DNA from: Escherichia coli | GTDB lineage: Bacteria > Pseudomonadota > Gammaproteobacteria > Enterobacterales > Enterobacteriaceae | Assembly (NCBI RefSeq): GCF_017348835.2 | Contig: NZ_CP071375.1 | Direction: 5' to 3' (one strand) | Length of the DNA: 64,000 nucleotides | In this document: positions 1 through 64,000 of the stretch, one piece after another | How positions within the stretch are numbered: position 1 is the stretch's first letter | Layout: every line of letters starts with the position of its first letter | Translations under genes and position numbers: made by a program | The notes under the pieces: model-generated | Told to the model about the DNA's origin: nothing | Databases searched by the model: none | What the model saw: the letters and a program-made list of their open reading frames with translations, nothing else

Positions 1-512
1 GCTCTGGCGACAGGTAACTGTGCCAGCCGCAGGGCATTCTGCCCGACTTCACTGCGACAACGCAGGGTCGGCGCAGCATCGCACGCTTTTTGCTGGGCAA
101 GCAGTTCTTCAACTGTCGTAACGCTTTTCACTTCAACTGGAATAGCCGCCAGACTGCGCTCAAGTCGGGCATCTCCTGGATGACGTTTCAGTTGATCCTC
201 AAGCAACAGCCGCGCCCGGTCATCATGACCAAAATGGCGATAGGCTTCCGCAAGGTATAAAGACAGCGGAATATTATCCGGCACCTGCTGGTGTATATAT
301 TCAAATTCGCGGATGGCGGTTGCTTCGTCGTTATTTTTCTGTGCCTTCAGCGCCTTATCGAGACGGGGATAAATAACAAAATGGCGATAATCGCTCAGCC
401 CCAGCTCTTCTGCGCTGGTGCCGATATTGTCTGCGAGTGCGCTGGTACTCAATAAAGACGTCAGCAGTAAACCAGACCATCCGATGACGCGATTAAGGTT
501 ATTCTCCTTCAT
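1..512 (-). CDS. nfrA: NfrA, phage N4 adsorption protein A; N-terminal part only, gene continues past the window start
   Basis: Reverse complement of 480-512 reads MKENNLNRVIG, starting 9 nt downstream of the nfrB stop; frame stays open to the window edge; product recognised by recall. Confidence 0.8.
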   Translation of the reverse strand, partial: MKENNLNRVIGWSGLLLTSLLSTSALADNIGTSAEELGLSDYRHFVIYPRLDKALKAQKNNDEATAIREFEYIHQQVPDNIPLSLYLAEAYRHFGHDDRARLLLEDQLKRHPGDARLERSLAAIPVEVKSVTTVEELLAQQKACDAAPTLRCRSEVGQNALRLAQLPVAR

Positions 513-2736
513 TTTCGGACTCCAGTTGCGCAACCTGTTCTGTGTTTAAACCTGCTTTGAGTAATAGTGATTGCATCGAAACTTGTAATTCGCGTTGAAT
601 TGTCAGGACGCGATCCAACGTTTCCTGGCTGATAACGCCTTCGGTGACCAAAAACTTGCCGAGCGGCAGAGAACTGCGTTCATGGCGCAATAACAACACG
701 TTAATTGCCGAACGATTAATATGACCGAGCGTGGTCAGTATTTCGGCGAACAGGAACTGATGCGGCACATATTGCCGCCAGATTTCACCGGCCTGCTGTT
801 CCGTGAGCCACTGATGCTGAACCGCATTGTACAACATTGCCCGCGGATCGTGACCGCGTCGGCGTGCATACCAGTGACGTAACCCCGTGACAATTTGTCC
901 CCGCAGAACAATGACGTAACGCACTTTGCGTCCGACTTTACGCGTCAGGGCCGCCAGCGAAACCGGGTCAATACCATCTTCACTGCCGACAATTAACTCA
1001 TCATTTTCCAGACGCAGCGGCAGTACCGCATAATGCAGCGCCACGGAGGGCGGCATTTCGGCAATCAGCGAGGAAGGGATCTGCCAGGCATCGATGGATT
1101 CCCACGCCACGCCGTTTTGCTCTGCCAGCGCCTGTGCCAGCTGCTCGGCGCTAATCAGCCCCTGCATCAGCATTGAACCGCCCAGGCGTAGACCTTCGAC
1201 GCGATTACGCAGTGCTGTATCGAGTTGTTCTTCAGTGATGACCTGATTTTCCAGCAGAATTTGACCTAACGGGCGCAACGAGCGGGTATCGCCAGTCACG
1301 CTGGGGAAGTCATGCGTTGTTTTATCCCACGCGACGCGACGTGGATCGCCGTGTTGAAGTACCTGTTTTAACGCGCGCCAGTTGGCCATGAAGTTAATCA
1401 GGTTGCCCCAGAAAAGACGCAGGACAGATAGTAGCCCCTGCGTCAGGCCGTAGTAGCCAGTGACGAAAATCACCCGCTGCACGATGCGGTTAACCATCAA
1501 GCCAAAGTTTAGCCACAGCAGGGTCATTAACCATGCGCTGCCGCTAAAAATAGAAAGGAAATGCCAGGCATCGGGCCACAAACTTTCATACGCCAGCAAC
1601 AGCAAAAGCTGGATCATCACCAGCATCGCGAGGAAGCTGACAAAGTTACTGATTGCCCCTTTGCGGTCGCGCCAGAGAAAGTAGTTCAGCGTCAGGCTGG
1701 AGGTCCATTTATGGGTTTTAAAGCCCTGGAAAACAATGCCGATGATCCAGCGGGATTTTTGTCGAACCGCAGTCGAAAAGGTATCGGGGAAATATTCGCG
1801 CACGCAGATCATGTTTGACGTCCGTGCGTGCTGTAAAAATTTACGCTGCTCGCGTTCTTTGGCTTCGTCCACCACCGGAAAACGGACAAAAATTTCCGTC
1901 ATACCTTTTTCTTTCAGGCGGAAGCCAATGTCGTAATCTTCAGTAAGACTCTGCACGTCGAAAGCAATACCGTCACCGTCAGCTAACAGTGCGGTCACGG
2001 CGCGGCGGCTGAAACAGGTGCCGACGCCTGCGCTGGGCACTTGTCCGGCGAGGGCTTCACGCACCGGAACATCTTTTCCATGCAGTTCTGAAAACTCATC
2101 AATGTAAGTCATGCTGGTGAAGTGCGTCCATTCGCGTTCGAACGGATACACCGGGATCTGAATCAGATCTTTACGCTCGACCAGATAGTTGAACAGACGC
2201 AACTCCATCGGTGAAATTACGTCTTCGGCGTCATGCAGAATAAAACCAGCAAAAGCGAAATTGGCGCTACGCTCAAATTGGGTGATGGCGTCCAGCACGT
2301 TGTTCAGACAGTCGGCTTTGCTGGTGGGGCCAGGACGCGCGCAGACTACCTTATGCACATTCGGGAAGCGAGCGCACACTTCGTCAACATCACGCTGAGT
2401 GTCCGGGTCGTTGGGGTAGGTGCCAACAAAGATATGATAGTTTTCGTAGTCGAGCGTGGTCGCCGCCAGCTCGGCCATATTGCCGATGACGCCCGTTTCA
2501 TTCCACGCCGGAACCATAATCGCTAACGGTTTTTCATCTGGTTTATACAGTTCGCGGTAACTCATTCGCGGGTAGCGGCGATAAACACTCAACTTGCGTT
2601 TAATGCGGCGTACCCAGTAGACGACATCAATAAAAAAATCGTCCAGCCCGCTGATGAACATGATGACCGCTAACGTTATCGCGATTACTTTTAAGCCATA
2701 GAGCCAGGTAGCAAAAACATCAAGAAGCCAGTCCAC
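499..2736 (-). CDS. nfrB: NfrB, membrane glycosyltransferase required for phage N4 adsorption
   Basis: 745-aa ORF with N-terminal TM helix and glycosyltransferase-like core; recognised by recall. Confidence 0.92.
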   Translation of the reverse strand: MDWLLDVFATWLYGLKVIAITLAVIMFISGLDDFFIDVVYWVRRIKRKLSVYRRYPRMSYRELYKPDEKPLAIMVPAWNETGVIGNMAELAATTLDYENYHIFVGTYPNDPDTQRDVDEVCARFPNVHKVVCARPGPTSKADCLNNVLDAITQFERSANFAFAGFILHDAEDVISPMELRLFNYLVERKDLIQIPVYPFEREWTHFTSMTYIDEFSELHGKDVPVREALAGQVPSAGVGTCFSRRAVTALLADGDGIAFDVQSLTEDYDIGFRLKEKGMTEIFVRFPVVDEAKEREQRKFLQHARTSNMICVREYFPDTFSTAVRQKSRWIIGIVFQGFKTHKWTSSLTLNYFLWRDRKGAISNFVSFLAMLVMIQLLLLLAYESLWPDAWHFLSIFSGSAWLMTLLWLNFGLMVNRIVQRVIFVTGYYGLTQGLLSVLRLFWGNLINFMANWRALKQVLQHGDPRRVAWDKTTHDFPSVTGDTRSLRPLGQILLENQVITEEQLDTALRNRVEGLRLGGSMLMQGLISAEQLAQALAEQNGVAWESIDAWQIPSSLIAEMPPSVALHYAVLPLRLENDELIVGSEDGIDPVSLAALTRKVGRKVRYVIVLRGQIVTGLRHWYARRRGHDPRAMLYNAVQHQWLTEQQAGEIWRQYVPHQFLFAEILTTLGHINRSAINVLLLRHERSSLPLGKFLVTEGVISQETLDRVLTIQRELQVSMQSLLLKAGLNTEQVAQLESENEGE

Positions 2737-2885
2737 ACAAAAACCTTACATTAACGCTGGTTATGTTTAGGGTGGCGTATATTAAGGTTTTTTATGAATT
2801 GTGACAGCTTTTTACCATTAATAGGTATGACTATTGCGGCACGTTATTTTTACACTGGTTATAAAAGTTGCCGTTTGCTGAAGGA

Positions 2886-4328
2886 TTAAGCGGGTAATGT
2901 GATAACAAACCTTGTCCCCCGCGCATTTGACGTAACCGCAACCGTGCCTTTATGCGCGACAACAATTGATTTCACTATCGCCAGCCCAATGCCGCTACCT
3001 TCGCCTTTTCGCTGGCGGGAGGGGTCAACGCGGTAGAAACGGTCAAACAATCGCGGTAAGTGTTCGGGCGCAATGGGCGTACCGGGGTTTTCGACGATAA
3101 CTTGCACCTGATGCTCGACCGTCTGGCAGCGCACTACAATAGCCTCACTGGGTGGCGTATAACGTAGGGCATTAGAAAGCAGGTTGCTTAACGCCCGACG
3201 CAGCATCAGCGGATCGCCCGCAACCTGACATTCGTCGCCAACAAATCGCAACTCCACGCCGCGATCTTCCGCTAACGCCTCGAAAAAATCGAACACTTTG
3301 CCGATTTCATCCGCCAGGTTGAGCATTTTCTTTTCGGGGATTAGCTGGTTGTTATCGGCCTGAGCGAGAAACAGCATATCGCTGACCATTTTCGCCATTC
3401 GCGTCAGCTCTTCGAGATTAGAGTAGAGCACATCTTCCAGTTCCTTCTGGCTGCGCGACTGGCTGAGGGCGATTTCCGTTTGCGTTATGAGATTAGTAAT
3501 TGGTGTGCGAATTTCGTGGGCGATATCCGCTGAGAAATTGGACTGGCGGGTAAAGACATCCTCAATACGCTCGATCATATGGTTGAACGACAGTACCAGC
3601 TGTTCCAGCTCAATGGGCACGGTCTGCGGGTCAAGGCGGACGTCGAGATCTTTCGAGGTGATATTCTGGATTTGACGGCTGACGCTGCGGATCGGCGCGT
3701 GACCTTTATGTACCGCCAACAGTACGATAAAGACGATTAGGATGCTGATTACCGATGCGGTCATAATAAGTTTATTCATCAAATCATTTATGTAATGAAG
3801 ATGAAAATCGATCGAAAGCGCGATGTAGAGCGTATAAATCGGTTTGCCGTCCACCAACGGGCCAACCGGCAAGTTAATCATCCGCCAGTTGCTGTGTTCC
3901 ATATGCCCGTGACCGTGGCCTGGCATCATCATCGTCGGGCCGGAAAGGAGATACACCTCGCCACCCTGAGCGTCTTTATCGGGTATGGCGTCACGCGTAA
4001 ACTCGCGGATATCCGGCGCACCGGGGGAGTGATACACCGTTTTACCCTGGCTATCTGCCAGGGAAATCAACACATTGGAATAACCACTGACGATATCTTC
4101 CAGCGTCATTAAGCGTCGGGCTTGCATTTCGTCAGGGTGATTTAGTACCCGTTCAAGGGTGGCGCTAATCTCTTTTAAATCATTAATATCCTGCTCGGCA
4201 AAATGCACTTTTACTGAGTGGATCATGATCCATGCAAAGGCGAAAAACGCCGCGATGGTGGCCAGGCTGATAAAAAAGGTCAGGCGGGTTGCCAGCGAAA
4301 ACGGGCGCTGAAATGGCTTACTGACCAT
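2886..4328 (-). CDS. cusS: CusS, copper/silver-sensing histidine kinase
   Basis: ORF 2886-4340; start taken at internal Met (MVSKPF...) giving 480 aa; [20 protein letters not shown] kinase motifs; 11-nt overlap with cusR. Confidence 0.9.
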
Positions 4329-5001
4329 CCGGCACCTCAAGCATGTAACCCACGCCGCGCACGGTTTGAATCAGCTTCGGCTCAAAGTCGTTGTCGATTT
4401 TGCCGCGTAGCCGCTTCACCGCCACATCAATGGCGTTAGTGTCGCTGTCGAAATTCATGTCCCATACCTGCGAGGCGATAAGCGAGCGGGGCAGCACTTC
4501 GCCCTGATGGCGAAGGAAAAACTCCAGCAGAGTAAATTCTTTACTGGTCAGAGTGATGCGCGTGCCGCTGCGGGTGACTTTGCGGCTGACGAGATCGACC
4601 ATCAGATCGGCAACCTGAAACTGACTTTCGATAATCACCGCCGCCCCGCGCCGCAGGAGAGTGCGCACCCGCGCCAGCAGTTCAGCAAAAGCGAATGGTT
4701 TCACCAGGTAGTCATCTGCCCCCAACTCCAGCCCCTTGACGCGATGTTCAATGGTGCCAAGCGCGGTAAGCAACAGAATCGGCATCCCTTTATTGGCGGA
4801 GCGCAACATGCGCACGATATCCCAGCCGTTCACGTCCGGCAGCATAATATCGAGGATTATCAGATCATAATCACCGGTCATCGCCAGATGGTAGCCATTC
4901 AGCCCGTTGTCGGCCAAATCGACCACAAAACCGGCTTCGGTTAACCCTTTGGTCAAGTATTCTCCGGTTTTCTTTTCATCTTCGACAATCAACAGTTTCA
5001 T
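4318..5001 (-). CDS. cusR: CusR, OmpR-family response regulator
   Basis: 227-aa [19 protein letters not shown] receiver domain plus winged-helix C-terminus. Confidence 0.93.
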
Positions 5002-5066
5002 ATTTCCTCCGCATGTTGCCCGGGCAATTCTAGAGTAGCGGGATCAGATGGCAATCGCTTATTGGC

Positions 5067-5088
5067 AAAATGACAATTTTGTCATTTT
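5067..5088. promoter_or_regulatory. CusR box: perfect palindrome AAAATGACAA-TT-TTGTCATTTT in the cusR / cusC divergent promoter
   Basis: Palindrome read directly at 5067-5088, placed between the divergent cusR and cusC starts. Confidence 0.8.
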
Positions 5089-5157
5089 CCTGTCACCGGA
5101 AAATCAGAGCCTGGCGAGTAAAGTTGGTGGTATAAAATCACCAGAAATTATCAGCCT

Positions 5158-6540
5158 ATGTCTCCTTGTAAACTTCTGCCATTTTGTGTGGCCCTTGCGC
5201 TAACCGGTTGTTCACTGGCACCGGATTATCAGCGCCCGGCAATGCCCGTGCCGCAGCAGTTCTCACTCAGCCAGAACGGCCTCGTTAACGCAGCAGATAA
5301 CTACCAGAACGCGGGCTGGCGCACCTTTTTTGTTGATAATCAGGTGAAGACGCTGATTAGCGAGGCGCTGGTGAATAACCGGGATTTGCGCATGGCGACG
5401 CTGAAAGTGCAGGAAGCGCGGGCGCAATATCGTCTGACCGATGCTGACCGCTACCCACAGCTCAATGGCGAGGGCAGCGGCAGCTGGAGCGGCAATCTTA
5501 AAGGCGATTCAGCCACGACGCGGGAGTTTTCTACTGGCCTTAACGCCAGCTTTGACCTCGATTTTTTCGGGCGCTTAAAGAACATGAGCGAAGCCGAGCG
5601 ACAAAATTATTTAGCCACTGAGGAAGCTCAGCGCGCGGTGCATATTCTGCTGGTTTCTAATGTCGCGCAAAGCTATTTCAATCAGCAGCTGGCGTATGCG
5701 CAATTGCAAATAGCCGAAGAAACGCTGCGTAATTATCAGCAGTCATATGCGTTTGTCGAAAAACAACTGTTGACAGGTAGCAGTAATGTTCTGGCGCTGG
5801 AACAGGCTCGCGGGGTGATTGAAAGTACCCGCAGCGACATCGCTAAACGTCAGGGGGAACTGGCGCAGGCGAATAATGCATTGCAACTGTTATTGGGAAG
5901 CTACGGCAAGCTGCCGCAAGCGCAGACAGTAAACGGCGGCAGTCTGCAAAGCGTTAAATTACCGGCGGGCTTGTCGTCGCAAATCTTATTGCAGCGCCCG
6001 GATATTATGGAAGCTGAACATGCGTTAATGGCGGCTAATGCCAATATTGGTGCTGCACGCGCGGCATTTTTCCCGTCTATCAGCCTGACCAGCGGAATAT
6101 CAACCGCCAGCAGCGATCTGTCGTCATTATTTAACGCCAGCAGCGGGATGTGGAATTTTATACCCAAAATTGAGATCCCCATTTTTAATGCCGGACGTAA
6201 CCAGGCCAATCTGGATATCGCCGAAATTCGCCAGCAGCAGTCGGTGGTGAATTATGAACAGAAAATCCAGAACGCCTTTAAAGAAGTGGCAGATGCGCTG
6301 GCATTACGTCAAAGCCTGAACGATCAAATTAGCGCCCAGCAGCGTTATCTGGCATCGCTGCAAATTACTTTGCAACGGGCGCGGGCATTATATCAGCACG
6401 GCGCAGTAAGTTATCTGGAAGTGCTGGATGCCGAGCGTTCTTTATTTGCAACCCGACAAACTTTACTTGACCTGAATTATGCCCGTCAGGTTAACGAAAT
6501 TTCTTTATATACCGCACTTGGTGGCGGTTGGCAGCAATAA
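5158..6540 (+). CDS. cusC: CusC, outer-membrane efflux channel lipoprotein
   Basis: 460-aa ORF with lipobox LTGCS near N-terminus; TolC/OprM-like. Confidence 0.92.
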   Translation: MSPCKLLPFCVALALTGCSLAPDYQRPAMPVPQQFSLSQNGLVNAADNYQNAGWRTFFVDNQVKTLISEALVNNRDLRMATLKVQEARAQYRLTDADRYPQLNGEGSGSWSGNLKGDSATTREFSTGLNASFDLDFFGRLKNMSEAERQNYLATEEAQRAVHILLVSNVAQSYFNQQLAYAQLQIAEETLRNYQQSYAFVEKQLLTGSSNVLALEQARGVIESTRSDIAKRQGELAQANNALQLLLGSYGKLPQAQTVNGGSLQSVKLPAGLSSQILLQRPDIMEAEHALMAANANIGAARAAFFPSISLTSGISTASSDLSSLFNASSGMWNFIPKIEIPIFNAGRNQANLDIAEIRQQQSVVNYEQKIQNAFKEVADALALRQSLNDQISAQQRYLASLQITLQRARALYQHGAVSYLEVLDAERSLFATRQTLLDLNYARQVNEISLYTALGGGWQQ

Positions 6541-6563
6541 CTTTTAACTCCAGGAGAGAATAA

Positions 6564-6896
6564 ATGAAAAAAGCACTGCAAGTCGCAATGTTCAGTCTGT
6601 TTACCGTTATTGGCTTTAATGCCCAGGCTAACGAACATCATCATGAAACCATGAGCGAAGCACAACCACAGGTTATTAGCGCCACTGGCGTGGTAAAAGG
6701 TGTTGATCTGGAAAGCAAAAAAATCACCATCCATCACGATCCGATTGCTGCCGTCAACTGGCCGGAGATGACCATGCGCTTTACCATCACCCCGCAGACG
6801 AAAATGAGTGAAATTAAAACCGGCGACAAAGTGGCGTTTAATTTTGTCCAGCAGGGCAACCTTTCTTTATTACAGGATATTAAAGTCAGCCAGTAA
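6564..6896 (+). CDS. cusF: CusF, periplasmic copper chaperone
   Basis: 110-aa ORF with signal peptide and His/Met-rich mature N-terminus; SD-like GGAGAG upstream. Confidence 0.92.
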   Translation: MKKALQVAMFSLFTVIGFNAQANEHHHETMSEAQPQVISATGVVKGVDLESKKITIHHDPIAAVNWPEMTMRFTITPQTKMSEIKTGDKVAFNFVQQGNLSLLQDIKVSQ

Positions 6897-6911
6897 CCCA
6901 GGTTTAATGAG

Positions 6912-8135
6912 ATGAAAAAAATCGCGCTTATTATCGGCAGCATGATCGCGGGCGGTATTATTTCTGCGGCAGGTTTTACCTGGTTTGCAAAGGCTGAACC
7001 ACCCGCAGAAAAAACATCGACCGCAGAACGTAAAATCTTATTCTGGTACGACCCTATGTATCCCAATACGCGGTTCGATAAACCAGGTAAATCGCCGTTT
7101 ATGGATATGGATCTGGTGCCGAAATATGCCGATGAAGAGAGTTCTGCGTCTGGTGTGCGCATTGACCCGACTCAGACGCAGAATCTGGGGGTGAAAACGG
7201 CTACCGTCACGCGCGGACCGCTGACTTTTGCCCAGAGTTTCCCGGCGAATGTCAGTTACAACGAGTATCAGTATGCCATTGTGCAGGCTCGCGCTGCCGG
7301 GTTTATCGACAAGGTGTATCCGCTTACCGTGGGCGATAAAGTACAAAAGGGCACACCGCTTCTCGACCTGACCATTCCTGACTGGGTGGAAGCGCAGAGT
7401 GAGTATTTACTGCTGCGCGAAACCGGCGGTACGGCGACCCAGACTGAAGGCATTCTTGAGCGGCTGCGACTGGCGGGAATGCCGGAGGCGGATATTCGCC
7501 GCCTGATCGCCACGCAAAAAATCCAGACTCGCTTTACGCTCAAAGCACCCATTGATGGCGTGATCACCGCGTTTGATCTGCGCGCGGGAATGAATATCGC
7601 CAAAGATAACGTGGTAGCGAAAATTCAGGGTATGGACCCGGTGTGGGTCACTGCTGCGATCCCGGAGTCTATCGCCTGGCTGGTGAAAGATGCCTCGCAG
7701 TTTACGCTCACCGTTCCGGCACGACCGGATAAAACACTCACCATCCGCAAATGGACGCTGCTACCCGGCGTGGATGCCGCGACCCGCACGCTGCAGCTGC
7801 GTCTGGAAGTCGACAACGCCGACGAGGCGCTAAAACCGGGCATGAACGCCTGGTTGCAACTCAATACCGCCAGCGAACCGATGCTGCTCATTCCGTCACA
7901 AGCGCTGATTGATACCGGCAGCGAACAGCGGGTGATTACCGTTGATGCCGACGGGCGCTTTGTACCGAAACGCGTTGCCGTTTTCCAGGCATCGCAAGGT
8001 GTCACCGCATTACGCTCTGGTCTGGCGGAAGGTGAAAAGGTGGTTTCCAGCGGCCTGTTCCTGATTGATTCCGAAGCCAATATTTCTGGCGCACTGGAGC
8101 GGATGCGCTCTGAAAGTGCTACCCATGCGCATTGA
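6912..8135 (+). CDS. cusB: CusB, membrane fusion protein of the Cus efflux pump
   Basis: 407-aa ORF directly after cusF; recognised by recall. Confidence 0.92.
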   Translation: MKKIALIIGSMIAGGIISAAGFTWFAKAEPPAEKTSTAERKILFWYDPMYPNTRFDKPGKSPFMDMDLVPKYADEESSASGVRIDPTQTQNLGVKTATVTRGPLTFAQSFPANVSYNEYQYAIVQARAAGFIDKVYPLTVGDKVQKGTPLLDLTIPDWVEAQSEYLLLRETGGTATQTEGILERLRLAGMPEADIRRLIATQKIQTRFTLKAPIDGVITAFDLRAGMNIAKDNVVAKIQGMDPVWVTAAIPESIAWLVKDASQFTLTVPARPDKTLTIRKWTLLPGVDAATRTLQLRLEVDNADEALKPGMNAWLQLNTASEPMLLIPSQALIDTGSEQRVITVDADGRFVPKRVAVFQASQGVTALRSGLAEGEKVVSSGLFLIDSEANISGALERMRSESATHAH

Positions 8136-8146
8136 GGGAATAACCA

Positions 8147-11100
8147 ATGATTGAATGGATTATTCGTCGCTCGGTGGCGAACCGTTTTCTGGTGCTGATG
8201 GGCGCGTTATTTCTGAGTATCTGGGGCACCTGGACCATCATTAACACGCCAGTGGATGCGTTGCCGGATCTCTCCGATGTGCAGGTGATTATTAAAACCA
8301 GCTATCCCGGTCAGGCACCGCAAATCGTTGAAAATCAGGTGACTTATCCGCTAACCACCACCATGTTGTCGGTGCCTGGCGCGAAGACTGTGCGTGGTTT
8401 CTCGCAGTTTGGCGACTCTTATGTGTATGTCATTTTCGAAGATGGCACCGATCCGTACTGGGCGCGCTCGCGGGTGCTGGAGTACCTCAACCAGGTACAG
8501 GGTAAGCTGCCTGCGGGAGTCAGCGCCGAGCTGGGGCCAGATGCCACGGGTGTTGGCTGGATCTATGAATATGCACTGGTGGATCGCAGCGGTAAGCACG
8601 ATCTTGCCGATTTACGCTCATTGCAGGACTGGTTTCTCAAATATGAGCTAAAAACCATCCCTGACGTTGCGGAAGTGGCGTCGGTGGGCGGTGTGGTGAA
8701 AGAGTATCAGGTGGTTATCGATCCTCAGCGCCTGGCGCAGTATGGCATCAGTCTCGGCGAAGTGAAAAATGCGCTGGATGCTTCAAACCAGGAAGCGGGC
8801 GGTTCGTCGATCGAACTGGCGGAAGCGGAATATATGGTGCGCGCCAGCGGCTATCTGCAAACGCTCGACGACTTTAATCACATCGTTTTAAAAGCCAGTG
8901 AAAATGGCGTGCCCGTTTATCTGCGTGATGTTGCGAAGGTCCAGGTTGGCCCGGAGATGCGCCGGGGCATTGCCGAACTGAACGGCGAAGGCGAAGTGGC
9001 AGGTGGGGTGGTGATCCTGCGCTCCGGCAAAAACGCCCGAGAAGTGATCGCCGCCGTGAAGGACAAACTGGAAACGCTGAAAAGTAGTCTGCCGGAAGGC
9101 GTGGAGATAGTTACAACATACGATCGCAGCCAGCTCATTGACCGCGCCATCGACAACCTCAGCGGCAAGTTGCTGGAAGAGTTTATTGTGGTGGCGGTAG
9201 TCTGTGCGCTGTTTCTCTGGCATGTGCGCTCGGCGCTGGTGGCGATTATTTCGTTGCCGCTGGGGTTGTGTATTGCTTTTATTGTCATGCACTTTCAGGG
9301 ACTGAACGCCAATATTATGTCGCTGGGCGGCATTGCGATTGCCGTCGGGGCGATGGTCGATGCCGCTATCGTCATGATCGAGAATGCGCATAAACGGCTG
9401 GAAGAGTGGCAGCACCAGCATCCTGACGCCACGCTGGATAATAAAACGCGCTGGCAGGTGATCACCGATGCGTCTGTTGAAGTGGGTCCGGCGTTGTTTA
9501 TCAGTCTGCTGATTATCACGTTGTCGTTTATCCCGATCTTCACCCTGGAAGGGCAGGAAGGGCGTCTGTTTGGCCCGCTGGCGTTCACTAAAACCTATGC
9601 GATGGCGGGCGCGGCGCTGCTGGCGATCGTAGTGATCCCGATCCTGATGGGCTACTGGATCCGTGGCAAAATTCCGCCGGAAAGCAGTAACCCGCTCAAT
9701 CGCTTTTTGATTCGTGTTTATCATCCGCTATTGCTGAAAGTACTGCACTGGCCGAAAACCACGCTGTTGGTGGCCGCGCTTTCGGTGCTGACGGTTCTCT
9801 GGCCGCTCAATAAAGTTGGCGGGGAATTTTTACCGCAGATCAATGAAGGCGACTTGTTGTATATGCCATCGACGCTGCCGGGGATTTCCGCAGCAGAGGC
9901 GGCGAGTATGCTGCAAAAAACCGACAAGCTAATTATGAGCGTACCTGAAGTGGCGCGGGTATTTGGCAAAACCGGGAAAGCGGAAACCGCCACCGATTCT
10001 GCTCCGCTGGAGATGGTAGAAACGACCATCCAGCTTAAGCCGCAGGAGCAGTGGCGGCCAGGCATGACGATGGACAAAATCATTGAGGAACTGGATAACA
10101 CCGTGCGTCTGCCGGGGCTGGCGAATCTGTGGGTGCCGCCAATTCGTAACCGTATCGATATGCTCTCGACCGGCATTAAAAGCCCCATCGGCATTAAAGT
10201 TTCCGGCACTGTGCTGGCGGATATCGACGCGATGGCGGAGCAAATTGAAGAGGTGGCACGAACGGTGCCAGGCGTGGCTTCTGCTCTAGCCGAGCGTCTG
10301 GAAGGTGGGCGCTATATCAACGTTGAGATTAACCGTGAAAAAGCCGCGCGTTACGGTATGACGGTGGCAGATGTGCAGTTGTTTGTGACTTCTGCTGTGG
10401 GCGGGGCGATGGTTGGCGAAACGGTGGAAGGAATTGCCCGTTATCCAATTAATCTGCGTTATCCGCAAAGCTGGCGCGATAGTCCGCAGGCACTGCGCCA
10501 GCTGCCGATTCTGACGCCGATGAAGCAGCAAATCACCCTGGCAGACGTGGCCGACGTTAAAGTCTCTACCGGACCGTCGATGCTGAAAACCGAGAATGCG
10601 CGCCCGACGAGCTGGATTTATATCGATGCCCGCGATCGTGACATGGTGTCGGTGGTTCACGATTTGCAAAAAGCGATAGCTGAAAAAGTGCAGTTAAAAC
10701 CGGGCACCAGCGTGGCATTCTCCGGGCAGTTCGAGCTACTGGAGCGCGCCAACCATAAGCTGAAACTCATGGTGCCGATGACACTGATGATCATCTTCGT
10801 GCTGTTGTATCTGGCATTCCGTCGGGTGGGCGAAGCGTTGCTGATTATCAGCAGCGTACCGTTTGCGCTGGTGGGCGGCATCTGGTTGCTGTGGTGGATG
10901 GGCTTTCATCTTTCTGTGGCGACGGGCACTGGCTTTATTGCCCTTGCCGGGGTTGCTGCCGAATTTGGCGTGGTGATGCTGATGTATTTACGTCACGCCA
11001 TAGAGGCCGAGCCGTCGTTGAATAATCCGCAAACATTCAGCGAGCAGAAGCTGGATGAGGCGTTGTATCACGGCGCGGTTCTGCGCGTGCGCCCGAAAGC

Positions 11101-11290
11101 GATGACGGTGGCGGTGATTATCGCCGGTTTGCTGCCGATTCTGTGGGGAACGGGGGCTGGTTCAGAGGTGATGAGCCGGATTGCCGCGCCGATGATTGGC
11201 GGCATGATCACCGCGCCTTTGCTGTCGCTGTTTATTATCCCGGCGGCGTATAAGCTGATGTGGCTGCACCGACATCGGGTACGGAAATAA
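8147..11290 (+). CDS. cusA: CusA, RND-type inner-membrane copper/silver efflux pump
   Basis: 1047-aa ORF, 12-TM RND architecture; recognised by recall. Confidence 0.95.
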
Positions 11291-11391
11291 AAGCAGGATA
11301 CCCCGTTTAACCGTGTGGATTGTGTCTTGCGACGATGGGCACTAAATGTTAAAAGGTGCCCCTCAACAAAAAAGACACACAGGGGAAAGGC

Positions 11392-12768
11392 GTGAAAAAC
11401 GCGTCAACCGTATCGGAAGATACTGCGTCGAATCAAGAGCCGACGCTTCATCGCGGATTACATAACCGTCATATTCAACTGATTGCGCTGGGTGGCGCAA
11501 TTGGTACTGGTCTGTTTCTTGGCATTGGCCCAGCGATTCAGATGGCGGGTCCGGCTGTATTGCTGGGCTACGGCGTCGCCGGGATCATCGCTTTCCTGAT
11601 TATGCGCCAGCTCGGCGAGATGGTGGTCGAAGAGCCGGTATCCGGTTCATTTGCCCACTTTGCCTATAAATACTGGGGACCGTTTGCAGGCTTCCTCTCT
11701 GGCTGGAATTACTGGGTGATGTTCGTGCTGGTGGGAATGGCAGAGCTGACCGCTGCGGGCATCTATATGCAGTACTGGTTCCCGGATGTTCCAACGTGGA
11801 TTTGGGCTGCCGCCTTCTTTATTATCATCAACGCCGTTAACCTGGTGAACGTGCGCTTATATGGCGAAACGGAGTTCTGGTTCGCGCTGATTAAAGTGCT
11901 GGCAATCATCGGCATGATCGGTTTTGGCCTGTGGCTGCTGTTTTCTGGGCACGGTGGCGAGAAAGCCAGTATCGACAACCTCTGGCGCTACGGCGGTTTC
12001 TTCGCCACCGGCTGGAATGGGCTGATTTTGTCGCTGGCGGTAATTATGTTCTCCTTCGGCGGTCTGGAGCTGATTGGGATTACTGCCGCTGAAGCGCGCG
12101 ATCCGGAAAAAAGCATTCCAAAAGCGGTAAATCAGGTGGTGTATCGCATCCTGCTGTTTTACATCGGTTCACTGGTGGTTTTACTGGCGCTCTATCCGTG
12201 GGTGGAAGTGAAATCCAACAGTAGCCCGTTTGTGATGATTTTCCATAATCTCGACAGCAACGTGGTAGCTTCTGCGCTGAACTTCGTCATTCTGGTAGCA
12301 TCGCTGTCGGTGTATAACAGCGGGGTTTACTCTAACAGCCGCATGCTGTTTGGCCTTTCTGTGCAGGGTAATGCGCCGAAGTTCCTTACCCGTGTTAGCC
12401 GTCGCGGCGTGCCGATTAACTCGCTGATGCTTTCCGGAGCGATCACTTCGCTGGTGGTGTTAATCAACTATCTGCTGCCGCAAAAAGCGTTTGGTCTGCT
12501 GATGGCGCTGGTGGTAGCAACGCTGCTGTTGAACTGGATTATGATCTGCCTGGCGCATCTGCGTTTTCGCGCGGCGATGCGACGTCAGGGACGTGAAACA
12601 CAGTTTAAGGCGCTGCTTTATCCGTTCGGCAACTATCTTTGCATTGCCTTCCTCGGCATGATTTTGCTGCTGATGTGCACGATGGATGATATGCGCTTGT
12701 CAGCGATCCTGCTGCCGGTGTGGATTGTATTCCTGTTTGTGGCATTTAAAACGCTGCGTCGGAAATAA
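11392..12768 (+). CDS. pheP: PheP, phenylalanine-specific permease (APC family)
   Basis: ORF 11356-12768; likely GTG start at 11392 (MKNASTVSED...) giving 458 aa. Confidence 0.9.
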   Translation: MKNASTVSEDTASNQEPTLHRGLHNRHIQLIALGGAIGTGLFLGIGPAIQMAGPAVLLGYGVAGIIAFLIMRQLGEMVVEEPVSGSFAHFAYKYWGPFAGFLSGWNYWVMFVLVGMAELTAAGIYMQYWFPDVPTWIWAAAFFIIINAVNLVNVRLYGETEFWFALIKVLAIIGMIGFGLWLLFSGHGGEKASIDNLWRYGGFFATGWNGLILSLAVIMFSFGGLELIGITAAEARDPEKSIPKAVNQVVYRILLFYIGSLVVLLALYPWVEVKSNSSPFVMIFHNLDSNVVASALNFVILVASLSVYNSGVYSNSRMLFGLSVQGNAPKFLTRVSRRGVPINSLMLSGAITSLVVLINYLLPQKAFGLLMALVVATLLLNWIMICLAHLRFRAAMRRQGRETQFKALLYPFGNYLCIAFLGMILLLMCTMDDMRLSAILLPVWIVFLFVAFKTLRRK

Positions 12769-12799
12769 GGCATTCACGCTACATCCGACAAAACGATGT

Positions 12800-12833
12800 C
12801 CGCTCTCATCCATTCGATGAGAGCGGTTTTTTT
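12800..12833 (+). terminator. Rho-independent terminator of pheP
   Basis: Hairpin CCGCTCTCATC / GATGAGAGCGG followed by TTTTTTT, read directly. Confidence 0.75.
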
Positions 12834-12835
12834 AA

Positions 12836-14131
<1,296 letters not shown>

Positions 14132-14163
14132 TTATGCAAATCAGGAGAATCTGAGGGGAAATA

Positions 14164-14181
14164 GCCGGGCAGATGCCCGGC
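14164..14181 (-). terminator. GC-rich hairpin just downstream of nfsB (possible terminator; weak U-tract)
   Basis: GCCGGGC-AGAT-GCCCGGC perfect 7-bp stem read directly. Confidence 0.4.
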
Positions 14182-14190
14182 AAGAGAGAA

Positions 14191-14844
14191 TTACACTTCG
14201 GTTAAGGTGATGTTTTGCGGCAGACGAGATTTCGGCAGCGTAGCGTTAAAATCTTCAACGCTGTGATGACCTACCGGAACAACCACCAGACTGGTGTAGC
14301 CTTTCTCTTTCAGACCAAATTCTGCATCGAGGATGGCGGCGTCAAAACCTTCGATGGGTACCGCGTCCAGACCCAGAGCCGCCACGCCGAGCAGGAAGTT
14401 ACCGACGTTGAGATAAACCTGTTTTGCCATCCACTCTGCATCATCATGCAGATCTTTACGGTGCATATCAGCGAAGAACTTGCGACCTTTATCGTTCGCG
14501 GCTTTCGCTTCCGGCGTGGCAAAGCGGCCATCAGCATCTTCCTGGTCAACAACCAGCTTCAGCCAGGCATCGTCCATCGCGGTTTTTGCACAGAACACCA
14601 CGACGTGCGAGGCATCAAGTATTTTACGTTCGTTGAACACATAATTACCGGCAGCGGATTTGGCAACACGCGCTTTACCTTCTTCCGTGCTGGCAACAAT
14701 AAAATGCCACGGCTGGGAGTTGGTGCTGGATGGGCTGTATTGCAGTAGCGTTTTGATCTGCTCGGCCTGTTCCGGGGTAAGTTTTTTGCTGGCATCAAAT
14801 GCCTTAGTGGAATGACGCTTTAAGGCGACAGAAATGATATCCAT
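14191..14844 (-). CDS. nfsB: NfsB, oxygen-insensitive NAD(P)H nitroreductase
   Basis: ORF 14191-14895; start taken at [17 protein letters not shown] giving 217 aa. Confidence 0.93.
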
Positions 14845-14937
14845 AAAGACTCCATGTGAAAGTAATTTTGCGTGCCAGCAGATTACAAGGTTCAACGAGA
14901 AATGGTAAGCGAGAAAAATGCGCTATAGATTTCCGCT

Positions 14938-15306
14938 TTAGCCTGGACGCACTCTTTTTTGATCGCGTTTAGCCAGACCATCAACCACCAGATTCCACGA
15001 ATCGTTGATCAGATCGCGAAGTAACGCTTCGGAGATTTCCTCGCCGGGATACACCGAAATCCAGTGCTTTTTATTCATGTGATACCCTGGCTTAATGCTT
15101 GGGTATATTTGCTGATTTAACAGGGATTTTTGTGGATCGGACTTCAGATTGATAAAGGGGACGCCGCGTAGCTCCGACGACAGCATAAAAATCTTGCCGC
15201 CAATTTTAAAAACATCGAACTCCGGGCCAAAAGGCCAGCAAAGCTCGACAAAGGGTAACTCAAGGGCCAGGCGTTTCGCCGTTTCGTGCAGTGATTGCTT
15301 ATCCAT
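14938..15306 (-). CDS. ybdF: YbdF, small conserved protein of unknown function
   Basis: ORF 14938-15426; start taken at [14 protein letters not shown] giving 122 aa. Confidence 0.8.
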
Positions 15307-15370
15307 AAACGTTCCTTTAGGCGAAGGAGAATAAGCAAAGTATGCCGCGAAGTACGGCGATAATCGACGT

Positions 15371-15619
15371 TTAATCCGCCAGCGAGAACCAGCGTCGCCA
15401 GATAAAGCGCAGAACAAAATACTCAATAGCGCCCAGCACTAAAAACCACAGACAAAACAATAAAGTGTAAAGCTGACTAAGATCCATCAGATGGAACGTG
15501 GTCACCAGTTTTTGTGCCAGCGTCAGCCCCAGTGCGGGGGCGGGCAGCAGCAGGCAAGAGAGGAAAGCCATCAGCAAAATGCCTGCTGCGGTGGTCAAGG
15601 TTTCTAAAGGGTGTTTCAT
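15371..15619 (-). CDS. ybdJ: YbdJ, small inner-membrane protein
   Basis: 82-aa ORF with two hydrophobic helices. Confidence 0.8.
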
Positions 15620-15684
15620 AACATTGTTAAATGTAAGTTAAAACACCATTGTCAGGGATATTCTTCTGTAAGGCAATTCCCGGC

Positions 15685-16812
<1,128 letters not shown>

Positions 16813-17098
16813 TTATGTTGGCGTTTTCTATTCAGTATAGAAGTGGGAGCGGCCAGGCGAGATGCGGAAGTTCTGGAATGTTTCTTTTTTTGGTGATGGT
16901 GACTGAAGCAATTTGGCTACTTTTGCAATGTGACAAGTTATGGCACGGCTGGCTGGTGGCGAAGAATTTTGATGATTGGGGCGCGCAGAATAAAACTGGC
17001 TCAGCTTCAGTTGATCAAATGAGGAGTGAGAAGTCCGAAACAAGACTCACTGTATAAATAAACAGCTATTTTATTGAGGAAGGGTAAGATAACGGCGG

Positions 17099-17332
17099 GT
17101 GCCTGAAGCTTTCCGGTTTCAGGTTAACTCTGAGGTCTGGAAAGATGAAGCCCCAGGAGATATTTCTATCAACCCTGGGGCTACCTACCCAAACCTGAAC
17201 AATTTGGATGGTAGTCCCTTCTTCGCATGGAGGCAATATAAACATGCTGACGAAATATGCCCTTGTGGCAGTCATAGTGCTGTGTTTGACAGTGCTGGGA
17301 TTTACGCTTCTGGTCGGAGACTCGTTGTGTGA
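17099..17332 (+). CDS. mokE: Possible mokE, the overlapping reading frame that couples hokE translation; start codon uncertain
   Basis: Open frame in a different phase overlapping the hokE start, as in hok/mok loci; the annotated start at 17099 is GTG and lies close to the likely mRNA 5' end. Confidence 0.3.
17125..17200 (-). ncRNA. sokE: Expected position of the sokE antisense RNA (boundaries approximate)
   Basis: Inferred only from hok/sok family architecture (antisense to the mok leader upstream of hok); no promoter or terminator pinned down. Confidence 0.3.
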
Positions 17333-17396
17333 GTTTACGGTGAAGGAACGTAATATTGAGTTCAGGGCTGTTCTCGCTTACGAACCGAAGAAGTAG
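17244..17396 (+). CDS. hokE: HokE, type I toxin (small membrane-depolarising peptide)
   Basis: ATG at 17244; 50 aa [50 protein letters not shown], typical Hok TM helix plus conserved C-terminus. Confidence 0.9.
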
Positions 17397-17402
17397 CCGT
17401 TG

Positions 17403-17496
17403 TGCGGGGAGCAATCCCCGCATATCCGGTTGTCAGGTCAGAGTGGTAAGGCACCTGCTTTACACTTTCGCCCGCAGTCAGTGATGGCTGCGGGCG
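17403..17496. other. Two perfect hairpins downstream of hokE (hok mRNA 3' fold-back region / entD 3' end); the first carries a GGGG-N6-CCCC motif
   Basis: TGCGGGG-agcaat-CCCCGCA at 17403-17422 and CGCCCGCAG-N10-CTGCGGGCG at 17469-17496, read directly; neither has a clear U-tract. Confidence 0.6.
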
Positions 17497-17517
17497 AATC
17501 GTACCAGATGTTGTCAA

Positions 17518-18138
17518 TTAATCGTGTTGGCACAGAGTTATGACTATTTTTTCTTTTATCTGCCAGTGCACAGCAAACATCTCATTCTCACGATGAATGA
17601 TGACCTGCTGTTTATTCCAGCTAATTATCTGATAGTCCAGAAAACCTGCATCAGTTTGGATCTCACTTGCCTTAAATGCGCTCTCTTTGGCGGAAAATGC
17701 CAGTGTCAGCGCCAGAGAAAAGGCTAAACCGCAGTCAGCGAGTCGCTCGTGTTCTGCTGGTGTAATAATGTTGTCTGTCAATTCGGTCGCTGTTTGCGCA
17801 GAAAAAATTTCTTCGATATCAACGCCAATCGGTTGACGGGAAACCACGGCCAATGCCGTAGCCCCGCAGTGGCTAATACTGCCGTATACCTCCGCAGGCC
17901 ACACCGGTTGGCGTAGCTCGCCGATTGCGGGCACACATTTATAGCCATATTCCCGCAAGGCATAAACAGCAGCGATCCGTCCGGCTAAATGCTCCGTTTT
18001 ACGTTTACGTCCAGCGTGTTGCAGTTGTGCGTAGTGCGGCAGCCAGAGTAAATCCTGCTCACAAAAATTCGCCGGATCGAACTCAACAAAATGCAGCGTA
18101 TGTCCGGCAAAGGGGAGGGAGGTATGCGTAGTTTTCAT
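17518..18138 (-). CDS. entD: EntD, phosphopantetheinyl transferase for EntB/EntF
   Basis: ORF 17518-18288; start taken at MKTTHTSLPFAGH giving 206 aa (the longer ORF runs into a REP element). Confidence 0.88.
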   Translation of the reverse strand: MKTTHTSLPFAGHTLHFVEFDPANFCEQDLLWLPHYAQLQHAGRKRKTEHLAGRIAAVYALREYGYKCVPAIGELRQPVWPAEVYGSISHCGATALAVVSRQPIGVDIEEIFSAQTATELTDNIITPAEHERLADCGLAFSLALTLAFSAKESAFKASEIQTDAGFLDYQIISWNKQQVIIHRENEMFAVHWQIKEKIVITLCQHD

Positions 18139-18174
18139 ATCGACCATATTCGAGACTGATGACAAACGCAAAAC

Positions 18175-18275
18175 TGCCTGATGCGCTACGCTTATCAGGC
18201 CTACGTGGTCCTGCAATATATTGAATTGGCAAGATTTTTGTAGGCCGGATAAGGCGTTCACGCCGCATCCGGCAT
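18175..18275. repeat. REP/BIME-type palindromic repeats between entD and fepA
   Basis: GCCTGATGCGCTACGCTTATCAGGCCTAC and GTAGGCCGGATAAGGCGTTCACGCCGCATCCGGCA, typical REP palindromic units. Confidence 0.8.
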
Positions 18276-18312
18276 GAACGACGCGCACTTTGTCAACAAT
18301 CTGACGTTAGCA

Positions 18313-20553
18313 TCAGAAGTGAGTGTTTACGCTCATATACAACGTACGTCCCGGCTCGTTATAGGTATACGCCCCGGCACCGGCGATATAGTTGGCCCCT
18401 GCCAGATCGCCCGTGGTCTGGGCATTACCCGCACGCCACAAACGTTTGTCGAACAGGTTGTCCACGCCGCCGGTCAGACTGACATTCTTCGTCACATCCC
18501 AGGTCGCGCTCAGACCCACAATGCTGTAAGGACTGATTTCTTTGGTTTCCGGGCCAACCGCTGGCTGACCTTTATAGTTGTACTTCTTCGGCTGCTGCTT
18601 ACCGTACCAGGTGAAGGTCGTTTGCATCGACAAATCTTCTCGTGCCTGCCAGCTCAGCGTTGAGTTCAACGTATACTCCGGGATGATCGACAAACGGTCG
18701 CCCGTGGTTTTGTTTTCACTCTTCAGCATATAAGTGATGTTATTAGTCCACATCACCGTTTCGCTAACCGGTACGTTTAACGATCCTTCCAGACCTTCAA
18801 CCACCGCTTTCGGCACGTTATCCCACTGATAGAGATCGGTGCCGACTGCGTTTTGCCCTACAGCCACATAGCCCGCTTCAATCTTATTGCGATAATCGTT
18901 ACGGAACCAGGTGACGCCCGCCAGCCAGCCGTCGCGTTTGAACTCCAGACCAATCTCTTTGTTGATGCTGGTTTCCGCTTTCAGGTCATCATTACCTTGC
19001 AGATAGCAGCCGCCCGCGCTGGCATAGCAACCCTGACCTTTACTGTAGAGAATGTAGTTCGGGTTAGTCTGGTACAGGCTCGGCGCTTTATAAGCACGGG
19101 CAATGCCCATTTTCAGCGTGAAGTCATCGCCTAAACCTTGCGATATGTTCAGCGCCGGGCTCCAGTTATTGCCAACTATACTGTGATGATCGAAACGCAG
19201 CCCCGGCGTTACGATGGTGCTGTCAGTCAGCTCCATATTGTTTTCGGCAAACAGCGAGAAAATTTCTGCTTTTGAATACGGGCTACGGTCGGTGGCACTC
19301 ACGCCATCAATAGCGCCACCGGTATTCGTTCCGGTCAGTGCCTGGGTGTTGGAACTTAAGTCCTTCATCCGCTGCTGATTCCACTCCGTACCCAGCGTCA
19401 GCGTCTGGTTAACGAGGAAATCAATCGGCAGGTTAACTTCGCTGTGCAGCATCACGTCATCAAGATCGATATCGACGAAATCCTGTGTCGCTTTTTCGTT
19501 AAATTTCCCTTCGGTACCGCCCGCCAGACCTTCCGGAATACGCGAGTTACGGGTGTGTTCGTACTGCACCCAGTTGCTGGTGGTCACGCCGTTATCCCAG
19601 CCACCGTTCCAGGTCAGCGAGTAGTTCTGGCGATACAGGCGGTTGGTTTCATCGCCATATTTCGAGCGAGTGTAAGCGTCAGAGTTGGTGTTCTGGGTAT
19701 CGCCCGCATACAGGTTACCCTGGCGGCTGTAACCCGCTTCCAGTTCGAGTGATTGCAGAGGCGCGAAGTCCCAGCGCACCACGCCATTAATATCTTTGTT
19801 GATCACCCCTTCGCGCCCGGCTGGTAACGTCGTGGCATACGTTCCGGCACGCGCGGACTGATGGCCCTGGTTGATATCCCACGCGTCAGCCTGAGTTTTG
19901 TCGAGGTTGCCATACAAGCGGAAGCTGAATTCGTCGCCCAGCGGACCGGTCAGGCTAAAGTTAGTGCGTTTGGTGGCACCTTCCTCTTTATGTTCTGGCG
20001 CATTGAAATATGCGTCCCAGGAGCCGTGCCACTCGCCGCTGCCTTTTTTGGTAATGATGTTAACCACGCCGCCCGCCGCGCCGTTGCCGTAACGCGCAGC
20101 TGCCGGACCACGCAGAACTTCAATACGTTCAATCATTTCAGGTGGCACCCAGGAAGTATCACCACGGGTATCGCGCTCGCCACGCCAGCCCTGACGCACC
20201 GAGTTACGGCTGCTTACCGGTTTGCCGTCAATCAAAATTAGCGTGTTTTCCGGACCCATGCCGCGAATATCAATCTGTCGGTTATTCCCACGCTGACCAC
20301 TGGTGGAGTTACCGGTCAGGTTAACGCCTGGCATGGTACGGATGATCTCCGACACATCGCGGGCAACCGGGTTTTTGCGGATTTCATCTGCGGTGATGGT
20401 CGAAACGCCAGGCGCCTGTAAGTTCTGCTCGGCGGCGGTAACGACAATAGTATCGTCATGTGAAACAGGAGTATCGGTCGGCTCTTGTGCCTGCGCTACC
20501 CCATAAATCCCCAGATTGACCAACAAGGCCAGGGAATGAATCTTCTTGTTCAT
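18313..20553 (-). CDS. fepA: FepA, TonB-dependent ferric enterobactin outer-membrane receptor
   Basis: ORF 18313-20613; start taken at MNKKIHSLALLVNLGIYGVAQA (signal peptide) giving 746 aa; C-terminal ...YMSVNTHF. Confidence 0.95.
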   Translation of the reverse strand: MNKKIHSLALLVNLGIYGVAQAQEPTDTPVSHDDTIVVTAAEQNLQAPGVSTITADEIRKNPVARDVSEIIRTMPGVNLTGNSTSGQRGNNRQIDIRGMGPENTLILIDGKPVSSRNSVRQGWRGERDTRGDTSWVPPEMIERIEVLRGPAAARYGNGAAGGVVNIITKKGSGEWHGSWDAYFNAPEHKEEGATKRTNFSLTGPLGDEFSFRLYGNLDKTQADAWDINQGHQSARAGTYATTLPAGREGVINKDINGVVRWDFAPLQSLELEAGYSRQGNLYAGDTQNTNSDAYTRSKYGDETNRLYRQNYSLTWNGGWDNGVTTSNWVQYEHTRNSRIPEGLAGGTEGKFNEKATQDFVDIDLDDVMLHSEVNLPIDFLVNQTLTLGTEWNQQRMKDLSSNTQALTGTNTGGAIDGVSATDRSPYSKAEIFSLFAENNMELTDSTIVTPGLRFDHHSIVGNNWSPALNISQGLGDDFTLKMGIARAYKAPSLYQTNPNYILYSKGQGCYASAGGCYLQGNDDLKAETSINKEIGLEFKRDGWLAGVTWFRNDYRNKIEAGYVAVGQNAVGTDLYQWDNVPKAVVEGLEGSLNVPVSETVMWTNNITYMLKSENKTTGDRLSIIPEYTLNSTLSWQAREDLSMQTTFTWYGKQQPKKYNYKGQPAVGPETKEISPYSIVGLSATWDVTKNVSLTGGVDNLFDKRLWRAGNAQTTGDLAGANYIAGAGAYTYNEPGRTLYMSVNTHF

Positions 20554-20720
20554 TGTTTTATTCCTGCATTTTTGCCACGAATTGCAACTGTCGGGCATGG
20601 TCGTCATCAACACGACGCATCCCGCTACCGCGAAAACCTTTGATCCTGAAAGACACGCAGTGCAGTTGGTTAATTAATGTCCGCGCTTCCCACGGCGCGC
20701 CATTACGCTATTGCAAATGC

Positions 20721-20747
20721 AAATAGTTATCAATAATATTATCAATA
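20721..20747. promoter_or_regulatory. Fur box(es) in the fepA / fes divergent promoter
   Basis: AAATAGTTATCAATAATATTATCAATA resembles the Fur consensus GATAATGATAATCATTATC; sits between divergent iron-uptake genes. Confidence 0.7.
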
Positions 20748-20795
20748 TATTTCTGCAATCAATGAAAAATTGCACAGTAAACATGGGGTTATGGT

Positions 20796-21998
20796 GTGAC
20801 GGCGTTAAAAGTAGGAAGTGAGAGCTGGTGGCAGTCGAAACATGGCCCGGAATGGCAGCGTCTGAATGACGAAATGTTTGAGGTCACTTTCTGGTGGCGT
20901 GATCCCCAAGGTTCTGAAGAATACTCGACGATAAAGCGCGTATGGGTCTACATCACTGGTGTGACCGATCACCATCAGAACAGCCAGCCCCAGTCGATGC
21001 AGCGAATTGCAGGCACTAACGTCTGGCAGTGGACGACACAACTCAATGCCAACTGGCGCGGCAGCTACTGCTTTATTCCCACCGAACGCGATGACATTTT
21101 TTCTACACCATCCCCCGATCGCCTCGAATTACGTGAAGGCTGGCGAAAACTATTACCCCAGGCGATAGCCGATCCGCTGAATCCACAAAGCTGGAAAGGC
21201 GGGCGAGGGCACGCTGTTTCTGCACTCGAAATGCCGCAAGCGCCTCTGCAACCGGGATGGGATTGTCCGCAAGCGCCAGAAATACCAGCCAAAGAAATTA
21301 TCTGGAAAAGTGAACGGTTGAAAAATTCACGTCGTGTATGGATTTTTACCACCGGCGATGTAACAGCAGAAGAACGCCCGCTGGCAGTTTTGCTCGATGG
21401 CGAATTTTGGGCGCAAAGTATGCCCGTCTGGCCTGTGCTGACTTCGCTGACCCATCGTCAGCAACTTCCTCCCGCCGTGTATGTGTTGATCGACGCTATC
21501 GATACCACGCACCGCGCCCACGAACTGCCGTGTAATGCGGATTTCTGGCTCGCAGTACAGCAAGAGTTATTACCCCTGGTGAAAGCTATTGCCCCTTTTA
21601 GCGATCGTGCCGATCGCACCGTGGTTGCCGGGCAGAGTTTTGGTGGGCTTTCCGCGCTGTATGCCGGACTGCACTGGCCTGAACGCTTTGGCTGTGTATT
21701 AAGCCAGTCAGGATCGTACTGGTGGCCGCATCGGGGCGGGCAGCAAGAGGGCGTGTTACTTGAAAAGCTAAAAGCTGGTGAAGTTAGCGCCGAAGGTCTG
21801 CGCATTGTGCTGGAAGCGGGTATTCGCGAGCCGATGATCATGCGGGCCAATCAGGCGCTGTATGCGCAATTACACCCCATAAAAGAATCCATTTTCTGGC
21901 GTCAGGTTGACGGCGGACATGATGCGCTTTGTTGGCGCGGTGGCTTGATGCAGGGGCTAATCGACCTCTGGCAACCACTTTTCCATGACAGGAGTTGA
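20796..21998 (+). CDS. fes: Fes, ferric enterobactin esterase
   Basis: 400-aa ORF starting at GTG 20796 (MTALKVGSESWW...); recognised by recall. Confidence 0.9.
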   Translation: MTALKVGSESWWQSKHGPEWQRLNDEMFEVTFWWRDPQGSEEYSTIKRVWVYITGVTDHHQNSQPQSMQRIAGTNVWQWTTQLNANWRGSYCFIPTERDDIFSTPSPDRLELREGWRKLLPQAIADPLNPQSWKGGRGHAVSALEMPQAPLQPGWDCPQAPEIPAKEIIWKSERLKNSRRVWIFTTGDVTAEERPLAVLLDGEFWAQSMPVWPVLTSLTHRQQLPPAVYVLIDAIDTTHRAHELPCNADFWLAVQQELLPLVKAIAPFSDRADRTVVAGQSFGGLSALYAGLHWPERFGCVLSQSGSYWWPHRGGQQEGVLLEKLKAGEVSAEGLRIVLEAGIREPMIMRANQALYAQLHPIKESIFWRQVDGGHDALCWRGGLMQGLIDLWQPLFHDRS

Positions 21999-22000
21999 AT

Positions 22001-22219
22001 ATGGCATTCAGTAATCCCTTCGATGATCCGCAGGGAGCGTTTTACATATTGCGCAATGCGCAGGGGCAATTCAGTCTGTGGCCGCAACAATGCGTCTTAC
22101 CGGCAGGCTGGGACATTGTGTGTCAGCCGCAGTCACAGGCGTCCTGCCAGCAGTGGCTGGAAGCCCACTGGCGTACTCTGACACCGACGAATTTTACCCA
22201 GTTGCAGGAGGCACAATGA
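22001..22219 (+). CDS. ybdZ: YbdZ, MbtH-like protein (partner of the EntF adenylation domain)
   Basis: 72 aa from ATG 22001 (MAFSNPFDDPQGAFYILRN...); AGGAG 7 nt upstream; stop overlaps the entF ATG (ATGA). Confidence 0.88.
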   Translation: MAFSNPFDDPQGAFYILRNAQGQFSLWPQQCVLPAGWDIVCQPQSQASCQQWLEAHWRTLTPTNFTQLQEAQ

Positions 22220-32757: not shown

Positions 32758-33933
32758 ATGGATACGTCACTGGCTGAGGAAGTACAGCAGACCATGGCAA
32801 CACTTGCGCCCAATCGCTTTTTCTTTATGTCGCCGTACCGCAGTTTTACGACGTCAGGATGTTTCGCCCGCTTCGATGAACCGGCTGTGAACGGGGATTC
32901 GCCCGACAGTCCCTTCCAGCAAAAACTCGCCGCGCTGTTTGCCGATGCCAAAGCGCAGGGCATCAAAAATCCGGTGATGGTCGGGGCGATTCCCTTCGAT
33001 CCACGTCAGCCTTCGTCGCTGTATATTCCTGAATCCTGGCAGTCGTTCTCCCGTCAGGAAAAACAAGCTTCCGCACGCCGTTTCACCCGCAGCCAGTCGC
33101 TGAATGTGGTGGAACGCCAGGCAATTCCGGAGCAAACCACGTTTGAACAGATGGTTGCCCGCGCCGCCGCACTTACCGCCACGCCGCAGGTCGACAAAGT
33201 GGTGTTGTCACGGTTGATTGATATCACCACTGACGCCGCCATTGATAGTGGCGTATTGCTGGAACGGTTGATTGCGCAAAACCCGGTTAGTTACAACTTC
33301 CATGTCCCGCTGGCAGATGGTGGCGTTCTGCTGGGGGCCAGCCCGGAACTGCTGCTACGTAAAGACGGTGAGCGTTTTAGCTCCATTCCGTTAGCCGGTT
33401 CCGCGCGTCGTCAGCCGGATGAAGTGCTCGATCGCGAAGCGGGTAATCGTCTGCTGGCGTCAGAAAAAGATCGCCATGAACATGAACTGGTGACTCAGGC
33501 GATGAAAGAGGTACTGCGCGAACGCAGTAGTGAGTTACACGTTCCTTCCTCTCCACAATTGATTACCACGCCGACGCTGTGGCATCTCGCAACTCCCTTT
33601 GAAGGTAAAGCGAATTCGCAAGAAAACGCACTGACTCTGGCCTGTCTGCTGCATCCGACCCCCGCGCTGAGTGGTTTCCCGCATCAGGCCGCGGCCCAGG
33701 TTATTGCTGAACTGGAGCCGTTCGACCGCGAACTGTTTGGCGGCATTGTGGGTTGGTGTGACAGCGAAGGTAACGGCGAATGGGTGGTGACCATCCGCTG
33801 CGCGAAGCTGCGGGAAAATCAGGTGCGTCTGTTTGCCGGAGCGGGGATTGTGCCTGCGTCGTCACCGTTGGGTGAGTGGCGCGAAACAGGCGTCAAACTT
33901 TCTACCATGTTGAACGTTTTTGGATTGCATTAA
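32758..33933 (+). CDS. entC: EntC, isochorismate synthase
   Basis: ORF 32746-33933; start taken at MDTSLAEEV giving 391 aa. Confidence 0.93.
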
Positions 33934-33942
33934 GGAGCGAGG

Positions 33943-35553
33943 ATGAGCATTCCATTCACCCGCTGGCCGGAAGAGTTTGCCCGTCGCTATCGGGAAAAAG
34001 GCTACTGGCAGGATTTGCCGCTGACCGACATTCTGACTCGCCACGCTGCGAGTGACAGCATCGCGGTTATCGACGGCGAGCGACAGTTGAGTTACCGGGA
34101 GCTGAATCAGGCGGCGGATAACCTCGCGTGTAGTTTACGCCGTCAGGGCATTAAACCTGGTGAAACCGCGCTGGTACAACTGGGTAACGTCGCTGAACTT
34201 TACATTACCTTTTTCGCACTGCTGAAACTGGGCGTTGCGCCGGTGCTGGCGCTGTTCAGCCATCAGCGTAGTGAACTGAACGCCTATGCCAGCCAGATTG
34301 AACCGGTGTTACTGATTGCCGATCGCCAACATGCGCTGTTTAGCGGGGATGATTTCCTCAATACTTTCGTCACAGAACATTCCTCCATTCGCGTGGTGCA
34401 ACTGCTCAACGACAGCGGTGAGCATAACTTGCAGGATGCGATTAACCATCCGGCTGAGGATTTTACTGCCACGCCGTCACCTGCTGATGAAGTGGCCTAT
34501 TTCCAGCTTTCCGGCGGCACCACCGGCACACCGAAACTGATCCCGCGCACTCATAACGACTACTACTACAGCGTGCGTCGTAGCGTCGAGATTTGTCAGT
34601 TCACACAACAGACACGCTACCTGTGCGCGATCCCGGCGGCTCATAACTACGCCATGAGTTCGCCGGGATCGCTGGGGGTATTTCTTGCCGGAGGAACGGT
34701 TGTTCTGGCGGCCGATCCCAGCGCCACGCTTTGCTTCCCATTGATTGAAAAACATCAGGTGAACGTTACCGCGCTGGTGCCACCGGCAGTCAGCCTGTGG
34801 TTGCAGGCGCTGGCTGAAGGCGAAAGCCGGGCGCAGCTTGCCTCGCTAAAACTGTTACAGGTCGGTGGCGCACGTCTTTCTGCCACGCTTGCGGCGCGTA
34901 TTCCCGCTGAGATTGGCTGCCAGTTGCAGCAGGTGTTTGGCATGGCGGAAGGGCTGGTGAACTACACCCGACTTGATGATAGCGCGGAGAAAATTATCCA
35001 TACCCAGGGTTACCCAATGTGTCCGGACGATGAAGTGTGGGTTGCCGATGCCGAAGGAAATCCACTGCCGCAAGGGGAAGTTGGACGCCTGATGACGCGC
35101 GGGCCGTACACCTTCCGCGGTTATTACAAAAGTCCGCAGCACAATGCCAGTGCCTTTGATGCCAACGGTTTTTACTGTTCCGGCGATCTGATCTCTATTG
35201 ATCCAGAGGGTTACATCACCGTGCAGGGGCGCGAGAAAGATCAGATCAACCGTGGCGGCGAGAAGATCGCTGCCGAAGAGATCGAAAACCTGCTGCTGCG
35301 CCATCCGGCGGTGATCTATGCCGCACTGGTGAGCATGGAAGATGAGCTGATGGGCGAAAAAAGCTGTGCTTATCTGGTGGTAAAAGAGCCGTTGCGCGCG
35401 GTGCAGGTGCGTCGTTTCCTGCGTGAACAGGGTATTGCCGAATTTAAATTACCGGATCGCGTGGAGTGTGTGGATTCACTTCCGCTGACGGCGGTCGGGA
35501 AAGTCGATAAAAAACAATTACGTCAGTGGCTGGCGTCACGCGCATCAGCCTGA
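33943..35553 (+). CDS. entE: EntE, 2,3-dihydroxybenzoate-AMP ligase
   Basis: 536-aa ORF; adenylate-forming motifs SGGTTGTPK and YCSGD. Confidence 0.95.
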
Positions 35554-35566
35554 AGGAGAGAACACG

Positions 35567-36423
35567 ATGGCTATTCCAAAATTACAGGCTTACGCATTGC
35601 CGGAGTCTCACGATATTCCACAGAATAAAGTCGATTGGGCCTTTGAACCGCAACGTGCCGCGTTGTTAATCCATGATATGCAGGACTATTTTGTCAGCTT
35701 CTGGGGCGAGAACTGCCCGATGATGGAGCAGGTGATCGCGAATATTGCTGCGCTGCGCGACTACTGTAAACAGCACAATATTCCGGTTTATTACACCGCC
35801 CAGCCGAAAGAGCAGAGCGATGAAGATCGGGCGCTGTTGAATGATATGTGGGGGCCGGGCCTGACCCGCTCGCCGGAACAGCAAAAGGTGGTGGATCGCC
35901 TGACGCCAGATGCCGACGACACGGTGCTGGTGAAGTGGCGCTACAGCGCGTTTCATCGTTCTCCGCTGGAGCAAATGCTCAAAGAGAGTGGACGTAACCA
36001 GCTGATTATTACAGGGGTATATGCCCACATTGGCTGTATGACCACCGCAACCGGCGCATTTATGCGCGATATTAAACCGTTTATGGTGGCGGATGCGCTG
36101 GCCGATTTCAGCCGTGACGAGCATTTGATGTCGCTGAAATATGTAGCCGGACGTTCTGGCCGGGTGGTGATGACCGAAGAATTACTGCCAGCACCTATCC
36201 CCGCCAGCAAAGCGGCGCTGCGTGAGGTGATCCTGCCGTTGCTGGACGAGTCCGATGAACCGTTCGATGACGACAACCTGATCGACTACGGTCTGGATTC
36301 GGTGCGCATGATGGCGCTGGCGGCGCGCTGGCGCAAAGTGCATGGCGATATCGACTTTGTCATGCTGGCGAAAAACCCGACCATCGACGCCTGGTGGAAG
36401 CTACTCTCCCGCGAGGTGAAATA

Positions 36424-36424
<1 letters not shown>
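35567..36424 (+). CDS. entB: EntB, isochorismatase / aryl carrier protein
   Basis: 285-aa ORF; carrier-protein serine motif GLDSV near C-terminus. Confidence 0.95.
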
Positions 36425-37586
<1,162 letters not shown>

Positions 37587-37628
37587 ACCCGACAGAATTA
37601 TATGAGATTGCAGGAAAACTCGGTTAAC

Positions 37629-37648
37629 GGAGTGATCGAGTTAACATT
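37629..37648. promoter_or_regulatory. CRP-like site upstream of cstA
   Basis: aGTGA-tcgagt-TaACA matches TGTGA-N6-TCACA at 4 of 5 positions in each half-site; cstA is a carbon-starvation gene. Confidence 0.4.
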
Positions 37649-37766
37649 GTTAAGTTAAATATTGGTTTCAACTCCGATTTACATGGTTGCTGTGTTGTTA
37701 AATTGCGCAAAGATGTTATAGAAACAAAATGTAACATCTCTATGGACACGCACACGGATAACAACT

Positions 37767-39872
37767 ATGAACAAATCAGGGAAATACCTCGTCTGGACAG
37801 TGCTCTCTGTAATGGGAGCATTTGCTCTGGGATACATTGCTTTAAATCGTGGGGAACAGATCAACGCGCTGTGGATTGTGGTGGCGTCGGTCTGTATCTA
37901 TCTGATCGCTTACCGTTTTTATGGCCTGTATATCGCCAAAAATGTGCTGGCGGTTGACCCGACGCGTATGACGCCAGCGGTGCGCCATAACGACGGGCTG
38001 GACTATGTGCCGACGGACAAGAAAGTGCTGTTCGGTCACCATTTTGCGGCCATTGCCGGAGCAGGTCCGTTGGTGGGGCCGGTGCTGGCAGCGCAAATGG
38101 GCTACCTGCCGGGGATGATCTGGCTGCTCGCCGGGGTGGTTCTCGCCGGTGCGGTGCAGGATTTCATGGTGCTGTTTGTTTCTACGCGCCGTGACGGTCG
38201 TTCGCTGGGTGAGCTGGTCAAAGAAGAGATGGGGCCAACCGCCGGGGTGATCGCGCTGGTGGCCTGCTTTATGATCATGGTCATTATCCTTGCAGTACTG
38301 GCGATGATCGTGGTGAAAGCCCTGACTCATAGCCCGTGGGGAACGTATACCGTTGCGTTCACCATTCCGCTGGCGCTGTTTATGGGGATCTACCTGCGCT
38401 ATCTGCGTCCGGGGCGTATTGGTGAAGTGTCGGTCATCGGTCTGGTATTCCTGATTTTCGCCATTATCTCTGGCGGCTGGGTGGCAGAAAGTCCGACCTG
38501 GGCACCGTACTTTGACTTTACCGGCGTGCAGCTGACCTGGATGCTGGTGGGTTACGGTTTTGTGGCGGCGGTGCTGCCGGTGTGGTTGCTGCTGGCTCCG
38601 CGTGACTACCTCTCTACCTTCCTGAAAATCGGGACGATCGTCGGTCTGGCGGTAGGCATTTTGATTATGCGCCCGACGCTGACCATGCCTGCACTAACTA
38701 AATTTGTTGATGGTACTGGCCCGGTATGGACCGGTAACCTGTTCCCGTTCCTGTTTATCACCATCGCCTGTGGCGCGGTGTCAGGCTTCCATGCGCTGAT
38801 CTCTTCCGGCACCACGCCGAAGATGCTGGCGAACGAAGGGCAGGCGTGCTTTATCGGCTACGGTGGAATGTTAATGGAATCCTTCGTGGCGATTATGGCG
38901 CTGGTTTCCGCCTGTATCATCGATCCGGGCGTTTACTTTGCCATGAACAGCCCAATGGCGGTGCTGGCTCCGGCAGGGACGGCGGATGTGGTCGCTTCTG
39001 CCGCGCAGGTGGTGAGTAGCTGGGGCTTTGCGATTACCCCGGATACGCTAAACCAGATTGCCAGCGAAGTGGGTGAACAGTCGATCATTTCCCGTGCGGG
39101 CGGTGCGCCGACGCTGGCGGTGGGGATGGCCTACATTCTGCACGGCGCGCTGGGCGGCATGATGGATGTGGCGTTCTGGTATCACTTCGCCATTTTGTTT
39201 GAAGCATTGTTTATTCTGACGGCGGTGGATGCAGGTACGCGTGCTGCGCGCTTTATGTTGCAGGATCTGCTGGGCGTGGTTTCTCCGGGCCTGAAACGGA
39301 CCGATTCACTGCCTGCTAACCTGCTGGCAACGGCGCTGTGCGTGCTAGCGTGGGGCTACTTCCTGCATCAGGGGGGGGTCGACCCGCTGGGTGGTATTAA
39401 CACTCTGTGGCCGCTGTTTGGTATTGCCAACCAGATGCTGGCAGGGATGGCGCTGATGCTCTGTGCCGTGGTGCTGTTCAAAATGAAACGTCAACGTTAC
39501 GCCTGGGTGGCGCTGGTACCAACGGCCTGGCTGCTGATTTGTACCCTGACCGCTGGCTGGCAGAAAGCGTTTAGCCCGGATGCGAAAGTCGGCTTCCTGG
39601 CCATTGCTAACAAGTTCCAGGCAATGATCGACAGCGGCAATATTCCGTCGCAGTATACTGAGTCACAGCTGGCGCAACTGGTGTTCAACAACCGTCTGGA
39701 TGCCGGGTTAACCATCTTCTTTATGGTGGTCGTGGTGGTTCTGGCACTGTTCTCGATTAAGACGGCACTTGCGGCATTGAAAGAGCCGAAGCCAACGGCG
39801 AAAGAAACGCCGTATGAGCCGATGCCGGAAAATGTTGAGGAGATCGTAGCGCAGGCGAAAGGCGCGCACTAA
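37767..39872 (+). CDS. cstA: CstA, carbon starvation protein / peptide-pyruvate transporter
   Basis: 701-aa polytopic membrane ORF; recognised by recall. Confidence 0.93.
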   Translation: MNKSGKYLVWTVLSVMGAFALGYIALNRGEQINALWIVVASVCIYLIAYRFYGLYIAKNVLAVDPTRMTPAVRHNDGLDYVPTDKKVLFGHHFAAIAGAGPLVGPVLAAQMGYLPGMIWLLAGVVLAGAVQDFMVLFVSTRRDGRSLGELVKEEMGPTAGVIALVACFMIMVIILAVLAMIVVKALTHSPWGTYTVAFTIPLALFMGIYLRYLRPGRIGEVSVIGLVFLIFAIISGGWVAESPTWAPYFDFTGVQLTWMLVGYGFVAAVLPVWLLLAPRDYLSTFLKIGTIVGLAVGILIMRPTLTMPALTKFVDGTGPVWTGNLFPFLFITIACGAVSGFHALISSGTTPKMLANEGQACFIGYGGMLMESFVAIMALVSACIIDPGVYFAMNSPMAVLAPAGTADVVASAAQVVSSWGFAITPDTLNQIASEVGEQSIISRAGGAPTLAVGMAYILHGALGGMMDVAFWYHFAILFEALFILTAVDAGTRAARFMLQDLLGVVSPGLKRTDSLPANLLATALCVLAWGYFLHQGGVDPLGGINTLWPLFGIANQMLAGMALMLCAVVLFKMKRQRYAWVALVPTAWLLICTLTAGWQKAFSPDAKVGFLAIANKFQAMIDSGNIPSQYTESQLAQLVFNNRLDAGLTIFFMVVVVVLALFSIKTALAALKEPKPTAKETPYEPMPENVEEIVAQAKGAH

Positions 39873-39879
39873 AGTCAGA

Positions 39880-40020
39880 GTGAGGGGGATGTTGGCGAAT
39901 GTTGGCATAGTGCCGAGGGTTCCCCCTCACTCTAACCATCTCCCCGATGGGGCGAGGGGACTGACCGAGCGCGTTGATAGCATTTGTAGGCCGGATAAAG
40001 CGTTCACGCCGCATCCGGCA
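39880..40020. repeat. Palindromic intergenic repeats (REP-like) between cstA and ybdD
   Basis: AGAGTGAGGGGGA ... TCCCCCTCACTCT inverted repeat at about 39880-39935, then REP unit GTAGGCCGGATAAAGCGTTCACGCCGCATCCGGCA. Confidence 0.75.
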
Positions 40021-40052
40021 CTCTTTCAGCAACATGGTTAGCGGAGGCCAAG

Positions 40053-40250
40053 ATGTTTGATTCACTGGCAAAAGCCGGAAAATATTTAGGTCAGGCGGCG
40101 AAGCTGATGATTGGTATGCCTGATTACGACAACTATGTCGAACATATGCGGGTTAACCATCCCGATCAAACGCCGATGACCTACGAAGAGTTTTTCCGTG
40201 AGCGGCAGGACGCGCGCTACGGTGGAAAAGGCGGCGCGCGCTGCTGCTAA
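40053..40250 (+). CDS. ybdD: YbdD, small DUF466-family protein co-located with cstA
   Basis: 65-aa ORF; recognised by recall. Confidence 0.85.
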
Positions 40251-41347
40251 ATTTGCACGTCAGGCTTTAACGATTCCACTTTTTCGAACGCTGCACGCAA
40301 CGTATCTGGTGTCAGCGTGACTGGCAGGTAATGAATGGACTCCACCGGGCGCAAGGTGTGGGCAATCACTTTGTCGATCTCCGCCTGATTATTGATATCC
40401 ACTTCCAGCTCCGCCAGCGTAGTCGGCAGATGAAAACGCTGATACGCTCCAGTTAATTGCGCCAGAACATCATCCTGACCCAGCAAGGCGCTTTGCACCA
40501 GAATTCCGTAGGCGACTTTGGTGCCGTGAAGAAACTTCTCGGTTTGCGGCAGCACGGTCAGACCGTTATGCACGGCGTGAGCCGCCGCCACACGCGTAAA
40601 ACGATCGCCCAGACCACCGACCATTCCACCTCCGGCGATAATGGCATCCACCACATCGCAAAATGATTGCGTTAACTGCTGATTTTGCTGATCGCTCAGC
40701 GCCTGTTCGCTACTGTTTAACAAGACGTCGCGAATGGCCTGCGCATTATTGATCCCCAGCCGCACGGTTAGCGGCAACGTTTCTGGTTGCGGAGCCAGCA
40801 CCACCGCTTCATACCATTTCGCCAGCGTGTCACCGATCCCCGCCAGCAGATATTGTTGCGGCGCATTGAGGATAATCTCTGGTTCCACCAGCACCATAAA
40901 ATTGGCGTCGTCGAAAATCTCATAATGCAGCGCCTGTCCGGCATCGTTATACCAGACGGAGAGCGGTGTCCAGGCGGCGCAGGTGGCGGCGATCGTCGGA
41001 GCGGCAACAAATGGCAGACCGAGACGGCGGGCGAGGGCTTTCGCGGTGTCGAGTAGTGCGCCGCCGCCGACGCCAATCACCACGCTGCGATCGTCACCGG
41101 ACTCAGCCGCCAGTTGTTGTACATCGCTTTCGCTGCAATGACCGCGAAACAAAATATGCTTTGCCCCCGGCAGTTCAAACGCTGGCGGAAGTTTGGTTTG
41201 CGCCGCAGCAATGGCGCGTTCGCCGTAGATCCACACCGCGCGAGAAAGTTGTTCATCAGTGAAAAAATCGTGCAGATGATTGAAACTTCCTGGATGTGAA
41301 AAGTAGTTAGCCGGGCCGACGACCACGCGGATAGGATTGTGAGGCAT
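40247..41347 (-). CDS. ybdH: YbdH, iron-containing (group III) alcohol/hydroxycarboxylate dehydrogenase
   Basis: 366-aa ORF (exact start not verified); glycerol-dehydrogenase-like motifs. Confidence 0.88.
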
Positions 41348-41455
41348 GTTGTGTTGTCCTTATTGTTTTATTTAGACATCTAAACGTCTTGATTGCCAAA
41401 TACTAGCATCGTGTTATAGTGCCTTCAACACGCAACTTCGTCAGGTACAATAAAA

Positions 41456-42616
41456 ATGACAAATAACCCTCTGATTCCACAAAGCAAACTTCCACAACTT
41501 GGCACCACTATTTTCACCCAGATGAGCGCGCTGGCGCAGCAACACCAGGCGATTAACCTGTCGCAAGGCTTTCCTGATTTTGATGGTCCGCGCTATTTAC
41601 AGGAGCGGCTGGCGTACCACGTTGCCCAAGGGGCAAACCAATACGCGCCCATGACCGGCGTGCAGGCCTTGCGCGAGGCGATTGCTCAGAAAACGGAACG
41701 TTTGTATGGCTATCAACCAGATGCCGATAGCGATATCACCGTAACGGCAGGGGCGACGGAGGCGTTATACGCGGCGATTACCGCATTGGTGCGCAATGGC
41801 GATGAAGTGATTTGTTTTGATCCCAGCTATGACAGTTACGCCCCCGCCATCGCGCTTTCTGGGGGAATAGTGAAGCGTATGGCACTGCAACCACCGCATT
41901 TTCGCGTTGACTGGCAGGAATTTGCCGCATTGTTAAGCGAGCGCACCAGACTGGTGATCCTCAACACTCCGCATAACCCCAGTGCAACTGTCTGGCAGCA
42001 GGCTGATTTCGCCGCTTTGTGGCAGGCGATCGCCGGGCACGAGATTTTTGTCATTAGCGATGAAGTCTACGAGCACATCAACTTTTCACAACAGGGCCAT
42101 GCCAGTGTGCTGGCGCATCCGCAGCTGCGTGAGCGGGCAGTGGCGGTTTCTTCATTTGGCAAGACCTATCATATGACCGGCTGGAAAGTGGGTTATTGTG
42201 TTGCGCCAGCGCCCATCAGCGCCGAAATTCGCAAGGTACATCAGTATCTGACCTTTTCGGTGAATACCCCGGCACAGCTGGCGCTTGCTGATATGCTACG
42301 TGCAGAACCTGAGCATTATCTTGCGTTACCGGACTTTTATCGCCAGAAGCGCGATATTCTGGTGAATGCTTTAAATGAAAGCCGGATGGAGATTTTACCG
42401 TGTGAAGGTACATACTTTTTGCTGGTGGATTACAGCGCCGTATCTACCCTGGATGATGTTGAGTTTTGCCAGTGGCTGACGCAGGAGCACGGCGTAGCGG
42501 CGATTCCGCTATCGGTGTTTTGCGCCGATCCCTTCCCTCATAAACTGATTCGTCTCTGTTTTGCCAAGAAGGAATCGACGTTGCTGGCAGCAGCTGAACG
42601 CCTGCGCCAGCTTTAG
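41456..42616 (+). CDS. ybdL: YbdL, PLP-dependent methionine aminotransferase
   Basis: 386-aa ORF; aminotransferase class I features including SFGKT (PLP lysine). Confidence 0.9.
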   Translation: MTNNPLIPQSKLPQLGTTIFTQMSALAQQHQAINLSQGFPDFDGPRYLQERLAYHVAQGANQYAPMTGVQALREAIAQKTERLYGYQPDADSDITVTAGATEALYAAITALVRNGDEVICFDPSYDSYAPAIALSGGIVKRMALQPPHFRVDWQEFAALLSERTRLVILNTPHNPSATVWQQADFAALWQAIAGHEIFVISDEVYEHINFSQQGHASVLAHPQLRERAVAVSSFGKTYHMTGWKVGYCVAPAPISAEIRKVHQYLTFSVNTPAQLALADMLRAEPEHYLALPDFYRQKRDILVNALNESRMEILPCEGTYFLLVDYSAVSTLDDVEFCQWLTQEHGVAAIPLSVFCADPFPHKLIRLCFAKKESTLLAAAERLRQL

Positions 42617-43246
42617 CTATTTAACCGTCCAGGCGCGGGAATATTGACGGTCGGCAAACAACTCTTGCAGGCCGTTAATTTGCTTCAGGCGCAGCACTTC
42701 GTCGCTGTCCATTCCCAGCTCTTTGCCAATTTTATTATCGTCCCATCCCAACTGGCTAAGTTCACGGACGATTTCCGACATGGCGGTGATTTGATGGCGT
42801 CCACGAGCGCGATTATGACGAATAGTCGCGGCGATGCGTTGATTACGCGTACCTTCCAGACAGGTCACCGGCAAATAACCTTTTAAGCGTAATTGTAATG
42901 ATGATGAGCCTTTACCAATTTCATGGCGGTGAAAACCATCCACGATTTCCAGGGCATTTTTATCCGTATGCGTGACCACAATGGGTTGGGTAAAACCATC
43001 TATTTCAATGGATTTTTTCAGCAGTTTTTTTTCGGGTGGTGCCACGTTGTTTGGGTTGTAATCATTAGGCATAAGTTGGCTGTTTTTAACCCACAGAACG
43101 CAATCCACTGGCTCTTCACGAAAGGGGCTAACCTGATGGATCGCCATGCGGATTTCATTAATCGCTTTGATGCGATCATCTTCCGGCAAGCTGGCGAGAA
43201 ATTGCGTTAAATCCTGCGTTAATCGTTGTTGCATAGTATCCCCCAT
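42617..43246 (-). CDS. ybdM: YbdM, ParB-like nuclease-domain protein (IbrB-like)
   Basis: 209-aa ORF; DGFHRH and RHNRARG motifs resemble ParB/sulfiredoxin boxes; 28-nt overlap with ybdN. Confidence 0.85.
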   Translation of the reverse strand: MGDTMQQRLTQDLTQFLASLPEDDRIKAINEIRMAIHQVSPFREEPVDCVLWVKNSQLMPNDYNPNNVAPPEKKLLKKSIEIDGFTQPIVVTHTDKNALEIVDGFHRHEIGKGSSSLQLRLKGYLPVTCLEGTRNQRIAATIRHNRARGRHQITAMSEIVRELSQLGWDDNKIGKELGMDSDEVLRLKQINGLQELFADRQYSRAWTVK

Positions 43247-44439
43247 TCCTGACGTTTTCCTTTTATCCGTTCGTTATAACGCTGATAGTTCTTCGCTTTC
43301 GTAGGACTAAATGATAATGCCCGACACCAGTAATCGTTATTGAGTAAAACTTTGCATATCCGCCGCCAGGAAGGGATATCTTTCGCGCCAATGTCCCCTT
43401 GCTGGGTTTGTGGAACCTCGATGCCTTTTTTCTGATACCAGTGCAAATAAATGGCGATTTTATTGCGGTAATGCTCAGCTGTTTTTTCCGGCATGCTATT
43501 GAGCAGCAATAATGCATATTCTTGCCAGTCTAAATGTTCTGGCTTGAGGATTTTCCGATGCCCATAGAAATGATTGTCATGTCCGGCGTAAATGCCGCCA
43601 CTTTTTACCCCGCTGACTCGTGCGCACATAGCAGCCCAGCGATCCGGTTCGATAACGTGATAGAGCCATAATCCTTGTCGTTGCTCCGGGCCAAAAGGTT
43701 CGCAAATTCGCATATGACGCAGAGGAACGCCTGCCTGATACATTAGGTTATACAGTGGGTTGCAGAGACTTTGATGATTTGCATACCAGGTCCAGATATC
43801 AGCCACTTTCCAGTCGTAAATGGGATAAATGTACCAGCTATGACCGCCTGGTGCGGCCGTAGTCCAGGGTTTATCGTCGGCAAAACGTTGTTTATTTAAA
43901 CTGGCGATGGCGACAAAACGGTTGTAGGACTCATCCGCACGGATGCCGATCATCATCGCCGCCGGACGTTTTTGTGAAAACCATTCGGCAAACTCACGTA
44001 CAAATTGTTCGAAGGTCATGCCTGGCTGGTAAAAGGAGAAAAAGTCAGGATCGGTTATCGCATCTTGCGGGGGCTGACGCACCCATTCGACATCAGGTTC
44101 CCAGCACTGCCATTCGGGTTGGTATTGTGAAAGGGAATTTTGCGTCGTAAGCGGGAGCGCAACCCAGTAAAACTCTTCGATGACATCGGTGTACAACTCG
44201 CGCAGGGACTGAACATAGTTAATGGTGCAAGAGAATTGCGCCTCCCAGTCGATAAACAAAACGCAGATTTTTTTGCCCATTTGTCGAGCAAGTTCGGCTG
44301 TCAGATGCAGCATTAAACCAGAGTCTTTGCCGCCAGAAAATGAGACACAAACGCGGGGTAGGGTGTTGAGTGTCCAGGTAATACGCTCTCGTGCAGCTTC
44401 CAGAATATTGAGCGGAAGAGGAATTTTATAAATAGACAT
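43219..44439 (-). CDS. ybdN: YbdN, PAPS-reductase-like PP-loop ATP pyrophosphatase family protein (IbrA-like)
   Basis: 406-aa ORF; PP-loop SFSGGKDS at residues 33-40. Confidence 0.85.
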   Translation of the reverse strand: MSIYKIPLPLNILEAARERITWTLNTLPRVCVSFSGGKDSGLMLHLTAELARQMGKKICVLFIDWEAQFSCTINYVQSLRELYTDVIEEFYWVALPLTTQNSLSQYQPEWQCWEPDVEWVRQPPQDAITDPDFFSFYQPGMTFEQFVREFAEWFSQKRPAAMMIGIRADESYNRFVAIASLNKQRFADDKPWTTAAPGGHSWYIYPIYDWKVADIWTWYANHQSLCNPLYNLMYQAGVPLRHMRICEPFGPEQRQGLWLYHVIEPDRWAAMCARVSGVKSGGIYAGHDNHFYGHRKILKPEHLDWQEYALLLLNSMPEKTAEHYRNKIAIYLHWYQKKGIEVPQTQQGDIGAKDIPSWRRICKVLLNNDYWCRALSFSPTKAKNYQRYNERIKGKRQEWGILCNND

Positions 44440-44585
44440 CTGAAGACGCTCTCTGAACGTTACAGGGTGATCAGTGAGATAAGACTGTTAATTATAAAGT
44501 AAACACTGAAAAGCAGAGTGTTTTATTTTTCATTCGCGCTGTGAATAAATAGGTGAAAGTTATAGTAGCTGTCTGAAGTTATATA

Positions 44586-45488
44586 TCAAAAACACTCATT
44601 TAGACGGTCAATAAATCGTGAGAACACCAGATTGTTTAAAGAAGATTTATTATAGGAAATGTAAAGCTTTATTGAAGGTAACGGATGTTCTAGTTTTATC
44701 TCTTTTAAATTAAGAAAATCACGGTGGGAGTTATAAAGTTCATAGGGGACTATTCCCAGTAAATCTGTAACTGCAATGCTATTAATGATTGTCAGCAAAG
44801 AGGAACCACGAAATGAAATTTTGCGATTCATAAATCTCTCGTCTATTTCCATTTGAATATCATCAACCCCTGCTGATTTAGATATTAATTGGGTGAACTC
44901 TTCTGCCATAATTTGTTCATAAGTGCTATTGTCAGTAATTCGTGGATGCCTATTACTACAAATTAGAGTATTGCGAATCGTATGCAATGGCATGCAAATG
45001 ACGGAACGGCTGATCACTGGCATTTGGGTGATCACCAGATCGGCTTTGCGGTGAACCAACAGTTCTTCAGCATTCTCTGCTGACATGAGGATATCATGGC
45101 ACTCAATCTCGACAGAGGAATCTTGCCGTAGGCAGCGGATCAGCATACTATTATTAGAGCAAGAAATGAGCTGAGGGCCGTGAATAATAAAGTTTTTCTT
45201 TAGTTCGGACTTATTGACTATATTAATTGTTTGTTCAAGGCCTCTGAGATTTTTCTCAAGATGGTGATGCAGATTTAACCCTGTTGTCGTCGGCGCGATA
45301 CCTTTTCCTGAGCGAATGAATAAAGGGTCATTAAATTGCGCACGTAAGCGTTGTAACGACTGGCTCACGGCTGATGGGGTGATATATAGTGATTCAGCAG
45401 CTTTGCTAATGCTTAAATGCTGGTAAATACACTCAAATATGACAAGAAGATTTAAGTCGAACTTTTTCAAGTCGTAGAGATTGGTCAT
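44586..45488 (-). CDS. ybdO: YbdO, LysR-family transcriptional regulator
   Basis: 300-aa ORF; N-terminal LysR HTH (LSISKAAESLYITPSAVSQSLQRLR); markedly AT-rich coding sequence. Confidence 0.88.
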   Translation of the reverse strand: MTNLYDLKKFDLNLLVIFECIYQHLSISKAAESLYITPSAVSQSLQRLRAQFNDPLFIRSGKGIAPTTTGLNLHHHLEKNLRGLEQTINIVNKSELKKNFIIHGPQLISCSNNSMLIRCLRQDSSVEIECHDILMSAENAEELLVHRKADLVITQMPVISRSVICMPLHTIRNTLICSNRHPRITDNSTYEQIMAEEFTQLISKSAGVDDIQMEIDERFMNRKISFRGSSLLTIINSIAVTDLLGIVPYELYNSHRDFLNLKEIKLEHPLPSIKLYISYNKSSLNNLVFSRFIDRLNECF

Positions 45489-45696
45489 ACACTACTCCGG
45501 TTATATTTTTCTTCCATGATATATTCACTTAATCAATGTTTTTTGCGTATATATTTTTATTGGTTATGTTTTTTTGCTTAACTCAGGATTAAGTTTTTCT
45601 AAAATAGCACAGCCACTTAGGGCAGAGCGAGCAATTCATGCTTTTTTAGGATGGTTGAAAAGCAGGGATATAGTTCAACCATCCATGAATTACCTT

Positions 45697-46443
45697 TTAT
45701 TTATTTCCCATAATGATATTAAGCGTTTTCTGATCGGGCAACCCCACGGCCTGTTGCAGCGTATTTTCCTTACTCATGTAATAGATAGCCGGCGTGACAT
45801 TTGCCCCCAGATCGTCCATCAGTTTCTCATTGTCACTTAACACTTTCATTTGCTCTGTACTTACGTTTGCAGGCACGTTTAGCTTAAGCTTGCCACCAGA
45901 GGCTTCATATTCTTGCCAGGTTTTTGCGGGATCTTTGGAGGCAAGAATTGCCGCGGCTGTCGCCGGACTTTCTGGTTTGATAACCCCAACCAACAATGTT
46001 CTCAACTGTACTTTGCCAGAATCTACCCACGGGCGCGCCTGCTGCCAGAACTGTTTACAATATGGGCAGAACGGATCGGCGAAGACGTAGACAATGACCG
46101 GCGCGTCTTTTTTACCGTCGAGGAGCCAGTGGGATTGTTCCATCCGTTGCCACATTTCGCGTCCGGCTGGTGCGTAAATTTCTTTTTCGATAAGTGTGTT
46201 ACTCAGGTTTTCACCTTTCTCGTTGTACATGTAACCAGAGATAGCGTGCTTACCATCTGGAGTCAGGTAGATGGTGACGCCCATATCCTGATACTTTCCG
46301 AGATAACCTTTCATTCCTCCGGGGGCATCGAACGTTTTGATGATTGTAATGCCCTGTTTTTCAATCGCTTTTACTGGAGCAGGAAGTTCCTCTGCGAAGG
46401 CGATTGCAGGAAGCAGAGCCAGTAAAAGTATCTTTTTTAACAT
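45697..46443 (-). CDS. dsbG: DsbG, periplasmic disulfide isomerase
   Basis: ORF 45697-46503; start taken at [17 protein letters not shown] (signal peptide) giving 248 aa; CPYC active site. Confidence 0.92.
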
Positions 46444-46726
46444 TAATTTGTCCTTTTCAGTCAGTGCAAAAGTCGAGTAAAAGGCATAACCTATCACTGT
46501 CATAGGTAAGAGCTTAGATCAGGTGATTGCCCTTTGTTTATGAGGGTGTTGTAATCCATGTCGTTGTTGCATTTGTAAGGGCAACACCTCAGCCTGCAGG
46601 CAGGCGCTGAAGATACCAAAGGGTAGTTCAGATTACACGGTCACCTGGAAAGGGGGCCATTTTACTTTTTATCGCCGCTGGCGGTGCAAAGTTCACAAAG
46701 TTGTCTTACGAAGGTTGTAAGGTAAA

Positions 46727-46814
46727 ACTTATCGATTTGATAATGGAAACGCATTAGCCGAATCGGCAAAAATTGGTTACCTTACATCTCATCGAAAACA
46801 CGGAGGAAGTATAG
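46727..46814. promoter_or_regulatory. ahpC promoter / OxyR-binding region (approximate)
   Basis: Position upstream of ahpC in the divergent dsbG-ahpC region, with GGAGGAAG SD at 46801-46808; OxyR assignment from prior knowledge of the ahpC promoter, motif not derived here. Confidence 0.45.
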
Positions 46815-47378
46815 ATGTCCTTGATTAACACCAAAATTAAACCTTTTAAAAACCAGGCATTCAAAAACGGCGAATTCATCGAAATCACCGAAAAAGATAC
46901 CGAAGGCCGCTGGAGCGTCTTCTTCTTCTACCCGGCTGACTTTACTTTCGTATGCCCGACCGAACTGGGTGACGTTGCTGACCACTACGCAGAACTGCAG
47001 AAACTGGGCGTAGACGTATACGCAGTATCTACCGATACTCACTTCACCCACAAAGCATGGCACAGCAGCTCTGAAACCATCGCTAAAATCAAATATGCGA
47101 TGATCGGCGACCCGACTGGCGCCCTGACCCGTAACTTCGACAACATGCGTGAAGATGAAGGTCTGGCTGACCGTGCGACCTTCGTTGTTGACCCGCAGGG
47201 TATCATCCAGGCAATCGAAGTTACCGCTGAAGGCATTGGCCGTGACGCGTCTGACCTGCTGCGTAAAATCAAAGCAGCACAGTACGTAGCTTCTCACCCA
47301 GGTGAAGTTTGCCCGGCTAAATGGAAAGAAGGTGAAGCAACTCTGGCTCCGTCTCTGGACCTGGTTGGTAAAATCTAA
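46815..47378 (+). CDS. ahpC: AhpC, alkyl hydroperoxide reductase peroxiredoxin
   Basis: 187-aa ORF; peroxidatic Cys motif FTFVCPTE; strong SD; highly expressed-type codon usage. Confidence 0.97.
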
Positions 47379-47517
47379 ATTTCCTTCGTCTTTCACGCCA
47401 TAGCGGCGTTGGCGTCGCCCGTTCACCCCGGTCACTTACTTATGTAAGCTCCCGGGGATTCACAGGCTAGCCGCCTTGCTCTGACGCGAAATACTTCGGA
47501 AATTCACCTAATTCTTC

Positions 47518-47540
47518 GGGTGCTGCGGCACCCGATTTTC
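47518..47540 (+). terminator. Hairpin plus U-rich tract in the ahpC-ahpF spacer (partial terminator/attenuator)
   Basis: GGGTGC-TGCG-GCACCC followed by GATTTTCTTCC, read directly. Confidence 0.5.
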
Positions 47541-47622
47541 TTCCCCGCACCATGATGCAAGCTGCATCCAGGTAGCCGCAGAGGCCGCTTGCATGATGAT
47601 GTTTAAAGCCCAGGAGATAAAC

Positions 47623-49188
47623 ATGCTCGACACAAATATGAAAACTCAACTCAAGGCTTACCTTGAGAAATTGACCAAGCCTGTTGAGTTAATTGCCACG
47701 CTGGATGACAGCGCTAAATCGGCAGAAATCAAGGAACTGTTGGCTGAAATCGCAGAACTGTCAGACAAAGTCACCTTTAAAGAAGATAACAGCTTGCCGG
47801 TGCGTAAGCCGTCTTTCCTGATCACCAACCCAGGTTCCAACCAGGGGCCACGTTTTGCAGGCTCCCCGCTGGGCCACGAGTTCACCTCGCTGGTACTGGC
47901 GTTACTGTGGACCGGTGGTCATCCGTCGAAAGAAGCGCAGTCTCTGCTGGAGCAGATTCGCCATATTGACGGTGATTTTGAATTCGAAACCTATTACTCG
48001 CTCTCTTGCCATAACTGCCCGGACGTGGTGCAGGCGCTGAACCTGATGAGCGTATTGAACCCGCGCATCAAGCACACTGCAATTGACGGCGGCACCTTCC
48101 AGAACGAGATCACTGATCGTAACGTGATGGGCGTTCCGGCAGTGTTCGTGAACGGGAAAGAGTTTGGTCAGGGCCGCATGACGTTGACTGAAATCGTTGC
48201 CAAAATTGATACGGGCGCGGAAAAACGTGCGGCAGAAGAGCTGAACAAGCGTGATGCTTATGACGTATTAATCGTTGGTTCCGGCCCGGCGGGTGCAGCG
48301 GCAGCAATTTACTCCGCACGTAAAGGCATCCGTACCGGTCTGATGGGCGAACGTTTTGGTGGTCAGATCCTCGATACCGTTGATATCGAAAACTACATTT
48401 CTGTACCGAAGACTGAAGGGCAGAAGTTGGCAGGCGCACTGAAAGTTCACGTTGATGAATACGACGTTGATGTGATCGACAGCCAGAGCGCCAGCAAACT
48501 GATCCCGGCAGCGGTTGAAGGTGGTCTACACCAGATTGAAACAGCTTCTGGCGCGGTACTGAAAGCACGCAGCATTATCGTGGCGACCGGTGCAAAATGG
48601 CGCAACATGAATGTTCCGGGCGAAGATCAGTATCGCACCAAAGGCGTGACCTACTGCCCGCACTGCGACGGTCCGCTGTTTAAAGGCAAACGCGTAGCGG
48701 TTATCGGCGGCGGTAACTCCGGCGTGGAAGCGGCAATCGACCTGGCGGGTATCGTTGAGCACGTAACGCTGCTGGAATTTGCGCCAGAAATGAAAGCCGA
48801 CCAGGTTCTGCAGGACAAACTGCGCAGCCTGAAAAACGTCGACATCATTCTGAATGCGCAAACTACGGAAGTGAAAGGCGACGGCAGCAAAGTCGTTGGT
48901 CTGGAATATCGTGATCGTGTCAGCGGCGATATTCACAACATCGAACTGGCCGGTATTTTCGTCCAGATTGGTCTGCTGCCGAACACCAACTGGCTGGAAG
49001 GCGCAGTCGAACGTAACCGCATGGGTGAGATTATCATTGATGCGAAATGCGAAACCAACGTCAAAGGCGTATTCGCAGCGGGTGACTGTACGACGGTTCC
49101 GTACAAGCAGATCATCATCGCCACTGGCGAAGGTGCCAAAGCCTCTCTGAGTGCTTTTGACTACCTGATTCGCACCAAAACTGCATAA
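47623..49188 (+). CDS. ahpF: AhpF, alkyl hydroperoxide reductase flavoprotein subunit
   Basis: ORF 47593-49188; start taken at [13 protein letters not shown] giving 521 aa; FAD motif [12 protein letters not shown], redox CPHCDG. Confidence 0.95.
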
Positions 49189-49217
49189 GAAGAAGTAAGA
49201 TTCACCTGCAATTGCTT

Positions 49218-49249
49218 AGCCGCCGGGGTCAAACCTGGCGGCTTTTTTA
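49218..49249 (+). terminator. Rho-independent terminator of ahpF
   Basis: AGCCGCC-N12-GGCGGCT followed by TTTTTT; a second GC-rich imperfect hairpin (49261-49288) with T-run on the minus strand probably terminates convergent uspG. Confidence 0.75.
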
Positions 49250-49308
49250 TGGCAATAAAAAGCCCCGCCGGGATGGCTCCGGGCAGGGCTGGAGACTTAT
49301 TCTGGCAA

Positions 49309-49737
49309 TTAACGCACAACCAGCACCGGCAGATTGGCGTGGCGGATCACGCTCGAGGCGTTAGAACCTAACAGATGGGTCGAAATCGATGGGTTGCGAG
49401 AACCGATAACTACAACATCAGCCCCCAGTTCTTCTGCCAACTCATTGACTTCATCCCGCACGCTACCAAAACGGACATGTTGTTTAATGCGGGAAGGATC
49501 GATGGTGAAGTGGCTGACCATCGTTTGCAGACGTTCTTCTGCTTCATGTTGCAGATGCTCTTCAAAACGACGCACATCAGCGGCAAAACGGTGCAGGCTC
49601 AGGCTGGCTGACCCGGGTAGTACGTGAAGTAGATGAATAACTCCGTCATCCTGAGCGAGGAATTCAGCGTGGCGAACAGCTTTGTCGCTCAATTCCATTT
49701 CAAATACATCAACTGGCATAATGATTGTCTTATACAT
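49309..49737 (-). CDS. uspG: UspG, universal stress protein G
   Basis: 142-aa ORF; Usp fold features; recognised by recall. Confidence 0.9.
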
Positions 49738-49957
49738 AACCCTTTCTCCCTGTTAATCATGAACAAATCATTCGCCATGATTATAATATTTATCCCTGAT
49801 ATTTGTCTGGTTCTTTTTCCTTACGAACGGTTTCTGTGATGAATATATTCTCACTGAACACCAGGAATTCTCCCAAAACCTGCGGTACCGCCCGTTTTCC
49901 CGCTGTGATAGCTACCCTTAAAGACTGACTCTTTTTTGAACTGTCTCTGGAGGTTGC

Positions 49958-51196
49958 ATGAAAGCATTGACTTATCACGGCCCACATCACGTTCAGGTAG
50001 AAAATGTTCCCGATCCGGGCATTGAACAGGCAGATGATATTATTCTGCGTATAACGGCAACGGCGATCTGTGGCTCTGACCTCCATCTTTATCGAGGCAA
50101 AATACCCCAGGTTAAACATGGCGATATTTTTGGTCATGAATTTATGGGGGAAGTCGTTGAAACCGGAAAGGACGTAAAAAATTTGCAAAAAGGCGACCGG
50201 GTGGTAATTCCGTTCGTCATTGCTTGTGGCGACTGTTTTTTCTGTCGATTACAGCAATATGCCGCCTGCGAAAATACCAATGCGGGTAAAGGCGCTGCGC
50301 TCAATAAAAAACAGATACCAGCACCAGCGGCATTGTTTGGTTATAGTCACCTGTATGGTGGCGTTCCTGGCGGGCAGGCGGAATATGTCCGCGTCCCTAA
50401 AGGGAATGTGGGGCCGTTTAAAGTACCGCCTTTGCTTTCAGATGATAAAGCCCTTTTCCTTTCTGATATTCTGCCAACGGCATGGCAGGCAGCAAAAAAT
50501 GCGCAGATCCAACAAGGTTCAAGCGTTGCAGTCTATGGTGTTGGTCCTGTGGGATTGTTGACAATCGCCTGTGCACGGTTGCTCGGTGCGGAACAGATTT
50601 TTGTTGTTGATCATCATCCCTACCGCTTGCATTTCGCCGCCGACCGCTACGGCGCGATCCCGATTAATTTTGATGAAGACAGCGATCCGGCACAGTCAAT
50701 TATTGAACAAACGGCAGGTCACCGGGGCGTGGATGCAGTAATAGACGCCGTCGGTTTTGAAGCGAAAGGCAGCACCACGGAAACGATGCTGACTAACCTG
50801 AAACTGGAGGGCAGCAGCGGTAAAGCGTTGCGCCAGTGTATTGCGGCGGTCAGGCGTGGCGGCATTGTTAGCGTACCGGGCGTCTACGCTGGATTTATTC
50901 ACGGTTTCCTGTTTGGCGACGCCTTTGATAAAGGGTTGACGTTTAAAATGGGACAGACCCACGTTCACGCATGGCTGGGAGAATTATTACCGTTAATTGA
51001 GAAAGGATTACTGAAACCAGAAGAAATTGTTACCCACTATATGCCGTTTGAAGAGGCCGCCCGGGGATATGAGATTTTCGAAAAACGTGAAGAGGAGTGC
51101 CGTAAGGTGATTCTGGTACCCGGTGCACAAAGCGCAGAGGCGGCGCAGAAGGCGGTTTCAGGTCTGGTGAATGCGATGCCGGGGGGAACAATATGA
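49958..51196 (+). CDS. ybdR: YbdR, Zn-dependent alcohol dehydrogenase family oxidoreductase
   Basis: 412-aa ORF; zinc-ADH motifs GHEFMGEV and CGDCFFC. Confidence 0.9.
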
Positions 51197-51199
51197 TCG

Positions 51200-51289
51200 T
51201 CAGGAGTGGTTTTCGAGGTAAAGGACAGCCATGACGATAATCGCCGCCATAATCAGAAATCCTATCAGGATGTAAAATGCTTCTGCCAT
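51200..51289 (-). CDS. Candidate 29-aa single-TM small protein, MAEAFYILIGFLIMAAIIVMAVLYLENHS (hypothetical)
   Basis: ATG at 51289 to TGA at 51200; 21-residue uninterrupted hydrophobic core flanked by acidic/polar ends; weak SD-like GGAA upstream; no homology evidence available. Confidence 0.35.
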   Translation of the reverse strand: MAEAFYILIGFLIMAAIIVMAVLYLENHS

Positions 51290-51426
51290 GGTTATTTCCA
51301 CAAACGAAACGGAATAATTTTGCAGCAAAAGTGAACAGTGAGAACCAGGAAAAATTGCTGATTTTGCGTAAAGAGGATGCGAGTGCATCCTCTGGGCAAA
51401 GCGAGTTATCGCTTGTGCAGATGGGA

Positions 51427-51837
51427 TTAAAGCAGGTAGTCGCCAGCAGCTTCTGGCTGGTATTCGAGTTCCAGCACTTCAAGGTGGGTTGCAACGCCGC
51501 CCGGAAGTTCCCAGTGAATGGAATCGCCAACGCGCAGCCCCAGCAGTGCGGCACCTACCGGAGCCATAACGGAAAGCTGAGTATTGCTATCGGTCATTTT
51601 TGCCGGATACACCAGCGTGCGCACACGCACTTCGCCATCGCTAAGATTGCGGAATTTAACCCGGCTGTTCATTGTCACCACGTCGTGTGGCATCTCTTCT
51701 GGCGAACACATTTGGGCGCGATCCAACTCTGCGTTTAACGCGTCGGCGATTGGCAAACCAGCATAGGCGGGCTGCTCCAGCAGAATATCGATGCGTTCGG
51801 CATCCAGGTCGTTAATGATGATAGTTGGTCTGGACAT
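51427..51837 (-). CDS. rnk: Rnk, regulator of nucleoside diphosphate kinase (GreA/GreB-like)
   Basis: 136-aa ORF; recognised by recall. Confidence 0.9.
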
Positions 51838-52066
51838 TTTTACTCCATGTCGTCGGTACTGCGAGTGTCGCAGATAAACATACCCAAAAGAAAACCCTCA
51901 CCGTCAGGCGGCGAGGGTTTAACTCACATGATGATACTGACTGTTGCTCACTCTTTGAAGTGATTTGCGTCACATTCAGGGAATTCCTCAATGCAGCGCA
52001 TTATGTATAAATCTTAATCGCCTTGGTTTATGGAAGACGAATTAGCGTGTTTTGTAAATCAGAGGA

Positions 52067-52873
52067 TTAATAACCCGCTTTATCAATCACAAAGGTTTTG
52101 CCACAGTTACCTGGGTGAGGTTGTGGCAAGAATGAGTTTGCAGAAAGCGGAGCGTTGATGGCGTCAGCTTTGATCGAGATCTGAATTTCAGTCAAATACG
52201 CAGGGTTACCCTGGCACGTTAGCTTAACTGCTTTCACGTTCTCTTTTCCCCAGCTTTTGGCAAAGGCAGCGTCAAAGTCACGGCGGCTCACTGTTTTACC
52301 GTAATTATCAGCAAGGAATTTTCCGGCTTCGCTCTCTTTAATTTCTTGATTCAGGCGTACCATCGTACCGAAGTATGCGTCCGGATCAAAACCAAAGCAG
52401 GCACCGTGTTTGGCATATTCGTAGCGTTCCAGGCAGGAACGTCCGCCAGCTCCTGGCATGACTTCACTTAGTTTAGCGGCCGTTTCCAGTGATAATCCGG
52501 TTTCCGGCGATGAACACATCCGGCTGGCGCGCGCTTCTGGTAGATTCGGGATTGGGCGAGTAGCGCAACCGAAGCGCATCCAGCGGCGTTCATCAACACC
52601 ACGGGCAGCAACCGATTTAGGCAATCCTGGCCACAGACCATGTACGGTCAGAAAATCAGCTTTGTTGGTCGTTTCGGTTTGCAGGCGACATTCATCTCGT
52701 TCGTTACGATTTCGATCGTGTTGACTCTGGCAAAATCCGGTTTGCCAGGAGAGAGCCAGGACATAGCGATCAAAATCGCCATACTGTTTTGCCTGCAACG
52801 CTAAGGCGTTGGCAGAAGAGAAGGGAAGCAGAGAAACCGCGAGCAACGCGGCGTTACGCCAGAATGCTTTCAT
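52067..52873 (-). CDS. rna: RNase I (periplasmic T2-family ribonuclease)
   Basis: ORF 52067-52891; start taken at MKAFWRNAALLAVSLLPFSSANA (signal peptide) giving 268 aa. Confidence 0.92.
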   Translation of the reverse strand: MKAFWRNAALLAVSLLPFSSANALALQAKQYGDFDRYVLALSWQTGFCQSQHDRNRNERDECRLQTETTNKADFLTVHGLWPGLPKSVAARGVDERRWMRFGCATRPIPNLPEARASRMCSSPETGLSLETAAKLSEVMPGAGGRSCLERYEYAKHGACFGFDPDAYFGTMVRLNQEIKESEAGKFLADNYGKTVSRRDFDAAFAKSWGKENVKAVKLTCQGNPAYLTEIQISIKADAINAPLSANSFLPQPHPGNCGKTFVIDKAGY

Positions 52874-52927
52874 AATGGGTGTGGAACTCATACATACACT
52901 GAATACTATCTATTAAATCATAAAAAA

Positions 52928-52955
52928 GCCCGCCAGGTGGGCTTACCTGGCGGGC
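52928..52955 (-). terminator. Rho-independent terminator of the cit operon (after citT)
   Basis: GCCCGCCAGG-N8-CCTGGCGGGC perfect 10-bp stem with a run of 6 T on the minus strand (A-run 52922-52927). Confidence 0.8.
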
Positions 52956-52986
52956 GTGATGATTTATTCAGCGTTTGGCGAACGTA

Positions 52987-54450
52987 TTAGTTCCACATGG
53001 CGAGAATCGGCCAGCCAACCAACAGCAACATAGAGATGTAAATCACCCCGAAGATTGCGCCAAGACGCCAGTAATCTTTTGATTTCACATAGCCACAGCC
53101 GTAAATAATCACCCCAGGACCGGTTGCATACGGCGTCAGACAGCCCATGATACCGATAGACAGCACCAGCAGGATACATAGTTGTTCCATTGGTACGCCC
53201 GGAATACCTTTACCGACGGCCAGAATAACCGGCAGCATGGTTGCGGTGTGCGCAGACAGGCTGGCAAACAGGTAGTGTGCAAAGTAGAACACCAGAACCA
53301 GTACAATCACCGTTGCGTTTGGTGAGAATCCTTCCAGGTGCGTACTCATGGTACCGGCGAACCAGTCAATAAAGCCTGAACGAGTCAGGCCGTTAGCCAT
53401 CACAACCAGCGTTGCCAGGTTGACCAGCGTGTTCCATGCGCTGTTATAGCGGGTAATGTCTTTCCACGGCACAACGTGCAGGGCCAGCATTAGCGAAACT
53501 GCCAGCAGACCAACCGCAGTAGCATTAATGACTTCACTGCCAAATACCCACAAACCTAAGCTGAGCAATACAAGGCCAATCAGCGTCCACTCTCTGCGTG
53601 TCAGCGCACCCATGGTTTTTAGTTCATCACCCGCCCAGGTTGCCACTTCTTCACTGTGTGTGATTTCCGGTTTGTACAGCACGTAGGAAAGCCACGGCGC
53701 AATGATAAGCAAGATAACCCCAACCGGCAGGAAGCAGAGGAACCACTGCAACCAGCTAATCTGGATACCGGCAATTTTGCTGACGAACTCCAGACCCAGC
53801 ACGTTTGGTGCCGCACCGGTGACAAACATGGACGAACTCAGACTGGTACTAATGACCATCATCCACATCAAATAGCCGCCAATACGACGCGCGGACGGAT
53901 CGTTCGGGAATGATTTAAACAGCGGCGGCAGGTTTTTAATGACCGGAAAAACCGTACCCCCGGTACGCGCGGTGTTGGACGGTGTAAACGGTGCCAGCAG
54001 AATGTCGATAATGACAATCGCATAACCCAACGTCAGCGTGCGTTTGCCCATGAATTTCACCAGGAAAAGGGCAATGCGACGACCTAACCCGGAAACTTCA
54101 TACCCTAATGCAAAAATAAATGCGCCAAATACCAGCCATACCGTGGTGCTGGAAAAACCAGCCAGACCCCATTTCAGCGCCTGTTTTTGCGCATTAAACG
54201 CTGGGTCAGCTAATTCTTTGGCATCAAAGAGCAGGTAATTACTGCCAATAACGCAAATAGTAACCGCAATAAAACTGATCGCTGTTGCCGGAATTGGCTC
54301 GAGGATCATGCCGACAATCATTGCCACAAACACAGCGAAGTAATGCCATGCCTGCGGCGGCATACCGTCGGGGACAGGGATAAGAAACATGACGCCCATC
54401 ACCACCAGTGGAGCCAATAGTTTCCATATATTATCTTTTGCTAAAGACAT
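52987..54450 (-). CDS. citT: CitT, citrate:succinate antiporter
   Basis: 487-aa polytopic membrane ORF; recognised by recall. Confidence 0.93.
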   Translation of the reverse strand: MSLAKDNIWKLLAPLVVMGVMFLIPVPDGMPPQAWHYFAVFVAMIVGMILEPIPATAISFIAVTICVIGSNYLLFDAKELADPAFNAQKQALKWGLAGFSSTTVWLVFGAFIFALGYEVSGLGRRIALFLVKFMGKRTLTLGYAIVIIDILLAPFTPSNTARTGGTVFPVIKNLPPLFKSFPNDPSARRIGGYLMWMMVISTSLSSSMFVTGAAPNVLGLEFVSKIAGIQISWLQWFLCFLPVGVILLIIAPWLSYVLYKPEITHSEEVATWAGDELKTMGALTRREWTLIGLVLLSLGLWVFGSEVINATAVGLLAVSLMLALHVVPWKDITRYNSAWNTLVNLATLVVMANGLTRSGFIDWFAGTMSTHLEGFSPNATVIVLVLVFYFAHYLFASLSAHTATMLPVILAVGKGIPGVPMEQLCILLVLSIGIMGCLTPYATGPGVIIYGCGYVKSKDYWRLGAIFGVIYISMLLLVGWPILAMWN

Positions 54451-54500
54451 ACGGGTTCTCCGAAAATTAATATTTCAAAATTTATCAAGTGCTTAAATAA

Positions 54501-55905
<1,405 letters not shown>

Positions 55906-55908
55906 GGC

Positions 55909-64000: not shown

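Follow-up and report, generated by a model that had tools for sequence, protein, structure and literature searches.

The nfrB-nfrA region at the edge of an Escherichia coli chromosomal window: the phage N4 receptor glycan, MshEN modules and overlapping reading frames

The first 2736 nucleotides of the window (the whole stretch of E. coli DNA analysed here, 64,000 nt) had been described, from the letters alone, as phage N4 receptor genes, i.e., nfrB followed by the beginning of nfrA. The question arises whether such genes encode a receptor in the literal sense, and whether the locus can be considered intact in its source strain. Positions 1-2736 (minus strand) very probably belong to the chromosomal nfrB-nfrA-ybcH operon, of which they represent the promoter-proximal part, in an intact and ordinary version. 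The function of this system is already known, namely a c-di-GMP-activated exopolysaccharide synthase with an outer-membrane pore.

Identity and conservation of the operon

Strains PE164 and F2_81 have annotated nfrB and nfrA genes (RefSeq) whose DNA is 100% identical to that of the present region; F2_81 is collinear with the window over the 58.9 kb which were compared (positions 1-8900 and 14001-64000), with 9 SNPs. NfrB reached 1330.8 bits with the NCBIfam equivalog NF008411, for which 1170 bits are the cut-off, in a match spanning model positions 1-722 of 723, and is identical to the K-12 protein in 744 of 745 residues, the sole difference being A563P; the identification of nfrB was thus confirmed. 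It was also correct that the stretch from 1 to 2736 contains only the N-terminus of NfrA, since codons 1-170 are identical to the N-terminal part of NfrA from PE164 and F2_81. In both of these complete genomes nfrA is neither disrupted nor absent, but intact (990 aa), and ybcH abuts it. The window contains 170 of the 990 nfrA codons and no ybcH; the intactness of these genes in the source strain would follow from the two near-identical genomes. Full-length NfrA from the same genomes scored 1889.8 bits with NF007302 (cut-off 1223) and consists, in terms of Pfam domains, of TPR repeats, the first stretch being located at aa 60-124 (TPR_19), and NfrA_C at aa 809-977. A signal peptide comprises aa 1-27 (ending in ...SALA and followed by DNIG), with a hydrophobic segment at aa 9-27. 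YbcH from these genomes matched its NCBIfam equivalog with 521.9 bits (cut-off 344) and contains the Pfam domain DUF4434.

The closest characterized counterpart is nfrBA-ybcH of E. coli K-12 (b0569-b0567), known as the Nfr/NGR system (Junkermeier & Hengge 2021, Sellner et al. 2021). Both loci share the site between cusS and envY, the gene lengths of 745, 990 and 296 aa, the 14-nt overlap of nfrB and nfrA and the TAAATG junction, where ybcH starts directly after the nfrA stop codon. DNA identity is 99.1%, and 983 of 990 NfrA residues are the same; besides A563P in NfrB, the differences are T84S in the window part of NfrA and six NfrA substitutions beyond it, which amounts to ordinary allelic variation.

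At least 80% of the operon is covered in 5047 of 5426 complete E. coli genomes (about 93%), and in 11 of 11 related loci the gene order is nfrB-nfrA-ybcH on one strand, with ybcH, which lies outside the window, abutting nfrA. Ten matches were labelled as plasmid; these are non-mobilizable records, several of which, up to 4.9 Mb in size, are evidently mislabelled chromosomes, and plasmid-borne copies were therefore discounted. Both nfrB and nfrA are under strong purifying selection, with whole-gene dN/dS values of 0.026 and 0.086, respectively, for 11 alleles. A comparison of alleles for diversifying selection, as had been proposed with the original prediction, was negative at the level of genes and of domains (dN/dS 0.016-0.10).

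Table 1. Features of the nfrB-nfrA region and its upstream spacer (coordinates of the window)
Feature	Position	Strand	Basis or remarks
cusS-nfrB intergenic region	2737..2885	-	149 nt
Weak sigma-70-like candidate	CTGTCA 2807..2802, 17-nt spacer, TAATAT 2784..2779	-	only 8 of 12 positions match
AAGG, Shine-Dalgarno sequence for nfrB	2747..2744	-	sequence
nfrB, complete CDS	499..2736	-	GTG start at 2736, TAA stop 501..499, 745 aa; c-di-GMP-activated family-2 glycosyltransferase
NfrB N-terminal hydrophobic segment, aa 7-40	2617-2718	-	Kyte-Doolittle scan
NfrB GT2 catalytic domain, aa 70-382	1591..2529	-	Pfam PF13632, PF13641
NfrB D169 (in HDAED)	2230-2232	-	residue check
NfrB TED motif, aa 265-267	D267: 1936-1938	-	residue check
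NfrB QKSRW, aa 326-330	W330: 1747-1749	-	residue check
Strongest NfrB hydrophobic (predicted transmembrane) segment, aa 360-388	1573..1659	-	Kyte-Doolittle scan
MshEN_N module 1, aa 489-540	1117..1272	-	tandem 24-residue c-di-GMP-binding motifs; NF053729, 51.8 bits; motif scan
MshEN_C alpha/beta subdomain, aa 542-628	853..1113	-	Pfam PF05157; contains A563P
Second MshEN_N-like module, aa 662-714	595..753	-	motif scan, NF053729, family alignment, module-1-only HMM, model/fold match
GGAG, Shine-Dalgarno-like sequence for nfrA	520..523	-	7 nt 5' of ATG, within nfrB CDS; function inferred
nfrB 3' end / nfrA 5' end overlap	499..512	-	14 nt, ATGAAGGAGAATAA; invariant in 11 alleles
nfrA, 5' part only	1..512	-	ATG 512..510, codons 1-170; no stop up to the window edge

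Receptor glycan and protein receptor

NfrB contains GT2 and MshEN domains according to Pfam (GT2 at E = 2e-40), and the signatures of processive family-2 enzymes, DxD, TED and QxxRW, are all present, in agreement with the glycosyltransferase-type protein which had been proposed. The residues shown experimentally to be important, D169, D267, W330, L490, G491, G519 and L537, are retained without exception. Following the strongest hydrophobic segment, weaker ones extend to about aa 452 (Kyte-Doolittle). The PDB yielded no solved structure of NfrB or NfrA; matches were to MshEN/GSPII domains and generic TPR proteins only.

By domain content the three proteins form a synthase-dependent exopolysaccharide secretion system, with NfrB as inner-membrane synthase, NfrA as outer-membrane TPR/beta-barrel porin and YbcH as putative periplasmic accessory protein. 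Similar systems are those for cellulose (BcsA/BcsC), PNAG (PgaCD/PgaA) and alginate (Alg8-Alg44/AlgK-AlgE), which also combine a c-di-GMP-activated processive GT2 enzyme of the inner membrane (DxD/TED/QxxRW) with a TPR/beta-barrel exporter of the outer membrane. However, c-di-GMP is received by an MshEN domain in the Nfr system, whereas PilZ serves this purpose in BcsA and Alg44, and an inter-subunit site in PgaCD; in addition, UDP-ManNAc is the presumed substrate and the accessory protein is the DUF4434 protein YbcH.

In the 2021 papers a ManNAc-dependent glycan, NGR, was described as the primary receptor of N4, under local c-di-GMP control by DgcJ (PMC8669469, PMC8669472); its chemical identity was not directly determined there, and the later literature in the searchable library contained no paper defining the polymer or an NfrB structure. 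Transferred to the present locus, NfrB would be an inner-membrane processive family-2 glycosyltransferase producing the secreted polysaccharide NGR from UDP-ManNAc, which WecB would supply. [quoted passage not shown] The glycan role, c-di-GMP binding, dependence on glycosyltransferase activity and DgcJ specificity are adopted here from the literature.

The classical model does without a polysaccharide: the tail sheath of N4 (gp65) binds to NfrA itself as the outer-membrane receptor, and NfrB assists from the inner membrane in the entry of the genome and vRNAP. This historical interpretation survives in the RefSeq names "bacteriophage adsorption protein NfrA" and "phage receptor"; a function in the remodelling of peptidoglycan was suggested, as a speculation, by Wang et al. 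2016 (supplement of PMC5013675), and the 2021 papers leave room for NfrA as an additional, secondary receptor. As an account of the locus it appears improbable, however, since the substitutions D169A, D267A and W330A abolish plating of N4 without lowering NfrB levels (PMC8669469), and since N4 requires wecB, the source of UDP-ManNAc, but no other part of the ECA pathway (PMC8669469, PMC8669472). The architecture of NfrB, NfrA and YbcH, being that of an exopolysaccharide secretion system, also speaks against it. YbcH is dispensable for infection by N4 (PMC8669469). The original prediction was right in linking the locus to N4 and to exopolysaccharide, but the term "receptor genes" is outdated, since the products build and export the glycan which is the primary receptor (PMC8669469, PMC8669472). 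Whether a strain is susceptible to N4 and several other phages (Vequintavirinae, phi92-like) is determined by this locus, and local c-di-GMP signalling has a textbook example in the Nfr system.

MshEN modules of NfrB

The two motifs of module 1 are located at aa 489-512 and 517-540 and include L490, G491, G519 and L537. An AlphaFold model of the C-terminal part, calculated with the P563 sequence, was confident throughout (pLDDT 93.9), and its residues 480-625 could be superimposed on the c-di-GMP-bound structures of MshE and PilF (5HTL, 8PDK) with TM values of 0.72-0.75. The ATPases MshE (V. cholerae) and PilF (T. thermophilus) share the tandem 24-residue motifs with NfrB; there the domain is fused to a secretion ATPase, whereas in NfrB it is fused to a glycosyltransferase.

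Binding of c-di-GMP, glycosyltransferase activity and the requirement for N4 were shown for NfrB of K-12 (PMC8669469, PMC8669472), and we infer that these properties extend to the window allele. The allele with P563, encoded here by CCC at 1048-1050 (minus strand), is found in only 2 of 5426 complete genomes. Considering this rarity, this lineage could perhaps possess the locus in a functionally impaired state and thus be resistant to N4, either through A563P or through a defect in nfrA, ybcH, dgcJ or wecB outside the window; natural inactivation occurs in other strains, by ISEcp1-blaCTX-M-55 in nfrA, by IS1 or by deletions, and B strains are likewise affected (PMC8669472). Such an impairment is nevertheless very improbable: every ORF is intact in the closest genomes, all known critical residues are kept and the P563 model shows no region of low confidence. 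Position 563, next after a conserved proline where a helix begins, varies among solved MshEN/GSPII homologues, which have A, E or S there. Judged from sequence, the source strain most likely possesses an intact and functional receptor-glycan pathway.

The only potentially new element is a second MshEN_N-like module in the tail of NfrB, of interest mainly for c-di-GMP specialists; the identity of the locus is not changed by it. The region aa 630-745 alone gave 46.4 bits with NF053729, the model of the 53-residue domain with tandem motifs (cut-off 38), and a profile of the tail matched MshE residues 9-62 with E = 5e-11. The tail model has the four-helix fold of such modules, and 55-58 of its residues could be aligned with 5HTL and 8PDK (rmsd 1.2-1.8 A), with weak Foldseek E-values of 0.17-3; when module 1 was compared directly with the tail by BLASTP, no alignment was obtained, the relationship being visible only with profiles. 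Motif II' (aa 691-714, PLGKFLVTEGVISQETLDRVLTIQ) matches 10 of 11 consensus positions and has kept Gly693. Motif I' (aa 662-685) is degenerate, with FAE instead of LGD; Ala664 occupies the place of the key glycine, which is present in most homologues. A degenerate fifth half-motif follows at about aa 720-743. The second module is retained throughout the family; among 150 representative NfrB homologues, 56 carry 2-5 modules of the MshEN_N type, which is reminiscent of PilF with its three GSPII domains. In contrast to MshE and PilF, the second module of NfrB consists of MshEN_N without MshEN_C.

In MshE, the glycines G11 and G40 are essential for binding of c-di-GMP. A conserved glycine at position 3 of both motifs is found in module 1, but not in the second module, and because Ala664 replaces the first key glycine, competence of this module for binding c-di-GMP in E. 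coli appears doubtful. It is a tentative and rather unlikely idea that the module provides an extra c-di-GMP site, for cooperative or higher-order sensing, or that in E. coli a degenerate module is re-used for docking of DgcJ or autoinhibition of the glycosyltransferase. If true, it might account for the only moderate drop in N4 plating that results from single and double substitutions within module 1 (PMC8669469, PMC8669472). No mention of a second NfrB module was found in the searchable text of the NfrB literature examined.

Upstream spacer and the nfrB/nfrA junction

The nfrB promoter must be located in the intergenic region between cusS and nfrB, in which hardly any difference exists among the 11 alleles compared, to within 7 nt of the cusS stop codon. 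A scan of positions 1-3300 for promoters and terminators detected nothing in this spacer, with counts equal or close to those expected from shuffled sequences. The sigma-28 consensus (TAAAGTTT-N11-GCCGATAA), with up to 3 mismatches, had no match upstream of nfrB; the sole match in the window (46669-46695) was at chance level, 48 of 100 shuffles containing at least one. FliA-dependent expression is reported in the literature, in contrast to the absence of a sigma-28 or a good sigma-70 consensus upstream. Within 1-3300, a repeat search gave only short two-copy chance matches, and Rfam, applied to the whole window, indicated no RNA family.

On the minus strand the junction of the two genes reads ...CTGGAGTCCGAAAATGAAGGAGAATAACCTTAAT... 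The ATG of nfrA (512-510) is situated upstream of the TAA of nfrB (501-499), so that the reading frames overlap by 14 nt; RefSeq annotation shows the overlap in 11 of 11 genomes inspected. The earlier description of nfrA as starting 9 nt after the nfrB stop, with two separate and independently translated cistrons, receives no support from the sequence and can practically be dismissed, since the nfrA start precedes the nfrB stop, only with the start at 512 does the product have the N-terminus annotated for NfrA, including the signal peptide, and an overlap of 14 bp was explicitly given by Junkermeier & Hengge 2021 (PMC8669469). At the distance of 9 nt the triplet is CGT, or GTC (Val9) in the frame of nfrA, neither being a start codon there, and the next ATG (480-478) lies 18 nt downstream of the stop, out of the nfrA frame. 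Translation of nfrA is probably coupled to that of nfrB, because its ATG is preceded by GGAG and lies within nfrB, 14 nt from the end of that gene; the corrected arrangement should be of relevance wherever the 3' end of nfrB is to be engineered.

Reading frames and identity of the nfrBA locus

The locus at the left end of the window is correctly identified as nfrB and nfrA, is already well characterised, and is intact and under purifying selection. The gene calls, coordinates and orientation of the original prediction, and its statement that only the N-terminus of NfrA lies in the window, were borne out by the ORF list and by translation. The nfrA product starts with MKENNLNRVIGWSGLLLTSLLSTSALADNIG. 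The prediction had placed the nfrA start 9 nt after the nfrB stop, and this was wrong: at the junction, which reads CTGGAGTCCGAAAATGAAGGAGAATAACCTTAAT on the minus strand, the nfrA ATG is found at 512-510 and the nfrB stop at 501-499; the two reading frames therefore share 14 nt (512..499), as stated explicitly ("overlap by 14 bp") by Junkermeier and Hengge (2021; PMC8669469). A GGAG is located 7 nt 5' of this ATG. The 9-nt gap was ruled out, since the triplet at that distance is CGT, or GTC (Val9) in the nfrA frame, and the next ATG (480-478), 18 nt downstream of the stop, is out of frame.

Window 1-2900 is 100% identical to PE164 and F2_81, both complete genomes of pig-associated E. coli, and 99.1% identical to K-12. 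With F2_81 the window is collinear across the 58.9 kb compared (1-8900 and 14001-64000), with 9 SNPs; positions 8901-14000 were compared with PE164 alone. The continuation of nfrA and ybcH to the left is the same in PE164 and F2_81, and on this basis the best available estimate is that the source strain would possess an intact NfrA of 990 aa and YbcH of 296 aa. RefSeq annotation gives nfrB (2238 nt), nfrA (2973 nt, with the 14-nt overlap) and, directly after the nfrA stop, ybcH (891 nt), flanked by cusS and cusR upstream and envY downstream. NfrB, full-length NfrA and YbcH passed their NCBIfam equivalog models (1330.8, 1889.8 and 521.9 bits; cut-offs 1170, 1223 and 344, respectively), and Pfam assigned GT2 domains and MshEN to NfrB, TPR repeats and NfrA_C to NfrA, and DUF4434 to YbcH. 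In many PGAP-annotated RefSeq genomes nfrB is labelled "nrfB" or "NrfB", a propagated gene-symbol typo, as nrfB denotes the nitrite-reductase pentahaem cytochrome.

NfrA differs from K-12 in 7 of 990 residues, inside the window in T84S only; the sole difference in NfrB is A563P (codon CCC). The exact 61-mer with this codon was found in 2 of 5426 genomes, namely the pig strains PE164 and F2_81; a further 2963 matched it with at least one mismatch, the rest being unmatched by so short a query. The corresponding position of solved MshEN/GSPII homologues lies at a helix start, after a conserved Pro, and is occupied by A, E or S, and the AlphaFold model with Pro563 is confident at this residue; judged from this structural context, the substitution is probably neutral.

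Coordinates of features in the window
Feature	Position	Strand	Remarks
nfrA, 5' part	from 512 past window edge	-	170 codons without stop (translation)
nfrB	499-2736	-	745 aa; GTG start 2736, TAA stop 501-499 (six-frame ORF list)
Second MshEN_N-type tandem c-di-GMP motif module	595-753	-	NfrB aa 662-714
Codon 563 of nfrB	1048-1050	-	A563P
cusS-nfrB spacer	2737-2885		149 nt
cusS	2886-4328		480 aa (RefSeq)
cusC-cusF	5158-6896		
sok antitoxin RNA of hokE locus	17097-17252	+	Rfam gathering score
ES036 sRNA	18197-18238	-	Rfam gathering score
fepA	18313-20553	-	collinearity with F2_81 annotation
wzz(fepE)	26313-27446	+	collinearity with F2_81 annotation
STnc70 sRNA	46577-46670	+	Rfam gathering score
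rnk leader	51883-51991	-	Rfam gathering score

Function, upstream region and selection

The predicted connection with phage N4 stands; the wording "receptor genes" should give way to a description of genes that make and export the glycan serving as receptor (PMC8669469; Sellner et al. 2021, PMC8669472). According to the same reports, WecB is required and the remaining ECA pathway is not, and on this ground the product has been proposed to be a ManNAc-based exopolysaccharide (NGR); in NfrB, residues D169, D267 and W330 of the catalytic site and L490, G491, G519 and L537 of MshEN are important for N4 infection; NfrB is activated locally by DgcJ via direct interaction, and the operon is described as FliA-activated, with post-exponential expression. 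All seven residues are kept in the NfrB of the window. An AlphaFold model of NfrB aa 480-745 (pLDDT 93.9) gave TM scores of 0.72-0.75 to c-di-GMP-bound MshE and PilF-GSPII crystal structures; neither NfrB nor NfrA had a solved structure in the PDB copy searched.

The cusS-nfrB spacer shows hardly any variation between alleles as far as 7 nt from the cusS stop, even where an ISAs1 element and toxin genes replace cusRS. It contained no sigma-28 consensus and no sigma-70 promoter passing the scan, the only sigma-70-like candidate matching 8 of 12 positions; the FliA activation described in the literature may work indirectly or through a weak site. O157:H7 and certain further lineages (related loci L007, L009 and L010) lack cusRS immediately upstream of nfrB (window-equivalent ~2879 onward), where zincin-like toxin-domain genes and an ISAs1/ISEc1 transposase are found in its place; homology is lost 7 nt short of the cusS stop, and the nfrB upstream region is spared. 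For cusS, the mechanical ORF list gives 484 aa from a TTG start, ending at 4340; the RefSeq version overlaps cusR by 11 nt.

Of 5426 complete E. coli genomes, 5047 contained the 6.2-kb operon at a coverage of at least 80% and with 97.6-100% identity; it is nearly always single-copy and chromosomal. Apparent "plasmid" copies turned out to be non-mobilizable records, several of chromosome size. In 11 alleles across this identity range all three ORFs were intact and both gene junctions invariant. Values of dN/dS (Nei-Gojobori, ratio of means) were 0.026 for nfrB, 0.086 for nfrA and 0.077 for ybcH (11 alleles each) and 0.057 for cusS (7 alleles), and never exceeded 0.10 in sub-regions of NfrB and NfrA. 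Diversifying selection, for which a check had been proposed, was thus not seen at whole-gene or sub-region resolution, and its absence fits a conserved-glycan receptor rather than a variable protein surface. A natural knock-out of nfrA was present in a cat urinary isolate (CUVET16-465, locus L016), where an ISEcp1-blaCTX-M-55 transposition unit follows after ~80 codons, i.e., a phage-receptor exporter was inactivated by a resistance element; further genomes had IS1 insertions and operon deletions.

A second MshEN_N module in the NfrB tail

When NfrB was scanned for the 24-residue motif from the literature, three copies were found, at residues 489-512 (8/11 consensus positions), 517-540 (11/11) and 691-714 (10/11); only 1% of shuffles gave any match. 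With aa 630-745 alone, the curated NCBIfam model NF053729 (53-residue tandem motif) scored 46.4 bits (cut-off 38), residues 665-714 aligning with model positions 4-53, and an HMM built from module 1 only detected module 2 at 665-711 (E=4e-4), as well as 2-5 modules in 56 of 150 representative homologues. A tail-only profile matched MshE within its c-di-GMP-binding segment (5HTL residues 9-62; E=5e-11) and PilF (E=1e-29). The best 15 PDB matches of the tail model (pLDDT 90.9) were all MshEN/GSPII, with 54-58 aligned columns and rmsd of 1.2-2.9 A; the Foldseek E-values (0.17-3.2) are weak, the domain being very short. There is thus good support for homology between the tail and MshEN_N.

An exhaustive HMMER search found 5210 relatives. 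The second module is conserved family-wide: when 19 full-length homologues, 18-47% identical to E. coli NfrB across the aligned C-terminal region, were aligned with the E. coli protein, both of its halves were conserved ("LGD.LV..G......L..AL ... LG..L...G.IS...L...AL..Q"). L-G-D is replaced by F-A-E in E. coli and the two representatives nearest to it, and thus Ala664 stands where MshE has an essential Gly; because of this residue, c-di-GMP binding by the second module is doubtful in E. coli. No mention of the module occurs in the searchable text of PMC8669469, PMC8669472 and Wang et al.; for c-di-GMP specialists it is a modest lead.

Other features in and around the window

FepA is a receptor for colicin B/D and phage H8, and wzz(fepE) encodes a regulator of O-antigen chain length, so that the window contains phage-relevant determinants besides nfrBA. 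PE164 carries an IS4-like element of ~1.3 kb (IS421 family, frameshifted) between entD and hokE, at window ~17407-17419, with duplication of a 12-bp target; the element is missing from the window and F2_81. Just left of the window, envY is split by an IS3 element in PE164. In the lineage of the window CusC comprises 460 aa and cusF begins 23 nt beyond it, compared to 457 aa and a 157-nt gap in K-12; the 3' end of cusC and the spacer behind it are thus polymorphic by an indel.

Follow-up and report, generated by a model that had tools for sequence, protein, structure and literature searches.

The 22-bp inverted repeat between cusR and cusC in the window (the whole stretch of Escherichia coli DNA that was analysed, 64,000 nucleotides) is almost certainly the CusR box, i.e. 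the operator of the E. coli CusS/CusR copper/silver two-component system, binding having been reported in the literature for the identical K-12 sequence. The box was already known, and its observation in itself adds nothing new. Comparison with related loci suggests a wider reading, in which we place about as much belief as doubt: the palindrome would be the upstream part of a directional operator-promoter module of ~58 bp, with one inverted half-site (H1) and two to three direct half-sites (H2, H3 and possibly one more) in 11-bp phase, locked 48 bp from the −10 element. The layout of this module is shared by the E. coli cus, sil, pco and hiuH loci and is kept as far as Pseudomonas and Betaproteobacteria. 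We computed the sequence, position, uniqueness, conservation and geometry of the site, and evidence for binding and copper activation was taken from the literature.

Identity and conservation of the CusR box

The product of the regulator gene matched NCBIfam equivalog NF007346 with 508 bits (cutoff 420), and all six cus genes scored above the curated NCBIfam cutoffs in equivalog and subfamily matches. These identities agree with the RefSeq annotation of the near-identical strain PE164. The cus genes are flanked by nfrB upstream and pheP downstream. Read directly from the window, the 22-mer is AAAATGACAATTTTGTCATTTT, identical to the published CusR box AAAATGACAAnnTTGTCATTTT, which was defined by Yamamoto & Ishihama 2005 and is quoted in PMC11195947. 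The earlier note's assignment of a CusR box between cusR and cusC is borne out by this identity and by the flanking cusRS and cusCFBA genes. Coordinates of the features are collected in Table 1.

Table 1. Features of the cusR–cusC region and other annotated elements of the window
Feature	Position	Strand	Remarks
CusR box	5067..5088	.	AAAATGACAA-TT-TTGTCATTTT; two perfect 10-nt arms, 2-nt centre; equals the published box
H1	5071..5075	−	TGACA on +, TGTCA on −; faces cusR; T(G/T)ACA conserved in 18/22 CusR-homologue upstream regions
H2	5080..5084	+	TGTCA; faces cusC
H3	5091..5095	+	TGTCA; lies beyond the palindrome, at exactly +11 from H2
pho-box-like direct repeat, H2+H3	5080..5097	+	TGTCATTTTCCTGTCACC; published PhoB ChIP-seq site; K-12 has T at 5089
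Element in the +22 slot	5102..5109	+	AATCAGAG; AA[A/T]CAGAG at cusC, silC and pcoE; AAACAGAA at silE
Inferred cusC −35 slot	5096..5101	+	CCGGAA; poor consensus match, 17 bp upstream of −10
Inferred cusC −10	5119..5124	+	TAAAGT; 48 bp from H1 start; same offset in related loci
Extended −10-like element	5128..5136	+	TGGTATAAA; created by the rare T5128
cusR promoter −35	5049..5054	−	TTGCCA; promoter scan; PcusR −35 labelled here in PMC9725139 S1
cusR promoter −10	5027..5032	−	TAGAAT; 16-bp spacer, 10/12 consensus match
cusR, response regulator	4318..5001	−	NCBIfam; RefSeq
cusS, sensor kinase	2886..4328	−	RefSeq start; mechanical ORF reaches 4340
cusCFBA operon	5158..11290	+	cusC 5158–6540, cusF 6564–6896, cusB 6912–8135, cusA 8147–11290
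ES036 (CssrF) sRNA	18197–18238	−	Rfam gathering score
STnc70 sRNA	46577–46670	+	Rfam gathering score
rnk leader	51883–51991	−	Rfam gathering score

An inverted-repeat search returned two arms of 10 nt apiece (5067–5076 and 5079–5088) that are 100% complementary across a 2-nt gap. The central TT (5077–5078) is non-complementary, so that 20 of the 22 positions are symmetric. The description of the site as a perfect 22-bp palindrome therefore holds for its sequence, coordinates and arms but not for its centre; the form is that of a 10+2+10 inverted repeat, matching the nn centre with which the CusR box is written in the literature. The cusR–cusC spacer (5002–5157) is 156 bp long, bounded by the cusR start codon ending at 5001 and the cusC ATG at 5158. 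Its midpoint is 5079.5 and the box centre lies 2 bp away at 5077.5, in agreement with the claim that the box is centred in the divergent cusRS/cusCFBA promoter.

This is the sole perfect inverted repeat in the 64-kb window whose arms reach 10 nt or more around a spacer of 0–4 nt. First-order Markov simulations of 64 kb yielded 0.5 such repeats on average, so that the mere presence of one in the window is unremarkable; the expectation for one falling inside this 156-bp spacer is ~0.001. The pre-specified published 20-base pattern AAAATGACAANNTTGTCATTTT matched 5067–5088 with 0 mismatches and was unique in the window even when up to 3 mismatches were allowed (0.01 matches expected). What makes the site significant is where it stands in the spacer and that it reproduces a pre-specified motif exactly, not the bare palindrome. 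No further copy of the box was found in the 64-kb window; two core matches with 2 mismatches (at 35683 and 46693) are at chance level (~2.4 expected).

The statement that the box is known biology is accurate: it was published in 2005, and footprinting, ChIP-chip, gSELEX and Reg-Seq have since confirmed it. In PMC9725139 S1 the K-12 sequence given as the CusR site footprinted with DNase I is the same, with the PcusR and PcusC −35 elements flanking it. In vivo ChIP-chip gave one CusR peak genome-wide, at the cusR–cusC spacer (bioRxiv 2020.08.17.251918). In gSELEX a single peak at this spacer was obtained with unphosphorylated CusR and likewise with its paralogue HprR, and in the presence of acetyl phosphate nine high-level CusR peaks were obtained, that at the cusR/cusC spacer included (PMC8249747). 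The nine peaks mean that the box is not the sole possible CusR target. At the cusC promoter Reg-Seq detected an activation footprint that depends on copper, and in reporter studies copper induction of this promoter needed CusRS, with none in its absence (PMC8966772). The box is useful as an unambiguous positive control when two-component operators are to be recognised from sequence alone.

In K-12 the 22-mer, the spacer and the distances to both start codons are identical to those of the window save for four spacer positions outside the box (window/K-12: 5089 C/T, 5128 T/C, 5131 T/C and 5152 C/G). For an 18-mer whose centre lies 1 bp further right than that of the box, Yang 2012 gave −77.5 and −79.5.

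The cusR–cusC spacer is present in 5333 of 5426 complete E. coli genomes. For the 43-mer at 5058–5100, the window allele was identical in 3335 records and the K-12 allele, with T at 5089, was found in 1769. Together 5104 of 5334 records carry one of these two alleles, which differ only at 5089 and leave the box intact, and in none of the 5334 do mismatches to the 43-mer of the window exceed 2. The box is essentially invariant in >5000 genomes, and neighbouring spacer positions vary. Position 5089 separates H2 from H3 and falls within the PhoB site; most E. coli records have C there, the T of K-12 being the minority allele. The most divergent record is E. coli N96 from a Tibetan pig (box AAAATGACAGTATTGTCATTTT), in which changes at the equivalents of 5076 (the innermost arm base) and 5078 (the centre) break the symmetry of the 10-nt arms. 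These inner positions also differ in Citrobacter and sil. The core that stays unchanged across the natural variants is ATGACA-N4-TGTCAT, with a variable A/T pair at arm position 10.

A beef isolate, E. coli O19:H7 730V1, carries IS903B at the equivalent of ~5110, where it separates the CusR operator from the −10 region of cusC, and ISKpn26 inside cusC; the efflux operon of this strain has thus lost the link to its operator and is itself interrupted. The window itself is identical to pig strain PE164 over positions 1–17418, with 5 mismatches across the next ~45 kb. PE164 has a 1348-bp IS4-like IS421 insertion beside hokE/sok (~17418) that is absent from the window, where an Rfam match to sok lies at 17097–17252. 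Among the matches listed, only 3 of the 5423 matching E. coli records share at least 99% identity with the window over the 24-kb enterobactin ent/fep/fes region (20000–44000). The remaining ones reach at most 98.4%, O55:H7 strains being among the nearest. This pattern indicates that the window comes from a rarely sequenced lineage.

Copper boxes at related loci

We compared at least 80 loci encoding CusR homologues, the matches listed including one enterobacterial orthologue (Citrobacter). The region ≤300 bp upstream of each regulator gene was searched for a degenerate box, T[GT][AT]CA[AT]NN[AT]TG[AT][AC]A, allowing ≤1 mismatch. Among the matches listed, it was present in 18 of 22 homologues with at least 58% identity to CusR and in only 7 of 57 more distant ones. 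Its density was 2.88 matches/kb upstream of the regulator genes vs 0.126/kb in the rest of the loci (~23-fold). The divergent neighbours encode, by Pfam, CusF-like proteins, multicopper oxidases, cupredoxins, DUF2933 proteins, outer-membrane efflux proteins, HMA domains, HIUase/transthyretin and HbpS-like proteins. The box in the window shares the hallmarks of this copper-box class: an inverted T(G/T)ACA-N4-TGT(A/C)A upstream of the regulator gene, beside a divergent copper-handling gene. In a Janthinobacterium MAG (L023) a CusR-like regulator gene with a copper box is divergent to a HIUase/transthyretin gene, and at two further loci, L024 (assigned by Pfam) and L037 (judged by eye), the divergent gene is HbpS-like. 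The regulators of these three loci are 55–60% identical to CusR, and the pairings show that the hprR–hiuH type of arrangement also occurs outside Enterobacteria.

Closer to the window, the Citrobacter werkmanii cusR–cusC spacer contains the CusR box with one change. On a sil/pco plasmid, the silC–silR spacer has ATAATGACAATGTTGTCATTTT, with 1 mismatch to the CusR box, and core copies are found upstream of silE (TAAATGACAAAGATGTCATTAG) and of the gene in the pcoE position (ATGATGACAATTTTGTCACCTT); a further box, TGACATAAATGTAA, precedes pcoA. All four share the TGACA-N4-TGTCA core of the CusR box. The silC, silE and pcoE boxes also resemble that of cusC in having a third half-site, an AAACAGAG-like element (AAACAGAA at silE) and a 48-bp distance to the −10 element. 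The sil/pco boxes differ from cus in the flanking A/T runs and the inner spacer, and the −10 elements of silE and pcoE are the consensus TATAAT. The pcoA region departs from the +11/+48 layout of cusC, silC, silE and pcoE: on plasmid p027_SK3a (~8530–8581) it has two palindromes ~28 bp apart, TGACATAAATGTAA and a second, hiuH-like box, TTACACAATTGTAA.

The K-12 hprR–hiuH spacer has a TTACAAAATTGTAA version of the box, matching the published HprR/CusR box. This site (CATTACAAAATTGTAATG) is, like that of cus, a palindrome with a 4-nt centre, followed by TGTAA at +11 and TATCCT at +48, but its half-sites are TTACA/TGTAA instead of TGACA/TGTCA. HprR affinity was reported to be lower there than at the cus spacer (PMC8249747). 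More distantly, the Pseudomonas CusR/CopR/CzcR palindrome ATTCATnnATGTAAT (PMC11195947) also occupies a divergent spacer between regulator and copper operon and is also a target of several paralogous response regulators. It differs from cus in its half-site letters, and identity between its regulator and the CusR of E. coli is ~70%.

A third half-site and the geometry of the two promoters

From the right arm onward the window reads TTGTCAT-TTTC-CTGTCAC (5079–5096), placing H3 in the same orientation as H2. Among the matches listed, an exact TGTCA at +11 from H2 on the structural-gene side was found in 9 of 22 box-bearing loci, and at least 4 of the 5 letters in 13 of 22. At other offsets TGTCA occurred a mean of 0.36 times among the same 22 loci, and at the mirrored, regulator-side position in only 2 of 22, so that no consistent mirrored third half-site was found among the 22 listed. 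Loci with H3 belong to at least seven lineages (Citrobacter, Pseudomonas, Amphritea, Vogesella, Gallionellaceae, Rhodocyclaceae and a gammaproteobacterial MAG). H3 is also present at silC and silE, with TGTAA at hiuH and a 4/5 near-match, AGTCA, at pcoE. The element in the +22 slot is a possible degenerate fourth half-site on the strength of its position and recurrence; no AA[A/T]CAGAG-like element was found at +22 in hiuH. The three-half-site idea is only hinted at in PMC9725139 S1, a supplement from the Stock laboratory. According to it, there may be a further half-site downstream, the head-to-head arrangement is atypical of the OmpR family, and SELEX points to head-to-tail binding by phosphorylated CusR.

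A second inverted repeat (5084–5093/5095–5104, ATTTTCCTGT/ACCGGAAAAT, 9/10 complementary with a 1-nt gap) shares bases with the right arm and with H3. In K-12 its complementarity drops to 8/10, and it is unconserved in sil and Citrobacter, so that it is probably incidental.

Distances from the start of H1 to the −10 element were also compared. The hexamer 48 bp after the start of H1 is TAAAGT at cusC, Citrobacter cusC and silC, TATAAT at silE and pcoE, and TATCCT at hiuH. A −10-like hexamer stands at offset 48 in 12 of 22 homologous loci and at offset 47 in 2 more, no other offset exceeding 2 among the matches listed. The box thus stands at a fixed spacing to its target promoter, as is characteristic of the copper boxes, and this fixed offset makes TAAAGT the likely cusC −10. 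H3 abuts the inferred −35 slot, and PMC9725139 S1 labels the PcusC −35 just to the right of the box. On this geometry cusC transcription would start near 5131, which would put the box centre near −53.5, the centre of H2–H3 near −42.5 and H3 near −38. On the other side, cusR transcription would start near 5020, with the box centre near −57.5. No published transcription start site for cusC or cusR was found in the biosensor and Reg-Seq literature or, for cusC, the Salmonella literature, so that −53.5 and −57.5 are inferred values. Another candidate for the native cusC −10, TATAAAAT at 5131–5138, was dropped in view of the fixed-offset hexamer shared by cus, sil, pco, hiuH and 12 of the 22 loci.

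No conserved −10 geometry was found on the regulator side among the homologous loci listed. Autoinduction of the cusR promoter is reported to be only ~five-fold. Conservation of geometry on the structural-gene side only fits the literature, in which cusC is activator-dependent and cusR modestly autoinduced. The earlier note had presented the site as a two-component operator readable directly from the sequence. As an operator it was correctly identified; it does not appear to be a self-contained symmetric one, however, as H3 and the fixed promoter geometry would make it directional toward cusC.

Two changes downstream of the inferred −10 give the window a rare haplotype in the core promoter and 5'UTR of cusC. 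At 5128 it has T where other strains have C; combined with T5131, which is common although K-12 has C, this produces TGGTATAAA, which matches the extended −10 consensus TGnTATAAT at 8 of 9 positions. The inferred native −10 is 12 bp upstream of this element. At 5152, 6 nt ahead of the cusC ATG, the window has C instead of the G found elsewhere. The whole 181-nt spacer sequence is matched by only 4 of 5334 records: PE164 and ZH177 from pigs, F2_81 from Sus scrofa and NN5 from water. The human strain BKQ37E has T5128 but G5152. As PE164 and F2_81 belong to the same lineage as the window, the association with pigs may be clonal. The T5128/C5152 allele might raise CusR-independent expression of cusCFBA.

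Competing readings and proposed mechanism

The same DNA could be primarily an operator of PhoB (or HprR) with CusR as a secondary ligand, the palindrome being a by-product of overlapping pho-box-type repeats. We regard this as very unlikely. PhoB is reported to bind here: the ChIP-seq site of Fitzgerald et al. (PMC10294691 Table 1) is an 18-mer, TGTCATTTTTCTGTCACC in K-12, deletion of phoB lowered cusC expression from 208 to 50 (PMC10294691), and an earlier ChIP-chip study placed a PhoB motif on the CusR box itself, with EMSA and reporter effects. These binding and expression reports concern the K-12 allele, and the window has C instead of T at 5089. The highest HprR gSELEX peak is likewise at the cusR–cusC spacer (PMC8249747). 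In sequence, 5079–5096 has the two direct CTGTCAT-like repeats with an 11-bp period of a pho box, H2–H3 matching the pho box CTGTCATAWAWCTGTCAY, itself a direct TGTCA repeat in 11-bp phase, at 6/7 and 7/7 positions. A classical pho box lies ~10 bp upstream of the −10 element, replacing the −35. H2–H3 does not take up this position: it reaches to 5097 and leaves 21 bp to the inferred −10, one helical turn (11 bp) more than in the classical arrangement, and only the H3/H4 slots would fill the classical place. It is also preceded by the inverted H1, which has no counterpart in pho boxes and would have no role in a pure pho-box reading, yet is conserved as much as H2. Moreover, the box tracks CusR-family regulator genes across Proteobacteria and adjoins copper rather than phosphate genes, and copper induction of cusC needs CusRS (PMC8966772).

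Action of the inverted repeat through nucleic-acid structure, as a cruciform, hairpin or terminator, is extremely improbable. Single-stranded DNA folds of 5060–5110 were somewhat more stable than those of shuffled sequences (z = −2.6 and −2.2), but they reach only −7.7 kcal/mol with AT-rich stems, and a search for a GC-rich stem followed by a T-run gave 0 terminator-like sites. The region is upstream of both inferred promoters and so is probably untranscribed. Conservation follows the TGACA/TGTCA letters and the spacing to the −10 element rather than pairing, and the inner pair varies without compensation in N96, Citrobacter and sil. A chance palindrome in an AT-rich spacer has a practically negligible probability: despite the ~0.5 perfect repeats with 10-nt arms expected per 64 kb, this one matches a pre-specified published 20-base motif exactly, is near-invariant in >5000 genomes and recurs at paralogous and orthologous loci, and chance is refuted by this conservation.

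We therefore return to the CusR operator. In the mechanism that we propose, CusS would sense periplasmic Cu(I)/Ag(I) and phosphorylate CusR, an OmpR/PhoB-family winged-helix protein, which would then bind the box and activate two divergent sigma-70 promoters. CusR dimers on the operator would recruit RNA polymerase to the cusC promoter, which appears to have no usable −35 and would be activator-dependent, and would modestly boost the cusR promoter, whose near-consensus elements (TTGCCA, 16 bp, TAGAAT) fit basal activity with modest autoinduction. The functional unit would extend beyond the 22-mer to H3, one helical turn past the right arm, giving an inverted pair, H1–H2, and a direct pair, H2–H3, toward cusC. 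It is the TGTCA half-site that would let the same DNA also be bound by HprR and, via H2–H3, by PhoB. Here we infer the start sites, the occupied half-sites and the orientation of binding. A PDB search found no structure of CusR or of a CusR–DNA complex, the closest hits being DrrD (1kgs) and the DNA-binding domain of PcoR (2jzy).

Should H3 be functional, activation of the structural promoter by regulators of the CusR family would take place head-to-tail on H2–H3, in the canonical OmpR/PhoB mode, and the head-to-head pair H1–H2 would be a high-affinity or phosphorylation-independent anchor serving autoregulation. Such an arrangement would explain both the strongly asymmetric output from a symmetric site and the cross-binding of PhoB. 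The comparison gives a likely −10 element and start for cusC without experiments, offers a testable answer to the use of a head-to-head site by an OmpR-family regulator, and would account for CusR, HprR and PhoB converging on one 30-bp stretch. Many copper biosensors are built on the promoters of cus, sil and pco, and resistance to silver and copper depends on these systems. For these reasons the full operator, beyond the 22-mer, would matter in the design of decoys and reporters.

Follow-up and report, generated by a model that had tools for sequence, protein, structure and literature searches.

An undisrupted hokE/sokE locus of the hok/sok type I family between ybdK and entD of a non-K-12 Escherichia coli

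The hokE/sokE locus

The DNA analysed here, a stretch of 64,000 nucleotides called the window, belongs to an ordinary E. coli: over 20 kb it is ~100% identical to the pig isolates PE164 and F2_81. Between ybdK (15685-16803, minus strand) and entD (17518-18138, minus strand) it contains an ATG-started open reading frame of 50 codons plus stop, preceded by a Shine-Dalgarno (SD) sequence (Table 1). The product matches the Pfam family HOK_GEF (PF01848) with 33.3 bits (cut-off 22), shares 44% identity with the Hok protein of the R1-type hok/sok system of p1658/97, which served as the R1 comparison copy, and has Cys14 and Cys29. The matches of the protein to the NCBIfam Hok models were all below the cut-offs of those models. 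RefSeq annotates the gene as hokE in near-identical genomes, one of them F2_81 (99.8% identity). The Rfam model 'sok' (RF01794) was found at its full length (1-157) at 17097-17252 of the plus strand, with 87.1 bits (gathering score 59); the model is oriented in the mRNA sense and matches K-12 hokB, K-12 hokC and R1 in the same way. No insertion sequence (IS) is present between ybdK and entD.

These matches bear out an earlier reading of the DNA made without database searches (the sequence-only reading), which had described a canonical 50-amino-acid Hok toxin gene in an apparently undisrupted locus of the hok/sok type I family. Very probably, the locus is a structurally complete hokE/sokE module, consisting of a small toxin and an antisense RNA, at the ybdK-entD site of a non-K-12 E. 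coli. hokE/sokE is an annotated and published locus; the finding is real but ordinary and already known. The limits of the module are indicated by strains O157:H7 and E41-1, in which it is the unit of a tandem repeat: the mutual similarity of the copies begins at agaagtccgaaaca and stops at the end of hairpin 2, and matches in other genomes break off at 17497-17498.

Table 1. Features of the hokE/sokE locus (positions refer to the window)
Feature	Position	Strand	Basis or remark
Whole hokE/sokE module, promoter region to terminal hairpin	17029-17498		Unit of tandem repeat in O157:H7 and E41-1
LexA (SOS) box CACTGTATAAATAAACAGCT, predicted	17048-17067		CTG-N10-CAG; overlaps -35 region of hokE promoter
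hokE promoter, -10 hexamer TAAGAT	17085-17090	+	Inferred
Full-length hokE mRNA, ~400 nt, predicted	17097-17498	+	5' end from Rfam model, 3' end inferred from hairpin 2
tac (5' translational activator element) GGGUGCCU	17097-17104	+	Pairing with 17450-17457 in minimum free energy (MFE) fold; inverted repeat I6
5' leader hairpin	17109-17144	+	Predicted folds
SokE antisense RNA, 60 nt, predicted	17141-17200	-	Mapped from K-12 annotation
Anti-SD (ucb-like AGCCCCAGG)/SD-like CCUGGGGCU hairpin	17149-17182	+	Folds, inverted repeat I7
Alternative-phase ORF from TTG 17204, 42 codons	17204-17332	+	Only plausible remnant of proposed mokE frame
In-frame upstream ORF, 62 aa (12-residue extension plus HokE)	17208-17396	+	Better of two weak mokE candidates
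sokE promoter: -10 TACCAT (17208-17213), 17-nt spacer, -35 TTGCCT (17231-17236)	17208-17236	-	Read from sequence
hokE SD, GGAGG	17229-17233	+	Read from sequence
hokE coding sequence, 50 aa plus stop	17244-17396	+	ATG-started ORF, Pfam, RefSeq
Tyr46 codon TAC within UACGAA, TadA A-to-I editing site (Tyr to Cys)	17379-17381	+	Motif present
Hairpin 1, core GCGGGG-AGCAAU-CCCCGC	17396-17430	+	Folds, inverted repeat I13
fbi (fold-back inhibitory element) AGGCACCU, 8 nt	17450-17457	+	Single-stranded stretch between hairpins 1 and 2
Hairpin 2, terminal stem of module	17467-17498	+	Folds, inverted repeat I1

The locus aligns base for base with hokE/sokE (b4415/b4835) of K-12 MG1655 when the IS of the latter is set aside. 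The two occupy the same site and share the LexA box, the sokE promoter, the hok SD, tac, fbi and both hairpins. They differ at two of the 50 Hok residues (V8A, R41K) and at ~5% of the nucleotides, five of these differences being in the SokE target region. Since the hokE locus of the window is only 94-95% identical to that of most E. coli, assignment to a cryptic Escherichia clade was considered and rejected: the surrounding 20 kb is at least 98.4% identical to many E. coli. It is the locus itself that is polymorphic.

The locus was compared with relatives, a set of 50 hokE-like loci from more than ten genera (some counts refer to 49 of them). The Hok reading frame is intact in all 50 except for one lost stop codon (L039), and the SD sequence GGAGGCAA is kept in 49. 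In the alignment fold of the 50 relatives a stem of invariant pairs sequesters GGCA together with the hok start codon. HokE shares less than 52% identity with the Hok proteins of plasmids. The overexpressed HokE coding sequence was reported to be toxic (bioRxiv 10.1101/2025.08.07.668861).

The codon of Tyr46 carries the motif edited by TadA, and K-12 hokE mRNA has been found to be edited to ~40% (PMC12214031). The codon is TAC in 48 of the 50 relatives and TGC (Cys) in the other two. RNAalifold predicted a stem around the site; when folded alone this hairpin was weak (-2.2 kcal/mol, z = +0.4), its support coming from the alignment fold.

Promoter region and the sokE gene

The LexA box begins 49 nt upstream of the mRNA start, matches the consensus TACTGTATATATATACAGTA at 15 of 20 positions and has an identical sequence in K-12, whose hokE is counted among the SOS-induced genes (PMC11951105, PMC8406316). 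A predicted box of the form CTG-N10-CAG that overlaps the promoter would place hokE in the LexA (SOS) regulon. In this feature hokE is unlike R1 hok. A LexA-repressed toxin promoter combined with a constitutive antisense RNA or sRNA antitoxin is also known from tisB/istR-1, dinQ/agrB and symE/symR (PMC11951105), whose toxins and RNA architectures are, however, unrelated to those of hokE and lack the tac/fbi fold-back. The box lies upstream of the segment that the sequence-only reading had assigned to the locus; both the box and the TadA site at Tyr46 had been overlooked in that reading.

In most of the 50 relatives a TAnnAT hexamer is found 6 nt upstream of the conserved GGGTGC, at the place of the putative -10 hexamer of hokE. 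A scan of 16800-17600 on both strands with consensus promoter and terminator models called none, the hokE promoter, the sokE promoter and hairpin 2 being below the thresholds. The promoters and the terminator were therefore assigned by homology to K-12 and by conservation in the family.

The K-12 gene sokE (b4835) extends from 103 to 44 nt upstream of hokE, in a stretch without indels between K-12 and the window. The predicted SokE folds into a free 5' tail and a terminator hairpin (-23.8 kcal/mol), the stem of which is the minus strand of the anti-SD/SD-like hairpin. The sokE promoter region (17201-17243) is identical in K-12 and the window, and both promoter hexamers are conserved in the family.

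Predicted pairing within the hokE mRNA

Position 1 of the Rfam model corresponds to 17097 of the window; in an R1-type hok mRNA sequence it is at most 1 nt away from the 5'-terminal base. The full-length hokE mRNA has a predicted folding energy of -174 kcal/mol (z = -8.9). In the MFE fold the 5' tac pairs with the 3' fbi, in agreement with the 5'-3' pairing that had been suggested for a check by RNA structure prediction. The 3' fold-back element is not formed by the two hairpins, to which it had been attributed; it is the 8-nt stretch between them.

The GGGTGC of tac is invariant in the 50 relatives, and the tac/fbi pairing is kept in 49-50 of the 50 (RNAalifold, more than ten genera). Between subfamilies the two elements change in a compensatory manner (R1, GGCGCUU/AAGCGCC; IncF, GGGUGU/ACACCC; hokB, GGGUGCCUGAGA/UCUCAUGGCACCC), and fbi is always located 48-54 nt past the stop codon. 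Taken alone, the duplex (-15.2 kcal/mol) is not significant: its energy was reached by 8.4% of the shuffled sequences and by 3.9% of window segments. Because shuffles and window segments often match the duplex energy, the support for tac/fbi comes from conservation and not from the window sequence alone. The family falls cleanly into two branches. In 20 of the 50 loci, the SOS branch, tac is GGGUGCCU and a LexA box is present; the other 30 have tac GGGUGCUU and no such box. Of the two tac sequences, which differ by C/U, that of the SOS branch would make the closed tac/fbi pairing more favourable.

The paradigm of the family, hok/sok of plasmid R1, has the architecture predicted for hokE: an mRNA of ~400 nt, a 5' tac complementary to a 3' fbi located 48-54 nt past the stop codon, and a leader that includes an anti-SD/SD hairpin and the gene of an antisense RNA. 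It differs in being plasmid-borne and in mediating post-segregational killing, whereas hokE is chromosomal.

Further pairings were predicted in the leader. The 5' leader hairpin shows compensatory changes at five of its seven pairs in the alignment, and compensatory changes were also found in the GAGGC/GUCUC stem by RNAalifold of the 50 loci. The anti-SD/SD-like stem is a perfect 9-bp helix (17149-17157 with 17174-17182). Its counterpart in R1, judged by position, is formed by the aSD A70-C72 (70-75) and the SD at 105-109 (PMC9841398). In the model of the truncated (processed) mRNA the 5' end refolds and a dcb-like pairing appears. The SD-like hairpin stays closed in the MFE structure of this form, which does not reproduce the 'open' state of R1 with a free SD. 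Matches of the leader to miRNA families were dismissed as sub-threshold chance matches on hairpins.

The 3' hairpins and IS186

The two perfect hairpins noted in the sequence-only reading are indeed found after the toxin gene. In hairpin 1, 8 bp (17403-17410 with 17415-17422) form a perfect core, which is extended to 17396-17430; the energy of the hairpin is -23.8 kcal/mol (z = -5.5), and none of 200 shuffled sequences was as good. Four of the six pairs of the GCGGGG/CCCCGC core are invariant, the remainder is kept in at least 48 of the 50 loci and two outer pairs covary. Hairpin 2 is a 14-bp stem (17467-17480 with 17485-17498; -27.7 kcal/mol, z = -7.6, 0/200 shuffles as good), in which the E. 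whittamii locus L009 shows a compensatory change from C-G to U-A. R1-type hok has the same 3' order of hairpin, fbi and terminal hairpin. The stem of hairpin 1 probably protects the 3' end of the processed mRNA; hairpin 2 is presumed to be the transcript end. R1 has a U-tract terminator, in contrast to hairpin 2, which is not followed by a U-tract in the single-copy context; where the module is repeated in tandem, AUUUCGUUUU comes after the hairpin 2 of copy 1.

Hairpin 1 is also an insertion target of IS186. In K-12 MG1655 IS186B is inserted 18 nt past the hokE stop codon, inside hairpin 1, and separates fbi and hairpin 2 from hokE; at this site the window has no IS. K-12 hokC carries an IS186 as well, ~19 nt past its stop codon. 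The GGGG-N6-CCCC of hairpin 1 presumably resembles the kind of site that IS186 prefers, and the near-invariance of this hairpin suggests why IS186 keeps inserting in hok loci. Inactivation of hokE by IS elements has occurred repeatedly, in many strains.

The contrast drawn earlier between a K-12 locus disrupted by an IS and the undisrupted one seen here had a wrong premise, the window not being K-12 and IS-free hokE being common. Of 5,400 complete E. coli genomes, about half or more have a hokE 3' region without interruption, and two tandem copies are found in many; IS-free loci have already been reported (PMC7232551). K-12 is the exception, and the role of chromosomal hok loci is best studied in IS-free strains such as the present one, which carry a complete hokE module with predicted SOS control.

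Reading frames upstream of hokE

The comparative alignment shows where the R1 model fails to transfer, namely at mok. In R1 the mok gene is clear: it starts with AUG 116, 7 nt past GAGG, and has 70 codons out of phase with hok. No start codon was found in the hokE leader at the position equivalent to the mok start of R1, hokB or hokC. The only two canonical starts nearby are ATG 17208, which is in frame with hok and is part of the sokE -10 box, and TTG 17204 in the +2 phase. The frame relationship varies among the annotated K-12 mok genes, mokC being in frame with hok and mokB out of frame. In the K-12 hokC (gef)/mokC/sokC locus, which is chromosomal like hokE, mokC thus has the phase of the ORF starting at ATG 17208. 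However, mokC begins 57 nt before hokC and shares 9 nt with the 5' end of SokC, whereas ATG 17208 precedes hokE by just 36 nt and lies 8 nt beyond the mapped SokE.

In most relatives the ATG inside the sokE -10 box is the sole upstream start codon. It belongs to an ATG[G/T]TAG motif present in 42 of 49 relatives, and in 31 of the 49 it opens a 12-codon ORF that terminates at AUGCUGA or AUGCUAA over the hok start. The form of the upstream ORF varies among the 49 relatives between this 12-codon uORF, an in-frame extension and absence. In Escherichia hokE a 4-nt insertion (TATA, 17237-17240) puts the mini-ORF in frame with hok.

Proposed mode of action and alternatives

The features described above are compatible with the following scheme. 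LexA bound to its box, which is present in the DNA, would repress a weak hokE promoter; the regulation is taken from the K-12 literature. Upon DNA damage an mRNA of ~400 nt would be synthesized from about 17097, a start suggested by the Rfam model and family conservation. Pairing of tac with fbi would render the full-length mRNA inert, the pairings being predicted and conserved and their function assumed by analogy with R1. This form would be inert because AGCCCCAGG blocks the SD-like CCUGGGGCU and a local stem ties up the hok SD and AUG. Slow trimming from the 3' end would take off fbi and halt at hairpin 1, whereupon the 5' end is predicted to refold and CUUCUUCG (17218-17225) could pair with CGAAGAAG (17386-17393). 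The processed mRNA would then either be bound by the constitutive SokE RNA (transcribed from 17200 to 17141) and destroyed, or be translated into the 50-aa membrane toxin. Editing by TadA, which turns Tyr46 into Cys, probably makes the toxin more active.

It is possible, if somewhat doubtful, that the module is structurally intact and yet functionally silent, i.e. that it has no working mok leader and Hok is hardly translated, the locus being a non-killing relic or having some other role at the RNA level. The missing mok start codon and the variability of the mok-like ORF among relatives fit this reading, and the coincidence of the conserved ATG with the sokE -10 box could alone explain the conservation of the former. 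Chromosomal hokA, hokB and hokC showed no post-segregational killing and no activation by rifampicin, according to Pedersen & Gerdes 1999 as cited in a preprint (bioRxiv 10.1101/2025.08.07.668861). Deletion of hokE in K-12, where the locus is disrupted by an IS, gave no persistence phenotype (PMC8406316). However, the Hok ORF, fbi, hairpin 1, the editing site and all the RNA elements are kept in the 50 loci, which is unexpected for a relic, and in the 31 relatives mentioned the uORF terminates precisely on the hok start, a classic arrangement for coupling. The repeated IS inactivation in many strains suggests that the intact form has a cost.

As to how an active hokE-type locus would be translated, we tentatively propose, while considering it rather unlikely, that loci of this type work without an R1-type mok. 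The mini-ORF starting from the ATG of the sokE -10 box hints at a coupling in which ribosomes terminate and then reinitiate; the TATA insertion of Escherichia hokE would have fused the mini-ORF to hok, giving a 62-aa extended Hok or some other form of coupling.

Translation of an R1-like mokE in a different phase, coupled to hok, is improbable. The sequence-only reading had pointed to such a candidate, and the overlapping frame does exist: it is open for 77 codons (17099-17332) and has the relative phase of K-12 mokB and of R1 mok (mok AUG at 116 and hok AUG at 174, an offset of 58 nt; PMC9841398). What it lacks is a plausible start. It contains no ATG, and its canonical starts are limited to GTG 17099 and TTG 17204. 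The former is at position +3 of the mRNA, where a ribosome-binding site cannot fit. A TTG at the place and in the frame of the latter is found in 11 relatives, but it is not preceded by an SD sequence, and its 42-aa product has no family match (NCBIfam). Moreover, in 33 of 49 relatives the frame is closed by a stop codon 1-25 nt upstream of hok.

Finally, the 3' hairpins might have nothing to do with hokE and be generic elements of the intergenic region, for example a terminator of entD or a palindrome of the REP type. This idea is extremely improbable and largely refuted. In its favour, the stop codon of entD, on the opposite strand, is 20 nt from the end of hairpin 2 and neither hairpin has a U-tract. 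Against it, the tandem copies duplicate both hairpins along with hokE, copy 1 having no entD after it; none of the 50 hokE-like loci, most of which have divergent flanks, has lost hairpin 1; and the hok of R1-type plasmids shows two hairpins in the same arrangement.

Identity and setting of the locus

Comparison of sequences indicated that the window comes from an E. coli strain other than K-12; over 20 kb surrounding the locus, identity was ~100% with the pig isolates PE164 and F2_81 and 98.4% with the next-best E. coli genomes. The hokE product gave an above-threshold match to Pfam HOK_GEF and was 44% identical to R1-type Hok. Together with two strong folds downstream of the ORF, this confirmed the Hok gene with two 3' hairpins described in the sequence-only reading. 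The Rfam hok/sok leader model RF01794 matched at full length (17097-17252, 87 bits; gathering score 59) in mRNA-sense orientation. The model also matches the hok strand in K-12 hokB and hokC and in an R1-type plasmid, and its position 1 lies no more than 1 nt from the first base of R1 hok mRNA; the R1 sequence used for this anchoring was confirmed in plasmids at 100% identity.

Features of the hokE/sokE module and its flanks
Feature	Position	Strand	Remarks
ybdK	15685-16803	minus	GCS2 family; one flank
whole module	17029-17498 (about)		limits set by tandem copies
LexA box	17048-17067		CACTGTATAAATAAACAGCT; overlaps -35 region of weak hokE promoter
hokE promoter -10	17085-17090		TAAGAT (putative); weak promoter
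mRNA start	~17097		predicted, at GGGUGCCU
leader hairpin, first	17109-17144
leader hairpin, second	17149-17182		AGCCCCAGG paired with CCUGGGGCU
SokE	17200 to 17141	minus	mapped from K-12 annotation
sokE promoter -10	17208-17213	minus	TACCAT
sokE promoter -35	17231-17236	minus	TTGCCT
hokE	17244-17396	plus	ATG start, 50-aa product
Tyr46 codon (within UACGAA)	17379-17381	plus	3' end of hokE coding region
hairpin 1	17396-17430		-23.8 kcal/mol, z = -5.5
hairpin 2	17467-17498		-27.7 kcal/mol, z = -7.6
entD	17518-18138	minus	phosphopantetheinyl transferase; other flank, then fepA

A 69-codon antisense ORF (17066-17275, minus strand) spans the hok leader. In related genomes (L001, L002, L003 and L060) PGAP annotates it as 'hypothetical protein', often with a frameshift flag; most likely these calls are annotation artefacts arising from the leader's structure. 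The entD/fepA gap contains REP/BIME-type palindromes (18150-18290) and a match to Rfam ES036 (CssrF; 18197-18238, minus strand, 42 bits; gathering score 37.6). Matches to the rnk leader (51883-51991, minus strand, 125 bits) and to the STnc70 sRNA (46577-46670, plus strand, 44 bits, just over the gathering score) are unrelated to hokE.

Predicted structure of the hokE mRNA

In the minimum free energy fold of 17097-17500 (-174 kcal/mol, z = -8.9) the first 8 nt of the mRNA pair with AGGCACCU at 17450-17457, between the two hairpins. The earlier reading of the hairpins as the fold-back element is only partly correct: the fbi is formed by the stretch that joins them. The order 3' hairpin, fbi, terminal hairpin is that of R1-type loci, and the second leader hairpin stands where R1 has its anti-SD/SD stem (PMC9841398).

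In the window sequence alone the tac/fbi duplex was not significant, being equalled in 8.4% of shuffled sequences and by 3.9% of segments from the window. When one genome was scanned for each species, 53 hokE-like loci (protein identity 70-100%) emerged in Escherichia, Citrobacter, Klebsiella, Kluyvera, Pseudocitrobacter, Enterobacter, Phytobacter, Kosakonia, Trabulsiella, Yokenella and other genera, and 50 mRNAs were aligned. The Hok ORF was intact in all 50, L039 lacking only the stop codon. GGGTGC at the 5' end was invariant and GCACC at the 3' end was present in 48 of 50, in surroundings that diverged freely. RNAalifold predicted the tac/fbi helix, which 49-50 of the 50 sequences preserve. 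Compensatory changes back the 5' hairpin and the GAGGC/GUCUC stem, and also the outer pairs in hairpin 1. Because the tac/fbi core is invariant within the hokE subfamily, the comparison was extended across subfamilies. There the complementarity was maintained by compensatory change, always 48-54 nt past the stop codon: GGGUGCCU/AGGCACCU in hokE of the window, GGGUGCCUGAGA/UCUCAUGGCACCC in K-12 hokB, GGGUGU/ACACCC in IncF plasmid hok and GGCGCUU/AAGCGCC in R1-type hok.

Four of the six pairs in the hairpin 1 core (GCGGGG...CCCCGC) were invariant, the other two being preserved in at least 48 of the 50 loci. By analogy with R1, where 3'-UTR mutations act via RNase degradation (PMC9841398), hairpin 1 is presumed to be the stem that halts 3' trimming and shields the active shortened mRNA. 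Hairpin 2 forms the end of the tandem repeat unit and is likely to be the transcript end. In tandem copy 1 of O157:H7 (L060) it is followed by the U-rich tail AUUUCGUUUU, whereas in the window (single copy beside entD; 17467-17510 compared) the tail is AAUCGUACC, and no terminator was called there by the scan. Because of this difference termination may be leakier in the entD-adjacent copy, with antisense read-through into entD. U-rich tails were seen in L060 copy 1 and in L005/L009, in which hairpin 2 adjoins a further hok copy or other DNA.

SokE, the editing site and mok

The predicted fold of SokE has a terminator stem preceded by an unpaired 5' tail, and the sokE promoter stretch is identical in the window and K-12. 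The UACGAA around the Tyr46 codon corresponds to the anticodon-loop motif of tRNA-Arg that TadA uses. At this site ~40% A-to-I editing of K-12 hokE mRNA has been reported (PMC12214031). The Tyr46 codon was kept in 48 of 50 relatives (alignment A1, columns 302-304), and TGC (Cys) was hard-coded at position 46 in L041 and L052, a pattern that fits Cys46 as the functional residue once A-to-I editing has occurred.

A different-phase frame (17099-17332) had been proposed as mokE. It is indeed open but contains no ATG; its canonical starts are a GTG at mRNA position +3 and otherwise only TTG 17204, and in 33 of 49 relatives a stop 1-25 nt upstream of hok closes the equivalent frame. R1 mok starts at AUG 116, 7 nt past the SD (PMC9841398), and in K-12 the SokB and SokC 5' ends share 9-11 nt with the starts of mokB and mokC. 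Unlike these three, hokE has no start codon at the equivalent place (~17186-17192). The only conserved upstream ATG, 17208 (ATG[G/T]TAG), doubles as the sokE -10 box. Among 49 relatives this position showed a 12-codon ORF ending in AUGCUGA/AUGCUAA over the hok start (31 loci), an in-frame hok extension of 61-64 aa (10 loci, among them all five hokE relatives in Escherichia; the window shows this form too), an ATG with an early stop (one locus) or ATAGTAG instead of ATG (seven loci). A 4-nt insertion, TATA, between SD and AUG sets the hokE loci of Escherichia apart from most other genera in the family. ATG 17208 appears to be the better of two weak mokE candidates. Its configuration varies, and the annotated K-12 mok genes are both in frame (mokC) and out of frame (mokB) with hok; according to a recent survey, Mok is not reliably assignable in hok homologues (bioRxiv 10.1101/2025.08.07.668861).

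LexA box and proposed mechanism

hokE has been listed as one of the SOS-induced type I toxins (PMC11951105, PMC8406316). The LexA box lies outside the segment delimited in the sequence-only reading. Such a box (CTG-N10-CAG, beginning 49-61 nt before +1) was found in exactly 20 of the 50 hokE-like loci, all with the mRNA start GGGUGCCU, and in none of the 30 starting with GGGUGCUU. The family thus divides cleanly into an SOS-regulated and a non-SOS branch. Several species carry both, e.g. Escherichia sp. MOD1-EC7003 (L005, L019).

Sequence elements, predicted pairings and pairing conservation were observed, and we infer transcripts, processing, coupling and any killing. The module is most likely an SOS-inducible version of the R1 scheme. 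Relief of LexA repression would lead to synthesis of full-length mRNA, kept closed through tac/fbi. Slow 3' trimming back to hairpin 1 would be followed by the predicted refolding of the 5' end, and the processed mRNA would then meet one of two fates: capture by SokE with subsequent destruction, or translation into toxin, whose toxicity is probably raised by TadA editing of Tyr46 to Cys. The main rival is a module that, though complete, is effectively silent, a state reported for hokA, hokB and hokC on the chromosome. The mok comparison and the two-branch split are minor by-products.

Insertion sequences and tandem copies

In K-12 MG1655, IS186B starts 18 nt past the stop of hokE (b4415), inside hairpin 1 (GGGGAGTAATCCCC), and parts the remaining 3' region from hokE. 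Alignment to K-12 across the whole module (~95% identity) revealed no IS in the window, in agreement with the earlier description of the locus as undisrupted. This state looks surprising only when K-12 is assumed. Searches of 5,426 complete E. coli genomes were sampled at even spacing, and in about half of the sample nothing interrupted the sequence between the hokE stop and entD. A break at window position 17407 occurred in ~35%, with IS186/IS421 at the break in both genomes inspected (MG1655, SY3626C5), and a break at 17498 with an island next to it in ~10%. The simple single-copy layout of the window was found in about one fifth, and two tandem modules, as in O157:H7, in ~40%. A duplicated hokE without IS has already been described in strain NRG857c (PMC7232551). 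Given these frequencies and the NRG857c copy, the window locus is the known hokE/sokE in its common undisrupted natural form, and is not novel.

The locus behaves as an insertion-sequence sink. IS186 prefers G/C-flanked sites such as GGGG-N6-CCCC, and the near-invariant GGGG-N6-CCCC of hairpin 1 is its site in K-12 hokE; IS186A lies ~19 nt past the K-12 hokC stop. Some strains have extra IS3 and IS1 elements within the hokE leader, one strain being shown with both. The IS sites examined were window 17403-17422, L004 2508-3852, L058 1-432 and L061 1329-4914.

The tandem modules of many E. coli have a period of ~503 bp (L060 11211-12012; L002 3296-3950), and the SokE target region differs between copies. 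Copy 1 of O157:H7 encodes a Leu18Pro Hok variant. In some strains (E41-1, L002) an island with genes of SDR oxidoreductase and ABC transporter type, not entD, follows the second copy.

Follow-up and report, generated by a model that had tools for sequence, protein, structure and literature searches.

An Unoccupied IS186 Target Site Within the Post-Stop Hairpin of hokE in a Non-K-12 Lineage of Escherichia coli

In plasmid R1, the structure reported here has a close described counterpart, the 3'-terminal stem-loop of truncated hok mRNA, a GC-rich hairpin that is located a few nucleotides past the stop codon and upstream of the fold-back inhibition element (fbi). Saturation mutagenesis of R1 hok recovered 19 loss-of-function substitutions by which C-G pairs within the truncated mRNA's terminal stem are broken (PMC9841398). 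When this stem is broken, the truncated mRNA disappears, in the authors' view through the action of 3'-to-5' exonucleases, and toxicity is abolished (PMC9841398). In the Escherichia coli K-12 chromosome, hok loci have been inactivated by IS elements, and intact loci are present in other strains (Pedersen & Gerdes 1999, as cited in PMC7232551). For one of these loci, hokC (gef), PMC3562002 states that the IS186 copy positioned downstream of the gene is thought to disrupt fbi and the normal processing of the mRNA.

Here we analyze the hokE locus contained in a 64-kb stretch of E. coli DNA (referred to as the window), in which the toxin gene is followed by a palindrome that serves IS186 as a target in strain MG1655. 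In 2001, SaiSree, Reddy and Gowrishankar reportedly described that IS186, a member of the IS4 family, prefers sites in which a run of G residues and a run of C residues are separated by a short spacer, with the lon promoter as a hot spot. The GGGG-N6-CCCC core is common to this target preference and to the window site, but the window target is unoccupied. We consider it very probable that the palindrome represents an intact, never-occupied allele of an IS186 hot spot and, at the same time, a functional component of the type I toxin-antitoxin locus hokE.

According to the table of open reading frames, hokE is encoded on the plus strand at positions 17244-17396, with the TAG stop codon at 17394-17396, and specifies a 50-amino acid toxin of the Hok/Gef family. 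This reading frame is matched by NCBIfam Hok family models with E-values of 4.5e-13 and 3.7e-10, both under the curated equivalog/subfamily cut-offs, and RefSeq uses the name hokE for the locus in strain F2_81 (99.9% identical) and in thousands of genomes. The 5' leader of the hokE mRNA (17097-17252, plus strand) matches Rfam model RF01794 ("sok") over its full length (model positions 1-157) with 87.1 bits versus a gathering score of 59 (E 7.7e-20). Its first 8 nt (17097-17104, plus strand) form a predicted tac element, GGGUGCCU; on the same strand, the predicted fbi element, AGGCACCU, complementary to the 5' end of the mRNA, occupies 17449-17456. Pairing of these two elements over 8 bp is part of the MFE structure, with in silico probabilities of 0.86-0.96, and the fold of the whole predicted hokE transcript has a z-score of -7.8. 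The 60-nt antisense RNA sokE maps to the minus strand at 17141-17200 by homology to the MG1655 annotation (b4835); the MG1655 and window sequences agree at 42 of 42 positions over 17141-17182 and show five differences in the remaining 18 nt (17183-17200). Judged from these components, the locus reads as a complete hok/sok-type module comprising the Hok peptide, a structured leader, the antisense sokE RNA and a predicted tac/fbi pairing, the fold-back by which hok mRNAs are defined.

Toward its distal end, the hokE-entD intergenic region contains a terminal 14-bp stem-loop without a U tract (17468-17499, plus strand; fold of -28.1 kcal/mol), which is likely the 3' end of the full-length hokE mRNA. 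The dinucleotide CA at 17475-17476 in the 5' arm of this hairpin is TG in K-12, an exchange through which a C-G and an A-U pair become U-G and G-U wobbles and pairing is kept. The adjacent entD gene, encoding a phosphopantetheinyl transferase, is convergent with hokE (17518-18138, minus strand), as seen both in the table of open reading frames and in the annotations of MG1655 and F2_81.

Several other features of this neighborhood deserve to be recorded. The RF01794 "sok antitoxin" match runs in the hok-sense direction along the full hok leader (157 positions from the mRNA 5' end); since the annotated sokE is a 60-nt antisense transcript, the match marks the locus and not the antitoxin strand. 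RefSeq lists a "hypothetical protein" of about 89 amino acids antisense to the hokE leader (window 17066-17275, minus strand; L003 1508-1776; L002 3007-3276), which some strains carry in intact form and which a frameshift has made a pseudogene in F2_81. This reading frame, which overlaps both sokE and the structured leader, was probably annotated in error. Rfam matches to mir-1990 and mir-331 (19-20 bits) fall far under the gathering score and were set aside as chance, and a promoter scan of 16900-17600 returned no promoter evidence for hokE or sokE. On the other side of entD, the entD-fepA intergenic region (18150-18290) contains REP-like palindromes, gcctgatgcgctacgcttatcaggcctac ... aggccggataaggcgttcacgccgcatccggca, and part of it has a further match near window position 39983-40020.

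The spacer between the end of the hokE stop codon (17396) and the stop codon of entD (17518-17520, minus strand) measures 121 bp. Starting 7 nt past the hokE stop, it contains the perfect 7+7 palindrome TGCGGGGAGCAATCCCCGCA at 17403-17422. Both the exact position of this hairpin and a spacer of about 120 bp between the two stops (17396 and 17518) had been given in a first-pass annotation of the window that was made from the sequence alone. Embedded in the palindrome is the IS186 target GGGG-N6-CCCC, here GGGGAGCAATCCCC (17406-17419, not strand-specific), and within it the 12-bp segment that is duplicated upon IS186 insertion, GGGAGCAATCCC (17407-17418). At the RNA level, both the MFE and the centroid fold yield a post-stop stem-loop of the hokE mRNA at 17401-17424 (plus strand) with a 10-bp stem (UGUGCGGGGA/UCCCCGCAUA) and the loop GCAA; in the fold of the full transcript, the pairs of this stem have probabilities between 0.72 (outermost pair) and 1.00.

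In MG1655, hokE (607836-607988; b4415) is directly followed by IS186B (insL2, b0582) and then by entD (609459-610079); this is the IS186 copy that the first-pass annotation had named for the position. The element resides inside the hairpin, its junctions being ...TGCGGGGAGTAATCC(C)|ATAAGCGC...GCGCTTAT|(G)GGAGTAATCCCCGCA... or, in a longer form, ...GTAGCCGTTGTGCGGGGAGTAATCCC|ATAAGCGCTAACTT... and ...AAGTTAGCGCTTAT|GGGAGTAATCCCCGCATATCCGG... IS186B can be described as a 1337-bp element with a 12-bp duplication, GGGAGTAATCCC, or, with C...G termini, as a 1339-bp element with a 10-bp duplication. The distance of 1470 bp from hokE to entD in MG1655 is the sum of 121, 1337, and 12 bp. When the IS element and one copy of the duplication are removed from the MG1655 sequence, TGCGGGGAGTAATCCCCGCA is restored, which is the window 20-mer with a single change in the loop (C in the window, T in K-12; GCAA versus GUAA in the RNA). 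The two loci share their neighbors (ybdK-sokE/hokE-entD-fepA) as well as the hairpin and are collinear once the IS element and one duplication copy are taken out, whereas the window possesses neither the 1337-bp IS186 nor the 12-bp duplication.

These comparisons bear out the reading of the first-pass annotation that the window carries an empty site and an undisrupted hokE 3' region. A blastn search with the 1339-bp MG1655 IS186 gave no match anywhere in the 64-kb window, and the hairpin is intact. The alignment to MG1655 that had been proposed as a check places the 12-bp duplication GGGAGTAATCCC so that it is centered on exactly this hairpin; two arrangements that had been named as speaking against an empty site, an IS186 copy elsewhere or a hairpin kept whole beside the element, are both absent from MG1655, where the stem is split and the IS lies inside the interval 17401-17424. 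The claimed collinearity with K-12 extends over 2,952 bp at the hokE region with 96.6% identity, and the conclusion that the DNA does not come from MG1655 holds as well. A 20-kb segment of the window (30000-50000; ent/cstA/ahpF) is 100% identical to the corresponding DNA of the pig isolates PE164 and F2_81; among the matches listed from a search of 5,426 complete genomes, all others reached at most 98.4% over this segment, and only PE164 and F2_81 were at least 99% identical. By these identities, the source of the window is placed as a non-K-12 E. coli of the PE164/F2_81 lineage, a lineage that is sparsely sampled, because only two of the 5,426 complete genomes are at least 99% identical.

The position of the hairpin relative to the stop codon is a conserved property of the hok family. 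In every hok-family 3' UTR that we examined, a stable hairpin begins 3-10 nt past the stop codon, with stem sequences that differ. This set consists of seven distinct 3' UTR sequences (six hok types), namely those of hokE, hokC, hokX, a srnB-like IncF locus, a pnd-like IncK locus, a Providencia plasmid, and a Vibrio plasmid. The stems of the various hok types are too dissimilar for a MAFFT alignment; the hairpins were judged by per-sequence folds with shuffle controls and have MFE values of -14.8 to -26.8 kcal/mol and z-scores of -3.1 to -5.1. An IncFII hok variant possesses a sole GC-rich stem in its 3' UTR, GGCGGGC-GCAG-GCCCGCC, directly past the stop codon at +337 to +354, and this stem fits R1 positions G345/C358 only with an inferred shift in numbering of 4-5 nt, the leader of the variant being a few nucleotides shorter than that of R1.

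As in R1 hok, the GC-rich hairpin of hokE stands a few nucleotides past the stop codon and upstream of fbi; the stem sequence, however, is a different one, and the protection of the processed mRNA is a feature of R1 that is predicted for hokE. By analogy with R1 hok, the full-length hokE mRNA would be shortened slowly in the 3'-to-5' direction, losing fbi and the terminal hairpin, until trimming halts at the post-stop stem, and this stem would shield the processed, translatable mRNA from exonucleases. The segment 17401-17424 is accordingly annotated by us as the predicted protective 3' end of the processed hokE mRNA. IS186 enters the center of the GGGG-N6-CCCC core and duplicates GGG-N6-CCC. 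In K-12, IS186 separates the fbi element from hokE; the insertion splits the stem, and fbi and the terminal hairpin, moved 1.35 kb from hokE, would be lost to the transcript, a change that in published work is seen as inactivating the normal regulation of the locus. We infer both the RNA-protective role of the stem in hokE and this functional consequence of the insertion.

A different function for the hairpin, that of a Rho-independent terminator of hokE or of the convergent entD without any further role, is quite improbable, even though a stable GC-rich stem that directly follows a stop codon and stands between convergent genes would be suited to it and one IS186 copy of MG1655, IS186C, did enter a genuine terminator (that of nupC). 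No U tract (T run) follows the stem on either strand, and a terminator scan of 16900-17600 found 0 sites, findings that rule out a canonical Rho-independent terminator. Furthermore, fbi, the predicted partner of the mRNA 5' end, is located 25 nt downstream, so that the polymerase has to pass the hairpin to reach it, and a stronger second hairpin is present at 17468-17499.

The use that IS186 makes of such sites is consistent from one insertion to the next. All six IS186 copies that we examined are located in the center of a GGGG-N6-CCCC palindrome, each with a 12-bp GGG-N6-CCC duplication, in agreement with the motif preference invoked in the first-pass annotation. At hokE, IS186 is found in one orientation in MG1655 and in the opposite orientation, at the same exact position, in strains MDR_56, AR_0061, and GPEC87-32-644. 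The opposite-orientation insertions have the same 12-bp duplication, which in GPEC87-32-644 is present as the C allele of the window, GGGAGCAATCCC. Two paralogous hok loci are targeted at the equivalent post-stop hairpin. In hokC (gef) of MG1655, the sequence reconstructed around IS186A is GGCGGGGATCACTCCCCGCC and the duplication is GGGATCACTCCC, while in hokX of strain Br_112_kylling, which lies in the cysH-cas3 interval, the duplication is GGGGTAAAACCC; these are different loci from hokE and, unlike the window site, they are occupied and not empty. The third IS186 copy of MG1655 (IS186C, NC_000913 2514273-2515617; duplication GGGATAATTCCC) is held by the hairpin of the nupC Rho-independent terminator, GCCGGGGATAATTCCCCGG (AAAAAAGCCGGGGATAATTCCCCGGTTTTTTT), and therefore all three K-12 copies occupy GGGG-N6-CCCC RNA hairpins. 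A published IS186 insertion recovered with a plasmid trap is flanked by the direct repeat GGGGTGCCCCC (PMC12102499).

At several of the occupied loci, the organization around hokE is more complex than in MG1655. MDR_56 (L004 2387-5083) and GPEC87-32-644 (L006 989-4352) harbor hokE-IS186-hokE-IS186 tandem arrays, in which the IS elements are oriented opposite to K-12 and every copy is bordered by identical 12-bp duplications. The single IS186 of strain Ec55 (L016, 3562-4898) has unlike flanks (left, GGGAGTAATCCC; right, GGGAGCAATCCC), which match the left half of the hairpin of hokE copy 1 and the right half of that of copy 2; these mismatched flanks imply that two IS186 copies recombined and that one hokE unit was thereby deleted. 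Some lineages, represented by strain 81009 (L002, NZ_CP021179.1, 3245-6498), have two tandem hokE copies, the first with a T and the second with a C in the loop. An island with two SDR oxidoreductases and an ABC transporter follows these copies in 81009 and replaces the direct adjacency of hokE and entD; its breakpoint corresponds to window position ~17498, with divergence beginning directly after the terminal hairpin. In AR_0061 (L017 1919-3288), IS150 is positioned immediately upstream of hokE and IS186 downstream, and the locus is bracketed by the two IS elements.

Both the occupied and the empty state, which the first-pass annotation had suggested surveying across E. coli, were found among 5,426 complete genomes, with counts given as genomes showing at least 80% query coverage. 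The whole 801-bp hokE-entD segment was uninterrupted in 2,836 genomes. A 92-bp segment centered on the intact hairpin was recovered from up to 3,646 genomes, a number that is inflated by tandem hokE-IS186 arrays whose out-of-order pieces were joined into one place. The left and right junctions of the K-12 orientation were detected in 1,874 and 1,727 genomes, respectively, and those of the opposite orientation in 1,057 and 286, the left-junction counts being inflated by the hokX flank, which is about 92% identical to that of hokE and was also matched. The categories overlap, their raw counts summing to more than the number of genomes, and the right-junction queries were taken as hokE-specific. 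By these right junctions, hokE is occupied by IS186 in about 2,000 genomes (~37%), and roughly two thirds of the genomes keep at least one intact hairpin; since laboratory derivatives of K-12 and B are over-represented in RefSeq, these survey figures are not natural frequencies. The first-pass annotation is to be refined in two respects: the hairpin is a conserved hok-mRNA element and not merely a target motif, and in E. coli an empty site is more common than an occupied one.

One might ask whether the window site is healed rather than pre-insertional, an ancestral IS186 having been lost from it by precise excision. IS186 is frequent at hokE in E. coli, recombination between the duplicated 12-bp repeats could theoretically rebuild the hairpin, and the mismatched flanks of Ec55 demonstrate that rearrangements around these IS copies occur. 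Precise excision through 12-bp repeats is rare, however, and the intact state is not only the commoner one but is also spread over diverse backgrounds (O55:H7, O111:H8, and ST131-like strains). The window carries the C allele in the loop and K-12 the T allele, and IS186 was not found in the 64-kb window. We hold a derived empty site to be very improbable indeed.

The GGGG-N6-CCCC motif by itself is no more than chance in the window, where it occurs once versus 0.89 times expected from shuffles, at least one copy being present in 60 of 100 shuffles. It is the context of the site and its use by IS186 (the 10-bp RNA stem and the exact K-12 insertion position), and not the motif as such, that make it real. 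That the whole palindrome is without significance and resembles the IS186 motif by coincidence is scarcely credible, as the 20-mer differs from K-12 by one loop base in a region (hokE transcript to entD, 17097-17517, 421 bp) with 17 substitutions, a hairpin is present at the same position in the seven hok-family 3' UTRs despite their different stem sequences, and IS186 has used the site repeatedly and in both orientations.

The empty state of this IS186 hot spot within hokE was already known, as was the K-12 insertion; that IS elements inactivate hok loci of K-12 was published in 1999. What is added here is the exact anatomy of the site (the duplication, the two orientations, and the paralogous insertions), a rough survey of its occupancy, and the recognition that the target is a conserved hok-mRNA stem. 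A wider reading, according to which IS186 is repeatedly trapped, throughout E. coli, by the hairpins that follow the stop codons of chromosomal hok genes, is suggested by the independent occupation of hokE in both orientations, by the insertions at the equivalent stem of hokC and hokX, by the roughly one third of complete genomes that are occupied at hokE, and by the recombination of IS186 copies in tandem hokE arrays, through which hokE units are deleted or amplified; we regard it as improbable. If it were true that insertion is repeatedly selected for disabling toxin regulation, the element that protects the mRNA would be the weak point of the locus. The principle was noted in 1999, and only the population-scale picture and the remodeling of the arrays might be new.

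An undisrupted 3' region does not prove that a locus is active, because other intact chromosomal hok loci that had been tested earlier gave no post-segregational killing, as summarized in a preprint (bioRxiv 10.1101/2025.08.07.668861). The intact 3' region is necessary for regulated hok expression and is not proof of it. The finding that the lineage of the window keeps an undisrupted hokE 3' UTR matters little beyond correct annotation. Nevertheless, a strain with the empty site would be a better background than K-12 for native hokE/sokE regulation, and whether hokE carries IS186, and in which orientation, can serve as a lineage marker. The locus offers a clean example of one sequence that would function as an RNA stability element and is at the same time a transposon hot spot.

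Follow-up and report, generated by a model that had tools for sequence, protein, structure and literature searches.

Analysis of the BIME-1 repeat between fepA and entD in Escherichia coli and of the EntD start

Background

REP units are imperfect palindromes of 30-40 nt. BIME-1 elements consist of a y-type and a z1-type REP unit separated by a conserved L linker in which an IHF site is frequent, and they occur in single copy (PMC3333891). They are about 140 bp long, and the whole element is either present or absent between isolates (PMC1187871). REP sequences have been described both as barriers to exonucleases and as attenuators (summarized in PMC12306157). In E. coli, fepA and entD form a single Fur-regulated operon that is divergent from fes (PMC10763504). 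The two genes are transcribed divergently from fes-ybdZ-entF-fepE (PMC10763504; PMC4676285).

The repeat considered here lies between fepA and entD in a 64,000-nt stretch of E. coli DNA (the window). It resembles the described BIME-1 elements in having an exact inverted pair of y and z1 units, an L linker with an IHF-like core, a single copy of about 140-150 bp, an extragenic position downstream of the 3' end of a gene, and its presence in some isolates and absence from others. Unlike a BIME-1 placed behind the last gene of a transcription unit, this one stands between two cistrons of an operon, and it is unusually conserved across Escherichia. Another close system is found between malE and malF, where intercistronic REP sequences reportedly act as stabilisers; this is said to go back to Newbury et al. 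in 1987 and Higgins et al. in 1982. By analogy, both operons would have a REP structure that separates an upstream gene with high expression from a downstream gene with low expression. The cluster of REPs at malE-malF presumably belongs to a different BIME type from the fepA-entD BIME-1 with its IHF-type linker.

REP sequences upstream of entD were reportedly noted when the gene was sequenced in 1989. Both BIME-1 and its location here are already known. Literature on REP at entD-fepA, on the entD start codon, on ES036, and on Term-seq of fepA yielded nothing specific to this site, and the supplements of Dar & Sorek 2018 mention neither fepA nor entD. The additions made here are modest: the exact 152-nt limits of the element, its allele frequencies, an ancestral hairpin at the same position, and strong conservation across species.

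Results and discussion

Gene layout of the fepA-entD region

The stretch 17400-18700 of the window is 100% identical to E. coli F2_81 and matches 5,425 of 5,426 complete E. coli genomes. The coordinates of all features are listed in Table 1. The original prediction had placed the repeat between convergent 3' ends of entD and fepA; this does not agree with the RefSeq annotations of F2_81 and K-12, in which both genes lie on the minus strand. In K-12 the two genes are arranged as in the window and separated by the same spacer of 174 nt. Since the two genes are co-directional in one operon, the BIME sits between the fepA stop and the entD start, inside the polycistronic transcript. It begins 9 nt past the fepA stop and ends 13 nt ahead of the entD ATG.

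Table 1. Coordinates of the features of the fepA-entD region in the window, from fepA to entD
Feature	Position	Strand	Description
fepA CDS	18313-20553	-	746 codons + stop, TGA at 18315-18313; RefSeq annotation of F2_81 mapped onto the window
entD-fepA spacer	18139-18312		174 nt
Gap between fepA stop and element	18304-18312	-	9 nt, TGCTAACGT; invariant in 7 Escherichia
Complete BIME-1	18152-18303	-	152 nt: outer arm, y REP, L linker, inverted z1 REP, outer arm; read 5' to 3' in the sense of the fepA-entD mRNA
5' outer arm	18289-18303	-	CAGATTGTTGACAAA; kept in paralogous copies
y REP	18240-18273	-	GTAG at 18240-18243 (+)
L linker	18205-18239	-	35 nt between the two REPs
z1 REP	18176-18204	+	inverted relative to y; GTAG at 18204-18201 (-)
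3' outer arm	18152-18166	-	TTTGTCATCAGTCTC
Spurious upstream extension of the entD frame	18139-18288	-	50 codons, through the whole BIME core
Alternative in-frame ATG (historical 209-aa start)	18145-18147	-	codon is ATA in BIME-less E. coli and E. fergusonii
entD CDS	17518-18138	-	206 codons + stop, ATG at 18138-18136; RefSeq annotation (F2_81, K-12)

Several other features were recorded in the window. A hokE/sokE type I toxin-antitoxin locus lies at 17097-17396, just downstream of entD, with the Rfam family sok at 17097-17252 (87.1 bits) and hokE annotated at 17245-17397 (derived from the F2_81 positions). There is no IS186 between hokE and entD in this strain, while K-12 has IS186B there. 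E. fergusonii has two hok/sok copies at the position downstream of entD. Farther away, two Rfam families are found above their gathering scores: the rnk leader at 51883-51991 (minus strand, 124.9 bits) and STnc70 at 46577-46670 (plus strand, 44.1 bits).

Structure of the repeat

The z1-type REP consensus GCCTGATGCGCTACGCTTATCAGGCCTAC and the y-type REP consensus GCCGGATGCGGCGTGAACGCCTTATCCGGCCTAC each match the spacer on opposite strands with 0 mismatches, and for each 0.00 matches are expected from shuffles of the window. The two consensus sequences were validated by these exact matches and by identical units in 8 other copies. The REP units are mutually inverted, with arms 18191-18204/18240-18253 at 93% and 18175-18185/18264-18274 at 91%. 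The original prediction of two inverted REP units in the entD-fepA spacer, for which a REP motif scan had been proposed as a check, is thus borne out at the coordinates given for them. A single general REP pattern with the loop set at 4 nt gave no matches because the loop of the y unit is shorter. The tail shared by REP units, CTTATCMGGCCTAC, occurs 3 times in the window (0.02 expected). The third site belongs to a lone y-type REP with 1 mismatch at 39986-40019, which is placed after a 701-codon ORF (37767-39872) and before a short ORF starting near 40054. From its position we take the former to be cstA.

Outside the REP pair, the outer arms form a further inverted repeat (18289-18302 with 18153-18166, 86% complementary). 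These arms presumably correspond to what are named 'A/B motifs'. The interval 18175-18275, which had been described as filling the spacer, does hold the REP pair with its linker, but the full repeat is larger: the REP pair and linker account for 58% of the spacer and the complete BIME-1 for 87%.

Each palindrome has at its foot the conserved tetranucleotide GTAG given in PMC3333891, and the GTAG feet of the y and z1 units both face the L linker. Both units are extragenic, being located in 18139-18312 once entD is given its 206-aa start. One y and one inverted z1 unit surround a long L linker in a single copy, as BIME-1 is defined (PMC3333891, PMC1187871). The element also has the expected size, 152 nt, and both its presence and its absence are found among E. 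coli genomes. From its sequence, it is almost certainly one BIME-1 (also called RIP or RIB, and REPIN-like) in the fepA-entD intercistronic spacer.

Copies at other loci

The spacer sequence does match BIME-1 copies elsewhere. When the 174-nt spacer was compared with a plasmid collection (PLSDB) by BLAST, non-orthologous copies matched spacer positions 9-165 at 84-91% identity. Eight copies were fetched, including those at the dppA-dppB, cueO, msrA, rlmC-artJ, and tkt loci, and all align with the spacer over 152 nt. The alignment runs from CAGATTGTTGAC to CATCAGTCTC (window 18303 down to 18152), and similarity drops abruptly at both limits. The limits of BIME-1 were set by this alignment, by the BLAST ranges, and by the comparison of filled and empty sites at tkt. 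The PLSDB records concerned (L004-L011) are filed as E. coli or Klebsiella 'plasmids' and carry these chromosomal genes. Their mobility type is non-mobilizable, and they resemble fragments of chromosomes or integrated segments.

At the tkt/prohibitin-family spacer (L011:140-320 compared with L022), the empty site has one terminator hairpin, AAGGGCCGCGAAAGCGGCCCTT, with TTTTT behind it. Where the site is filled, this hairpin is present twice, as 22 nt to the left and 18 nt to the right of the 152-nt BIME-1, with the T tract after the right copy. To judge from the sequence, the filled site looks like an 18-nt target duplication. The rlmC-artJ copy in L004 likewise has similar hairpins on both sides, and the allele in L010 is without the right one. 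Taken with the hairpin allele at fepA-entD (see below), the tkt site tentatively suggests that terminator-type hairpins could be preferred insertion targets of BIME-1 and that the copies could be co-opted as operon-internal RNA structures. Filled and empty sites at fepA-entD and tkt represent gain or loss of the element. The repeat shares with REPIN/RAYT systems the two inverted REPs with GTAG around a spacer and the dispersed copies. Unlike in those systems, BIME-1 at fepA-entD replaces a 29-nt hairpin and is not a simple insertion, and the RAYT gene is outside the window.

The L linker

The linker contains an IHF-like core, ATTCAATATATTG, at 18214-18226 (minus strand), which matches WATCAANNNNTTR at 12 of 13 positions. 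Note that a scan of the window with the IHF consensus gave 52 matches where 52 were expected, which is the level of chance. The TCAA and ATT positions of the core are invariant in 9 aligned copies (TCAA is at 18221-18224, minus strand). The L linker has been reported as an IHF site (PMC3333891; PMC2817692), and on this literature-based expectation it is likely a candidate IHF site at the DNA level. It might then be asked if the main selected role of the repeat is at that level, with IHF (and, more weakly, gyrase or Pol I) bound there for local topology or nucleoid organisation. The reported IHF site and the invariant core TCAA....ATT speak for this. However, the motif match is at chance level and BIME-less relatives have, at the same position, a short hairpin without an IHF-like linker (see below), so that we consider such a role quite improbable.

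The Rfam model RF02751 (ES036, also CssrF) matches the linker at 18197-18238 on the minus strand with 42.2 bits (gathering score 37.6). While the linker is like the ES036 small RNA in exceeding the gathering score and in lying on the transcribed strand, the model is not confined to one gene: it also matches the linker in 4 of the 8 copies at other loci, best at dppA-dppB with 56.7 bits. Because ES036 fits BIME-1 linkers at several loci, it labels the repeat and not a site-specific small RNA gene.

The start of EntD

The longest entD frame has 256 codons and begins with GTG at 18288-18286. It had been described as running through the first REP unit from a Met at 18288. It does cross the first unit, but it crosses the second as well, and the codon at 18288 is GTG and not ATG in the list of ORFs. 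The argument made at the time, that REP units are extragenic and that the shorter start is therefore to be preferred, is weak by itself; its conclusion, a 206-aa EntD starting at 18138, is upheld by independent evidence from frame-shifting indels, BIME-less alleles, and the alignment with Citrobacter.

In L012-L015, all Escherichia with BIME-1, 1-nt indels within the element break or shift the frame ahead of entD. What stays open in front of the ATG amounts to 69 nt in L013 and 87 nt in L015; in L012 and L014 it is 153 nt, in another frame. In BIME-less E. coli, the entD frame cannot exceed 206 codons. EntD of Citrobacter (207-208 aa) starts at the residue aligned with Met51 of the 256-codon frame. 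Neither E. fergusonii nor Citrobacter EntD has the extension, and residues 1-50 of the long frame are covered by no homologue outside Escherichia. The Pfam domains 4PPT_N and ACPS are found at residues 87-150 and 153-253 of the long frame, and the NCBIfam EntD equivalog NF007604 matches residues 48-256 with 436.6 bits (cutoff 169). From the indels, the 206-codon frame of the BIME-less allele, the Citrobacter start, and the limits of the Pfam and NCBIfam matches, it follows that the extension is non-coding.

A third candidate start, the ATG at 18147 that gives a 209-aa form, was omitted from the original prediction. This ATG is conserved in all BIME-bearing Escherichia examined, and the NF007604 match still includes the 3 extra residues. 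No Shine-Dalgarno sequence is found ahead of either ATG (the upstream text is CAGTCTCGAATATGGTCGAT). Some initiation at 18147 may occur; as far as sequence comparison goes, this ATG is probably not used. By the same comparisons EntD is a 206-residue protein starting at 18138, and this start is already used by RefSeq.

Public gene calls often extend EntD, as in P0001 (247 aa, 2,481 member sequences) and P0003 (260 aa). Among the calls P0001, P0003, P0004, and P0039, some are N-terminally extended through the BIME (247 and 260 aa) and others have altered C-termini (236 and 219 aa). The altered C-termini suggest frameshifts or mis-calls in the source assemblies.

Such extended calls, together with the ES036 match above its threshold, are what can be said for reading the spacer as the gene of a separate small RNA (ES036) or as the N-terminal part of a longer EntD (256 or 247 aa). 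Yet ES036 matches BIME-1 linkers at other loci, the indels in L012-L015 shift the frame, BIME-less alleles, Citrobacter, and E. fergusonii do without the extension, and the Pfam domains start only at residue 87 of the long form. This explanation can practically be dismissed.

RNA structure of the intercistronic region

The spacer region 18130-18320 has a predicted fold of -73.7 kcal/mol (z = -6.6), and BIME-1 alone is predicted to fold as RNA at -64.6 kcal/mol (z = -6.8). Within it, the y REP alone is predicted to fold at -21.3 kcal/mol (z = -5.2) and the z1 REP at -12.9 kcal/mol. Across the paralogous copies, the proposed pairs can be formed in 94.4% of cells, while slid controls reach 29-38%, and the outer arms are 92.6% paired. 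Compensatory changes across these copies are no more frequent than in shuffles. At the locus itself, the closing pair of the z1 stem is changed from G-C to A-U in E. albertii, which is compensatory.

The structure is not an intrinsic terminator, in that it is followed by GAAUAUGG and not by a U tract. Scans for promoters and terminators found no sigma-70 promoter-like and no intrinsic-terminator-like site in 17300-18700. These results bear on another explanation, in which BIME-1 is the complete terminator of fepA and entD has a promoter of its own, within the spacer or close to it. A hairpin with a U-rich tract at the same position in C. amalonaticus and a perfect TTGACA hexamer in the outer arm would fit such an arrangement. 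It is nevertheless very improbable, given the outcome of the scans, the missing U tract in E. coli, and the published view of fepA and entD as a single operon under the control of the fepA promoters (PMC10763504).

As an RNA structure inside the operon, the repeat could act in the following way. BIME-1 would be transcribed within the fepA-entD mRNA and would fold into a very stable branched stem-loop. This structure would block 3' to 5' exonucleases, so that the fepA segment would outlive the entD segment, and it would also attenuate read-through into entD. The outcome would be an abundant FepA receptor and very little EntD enzyme. The lack of a Shine-Dalgarno sequence at entD fits low expression. 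A stem 9 nt past a stop codon is reportedly close enough to affect translation termination, a finding ascribed to Liang et al. in 2015. By analogy, it is possible that the first stem, at this distance from the fepA stop, affects termination of fepA translation.

Alleles of the spacer and the ancestral hairpin

BIME-1 is present at fepA-entD in 5,345 of 5,426 complete E. coli genomes (98.5%). Another 59 genomes (1.1%) have a 49-nt spacer without it, in the middle of which 29 nt, CTTCCTCCCCCGATATTTGGGGGAGGAAT, stand in place of 154 nt of the common allele. This sequence is predicted to fold into a 12-bp hairpin of -25.3 kcal/mol. A scan of genome contigs for EntD gave five Escherichia loci, and the E. 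fergusonii and Citrobacter loci were obtained by exact-protein look-ups. E. albertii, E. whittamii, and two further Escherichia carry BIME-1. The spacer of E. fergusonii is identical to the 49-nt spacer of E. coli. In two Citrobacter species the spacer has 50 nt and contains, at the corresponding position, a hairpin that differs in sequence and is similar in strength (-25.6 and -24.5 kcal/mol); the hairpin of C. amalonaticus is followed by a U-rich tract. In E. fergusonii, the two Citrobacter species, and BIME-less E. coli, the hairpins are GC-rich, have 10-12 bp and -23 to -26 kcal/mol, and stand 4-9 nt past the fepA stop.

According to these folding predictions, a stable structure just after fepA is a feature common to all the lineages, and BIME-1 supplies it in most Escherichia. 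The hairpin of E. fergusonii and Citrobacter, a candidate intrinsic terminator or 3' stabiliser, is like BIME-1 in that it stands 4-9 nt past the fepA stop, ahead of entD, and in being a stable RNA structure. The two differ in size and stability (29 nt and about -25 kcal/mol for the hairpin, 152 nt and about -65 kcal/mol for BIME-1), and they have no sequence similarity. Since the hairpin allele cannot be re-formed through loss of BIME-1, both alleles must be old. A recent import of the BIME-less allele of E. coli from E. fergusonii was also considered and is unsupported: its entD is 91.6% identical to that of E. fergusonii, which is no closer than to other E. coli alleles. One tentative possibility is that BIME-1 displaced an ancestral post-fepA hairpin, took over its role, and has since been under purifying selection across Escherichia, with the hairpin allele being an old polymorphism shared with E. 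fergusonii.

Conservation of the fepA-entD copy

Between E. albertii and the window, the element has 7 differences in 152 nt (4.6%) and the four-fold degenerate sites of the flanking fepA and entD differ by 34.9% (P = 2e-19). For E. whittamii the corresponding values are 2.0% and 24.7% (P = 4e-15). The element diverges more slowly in 6 of 6 comparisons, K-12 included, and evolves 7-12 times slower than the flanking four-fold degenerate sites. A stretch of 66 nt comprising the outer arm and the y REP is invariant in all seven Escherichia sequences. Where this copy departs from the family consensus, e.g. in GCGCGTCGTTCATG and TCTTGCCAA, the variants are shared between species. That locus-specific variants are shared in this way speaks against homogenisation by other copies and favours purifying selection here. 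The slow evolution could come in part from conversion, hairpin-templated repair, or interspecies recombination.

As for the genes on the two sides, entD diverges more than the adjacent 3' region of fepA: between the window and E. albertii, identity is 83.7% in 17518-18138 and 90.5% in 18313-19512. Alleles of entD within E. coli differ by up to 9%, and EntD of Escherichia sp. MOD1-EC7003 ends differently at the C-terminus.

These rates also have to be set against the view that the repeat is a selfish or neutral copy without locus-specific function, namely a REPIN that the RAYT transposase TnpA-REP moved into a tolerant intergenic site. BIMEs have been proposed as non-autonomous transposable elements (PMC2817692; PMC3333891), the family is dispersed, and presence or absence between strains is found both here and at tkt. 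A neutral copy would not, however, be expected to evolve so much more slowly than four-fold sites, to keep locus-specific variants across species, or to sit exactly where BIME-less relatives have a stable hairpin, and we regard this view as rather unlikely.

Conclusions

Taken as a whole, the best explanation is that EntD starts at 18138 and that BIME-1 acts as an intercistronic RNA structure which would protect the fepA mRNA and limit entD. By analogy with described REP functions, we consider this role likely; the 59 complete E. coli genomes that lack the element speak against it. For annotation, the value of the analysis is that the repeat creates a long false frame and that the data fix the EntD start at 206 residues. 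The locus is a textbook case of a REP/BIME inside an operon, and the current understanding of such repeats is unchanged. The natural pair of alleles, BIME-1 and the ancestral hairpin, together with the conservation of the element, makes a ready-made system for the question of the FepA:EntD ratio.

Follow-up and report, generated by a model that had tools for sequence, protein, structure and literature searches.

The fepA-fes intergenic region of an Escherichia coli strain carries the canonical Fur-controlled bidirectional promoter

The promoter-operator between fepA and fes of Escherichia coli K-12 (Pettis, Brickman & McIntosh 1988; Hunt, Pettis & McIntosh 1994; Escolar et al. 1998) is a canonical, extensively characterised and already known bidirectional promoter under the control of Fur. 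According to Masulis et al. 2015 (PMC4469952), who cite Pettis et al. 1988, only 19 bp separate the two transcription start sites, and the overlap of the promoters is almost complete. A Fur DNase I footprint extends from 611868 to 611915 in U00096.2 coordinates (Chen et al. 2007, PMC2189734, Table 3, citing Hunt et al. 1994). The information-theory model of the same study describes four overlapping Fur sites in a 37-bp cluster at fepA-fes, the strongest of which, with 18.7 bits at 611889, is at a distance of 172 bp from fepA and of 149 bp from the fes ATG annotated at that time. ROSE defined the fepA promoter as TTGCAG-14-TATTAT, with a start site that could be observed in vitro and upon fur knockout but was not detected in the wild type (PMC10301672). 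Fur binding upstream of the fepA-entD operon was found by ChIP-seq together with Fur-dependent regulation, and a fepA-lacZ fusion was repressed by Fur (Beauchene et al. 2015, PMC4676285). In the passages of the Fur pan-regulon study considered here (PMC10164565), the Fur-1 iModulon includes fepA, fes, ybdZ, entF and entD, fes also belongs to Fur-2, and fepABCD and entBCEFS are Fur targets in 9/9 strains tested.

We analyzed a 64,000-nucleotide stretch of E. coli DNA (contig NZ_CP071375.1), hereafter called the window, which contains the locus of the K-12 system and agrees with it in genes, footprinted stretch and overlapping divergent promoters. RefSeq annotation of K-12 and of a strain that is 100% identical here shows the two divergent genes on either side of a 242-bp gap, and in the identical strain the gene order is entD, fepA (minus strand) / fes, ybdZ, entF, fepE (plus strand) (Table 1). 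The FepA translation begins with the residues MNKKIHSLALL. The gap (612495-612736 in K-12 MG1655) matched MG1655 with 100% identity, as did the adjoining coding sequences over about 14 bp on either side, and there were thus 0 differences in the 242-bp control region. An 801-bp query spanning the gap found matches in 5414/5426 complete E. coli genomes, where the matched site bears the annotations of fepA and fes. The identity to MG1655 and the RefSeq annotation thus agree with the preliminary description of this stretch as a fepA/fes divergent region. Because the control region is 100% identical to that of MG1655, the published K-12 experiments apply directly to the window sequence, and iron/Fur control of fepA-entD and fes-ybdZ-entF can be assumed in this strain.

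Published coordinates were converted as window position = NC_000913.3 position - 591941 = old U00096.2 position - 591164. The offset of the footprint was derived from the distances of Chen et al. to the fepA start (-172) and to the old fes ATG (-149), together with the K-12 alignment; the strongest published Fur site then falls at window position 20725. In strain 720632, which matches at 100%, the region beyond entD (L001, positions 1-2937) carries IS150 and IS421 transposases and hokE.

Table 1. Features of the fepA-fes locus and of the downstream genes, in window positions.
Feature	Position	Strand	Basis or remark
fepA CDS, ferric enterobactin outer-membrane receptor	18313-20553	minus	ATG 20553-20551; RefSeq, 100%-identical strain and K-12
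fepA-fes divergent intergenic control region	20554-20795		242 bp
GC-rich inverted repeat CGCGC-N8-GCGCG	20682-20699		Next to the Fur array, on its left
Published Fur DNase I footprint	20704-20751		Hunt et al. 1994 as tabulated in PMC2189734, converted
Fur operator core	20707-20743		37 bp; hexamer scoring, consensus clusters
Inferred fes promoter	20711-20739	plus	-35 TTGCAA 20711-20716, 17-nt spacer, -10 TAATAT 20734-20739; sequence reading
fepA promoter -10 TATTAT	20733-20738	minus	Promoter scan; same -10 in ROSE (PMC10301672)
fepA candidate -35 TTGATT	20762-20757	minus	18-nt spacer; promoter scan
fepA alternative candidate -35 TTGCAG	20758-20753	minus	14-nt spacer; PMC10301672
fes ribosome-binding site and start	20785-20798	plus	Conserved GGGG 20785-20788, 7-nt spacer, GTG 20796-20798
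fes CDS, enterochelin esterase	20796-21998	plus	400 aa; GTG start 20796-20798
ybdZ, downstream gene of fes transcript	22001-22219	plus	RefSeq annotation converted from locus L001
entF, downstream gene of fes transcript	22216-26097	plus	RefSeq annotation converted from locus L001
Terminator-like hairpin	26111-26147	plus	Perfect 15-bp hairpin and U-rich tail; -15.5 kcal/mol, z = -4.1
fepE	26313-27446		

Analysis of the control region started from a 27-mer, AAATAGTTATCAATAATATTATCAATA, that had been put forward as a tandem Fur-box-like sequence. It occurs once in the window, at 20721-20747, and 0 times on the other strand, and it is located inside the converted footprint. The tandem character was borne out by a direct repeat of TTATCAATA (20727-20735 and 20739-20747, 12 bp apart) and by a series of consensus matches phased by 6 bp. 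As a delimitation of the operator, the 27-mer is correctly placed within the published footprint but covers only its fes-proximal two thirds. The operator reaches 14 bp further left, through the equally conserved GCTATTGCAAATGC (20707-20720), and the last four bases of the 27-mer on the right side are poorly conserved. Similarly, the interval initially assigned to the promoter and operator, 20641-20795, contains the operator but is loose, the functional core being 20704-20751. The 37-bp operator core is composed of the hexamers GCTATT, GCAAAT and GCAAAT, a single-base spacer (a), and the hexamers GTTATC, AATAAT and ATTATC, which match a GATAAT-like pattern at 4, 4, 4 / 5, 5, 6 of 6 positions. 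The length of this array and its four overlapping sites are the same as those reported by Chen et al. (PMC2189734).

Every 19-mer of both strands was compared with the classical Fur consensus GATAATGATAATCATTATC. In the gap, matches followed one another in 6-bp register at 20713 (13/19), at 20719, 20725 and 20731 (12/19 each) and at 20737 (11/19). As about 31 window positions reach 13/19, the level of the best single 19-mer in the gap, a single match was too weak a criterion, and we used a phased-cluster statistic instead, i.e., the summed score of five sites in 6-bp register. The fepA-fes cluster scored 60 and was tied for second among the approximately 64,000 window positions. The top four clusters start at 32704 (entC), 20713 (fepA-fes), 30255 (fepD-entS) and 32577 (fepB), with the next best at 54, and they are the four known footprinted Fur operators of the ent cluster. 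The three others extend over 32704-32746, 30255-30297 and 32577-32619, respectively, and the best single 19-mers elsewhere in the ent cluster reach 16/19 at 30261 and 15/19 at 32595 and 32710. Dinucleotide shuffling of the 60-bp core, which is 75% AT, gave scores that reached 60 in 0.15% of 2000 shuffles (p ~0.0015). The Fur call at fepA-fes depends on the array and not on one box, no single 19-mer being strong.

The positions of the promoters relative to this array were then considered. The -10 hexamers of fepA and fes are read from opposite strands of the same AATAATATT (20733-20739), and the genes diverge over 242 bp from overlapping -10 elements, as is the case for a bidirectional promoter. 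From the position of its -10 hexamer, the start of fepA transcription is estimated near 20726, and that of fes is expected near 20745, both the hexamers and the start of fes being predictions from the sequence. The two estimates are about 19 bp apart, consistent with the published spacing (PMC4469952). Both -10 hexamers, the putative fes -35 hexamer and the estimated fepA start lie inside the operator core. The estimated fes start is just outside of it, and both estimated starts fall within the footprint. One Fur-coated stretch of 37-48 bp can therefore block both promoters at once, which corresponds to the published model of coordinated repression, and since the -10 hexamers share base pairs, no placement of Fur sites could silence one promoter and spare the other. 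The 1994 work of Hunt and colleagues is said to have described one fes promoter, two tandem fepA promoters and a single Fur site, and reportedly also hinted at 'other regulatory components' in the fepA-fes region. A terminator scan of the fepA-fes intergenic region found no terminator.

We propose that the fepA-entD and fes-ybdZ-entF operons share one Fur operator, the stretch from 20704 to 20751. Its six imperfect GATAAT-type hexamers would provide several overlapping positions for Fe2+-Fur dimers, 6 bp apart, on top of two sigma-70 promoters that lie back to back and overlap almost fully. When iron is sufficient, Fur would coat the stretch and keep RNA polymerase off both promoters together, and when iron is scarce, Fur would leave and both operons would be transcribed. 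We assign a probability of roughly 95% to this reading, i.e., one Fur operator over two overlapping back-to-back promoters that provides coordinated iron repression. The footprint, the coordinated repression and the derepression in fur mutants come from published experiments. This analysis contributes the motif statistics, the sequence conservation and the support for the GTG start. That Fur represses both fepA and fes, as the preliminary description had it, is upheld by the published footprint, by the derepression in fur mutants and by the overlap of the operator with both promoters.

The conservation of the region was analyzed by phylogenetic footprinting. Scanning species-representative genomes for Fes gave 37 loci, in 19 of which fepA is divergently adjacent to fes. 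The intergenic regions of these 19 loci were aligned with the window, and the resulting 20 sequences represent Escherichia, Citrobacter, Leclercia, Kluyvera, Enterobacter and an 'Erwinia' isolate. The loci in which Fes is not encoded beside fepA (Pseudomonas, Mangrovibacter, Iodobacter and Aeromonas) were excluded from the footprint. The scan was pattern-limited and returned 0 Salmonella or Klebsiella loci, so that the comparison rests on 20 other species. The divergent arrangement is thus retained in 19 loci besides that of the window. In the 20 species, ACGCTATTGCAAATGCAAATAGTTATCAATAATATTATC (20705-20743) shows 99% mean identity, and most of the flanking sequence shows 52-72% (52-68% in the fepA leader and 72% at 20744-20780). 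The block thus conserved corresponds in position to the hexamer array and is contained in the DNase I footprint. Among E. coli genomes, an 88-bp core is at least 95% identical in 5414/5426 genomes, i.e., in all 5414 carriers.

In a 75%-AT region that carries promoter hexamers, motif score and conservation could partly mirror recognition by RNA polymerase. Carried to its end, this argument would make the conserved AT-rich block an overlapping promoter core only, with a likeness to Fur boxes that stems from its AT-richness and with iron control exerted elsewhere or indirectly. The block does hold both -10 hexamers and the inferred fes -35 hexamer, and the modest best single match, common in the window as noted above, agrees with such a view. 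However, the 6-bp-phased cluster exceeds 99.85% of the composition-matched shuffles and ranks beside three footprinted ent operators, and the 39 bp that are conserved continuously, spacers included, are more than promoter hexamers need. In addition, the published DNase I footprint covers exactly that stretch (PMC2189734), and the fepA start becomes visible only when Fur is missing, be it by knockout of fur or in vitro (PMC10301672). A mere promoter core is thus hardly credible at all. A different arrangement would consist of two separate Fur operators, one per promoter, with each of the tandem boxes serving one gene. The two copies of TTATCAATA might be taken as such boxes, and two distinct footprints are indeed present at the neighbouring fepB-entC (PMC2189734). 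At fepA-fes, however, the hexamer array is unbroken over 37 bp, Chen et al. (PMC2189734) give a single footprinted region with one cluster, and both -10 hexamers occupy the same base pairs, which makes a division of the operator between the two genes very improbable.

The GC-rich inverted repeat beside the Fur array belongs to the early part of the fepA leader. With respect to fes, it is upstream of the -35 hexamer and precedes the inferred start by about 45-60 bp. Its right arm, GCGCG (20695-20699), is invariant in 20/20 species, even in Kluyvera, which has no left arm, and the loop GTGGGAA (in the fepA sense) is kept in most species. No compensatory variation was found in the repeat among the 20 species, and the predicted fold of the hairpin was not above that of shuffled sequences (z = -0.67). 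The repeat might represent a separate cis-element, either a site for a second factor that acts on both promoters or a stem-loop at the 5' end of the fepA mRNA, and we regard this as a rather unlikely, tentative suggestion. Folding of the 187-nt fepA leader (z = -0.21) and of the fes leader (z = +0.15) gave structures no more stable than those of shuffled sequences, and an Rfam scan of positions 20300-21000 at E <= 1 detected no RNA family. A riboswitch- or attenuator-like reading is unsupported, given that the fepA leader, the fes leader and the GC hairpin fold like shuffles.

We also examined the translation start of fes, for which GTG had been proposed. The GTG at 20796 is the first in-frame start past a stop codon at 20778-20780 and the only one before a conserved N-terminal motif, G-S-(E/D)-x-W-W, and it follows a suitably spaced ribosome-binding site (Table 1). 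The sole other candidate is an ATG at 20874, i.e., codon 27, which corresponds to an older annotation of K-12 with 374 aa. Initiation at this internal ATG would be in line with the 2007-era coordinates (-149 from the Fur site), which show that the ATG was annotated then, and with the Pfam N-terminal domain model, which begins at residue 29. However, Met27 is variable across orthologs, in that several Escherichia lineages and all non-Escherichia orthologs compared have Asn, Thr or another residue in its place, whereas the motif upstream of it is conserved in 19/19 orthologs. Furthermore, the GGGG found 7 nt before the GTG is conserved, the GTG is retained at the aligned start position in most orthologs, and both the K-12 record NP_415117.2 and PGAP use it. 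Fes sequences in the PDB include the N-terminal residues, and that of the Salmonella Fes structure aligns from residue 3. Translation from the internal ATG is therefore very improbable. The start at GTG 20796 is supported, and the unique in-frame start, the spaced ribosome-binding site and the conserved N-terminal motif uphold the initial proposal.

The sequence ATG GTG TGA (20791-20799) forms a two-codon mini-ORF that is out of frame with fes and overlaps its GTG start. In Citrobacter, one extra base brings the mini-ORF ATG into the fes frame, where it precedes the conserved GTG by two codons. This ATG is out of frame in all Escherichia compared, so that the GTG is the sole possible start there.

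Downstream of fes, the plus-strand genes are tightly packed up to entF, with a 2-bp gap between fes and ybdZ and a 4-bp overlap between ybdZ and entF. By contrast with this packing, the assignment of fepE to the fes-ybdZ-entF transcript is not secure. The entF stop (26097) and the fepE start (26313) are separated by 215 bp that contain a perfect hairpin (Table 1), whose AT-rich arms ATAAACCCATAATTG...CAATTATGGGTTTAT form a 15-bp inverted repeat followed by a U-rich tract. In appearance, this element resembles an intrinsic terminator or a palindrome for protein binding. Because of this strong terminator-like hairpin just past entF, the co-transcription of fepE with fes-ybdZ-entF is doubtful. 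In the portions of the Fur-1 and Fur-2 iModulon gene lists covered here, fepE does not occur (PMC10164565). Isolated 13/19 matches to the Fur consensus are present at 26079-26110, at the 3' end of entF, and at 26382-26406, just inside fepE. The best cluster sum near them is 51 (start at 26079), below those of the true operators, and these matches are probably due to chance in AT-rich sequence.

Altogether, the canonical iron switch that controls the operons of the enterobactin receptor and esterase is present and intact in the window. The region can serve as a positive control for motif scans, in that a simple phased-consensus statistic returns the four known ent operators as the top four in 64 kb. 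Its value is limited to a check of the annotation, and no open question is advanced by it.

The fepB-entC region, one of the other Fur-controlled regions of the ent cluster, differs in this strain from that of MG1655. The fepB leader of the window strain is without a 186-bp GC-rich repeat-like segment (CCCTCGCCCC...GGGGAGAGGG...) that K-12 MG1655 carries, and the fepB-entC intergenic region (32570-32757) measures 188 bp here versus 374 bp in K-12. The fepB Fur site is about 10-40 bp from the fepB start codon in the window. The missing segment indicates that the window strain is not MG1655, despite the identical fepA-fes region.

In terms of the recognized sequence, the fepA-fes operator conforms to the classical Fur box GATAATGATAATCATTATC and to the hexamer-array and overlapping-dimer models, with NAT(A/T)AT-type hexamers of both orientations, forward and reverse, and a one-base spacer. 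Its overlapping 19-mers are 6 bp apart, as described for all footprinted sites by Chen et al. (PMC2189734). It departs from the classical box in its left three hexamers, which are weak (4/6 each, with GC at positions 1-2), so that no single 19-mer rises above 13/19. Like fepA-fes, fepB-entC and fepD-entS are divergent pairs of iron-regulated promoters with clusters of Fur hexamers, and their scores of 58-64 are similar. In contrast with fepB-entC, where two separate footprints are found about 115 bp apart (PMC2189734), there is one operator at fepA-fes, and it serves both genes because their promoters overlap almost completely.

What the first reader, a model, noticed from the sequence alone, without database searches (positions are those of the whole stretch)
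21990..22219. MbtH-like ybdZ wedged between fes and entF with overlapping start and stop signals
The 72-codon ybdZ starts 3 nt after the fes stop, with AGGAG placed 7 nt upstream, and its TGA overlaps the entF ATG (ATGA at 22216-22219). This tight coupling should tie the supply of the MbtH-like partner to the NRPS it activates. The six-frame track's longer ybdZ frame actually begins at a TTG, so the 72-aa ATG start is preferred.
Basis: partly seen in the sequence, partly recalled or inferred. Interest (0 to 1): 0.3.

Follow-up and report, generated by a model that had tools for sequence, protein, structure and literature searches.

The report
Known ybdZ gene overlapping entF start

Summary
ybdZ runs 22001-22219 (72 codons plus stop), with AGGAG at 21990-21994. 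Its TGA overlaps the entF ATG (ATGA, 22216-22219). RefSeq annotates exactly this model.

YbdZ is a bona fide MbtH-like protein (Pfam 74.6 bits) and is 100% identical to the chain crystallised bound to EntF (PDB 5JA1). The ATG start is supported. ATG and AGGAG are invariant across seven genera, whereas the in-frame TTG abuts the SD and is lost outside Escherichia and Citrobacter.

The coupling idea is plausible but untested, and probably weaker than implied. The MLP-entF junction stays within -8 to about +8 nt in all 19 related loci, while fes-MLP varies from -14 to +98. But entF has the third-strongest SD of 54 gene starts here, and its start region is not unusually structured. In published E. 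coli tests that profile went with partial or no coupling.

A -4 overlap is the commonest E. coli junction; four of 35 co-directional pairs in this window have it. Published work cited in a held paper reports that MLPs from other organisms can replace YbdZ in E. coli.

Verdict: already known, low interest.

The parts
20554..20795 (.). fepA-fes divergent intergenic region, holding the promoter region of the fes-ybdZ-entF-fepE operon
   Evidence: Lies between fepA (18313-20553, -) and fes. It contains an AT-rich Fur-box-like array around 20726-20750. The operon and its Fur/CRP regulation are taken from PMC4145685 Table 2. No match to the 19-mer Fur consensus at 3 or fewer mismatches was found here.
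20796..21998 (+). fes, enterochelin esterase (GTG start, 400 aa)
   Evidence: ORF list. Pfam Enterochelin_N plus Esterase. RefSeq CDS with the same boundaries.
21990..21994 (+). Shine-Dalgarno AGGAG of ybdZ, inside the last fes codons, with a 6-nt spacer to the ATG
   Evidence: Sequence. Invariant GGAG core in all related loci. Duplex energy with the 16S 3' end is -7.9 kcal/mol.
21995..21997 (+). In-frame TTG, the mechanical start of the 74-aa ORF; rejected as the real start
   Evidence: ORF list. It abuts the SD with 0-nt spacing and overlaps the fes TGA. It is replaced by TTT or CTT in four other genera.
22001..22219 (+). ybdZ, MbtH-like protein (72 aa)
   Evidence: Pfam PF03621, E=4e-21, 74.6 bits against a cut-off of 27. 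100% identical to PDB 5JA1 chain B, 'Enterobactin biosynthesis protein YbdZ'. RefSeq CDS WP_000885798.1.
22206..22211 (+). Shine-Dalgarno AGGAGG of entF, inside ybdZ codons 69-71, with a 4-nt spacer to the ATG
   Evidence: Sequence. Energy -10.3 kcal/mol, third strongest of 54 gene starts in the window. A GGAG-type motif is kept in all related loci although the MLP C-terminal tail sequence varies. One E. coli allele reads AGGGGG.
22216..22219 (+). ATGA: the entF start codon overlapping the ybdZ stop codon (-4 junction)
   Evidence: Sequence. Kept in all sampled E. coli variants, and in Escherichia spp., Citrobacter, Mangrovibacter, Yokenella and several metagenomic relatives. Listed as -4 for K-12 in the supplement of PMC10666635.
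22216..26097 (+). entF, NRPS termination module C-A-PCP-TE (1293 aa)
   Evidence: Pfam Condensation (from residue 2), AMP-binding, PP-binding and Thioesterase. RefSeq CDS.
26313..27446 (+). fepE (wzz-type), the last gene of the operon, 215 nt after entF
   Evidence: RefSeq annotation. Operon fes-ybdZ-entF-fepE in PMC4145685.

Best explanation
The feature is the known E. coli gene ybdZ, the second cistron of the iron-regulated fes-ybdZ-entF-fepE operon.

Shown:
- ybdZ is translated from the ATG at 22001, using the AGGAG that lies inside the end of fes. It gives a 72-aa MbtH-like protein.
- That protein binds the adenylation domain of EntF, the NRPS encoded immediately downstream.

From the literature: the complex is 1:1, YbdZ raises EntF solubility and activity, and YbdZ is needed for enterobactin production.

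Inferred: the ATGA junction, together with the strong AGGAGG inside ybdZ, lets entF be initiated in two ways. One is by ribosomes that have just terminated on ybdZ (termination-reinitiation). The other is by free 30S subunits binding de novo, because the entF start region is not sequestered in RNA structure. Coupling is therefore expected to be partial: it helps ensure that YbdZ is made wherever EntF is made, but it is not an obligatory switch. The same logic applies to the +2 fes-ybdZ junction, which is specific to Escherichia.
For: Identity and boundaries:
- RefSeq annotation in a record 100% identical over window 21600-22600.
- Pfam MbtH at 74.6 bits.
- 100% identity to 5JA1 chain B, which was crystallised with EntF.

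Function, as cited in a held paper: 1:1 stoichiometry, deletion abolishes enterobactin, and solubility and activity are enhanced (PMC7593251). Salmonella ybdZ deletion mutants (ST4/74 and Paratyphi A) grew worse than wild type under iron limitation, more severely in Paratyphi A, and ybdZ was induced about 200-fold on iron restriction in Paratyphi A (PMC11176087).

Operon: fes-ybdZ-entF-fepE, regulated by Fur and CRP (PMC4145685). No + strand promoter-like or terminator-like site lies in 20500-22400.

Start codon: ATG and AGGAG are invariant; TTG is not conserved.

Coupling geometry:
- -4 overlap with an SD.
- MLP-entF distance is -8 to about +8 in all 19 related loci, against -14 to +98 for fes-MLP in the same loci.
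- 4 of 5 tested E. coli -4 pairs were coupled.
- Short-distance pairs are enriched for complex subunits, 30.4% against 6.8%.

Partial rather than strict coupling:
- entF SD is -10.3 kcal/mol, rank 3 of 54. Opening energy is 8.8 kcal/mol against a median of 9.5.
- Mean pairing probability of the start region is 0.38, the lowest of seven tight junctions in the window.
- The junction RNA is less stable than shuffled sequence, z = +1.42.
- Huber 2019 links an unstructured start region to de novo initiation.
Against: No experiment on this junction was found, so the share of entF initiation that depends on ybdZ translation is unknown.

In-silico folding of short windows is a weak predictor. The SD window itself has a pairing probability of 0.60.

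Conservation of a tight junction could reflect operon compaction without any selected coupling. Distant MbtH-like genes overlap non-partner genes by 4 nt, lie downstream of the NRPS, or stand alone.

The primary YbdZ papers (Felnagle 2010, Miller 2016, Schomer 2017 and 2018) were not held. They are cited second-hand.

The YbdZ N-terminus was not verified by protein data here. The 5JA1 chain has two extra N-terminal residues of unknown identity.
Confidence: 0.8

Rival explanations
1. Strict translational coupling. entF is translated essentially only by ribosomes that have just finished ybdZ, so EntF can never be made without YbdZ.
For: -4 ATGA geometry with an SD. Three of five tested E. coli -4 pairs were strictly coupled. 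The MLP-entF junction is conserved at -8 to about +8 across genera. The products form a complex.
Against: The entF start region is unstructured and carries one of the strongest SDs in the window. That is the profile of the uncoupled or partly coupled pairs in Huber 2019. Enterobacter kpr-6 and three other loci have +1 to +8 spacers rather than overlaps. A held paper reports that MLPs from other organisms can replace YbdZ in E. coli.
Confidence: 0.15
2. No functional coupling. The overlap is a by-product of operon compaction, entF is initiated de novo at its own SD, and the YbdZ:EntF ratio is set by the two independent ribosome-binding sites.
For: -4 is the commonest E. coli junction, and four occur in this window alone. 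entF has a strong SD and an open start region. bioBF is a precedent for an uncoupled pair. Distant MLP genes show -4 overlaps with non-partner genes such as an ABC transporter, or are unlinked to any NRPS. A held paper reports that MLPs from other organisms can replace YbdZ in E. coli.
Against: Within the same loci the fes-MLP distance drifts from -14 to +98, while the MLP-entF distance never exceeds about +8. Most tested -4 pairs do show coupling. Ribosomes terminating 1 nt from an SD-flanked ATG are expected to reinitiate at some rate.
Confidence: 0.3
3. YbdZ starts at the upstream TTG (21995), which overlaps the fes TGA as TTGA, giving a 74-aa protein MNMAFS....
For: The TTG is in frame and opens the mechanical ORF. 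TTGA has the same geometry as an ATGA reinitiation site. The 5JA1 chain is 74 residues long, with two unaligned N-terminal residues. These are probably a tag remnant, but this was not verified.
Against: TTG directly abuts the AGGAG with a 0-nt spacer. It is not conserved, reading TTT or CTT in four genera, while the ATG is invariant. RefSeq uses the ATG. The Pfam domain already begins at residue 4 of the 72-aa form.
Confidence: 0.04
4. A programmed -1 frameshift inside ybdZ produces a YbdZ-EntF fusion, mimicking natural MLP-NRPS fusions.
For: The entF frame is the -1 frame of ybdZ and is open for 63 codons upstream of the entF ATG in E. coli. Natural MLP-adenylation fusions exist (4GR4, 6N8E).
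Against: ybdZ has no X XXY YYZ slippery heptamer. The upstream open stretch varies from 4 to 63 codons among genera and is in a different relative frame in five loci. The only T-run near the junction is broken by the T22195C polymorphism, seen in two of the three variant alleles sampled.
Confidence: 0.01

Closest known systems
E. coli K-12 ybdZ (b4511) / YbdZ, PDB 5JA1 chain B
   Same: The protein is 100% identical over all 72 residues. The flanking genes and junction distances are the same: fes +2, entF -4, as listed for K-12 in the supplement of PMC10666635.
   Different: Nothing of substance. The window comes from a strain that differs from E. coli PE164 by 5 SNPs and by lacking an IS421 copy between hokE and entD.
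MbtH-like proteins (Pfam PF03621), e.g. M. tuberculosis MbtH, P. aeruginosa PA2412, T. fusca FscK
   Same: Small protein of about 70 aa with an MbtH domain, encoded in an NRPS cluster, binding the adenylation domain.
   Different: Only about 30-50% identity. YbdZ has Gln where most MLPs have a conserved Glu, as noted in PMC7593251. Gene context differs widely among distant MLPs.
Overlapping (-4, ATGA) E. coli gene pairs coupled by termination-reinitiation (hyfHI, astDB, ydbH-ynbE, menDH; Huber et al. 2019 and 2023)
   Same: Same ATGA geometry, with an SD inside the upstream gene. The products form a heteromeric complex, the class enriched among such pairs.
   Different: Coupling has not been measured for ybdZ-entF. 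Its start region is predicted to be open, like the uncoupled bioBF pair, rather than structured like the strictly coupled pairs. The authors' table marks ybdZ-entF as 'CMPLX not'.
Fused MLP-NRPS proteins (SlgN1, 4GR4/4GR5; ObiF1, 6N8E)
   Same: An MbtH domain is delivered in fixed 1:1 ratio with its adenylation partner.
   Different: There the link is covalent. Here the two proteins are separate and linked only by operon position and a 4-nt overlap.

Membership tests
MbtH-like protein family (PF03621) | Matches the Pfam MbtH profile above the gathering score | tested here: met
   74.6 bits against a cut-off of 27, E=4e-21, residues 4-54 covering profile positions 2-52 of 53.
MbtH-like protein family (PF03621) | Small stand-alone protein of about 60-80 aa with the conserved Trp/Pro signature (SxWP ... 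PxGW ... W) | tested here: met
   72 aa. The sequence reads ...FSLWPQQCVLPAGWDIV...QQWLEAHW.... It aligns along its full length to solved MLPs 6EA3, 2KHR and 2MYY.
MbtH-like protein family (PF03621) | Encoded next to or within an NRPS cluster with an adenylation domain | tested here: met
   The immediately downstream entF has Condensation, AMP-binding, PP-binding and Thioesterase domains. fes-MLP-entF synteny holds in all 19 related loci.
MbtH-like protein family (PF03621) | Physically binds the NRPS adenylation domain | tested here: met
   The sequence is identical to the chain crystallised with EntF (5JA1). This is identity to a solved complex, not a new experiment.
MbtH-like protein family (PF03621) | Required for, or stimulates, activity of the partner NRPS | not testable with these tools
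   Literature only: Felnagle 2010 and Schomer 2017 and 2018, as cited in PMC7593251, and the Salmonella deletion phenotype.
NCBIfam curated YbdZ or MbtH model | Match to an NCBIfam HMM | tested here: not met
   No NCBIfam family at E<=0.001 for either the 72-aa or the 74-aa form. The RefSeq name evidently comes from another kind of evidence. This does not bear on Pfam membership.
Termination-reinitiation (TeRe) coupled gene pair | Co-directional genes on one transcript | tested here: met
   Same strand. No terminator-like or + strand promoter-like site in 20500-22400. The operon fes-ybdZ-entF-fepE is listed in PMC4145685.
Termination-reinitiation (TeRe) coupled gene pair | Stop-start distance within about -8 to +6 nt | tested here: met
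   -4 for ybdZ-entF and +2 for fes-ybdZ. The range criterion comes from PMC10666635.
Termination-reinitiation (TeRe) coupled gene pair | SD motif inside the upstream gene, ahead of the downstream start | tested here: met
   AGGAGG at 22206-22211, -10.3 kcal/mol. AGGAG at 21990-21994, -7.9 kcal/mol.
Termination-reinitiation (TeRe) coupled gene pair | [quoted passage not shown] | tested here: not met
   entF start-region opening energy is 8.8 kcal/mol against a window median of 9.5. Mean pairing probability is 0.38, the lowest of 7 tight junctions. The fold is weaker than shuffles, z = +1.42.
Termination-reinitiation (TeRe) coupled gene pair | Downstream translation falls when upstream translation is stopped prematurely | not testable with these tools
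   Needs reporter constructs. No such data for ybdZ-entF were found in the held literature.

The most novel reading that the evidence does not exclude
The ybdZ-entF junction, kept within -8 to about +8 nt across Enterobacterales while the neighbouring fes-ybdZ spacer drifts freely, is under selection. Termination-reinitiation would then guarantee at least one YbdZ per EntF on the same mRNA and favour assembly of the chaperone-like MLP with nascent EntF. That would be a specific, testable case of stoichiometric coupling between an NRPS and its activator.
Probability: 0.35. Interest if true: 0.25.

Novelty: already known. Interest (0 to 1): 0.1.

Why it matters
It matters little beyond housekeeping. 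It confirms that the small ORF between fes and entF is correctly called with the ATG start.

It also shows that ybdZ-entF is a clean natural example of an overlapping pair that encodes a physical complex. A published genome-wide table scores the pair as non-complex.

For people who express NRPSs heterologously, there is a practical hint. The native arrangement supplies the MbtH-like partner from the same mRNA immediately upstream of the synthetase. Whether that arrangement improves yield or folding is untested.

Tried and rejected
- TTG start. Rejected on SD spacing and lack of conservation.
- -1 frameshift fusion of YbdZ to EntF. Rejected: no slippery heptamer, and the upstream open frame is not conserved.
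- A longer entF starting at the in-frame GTG at 22078. Rejected because the Condensation domain aligns from residue 2 of the ATG-started protein, and the N-terminus M..LPLVAAQPGIW is conserved from that ATG.
- NCBIfam scan. No match.
- Fur-box consensus search at 3 or fewer mismatches. It hit only the fepD-entS intergenic region (30261-30279), not the fepA-fes region. Fur regulation of this operon is therefore taken from the literature.
- Primary papers. Felnagle 2010, Miller 2016, Schomer 2017 and 2018, and Li 2014 (synthesis rates) are not held. As a result the YbdZ:EntF synthesis ratio, the identity of the two extra residues in 5JA1 chain B, and the design of the ybdZ deletion could not be checked.
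- Literature searches for MbtH plus translational coupling or overlap. Nothing relevant.
- The genome-collection scan with the single protein reached only 11 close relatives. The word-indexed protein search was dominated by Escherichia. Breadth came from the exhaustive representative search plus contig look-ups.
- First attempt at window-wide gene coordinates. It was wrong left of 17418 because the window lacks an IS present in PE164. It was corrected.

Full report
**1. What is in the sequence**

Reading 21850-22330 and the ORF list confirm each element of the finding.
- fes (GTG start at 20796, 400 aa) ends with TGA at 21996-21998.
- AGGAG occupies 21990-21994, inside the last fes codons.
- An in-frame TTG at 21995-21997 opens the mechanical 74-aa ORF.
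- The ATG at 22001-22003 opens a 72-codon frame that ends with TGA at 22217-22219.
- The entF ATG is at 22216-22218, so the two genes share ATGA at 22216-22219.

The fes-ybdZ spacer is 2 nt, and the spacer from AGGAG to the ATG is 6 nt.

**2. Identity**

The 1-kb stretch around the junction is present in 5,414 of 5,426 complete E. coli genomes and is 100% identical to strain PE164.

The whole window equals PE164 apart from 5 SNPs and the absence of a 1.3-kb IS421 insertion between hokE and entD.

The 72-aa product scores 74.6 bits on Pfam MbtH, against a cut-off of 27. It is 100% identical to PDB 5JA1 chain B, 'Enterobactin biosynthesis protein YbdZ', which was crystallised bound to EntF. entF encodes the expected C-A-PCP-TE module.

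Held papers summarise the biochemistry.
- The MLP and adenylation domain form a 1:1 complex. YbdZ enhances EntF solubility and activity. ybdZ deletion abolishes enterobactin (PMC7593251, citing Felnagle 2010 and Schomer 2017 and 2018).
- Salmonella ybdZ deletion mutants (ST4/74 and Paratyphi A) grew worse than wild type under iron limitation, more severely in Paratyphi A, and ybdZ was induced about 200-fold on iron restriction in Paratyphi A (PMC11176087).
- The operon is listed as fes-ybdZ-entF-fepE under Fur and CRP (PMC4145685).
- YbdZ protein is seen in proteomes of urine-grown UPEC (PMC9149909).

Consistent with one transcript, there is no + strand promoter-like site and no terminator-like site between 20500 and 22400.

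**3. Start codon**

In ten loci from Escherichia species, Citrobacter, Enterobacter, Mangrovibacter, Yokenella and Trabulsiella, and nine more reached through diverse representatives, the ATG is invariant. So is a GGAG-core SD 6-7 nt upstream.

The TTG is kept only in Escherichia and Citrobacter. It becomes TTT or CTT elsewhere. It also abuts the SD with no spacer. The ATG start is therefore well supported.

Direct protein evidence could not be consulted. The 5JA1 chain has two extra N-terminal residues that I could not read, most likely a tag remnant.

**4. Is the junction special?**

Not statistically.
- Among the 35 co-directional adjacent pairs in this window, four overlap by 4 nt (citD-citE, fepD-fepG, fepG-fepC, ybdZ-entF). 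One overlaps by 1 nt (entB-entA), and two have +2 spacers.
- Genome-wide, ATGA is the commonest configuration of E. coli unidirectional pairs. In all, 707 of 2,987 pairs lie within -8 to +6 (PMC10666635).
- That paper's own table already lists K-12 fes-ybdZ as +2 and ybdZ-entF as -4.

There is nevertheless a conservation signal. In all 19 related loci the MLP stop and entF start lie within -8 to about +8 nt: mostly -4, with -8 in Trabulsiella and two metagenomic loci, and +1, +7 and +8 in three others. In the same loci the fes-MLP distance ranges from -14 to +98. It is +2 only in Escherichia.

A GGAG motif precedes entF everywhere, although the MLP C-terminal tail is not conserved as protein.

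Within E. coli:
- The fes/ybdZ junction 56-mer is identical in 5,316 of 5,413 genomes.
- The ybdZ/entF 56-mer is polymorphic, identical in only 1,985 genomes. The variants examined keep ATGA. One is synonymous, and one weakens the SD to AGGGGG.

**5. How it most likely works**

Shown: YbdZ and EntF are made from adjacent cistrons and form a complex.

Inferred: the -4 geometry with an SD allows terminating ribosomes to reinitiate on entF.
- Four of five tested E. coli -4 pairs were coupled.
- Short-distance pairs are enriched 4.5-fold for complex subunits.

Strict dependence seems unlikely here.
- In the published tests, the strictly coupled pairs had stable predicted structure over the downstream start. 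menDH, with intermediate structure, was about 60% coupled. bioBF, with no structure, was uncoupled.
- For entF the SD is the third strongest of 54 gene starts in the window, at -10.3 kcal/mol.
- The energy to open -20..+15 is 8.8 kcal/mol, against a window median of 9.5. By contrast it is 19.6 for fepG and 14.8 for citE.
- In the same -99..+30 construct range used by Huber et al., the mean pairing probability of the entF start region is 0.38, the lowest of seven tight junctions here.
- The junction RNA folds less stably than shuffled sequence, z = +1.42.

I therefore expect mixed initiation: some reinitiation plus substantial de novo entry. A held paper also cites Schomer and Thomas 2017 for MLPs from other organisms (PA2412, MXAN_3118) replacing YbdZ in E. 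coli. If they were supplied in trans, cis coupling is not required for function; the passage does not state how they were expressed.

**6. Generality**

Four distant stand-alone MLPs showed no fixed arrangement.
- One is isolated from any NRPS.
- One lies downstream of its NRPS, with -4 overlaps on both sides; the second overlap is with an ABC transporter gene.
- Two sit in tight operons next to other or unannotated genes (a methyltransferase in one case).

A 4-nt overlap is thus a general feature of compact biosynthetic operons, not a mark of the MLP-NRPS partnership. At the other extreme, covalent MLP-NRPS fusions exist (4GR4, 6N8E).

**7. Rejected ideas**

- A -1 frameshift fusion. The entF frame is the -1 frame of ybdZ and is open for 63 codons upstream in E. 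coli. The idea fails because there is no slippery heptamer, and the open stretch varies from 4 to 63 codons among genera.
- A longer entF from the GTG at 22078. This is contradicted by the domain alignment and by N-terminal conservation.

**8. Verdict**

The object is a textbook, structurally characterised gene. The coupling hypothesis is reasonable, unproven, and probably only partial.

Novelty: already known. Interest: low.

Noticed in passing
window 21979-21982 (T-run in fes); loci L023 and L026: 84 of 5,411 E. coli genomes (O26, O103 and related STEC-type strains) carry a 1-nt deletion in the TTTT run 17 nt before the fes stop. It replaces the last five fes residues (FHDRS) with ten others (...QPLSMTGVEYGIQ*) and makes fes overlap ybdZ by 14 nt. 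RefSeq flags fes as a 'frameshifted' pseudogene in those strains, although 395 of its 400 residues are untouched and ybdZ is intact. It is a natural variant of the fes-ybdZ junction.
   Followed up: yes
PMC10666635 supplementary file 3 (K-12 pair list): The published table of E. coli unidirectional gene pairs scores ybdZ-entF (-4) as 'CMPLX not', although YbdZ-EntF is a crystallised 1:1 complex (5JA1). The pair actually supports that paper's thesis.
   Followed up: partly
window ~17407-17418, between hokE (17244-17396) and entD (17518-18138): The window lacks the roughly 1.3-kb IS421/IS186-family element found at this site in strain PE164 (and listed as insL2 in K-12). The two alignment blocks overlap by 12 bp, as expected for a target-site duplication.
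   Followed up: partly
locus L007 (NZ_GG670150.1, 223 bp): A 223-bp scaffold in the Lactobacillus johnsonii ATCC 33200 assembly encodes residues 8-72 of YbdZ at 98% identity. This is almost certainly E. coli contamination of that assembly. A partial 'Acinetobacter baumannii' MbtH entry (P0027, 100% identical over 44 aa) looks similar.
   Followed up: no
locus L018 (GCA_046507405.1): A genome whose YbdZ is 74% identical has fepA, fes and entF all broken into many short ORFs, while ybdZ stays intact with the same +2 and -4 junction sequences. This is either a decaying enterobactin locus or an error-rich assembly.
   Followed up: no
locus L024 (E. coli WP3-W18-ESBL-08), equivalent to window 22209: A natural allele changes the entF SD from AGGAGG to AGGGGG, and so YbdZ Glu70 to Gly. 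It could serve as a natural test of how much the SD contributes to entF translation.
   Followed up: no
window 27443-27446: fepE (+) and fepC (-) converge and overlap by 4 nt at their 3' ends.
   Followed up: no
window 17097-17252 (+), 18197-18238 (-), 46577-46670 (+), 51883-51991 (-): Rfam gathering-level hits: the sok antitoxin RNA next to hokE, ES036 (CssrF) sRNA between entD and fepA, STnc70 upstream of ahpC, and the rnk leader.
   Followed up: no
window 30261-30279: The only match in the window to the 19-mer Fur-box consensus at 3 or fewer mismatches lies in the fepD-entS divergent intergenic region. The fepA-fes region has only a looser AT-rich array (about 20726-20750).
   Followed up: no
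window 28255-28258, 29244-29247, 58357-58360: The three other ATGA overlaps in the window (fepG-fepC, fepD-fepG, citD-citE) all join genes whose products are annotated as parts of the same assembly: two permeases and the ATP-binding protein of the enterobactin ABC transporter, and the acyl carrier protein and beta subunit of citrate lyase. The downstream start regions of fepG and citE are predicted to be much more structured than that of entF.
   Followed up: partly

Follow-up and report, generated by a model that had tools for sequence, protein, structure and literature searches.

The cstA–ybdD locus of an Escherichia coli genome: a probable pyruvate uptake system and a rare convergent overlap of ybdD with hcxA

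We have analyzed a stretch of 64,000 nucleotides of an Escherichia coli genome (contig NZ_CP071375.1, referred to as the window) and in it the region formed by cstA, the small gene ybdD and the convergent gene hcxA (ybdH). The locus is very probably the known CstA–YbdD pyruvate/H+ uptake system of E. coli, and the short overlap between ybdD and hcxA a neutral by-product. This 4-nt overlap of reading frames is a rare strain allele, neither a feature of the species nor a conserved design. The pairing of CstA and YbdD, the phenotype of ΔybdD mutants, the predicted complex of both proteins and the overlap of transcripts with hcxA are already published, so that the observation as first noted adds little to what was known. 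The synteny of a subfamily of COG0523 GTPases with CstA-DUF466 across proteobacterial classes could matter more, and gives a cheap testable hypothesis.

Gene layout and identity of the locus

The coordinates that an earlier note on this DNA had assigned to cstA, ybdD and ybdH are all correct according to the ORF listing and the sequence. The genes, with the Shine-Dalgarno (SD) sequence of ybdD, are as follows.

37767–39872, plus strand: cstA, 701 aa, pyruvate/H+ symporter of the CstA family (ORF, Pfam PF02554, RefSeq annotation of the identical sequence)
40043–40047, plus strand: Shine-Dalgarno sequence GGAGG, 5 nt ahead of the ybdD ATG (from the sequence)
40053–40250, plus strand: ybdD, 65 aa, DUF466/PF04328 microprotein (ORF, Pfam)
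40247–41347, minus strand: hcxA (ybdH), 366 aa, hydroxycarboxylate dehydrogenase, allele WP_053883463.1 (ORF, Fe-ADH Pfam matches, RefSeq in strains PE164 and F2_81)

CstA belongs to its family (PF02554, TC 2.A.114) over the full length of the Pfam profile, residues 33-596 covering positions 1-560 of 560 with 852 bits for a cutoff of 27 (E 2.8e-256). The small protein is a clear member of PF04328 (Sel_put/DUF466; 105 bits, cutoff 25, E 1.6e-30), its residues 5-65 corresponding to profile positions 2-61 of 61, and like other YbdD proteins it is encoded directly 3' of cstA on the same strand, after a gap of 180 nt. HcxA matched PF00465 with 72 bits and is the ortholog of the K-12 enzyme. Strain PE164 is 100% identical to the window, and there RefSeq names the genes cstA, ybdD and hcxA in an identical layout. 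The comparison with the constitutive CstA–YbdD system of K-12 (PMC5847655, PMC7730263) indicated the same gene set and order and 100% identity of both CstA and YbdD (tblastn). The spacer between the two genes is of the same repeat-filled type, with 182 nt in K-12 and 180 nt in the window.

CstA and YbdD as partners

The earlier note described a CstA-type transporter followed by a small gene as a recurring arrangement, and we have found that it recurs widely, in a second E. coli copy (btsT-yjiX) and also across Proteobacteria and beyond. A search with a 13-sequence DUF466 alignment retrieved 80 related loci, a collection biased to close YbdD relatives and mostly from Enterobacterales. CstA was located directly upstream of DUF466 and on the same strand in 71 of the 76 close loci that had an upstream flank. 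It was also directly upstream in the seven distant members (7/7, with gaps of -14 to +12 nt), and adjacent to DUF466 in the four loci (4/4) that we reached from the COG0523 side. The adjacency of cstA and DUF466 is far beyond chance. Five Gilliamella loci have a YbdD-like gene without any CstA within 6 kb, indicating that DUF466 can have a function independent of a neighboring CstA.

The second E. coli copy belongs to BtsT-YjiX-YjiA, a paralogous pyruvate/H+ symporter locus that is inducible via BtsSR/YehUT. Like in the window, a CstA-family transporter (62% identical) is followed on the same strand by DUF466 (73% identical). The spacer between btsT and yjiX is 49 nt and the COG0523 GTPase gene yjiA starts 10 nt after yjiX, whereas the locus in the window has no GTPase and ends against the convergent hcxA.

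The proposed functional link between the small protein and the transporter agrees with three kinds of published evidence, i.e., the phenotype of ΔybdD, cofitness and a predicted complex. CstA transports pyruvate specifically and is driven by H+, as established in intact cells with the K-12 protein, identical to the one encoded here (Gasperotti 2020, PMC7730263). A ybdD deletion without transport phenotype, the result that the earlier note had set as decisive against a role of YbdD, has already been looked for in the literature and the idea survived, since pyruvate uptake dropped to 20% of the wild type in ΔybdD and to 13% in ΔcstA (Hwang 2018, PMC5847655). In the same work both mutants escaped the toxicity of 3-fluoropyruvate, and in the ΔybdD ΔcstA double mutant the effects were not additive. 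In three further bacteria DUF466 genes show cofitness with genes of cstA type, and the one of C. basilensis has a pyruvate-specific phenotype, from which cofitness DUF466 was proposed as an accessory of CstA-like transporters (Price 2016, bioRxiv 10.1101/072470). A CstA–YbdD complex was also predicted above threshold with AlphaFold-Multimer (2024, bioRxiv 10.1101/2024.02.17.580829). The strain ΔbtsT ΔcstA ΔyhjX regains growth on pyruvate with plasmid-borne cstA alone (PMC7730263), which is uninformative about the need for YbdD because this strain keeps the chromosomal ybdD and yjiX. In the mechanism that we propose CstA would be the membrane symporter, and YbdD a cytoplasmic three-helix microprotein needed for CstA-dependent pyruvate uptake that most likely binds CstA from the cytoplasmic side.

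AcrZ-AcrB is another pair formed by a microprotein and a transporter. Hwang 2018 (PMC5847655) cited YjcH-ActP of E. coli and MctB-MctC of Corynebacterium, in which a microprotein gene is also located beside a secondary transporter and both have a common phenotype. The small partners in these three pairs are membrane proteins, whereas YbdD is predicted soluble and has conserved His and Cys. Besides, ybdD is located 3' of its transporter gene, while in pairs of the YjcH-ActP type the small partner is encoded upstream.

YbdD, COG0523 GTPases and a possible three-gene module

The AF2 model of YbdD (pLDDT 78.6) has helices at residues 2-19, 25-35 and 44-56 followed by a flexible C-terminal tail, and the protein is predicted to be soluble, without a transmembrane segment. 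Eight columns (G21, P23, Y25, Y28, H31, H36, C64 and C65) are invariant in the DUF466 alignments, although the His/Cys conservation statistics rest partly on sequences chosen for completeness. YbdD has the family core YxxYxxHxxxxH (Y25, Y28, H31, H36) and ends in ARCC; a C-terminal (R/K)CC followed by the stop was found in all 80 genomic homologues (80/80). This conservation suggests a putative metal or redox site formed by His31, His36, Cys64 and Cys65. The DUF466 selenoproteins of Campylobacterales (Cravedi 2015, PMC4607533) are alike in family and in the position of the C-terminal dyad. They end in Cys-Sec (UGA and a SECIS, then the stop), in contrast to the Cys-Cys of YbdD (TGC TGC TAA), which has no Sec codon and no significant structure downstream (z +1.88) and falls outside that subgroup. 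All DUF466 matches were of 126 aa or less, and among them we found no fusion of CstA to DUF466 or of DUF466 to COG0523. Sequence searches of the PDB with CstA and YbdD gave no match, and the Foldseek search of the PDB with the YbdD model no meaningful one (best E 4.7), so that no structural analogy for YbdD can be drawn. As a separate observation, one DUF466 match (P0208) begins with a CstA-like motif and seems to be a chimeric or incomplete gene prediction.

A COG0523 gene was found 3' of the ybdD-like gene and on the same strand in 27 of the 80 loci, in Gamma-, Alpha- and Epsilonproteobacteria, with a median gap of 15 nt that has an SD sequence inside. The reciprocal test pointed in the same direction, with four diverse members of the COG0523 subfamily (4/4) appearing in the order CstA-DUF466-COG0523 over unrelated flanks. 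The K-12 order btsT-yjiX-yjiA with its short spacers, the Gilliamella loci, in which DUF466 and COG0523 are kept and CstA is absent, and Mangrovibacter, with cstA-ybdD-cobW and then a convergent hcxA, fit a common pattern, and YehUT controls btsT, yjiX and yjiA of S. Typhi jointly. Aeromonas and Edwardsiella are further examples in which cstA, ybdD and COG0523 are all present as a module. Together with the invariant H31, H36, C64 and C65 and the Cys-Sec ends of the Campylobacterales homologues, these data argue for a second reading, possible if tentative. According to it YbdD/DUF466 would primarily be a small, putatively metal- or redox-active protein whose partner is a COG0523 metallochaperone-type GTPase of its own, the unit being CstA–DUF466–COG0523. 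YbdD could then couple transport to metal or GTP status, or be a client of the GTPase, and the E. coli cstA-ybdD would be a degenerate copy in which the GTPase was lost. Binding to CstA would be compatible with such a role.

Several results weigh against it. COG0523 was absent from the three distant DUF466 loci with a downstream flank (0/3), and most cstA-ybdD loci of Enterobacteriaceae do not have it either, indicating that the pair can do without the GTPase. Deletion of yjiA caused no chelator phenotype (PMC10763504), and the selection of complete sequences mentioned above affects also the His/Cys argument. As for the locus in the window, no COG0523 gene follows ybdD there, the downstream gene being the convergent hcxA, and tblastn of YjiA or of the Gilliamella GTPase gave no match in the E. 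coli cstA loci. In its most specific form the second reading takes DUF466 proteins (YbdD, YjiX) to be more than passive parts of a transporter. They would be small adaptors, metal- or redox-binding through His2Cys2 (or Cys-Sec), with a COG0523 metallochaperone GTPase subfamily of their own to service them, in an ancestral CstA-DUF466-COG0523 module of which the copy in the window has lost the GTPase; we regard this version as rather doubtful. If it were true, the orphan GTPase YjiA would gain a long-sought client and pyruvate uptake would be tied to metal or GTP status. For the locus in the window we retain the CstA–YbdD uptake system as the preferred reading.

The ybdD–hcxA junction and the cstA–ybdD spacer

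The overlap of the ybdD stop with the ybdH stop on the opposite strand, reported in the earlier note at 40247-40250, is confirmed by the sequence. The two genes share 4 nt and their stop codons 2 nt.

40247–40250, no strand assigned: convergent overlap CTAA, 4 nt; ybdD TAA at 40248-40250, hcxA TAG from CTA at 40247-40249
40266–40270, minus strand: site of a 1-bp deletion, TTTAA here and TTTAAA in K-12 (pairwise alignment)

This loss of one base near the end of hcxA is what makes the ORFs overlap. In K-12 the stops of ybdD and hcxA are separated by a gap of 9 nt, which was found also in another E. coli and in E. albertii, in contrast to the 4-nt overlap of the window. The deletion frameshifts the last codons of hcxA, so that the K-12 ending ...KKVESFKA* is changed to LKPDVQI* and HcxA has 366 aa instead of the 362 of K-12, with 99% identity over residues 1-361. 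The new frame continues as far as a TAG that the last codons of ybdD, Cys and stop (TGC|TAA), provide on the opposite strand. Only two of 5,426 complete E. coli genomes carry the allele of the window, whereas the K-12 allele is present in at least 5,148. The carriers are PE164 (pig, China) and F2_81 (pig, Australia), which are independent assemblies. The overlap would thus have appeared as a neutral by-product of the deletion in a rare pig-associated lineage. Before an unusual gene boundary in one strain is given a functional meaning, it should be compared with the rest of the population.

The earlier note also claimed that the junction leaves no room for separate terminators. This holds, given that the promoter/terminator scan found no terminator-like site at the ybdD/hcxA junction, that the folds of the two 3' regions (ybdD and hcxA) had z values of +1.88 and -0.14, i.e., no significant structure, and that in MG1655 the pair is listed as an excludon. 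The list for this strain, obtained from RNA-seq with ExcludonFinder (2025, PMC12288877), has 165 convergent excludons, i.e., convergent genes with overlapping transcripts, and ybdD-hcxA is one of them. The sequence prerequisite of such a pair, no terminator between the genes, is present in the window. The transcript of ybdD, having no terminator of its own, would enter the convergent hcxA and vice versa.

From here it could be argued that the stop-stop overlap is a selected excludon that makes the expression of ybdD (pyruvate uptake) and hcxA mutually exclusive, a reading that we consider unlikely. It is favored by the place of ybdD-hcxA in the core convergent excludome of MG1655 and by the junction without terminators. 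In addition, in 15 of 16 loci of Klebsiella/Enterobacter type a different convergent gene, HTH antitoxin-like, overlaps ybdD at its stop codon, by exactly 4 nt (palindromic TTAA). However, the convergent partner of ybdD differs between clades, and where it is hcxA the spacing varies by lineage (-4, +1, +9, +11, +48, 98-191 or >500 nt), when hcxA is not absent altogether. Within E. coli the reading frames overlap only in the two genomes mentioned. Convergent overlaps of 4 nt arise easily because the stops TAA and TAG are near-complementary. Finally, the excludon of K-12 exists without the ORF-level overlap seen in the window, and since its transcripts overlap anyway, that of the reading frames adds nothing specific.

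The spacer between cstA and ybdD contains two repeat elements.

39873–39975, plus strand: repeat-derived hairpin element, a 16-nt inverted repeat followed by a G-rich small hairpin
39989–40030, plus strand: REP (repetitive extragenic palindrome) unit, inverted repeat I3 GCCGGATAAAGCGT/ACGCCGCATCCGGC, with a sub-threshold Rfam match

The arms of the first inverted repeat (I1, 39874-39889 and 39921-39936) are 94% complementary, and the RNA fold of the whole spacer had -80.7 kcal/mol (z -2.25). This hairpin element corresponds to the 'HPG1' G-quadruplex/hairpin motif listed between cstA and ybdD (Kaplan 2016, PMC5100583), and other Escherichia and Salmonella/Citrobacter have a shorter version of it or none. 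The REP unit gave a match to the REP-derived naRNA4 of 32 bits (gathering score 59.5, E 0.005), the only and sub-threshold one in the Rfam scan of 37400-41600, where no riboswitch or sRNA was found. Nearly all the CstA–DUF466 spacers that we folded form a stable hairpin. In 65 of 66 loci its stem runs for at least 7 bp without a break, the median z being -4.0, and that of Citrobacter is terminator-like; the structured spacer of E. coli is inflated by the repeat hairpin and the REP. No sigma-70-like promoter was found in the spacer, while one within cstA could exist. Probably, ybdD owes its expression to transcripts of cstA that read through the hairpin, which would result in less message for YbdD than for CstA.

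The location of ybdD directly 3' of the structured cstA 3' region and inside the transcript overlap with hcxA leaves room for an indirect explanation of the ΔybdD phenotype, by altered stability of the cstA mRNA 3' end or by convergent transcription of hcxA, with the YbdD protein outside the transporter. Hwang 2018 (PMC5847655) reports no complementation of ΔybdD, and the word 'complement' is absent from the paper, hence the phenotype could be partly indirect. We nevertheless judge this explanation quite unlikely. YbdD is under very strong purifying selection, with 74-80% identity between E. coli and Sulfurospirillum/Bartonella and invariant residues, DUF466 remains the neighbor of CstA in different phyla, some of the layouts having translational coupling, and its cofitness with cstA-like genes appeared independently in each of the three bacteria mentioned above.

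As for the deletion at the end of hcxA, it sits in a short homopolymer context (TTTAAA), but a sequencing or assembly error is very improbable and can be rejected, the run having just 3 nt and the allele and its 366-aa accession being common to two complete genomes that differ in country and project.

Gene order at the junction and the tie of YbdD to CstA

The arrangement reported in the earlier note, cstA followed by a small DUF466 gene whose 3' end overlaps a convergent gene by 4 nt, is confirmed by the ORF list, the sequence, the RefSeq annotation of the identical record and Pfam. CstA matches PF02554 (852 bits), YbdD matches DUF466/Sel_put, PF04328 (105 bits), and HcxA has a Fe-ADH Pfam match. 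Gene positions below follow the ORF list and that annotation; the GGAGG was read from the sequence.

37767-39872, + strand: cstA, 701 aa
39873-40052: cstA-ybdD spacer, 180 nt
40043-40047, + strand: GGAGG before ybdD
40053-40250, + strand: ybdD, 65 aa
40247-41347, - strand: hcxA (formerly ybdH), 366 aa

The ybdD gene ends in TGC TGC TAA, with the TAA at 40248-40250, and the hcxA stop is a TAG read on the opposite strand from the CTA at 40247-40249; the genes have 4 nt in common and the two stop codons share 2 nt.

That the small protein serves the transporter, as the earlier note suggested, is supported and was already established knowledge. A Tn-seq screen with 3-fluoropyruvate picked out cstA and ybdD together, and pyruvate uptake relative to wild type was 13% in ΔcstA, 20% in ΔybdD (a phenotype reported without complementation) and 25% in the double mutant, which did not differ significantly from either single mutant (Hwang et al., 2018, PMC5847655). 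These authors concluded that CstA and YbdD are one transporter system and left the interaction for testing. CstA is a specific H+/pyruvate symporter in intact cells (Gasperotti et al., 2020, PMC7730263); that study never mentions ybdD and its host strain retains ybdD and yjiX, therefore it is no test of CstA autonomy. An AlphaFold-Multimer complex of CstA and YbdD was above threshold (Fesenko et al., 2024, bioRxiv 10.1101/2024.02.17.580829), "cstA-ybdD" has already been deleted as one unit in Salmonella work, and PDB sequence searches gave no solved structure of either protein. Most likely YbdD acts in the cytoplasm as an accessory to the CstA pyruvate/H+ symporter and is its putative binding partner; the genetic requirement has been demonstrated, and direct binding we infer.

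The ybdD/hcxA overlap

The overlap highlighted by the earlier note is present in the window, but as a rare allele. In K-12 MG1655 there are 9 nt between the end of ybdD and the hcxA stop, and HcxA has 362 aa. Pairwise alignment indicated a single difference that matters, TTTAA in the window versus TTTAAA in K-12. In the hcxA frame this deletion replaces the K-12 end (...KKVESFKA and stop) by a longer altered C-terminus, according to the translations, and the shifted frame ends at the antisense TAG formed by the Cys-stop junction of ybdD. With short megablast queries built so that all 28-mer words cross the indel, we found the window allele in 2 of 5,426 complete genomes and the K-12 allele in 5,148, those counted for neither having other SNPs inside the word or lacking the region. 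The window allele is carried by PE164, from a pig in China, and F2_81, from a pig in Australia; one 366-aa protein accession is common to both, therefore the variant is real, yet limited to one lineage. Nor was the ORF overlap conserved over 80 related loci, and it is probably neutral.

Spacing between ybdD and hcxA over 80 related loci
-4 nt: the window alone
+1 nt: Pseudescherichia vulneris
+9 nt: E. coli, E. albertii
+11 nt: a single Citrobacter
+48 nt: S. enterica arizonae
98-191 nt: other Citrobacter and relatives
550-4,127 nt: loci with other genes in between
hcxA absent: the rest

This 4.1-kb stretch (37400-41500) is 100% identical to PE164. Of 5,421 matching E. coli records only 2 reach 99% identity with it, and nearly all other complete genomes are at 95-99%, which places the window in an uncommon lineage associated with pigs.

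The absence of room for separate terminators, also claimed before, holds with or without the deletion. A consensus scan of the junction gave no terminator-like site, and RNA structure 3' of the ybdD and hcxA stops was not above that of shuffles (z +1.88 and -0.14). In K-12, ybdD-hcxA is one of 165 convergent excludons present in 50% or more of the 58 MG1655 RNA-seq samples (ExcludonFinder, PMC12288877). Overlapping transcripts thus belong to the species, and beyond them the ORF overlap contributes nothing demonstrable.

In 16 loci of the Klebsiella, Enterobacter, Lelliottia, Pseudocitrobacter and Leclercia type, ybdD and hcxA are separated by a ParE/RelE-like toxin gene and an HTH_3 antitoxin-like gene, both on the minus strand.

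L040:6195-6888, - strand: toxin and HTH_3 genes, example
L009, L011, L013-L015, L017-L019, L022, L027, L030, L045, L056, L059: further loci

In 15 of these loci the stops of ybdD and the HTH gene run into each other, with exactly 4 nt in common, a palindromic T|TAA. Overlap between convergent stops has therefore evolved two or more times at the 3' end of ybdD, with different partners. This fits a gene without a terminator and with an untrimmable C-terminus, and offers no support for a specific ybdD-hcxA device.

Linkage to CstA and to a COG0523 GTPase

The recurrence of the transporter-DUF466 pair was borne out: among the 76 loci with upstream flank, 71 have CstA directly ahead of the DUF466 gene in the same orientation, as do 7/7 distant family members examined, and E. 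coli has a second pair, btsT-yjiX. Distant members have gaps of 12 nt or less, or overlaps of 1-14 nt, a spacing that suggests translational coupling. The median spacer over Enterobacterales, Aeromonas and others is 62 nt, and 65 of 66 contain a stable GC-rich hairpin whose stem runs unbroken for 7 bp or more, differing in sequence between loci. Fold z was below -2 in 58/66 (median -4.0), relative to mononucleotide shuffles and over related taxa, so that the cases are not independent. The C. amalonaticus stem scores terminator-like. In Escherichia the spacer (120-182 nt) is enlarged by a repeat hairpin and REP, the hairpin being the HPG1 G-quadruplex/hairpin motif previously listed for this spacer (PMC5100583). 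We infer that the hairpin may stabilise or partly terminate the cstA message, with ybdD expressed by read-through. In a single metagenomic contig (around P0146, a YbdD-family protein) CstA-DUF466 is followed by the methionine sulfoxide reductase genes msrB (SelR) and msrA (PMSR), a lone redox-flavoured case.

The only leads worth follow-up are a three-gene module and a His/Cys signature. Of 80 loci, 27 have a gene for a COG0523 (CobW/YjiA-like) GTPase 3' of the ybdD-like gene on the same strand, at a median gap of 15 nt containing the SD. Taxa include Aeromonas, Edwardsiella, Buttiauxella, Atlantibacter, Mangrovibacter, Orbaceae, a Hyphomicrobiales MAG and Sulfurospirillum.

L016, L026, L028, L031, L041, L044, L047, L049, L060-L071, L075, L080, L082, about 6200-7250 each: GTPase loci
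L083:1410-4780 and L091-L094: GTPase loci
L061, L067, L069, L070, L076, 6001-6198: Gilliamella ybdD-like gene, 77-82% identical to YbdD

Searching from the GTPase side, the order CstA-DUF466-COG0523 appeared in 4/4 diverse members (a Neisseria-like betaproteobacterium, Hohaiivirga, Ignatzschineria and Serratia) with unrelated flanking genes. The five Gilliamella loci retain both DUF466 and COG0523, and no CstA lies within 6 kb; L061, the sole one with neighbours examined, has a divergent EPSP synthase upstream. The paralogous K-12 locus reads btsT, 49 nt, yjiX, 10 nt, yjiA, and in S. Typhi yehUT mutants these three genes decrease together. GTPases beside YbdD-type genes share only 37-41% identity with YjiA, therefore each paralogous module has its own GTPase lineage. 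No paper linking DUF466 or yjiX with COG0523 was found in the open-access literature searched. This association would suit DUF466 as a metal or redox adaptor, or as a client of the GTPase, which we consider unlikely. Against a general role, the GTPase is missing from most enterobacterial cstA-ybdD loci and in 3/3 distant DUF466 loci with downstream flank, and ΔyjiA had no chelator phenotype (PMC10763504).

Mangrovibacter has cstA-ybdD-cobW and then convergent hcxA, the Escherichia layout plus the GTPase, and the window's locus has no COG0523 gene, so by gene order the E. coli ybdD/hcxA junction looks like the scar of a GTPase loss. In Orbaceae ESL0727 (L068:6131-6200) the conserved N-terminal P-loop segment of the GTPase begins two codons past the end of ybdD, which puts the start of the GTPase gene within ybdD (overlap about 32-68 nt) and implies very tight coupling or a mis-assembled junction.

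The His/Cys signature of YbdD

YbdD is 74-80% identical to Sulfurospirillum, Bartonella and Orbaceae homologues, with matches at E<=0.001 in only 591 clusters (50% identity) among 1.8 billion representatives. G21, P23, Y25, Y28, H31, H36, C64 and C65 were invariant in a 40-sequence alignment (41-91% identity), a larger count being partly circular. The AF2 model has helices at 2-19, 25-35 and 44-56, a low-confidence GGKGGARCC tail, no membrane segment and no PDB fold match.

40143-40145, + strand: His31 codon
40158-40160, + strand: His36 codon
40242-40247, + strand: Cys64 and Cys65 codons

These four, invariant over the family, form a Cys2His2-like set, a candidate metal site. The literature has discussed a redox role only, owing to Cys-Sec variants; Campylobacterales members have selenocysteine as last residue in place of Cys (PMC4607533).

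A frameshift in the GC-rich GGCGGCGCGCGCTGCTGC tail carries many "YbdD" database entries from E. coli-like contigs (P0010, P0018, P0082, P0100, P0119 and P0121 among them) on into hcxA antisense, where they end for example in ...GGALLLNLYVRL or ...VTGR; errors of sequencing or gene calling probably explain them. Enterobacterial ybdD or yjiX in Streptomyces assemblies, a 465-bp contig of "Streptomyces sp. DH24" (L005, 98% identical) and a 10.5-kb "plasmid" of Streptomyces laculatispora (H35, 90%), is most likely contamination.
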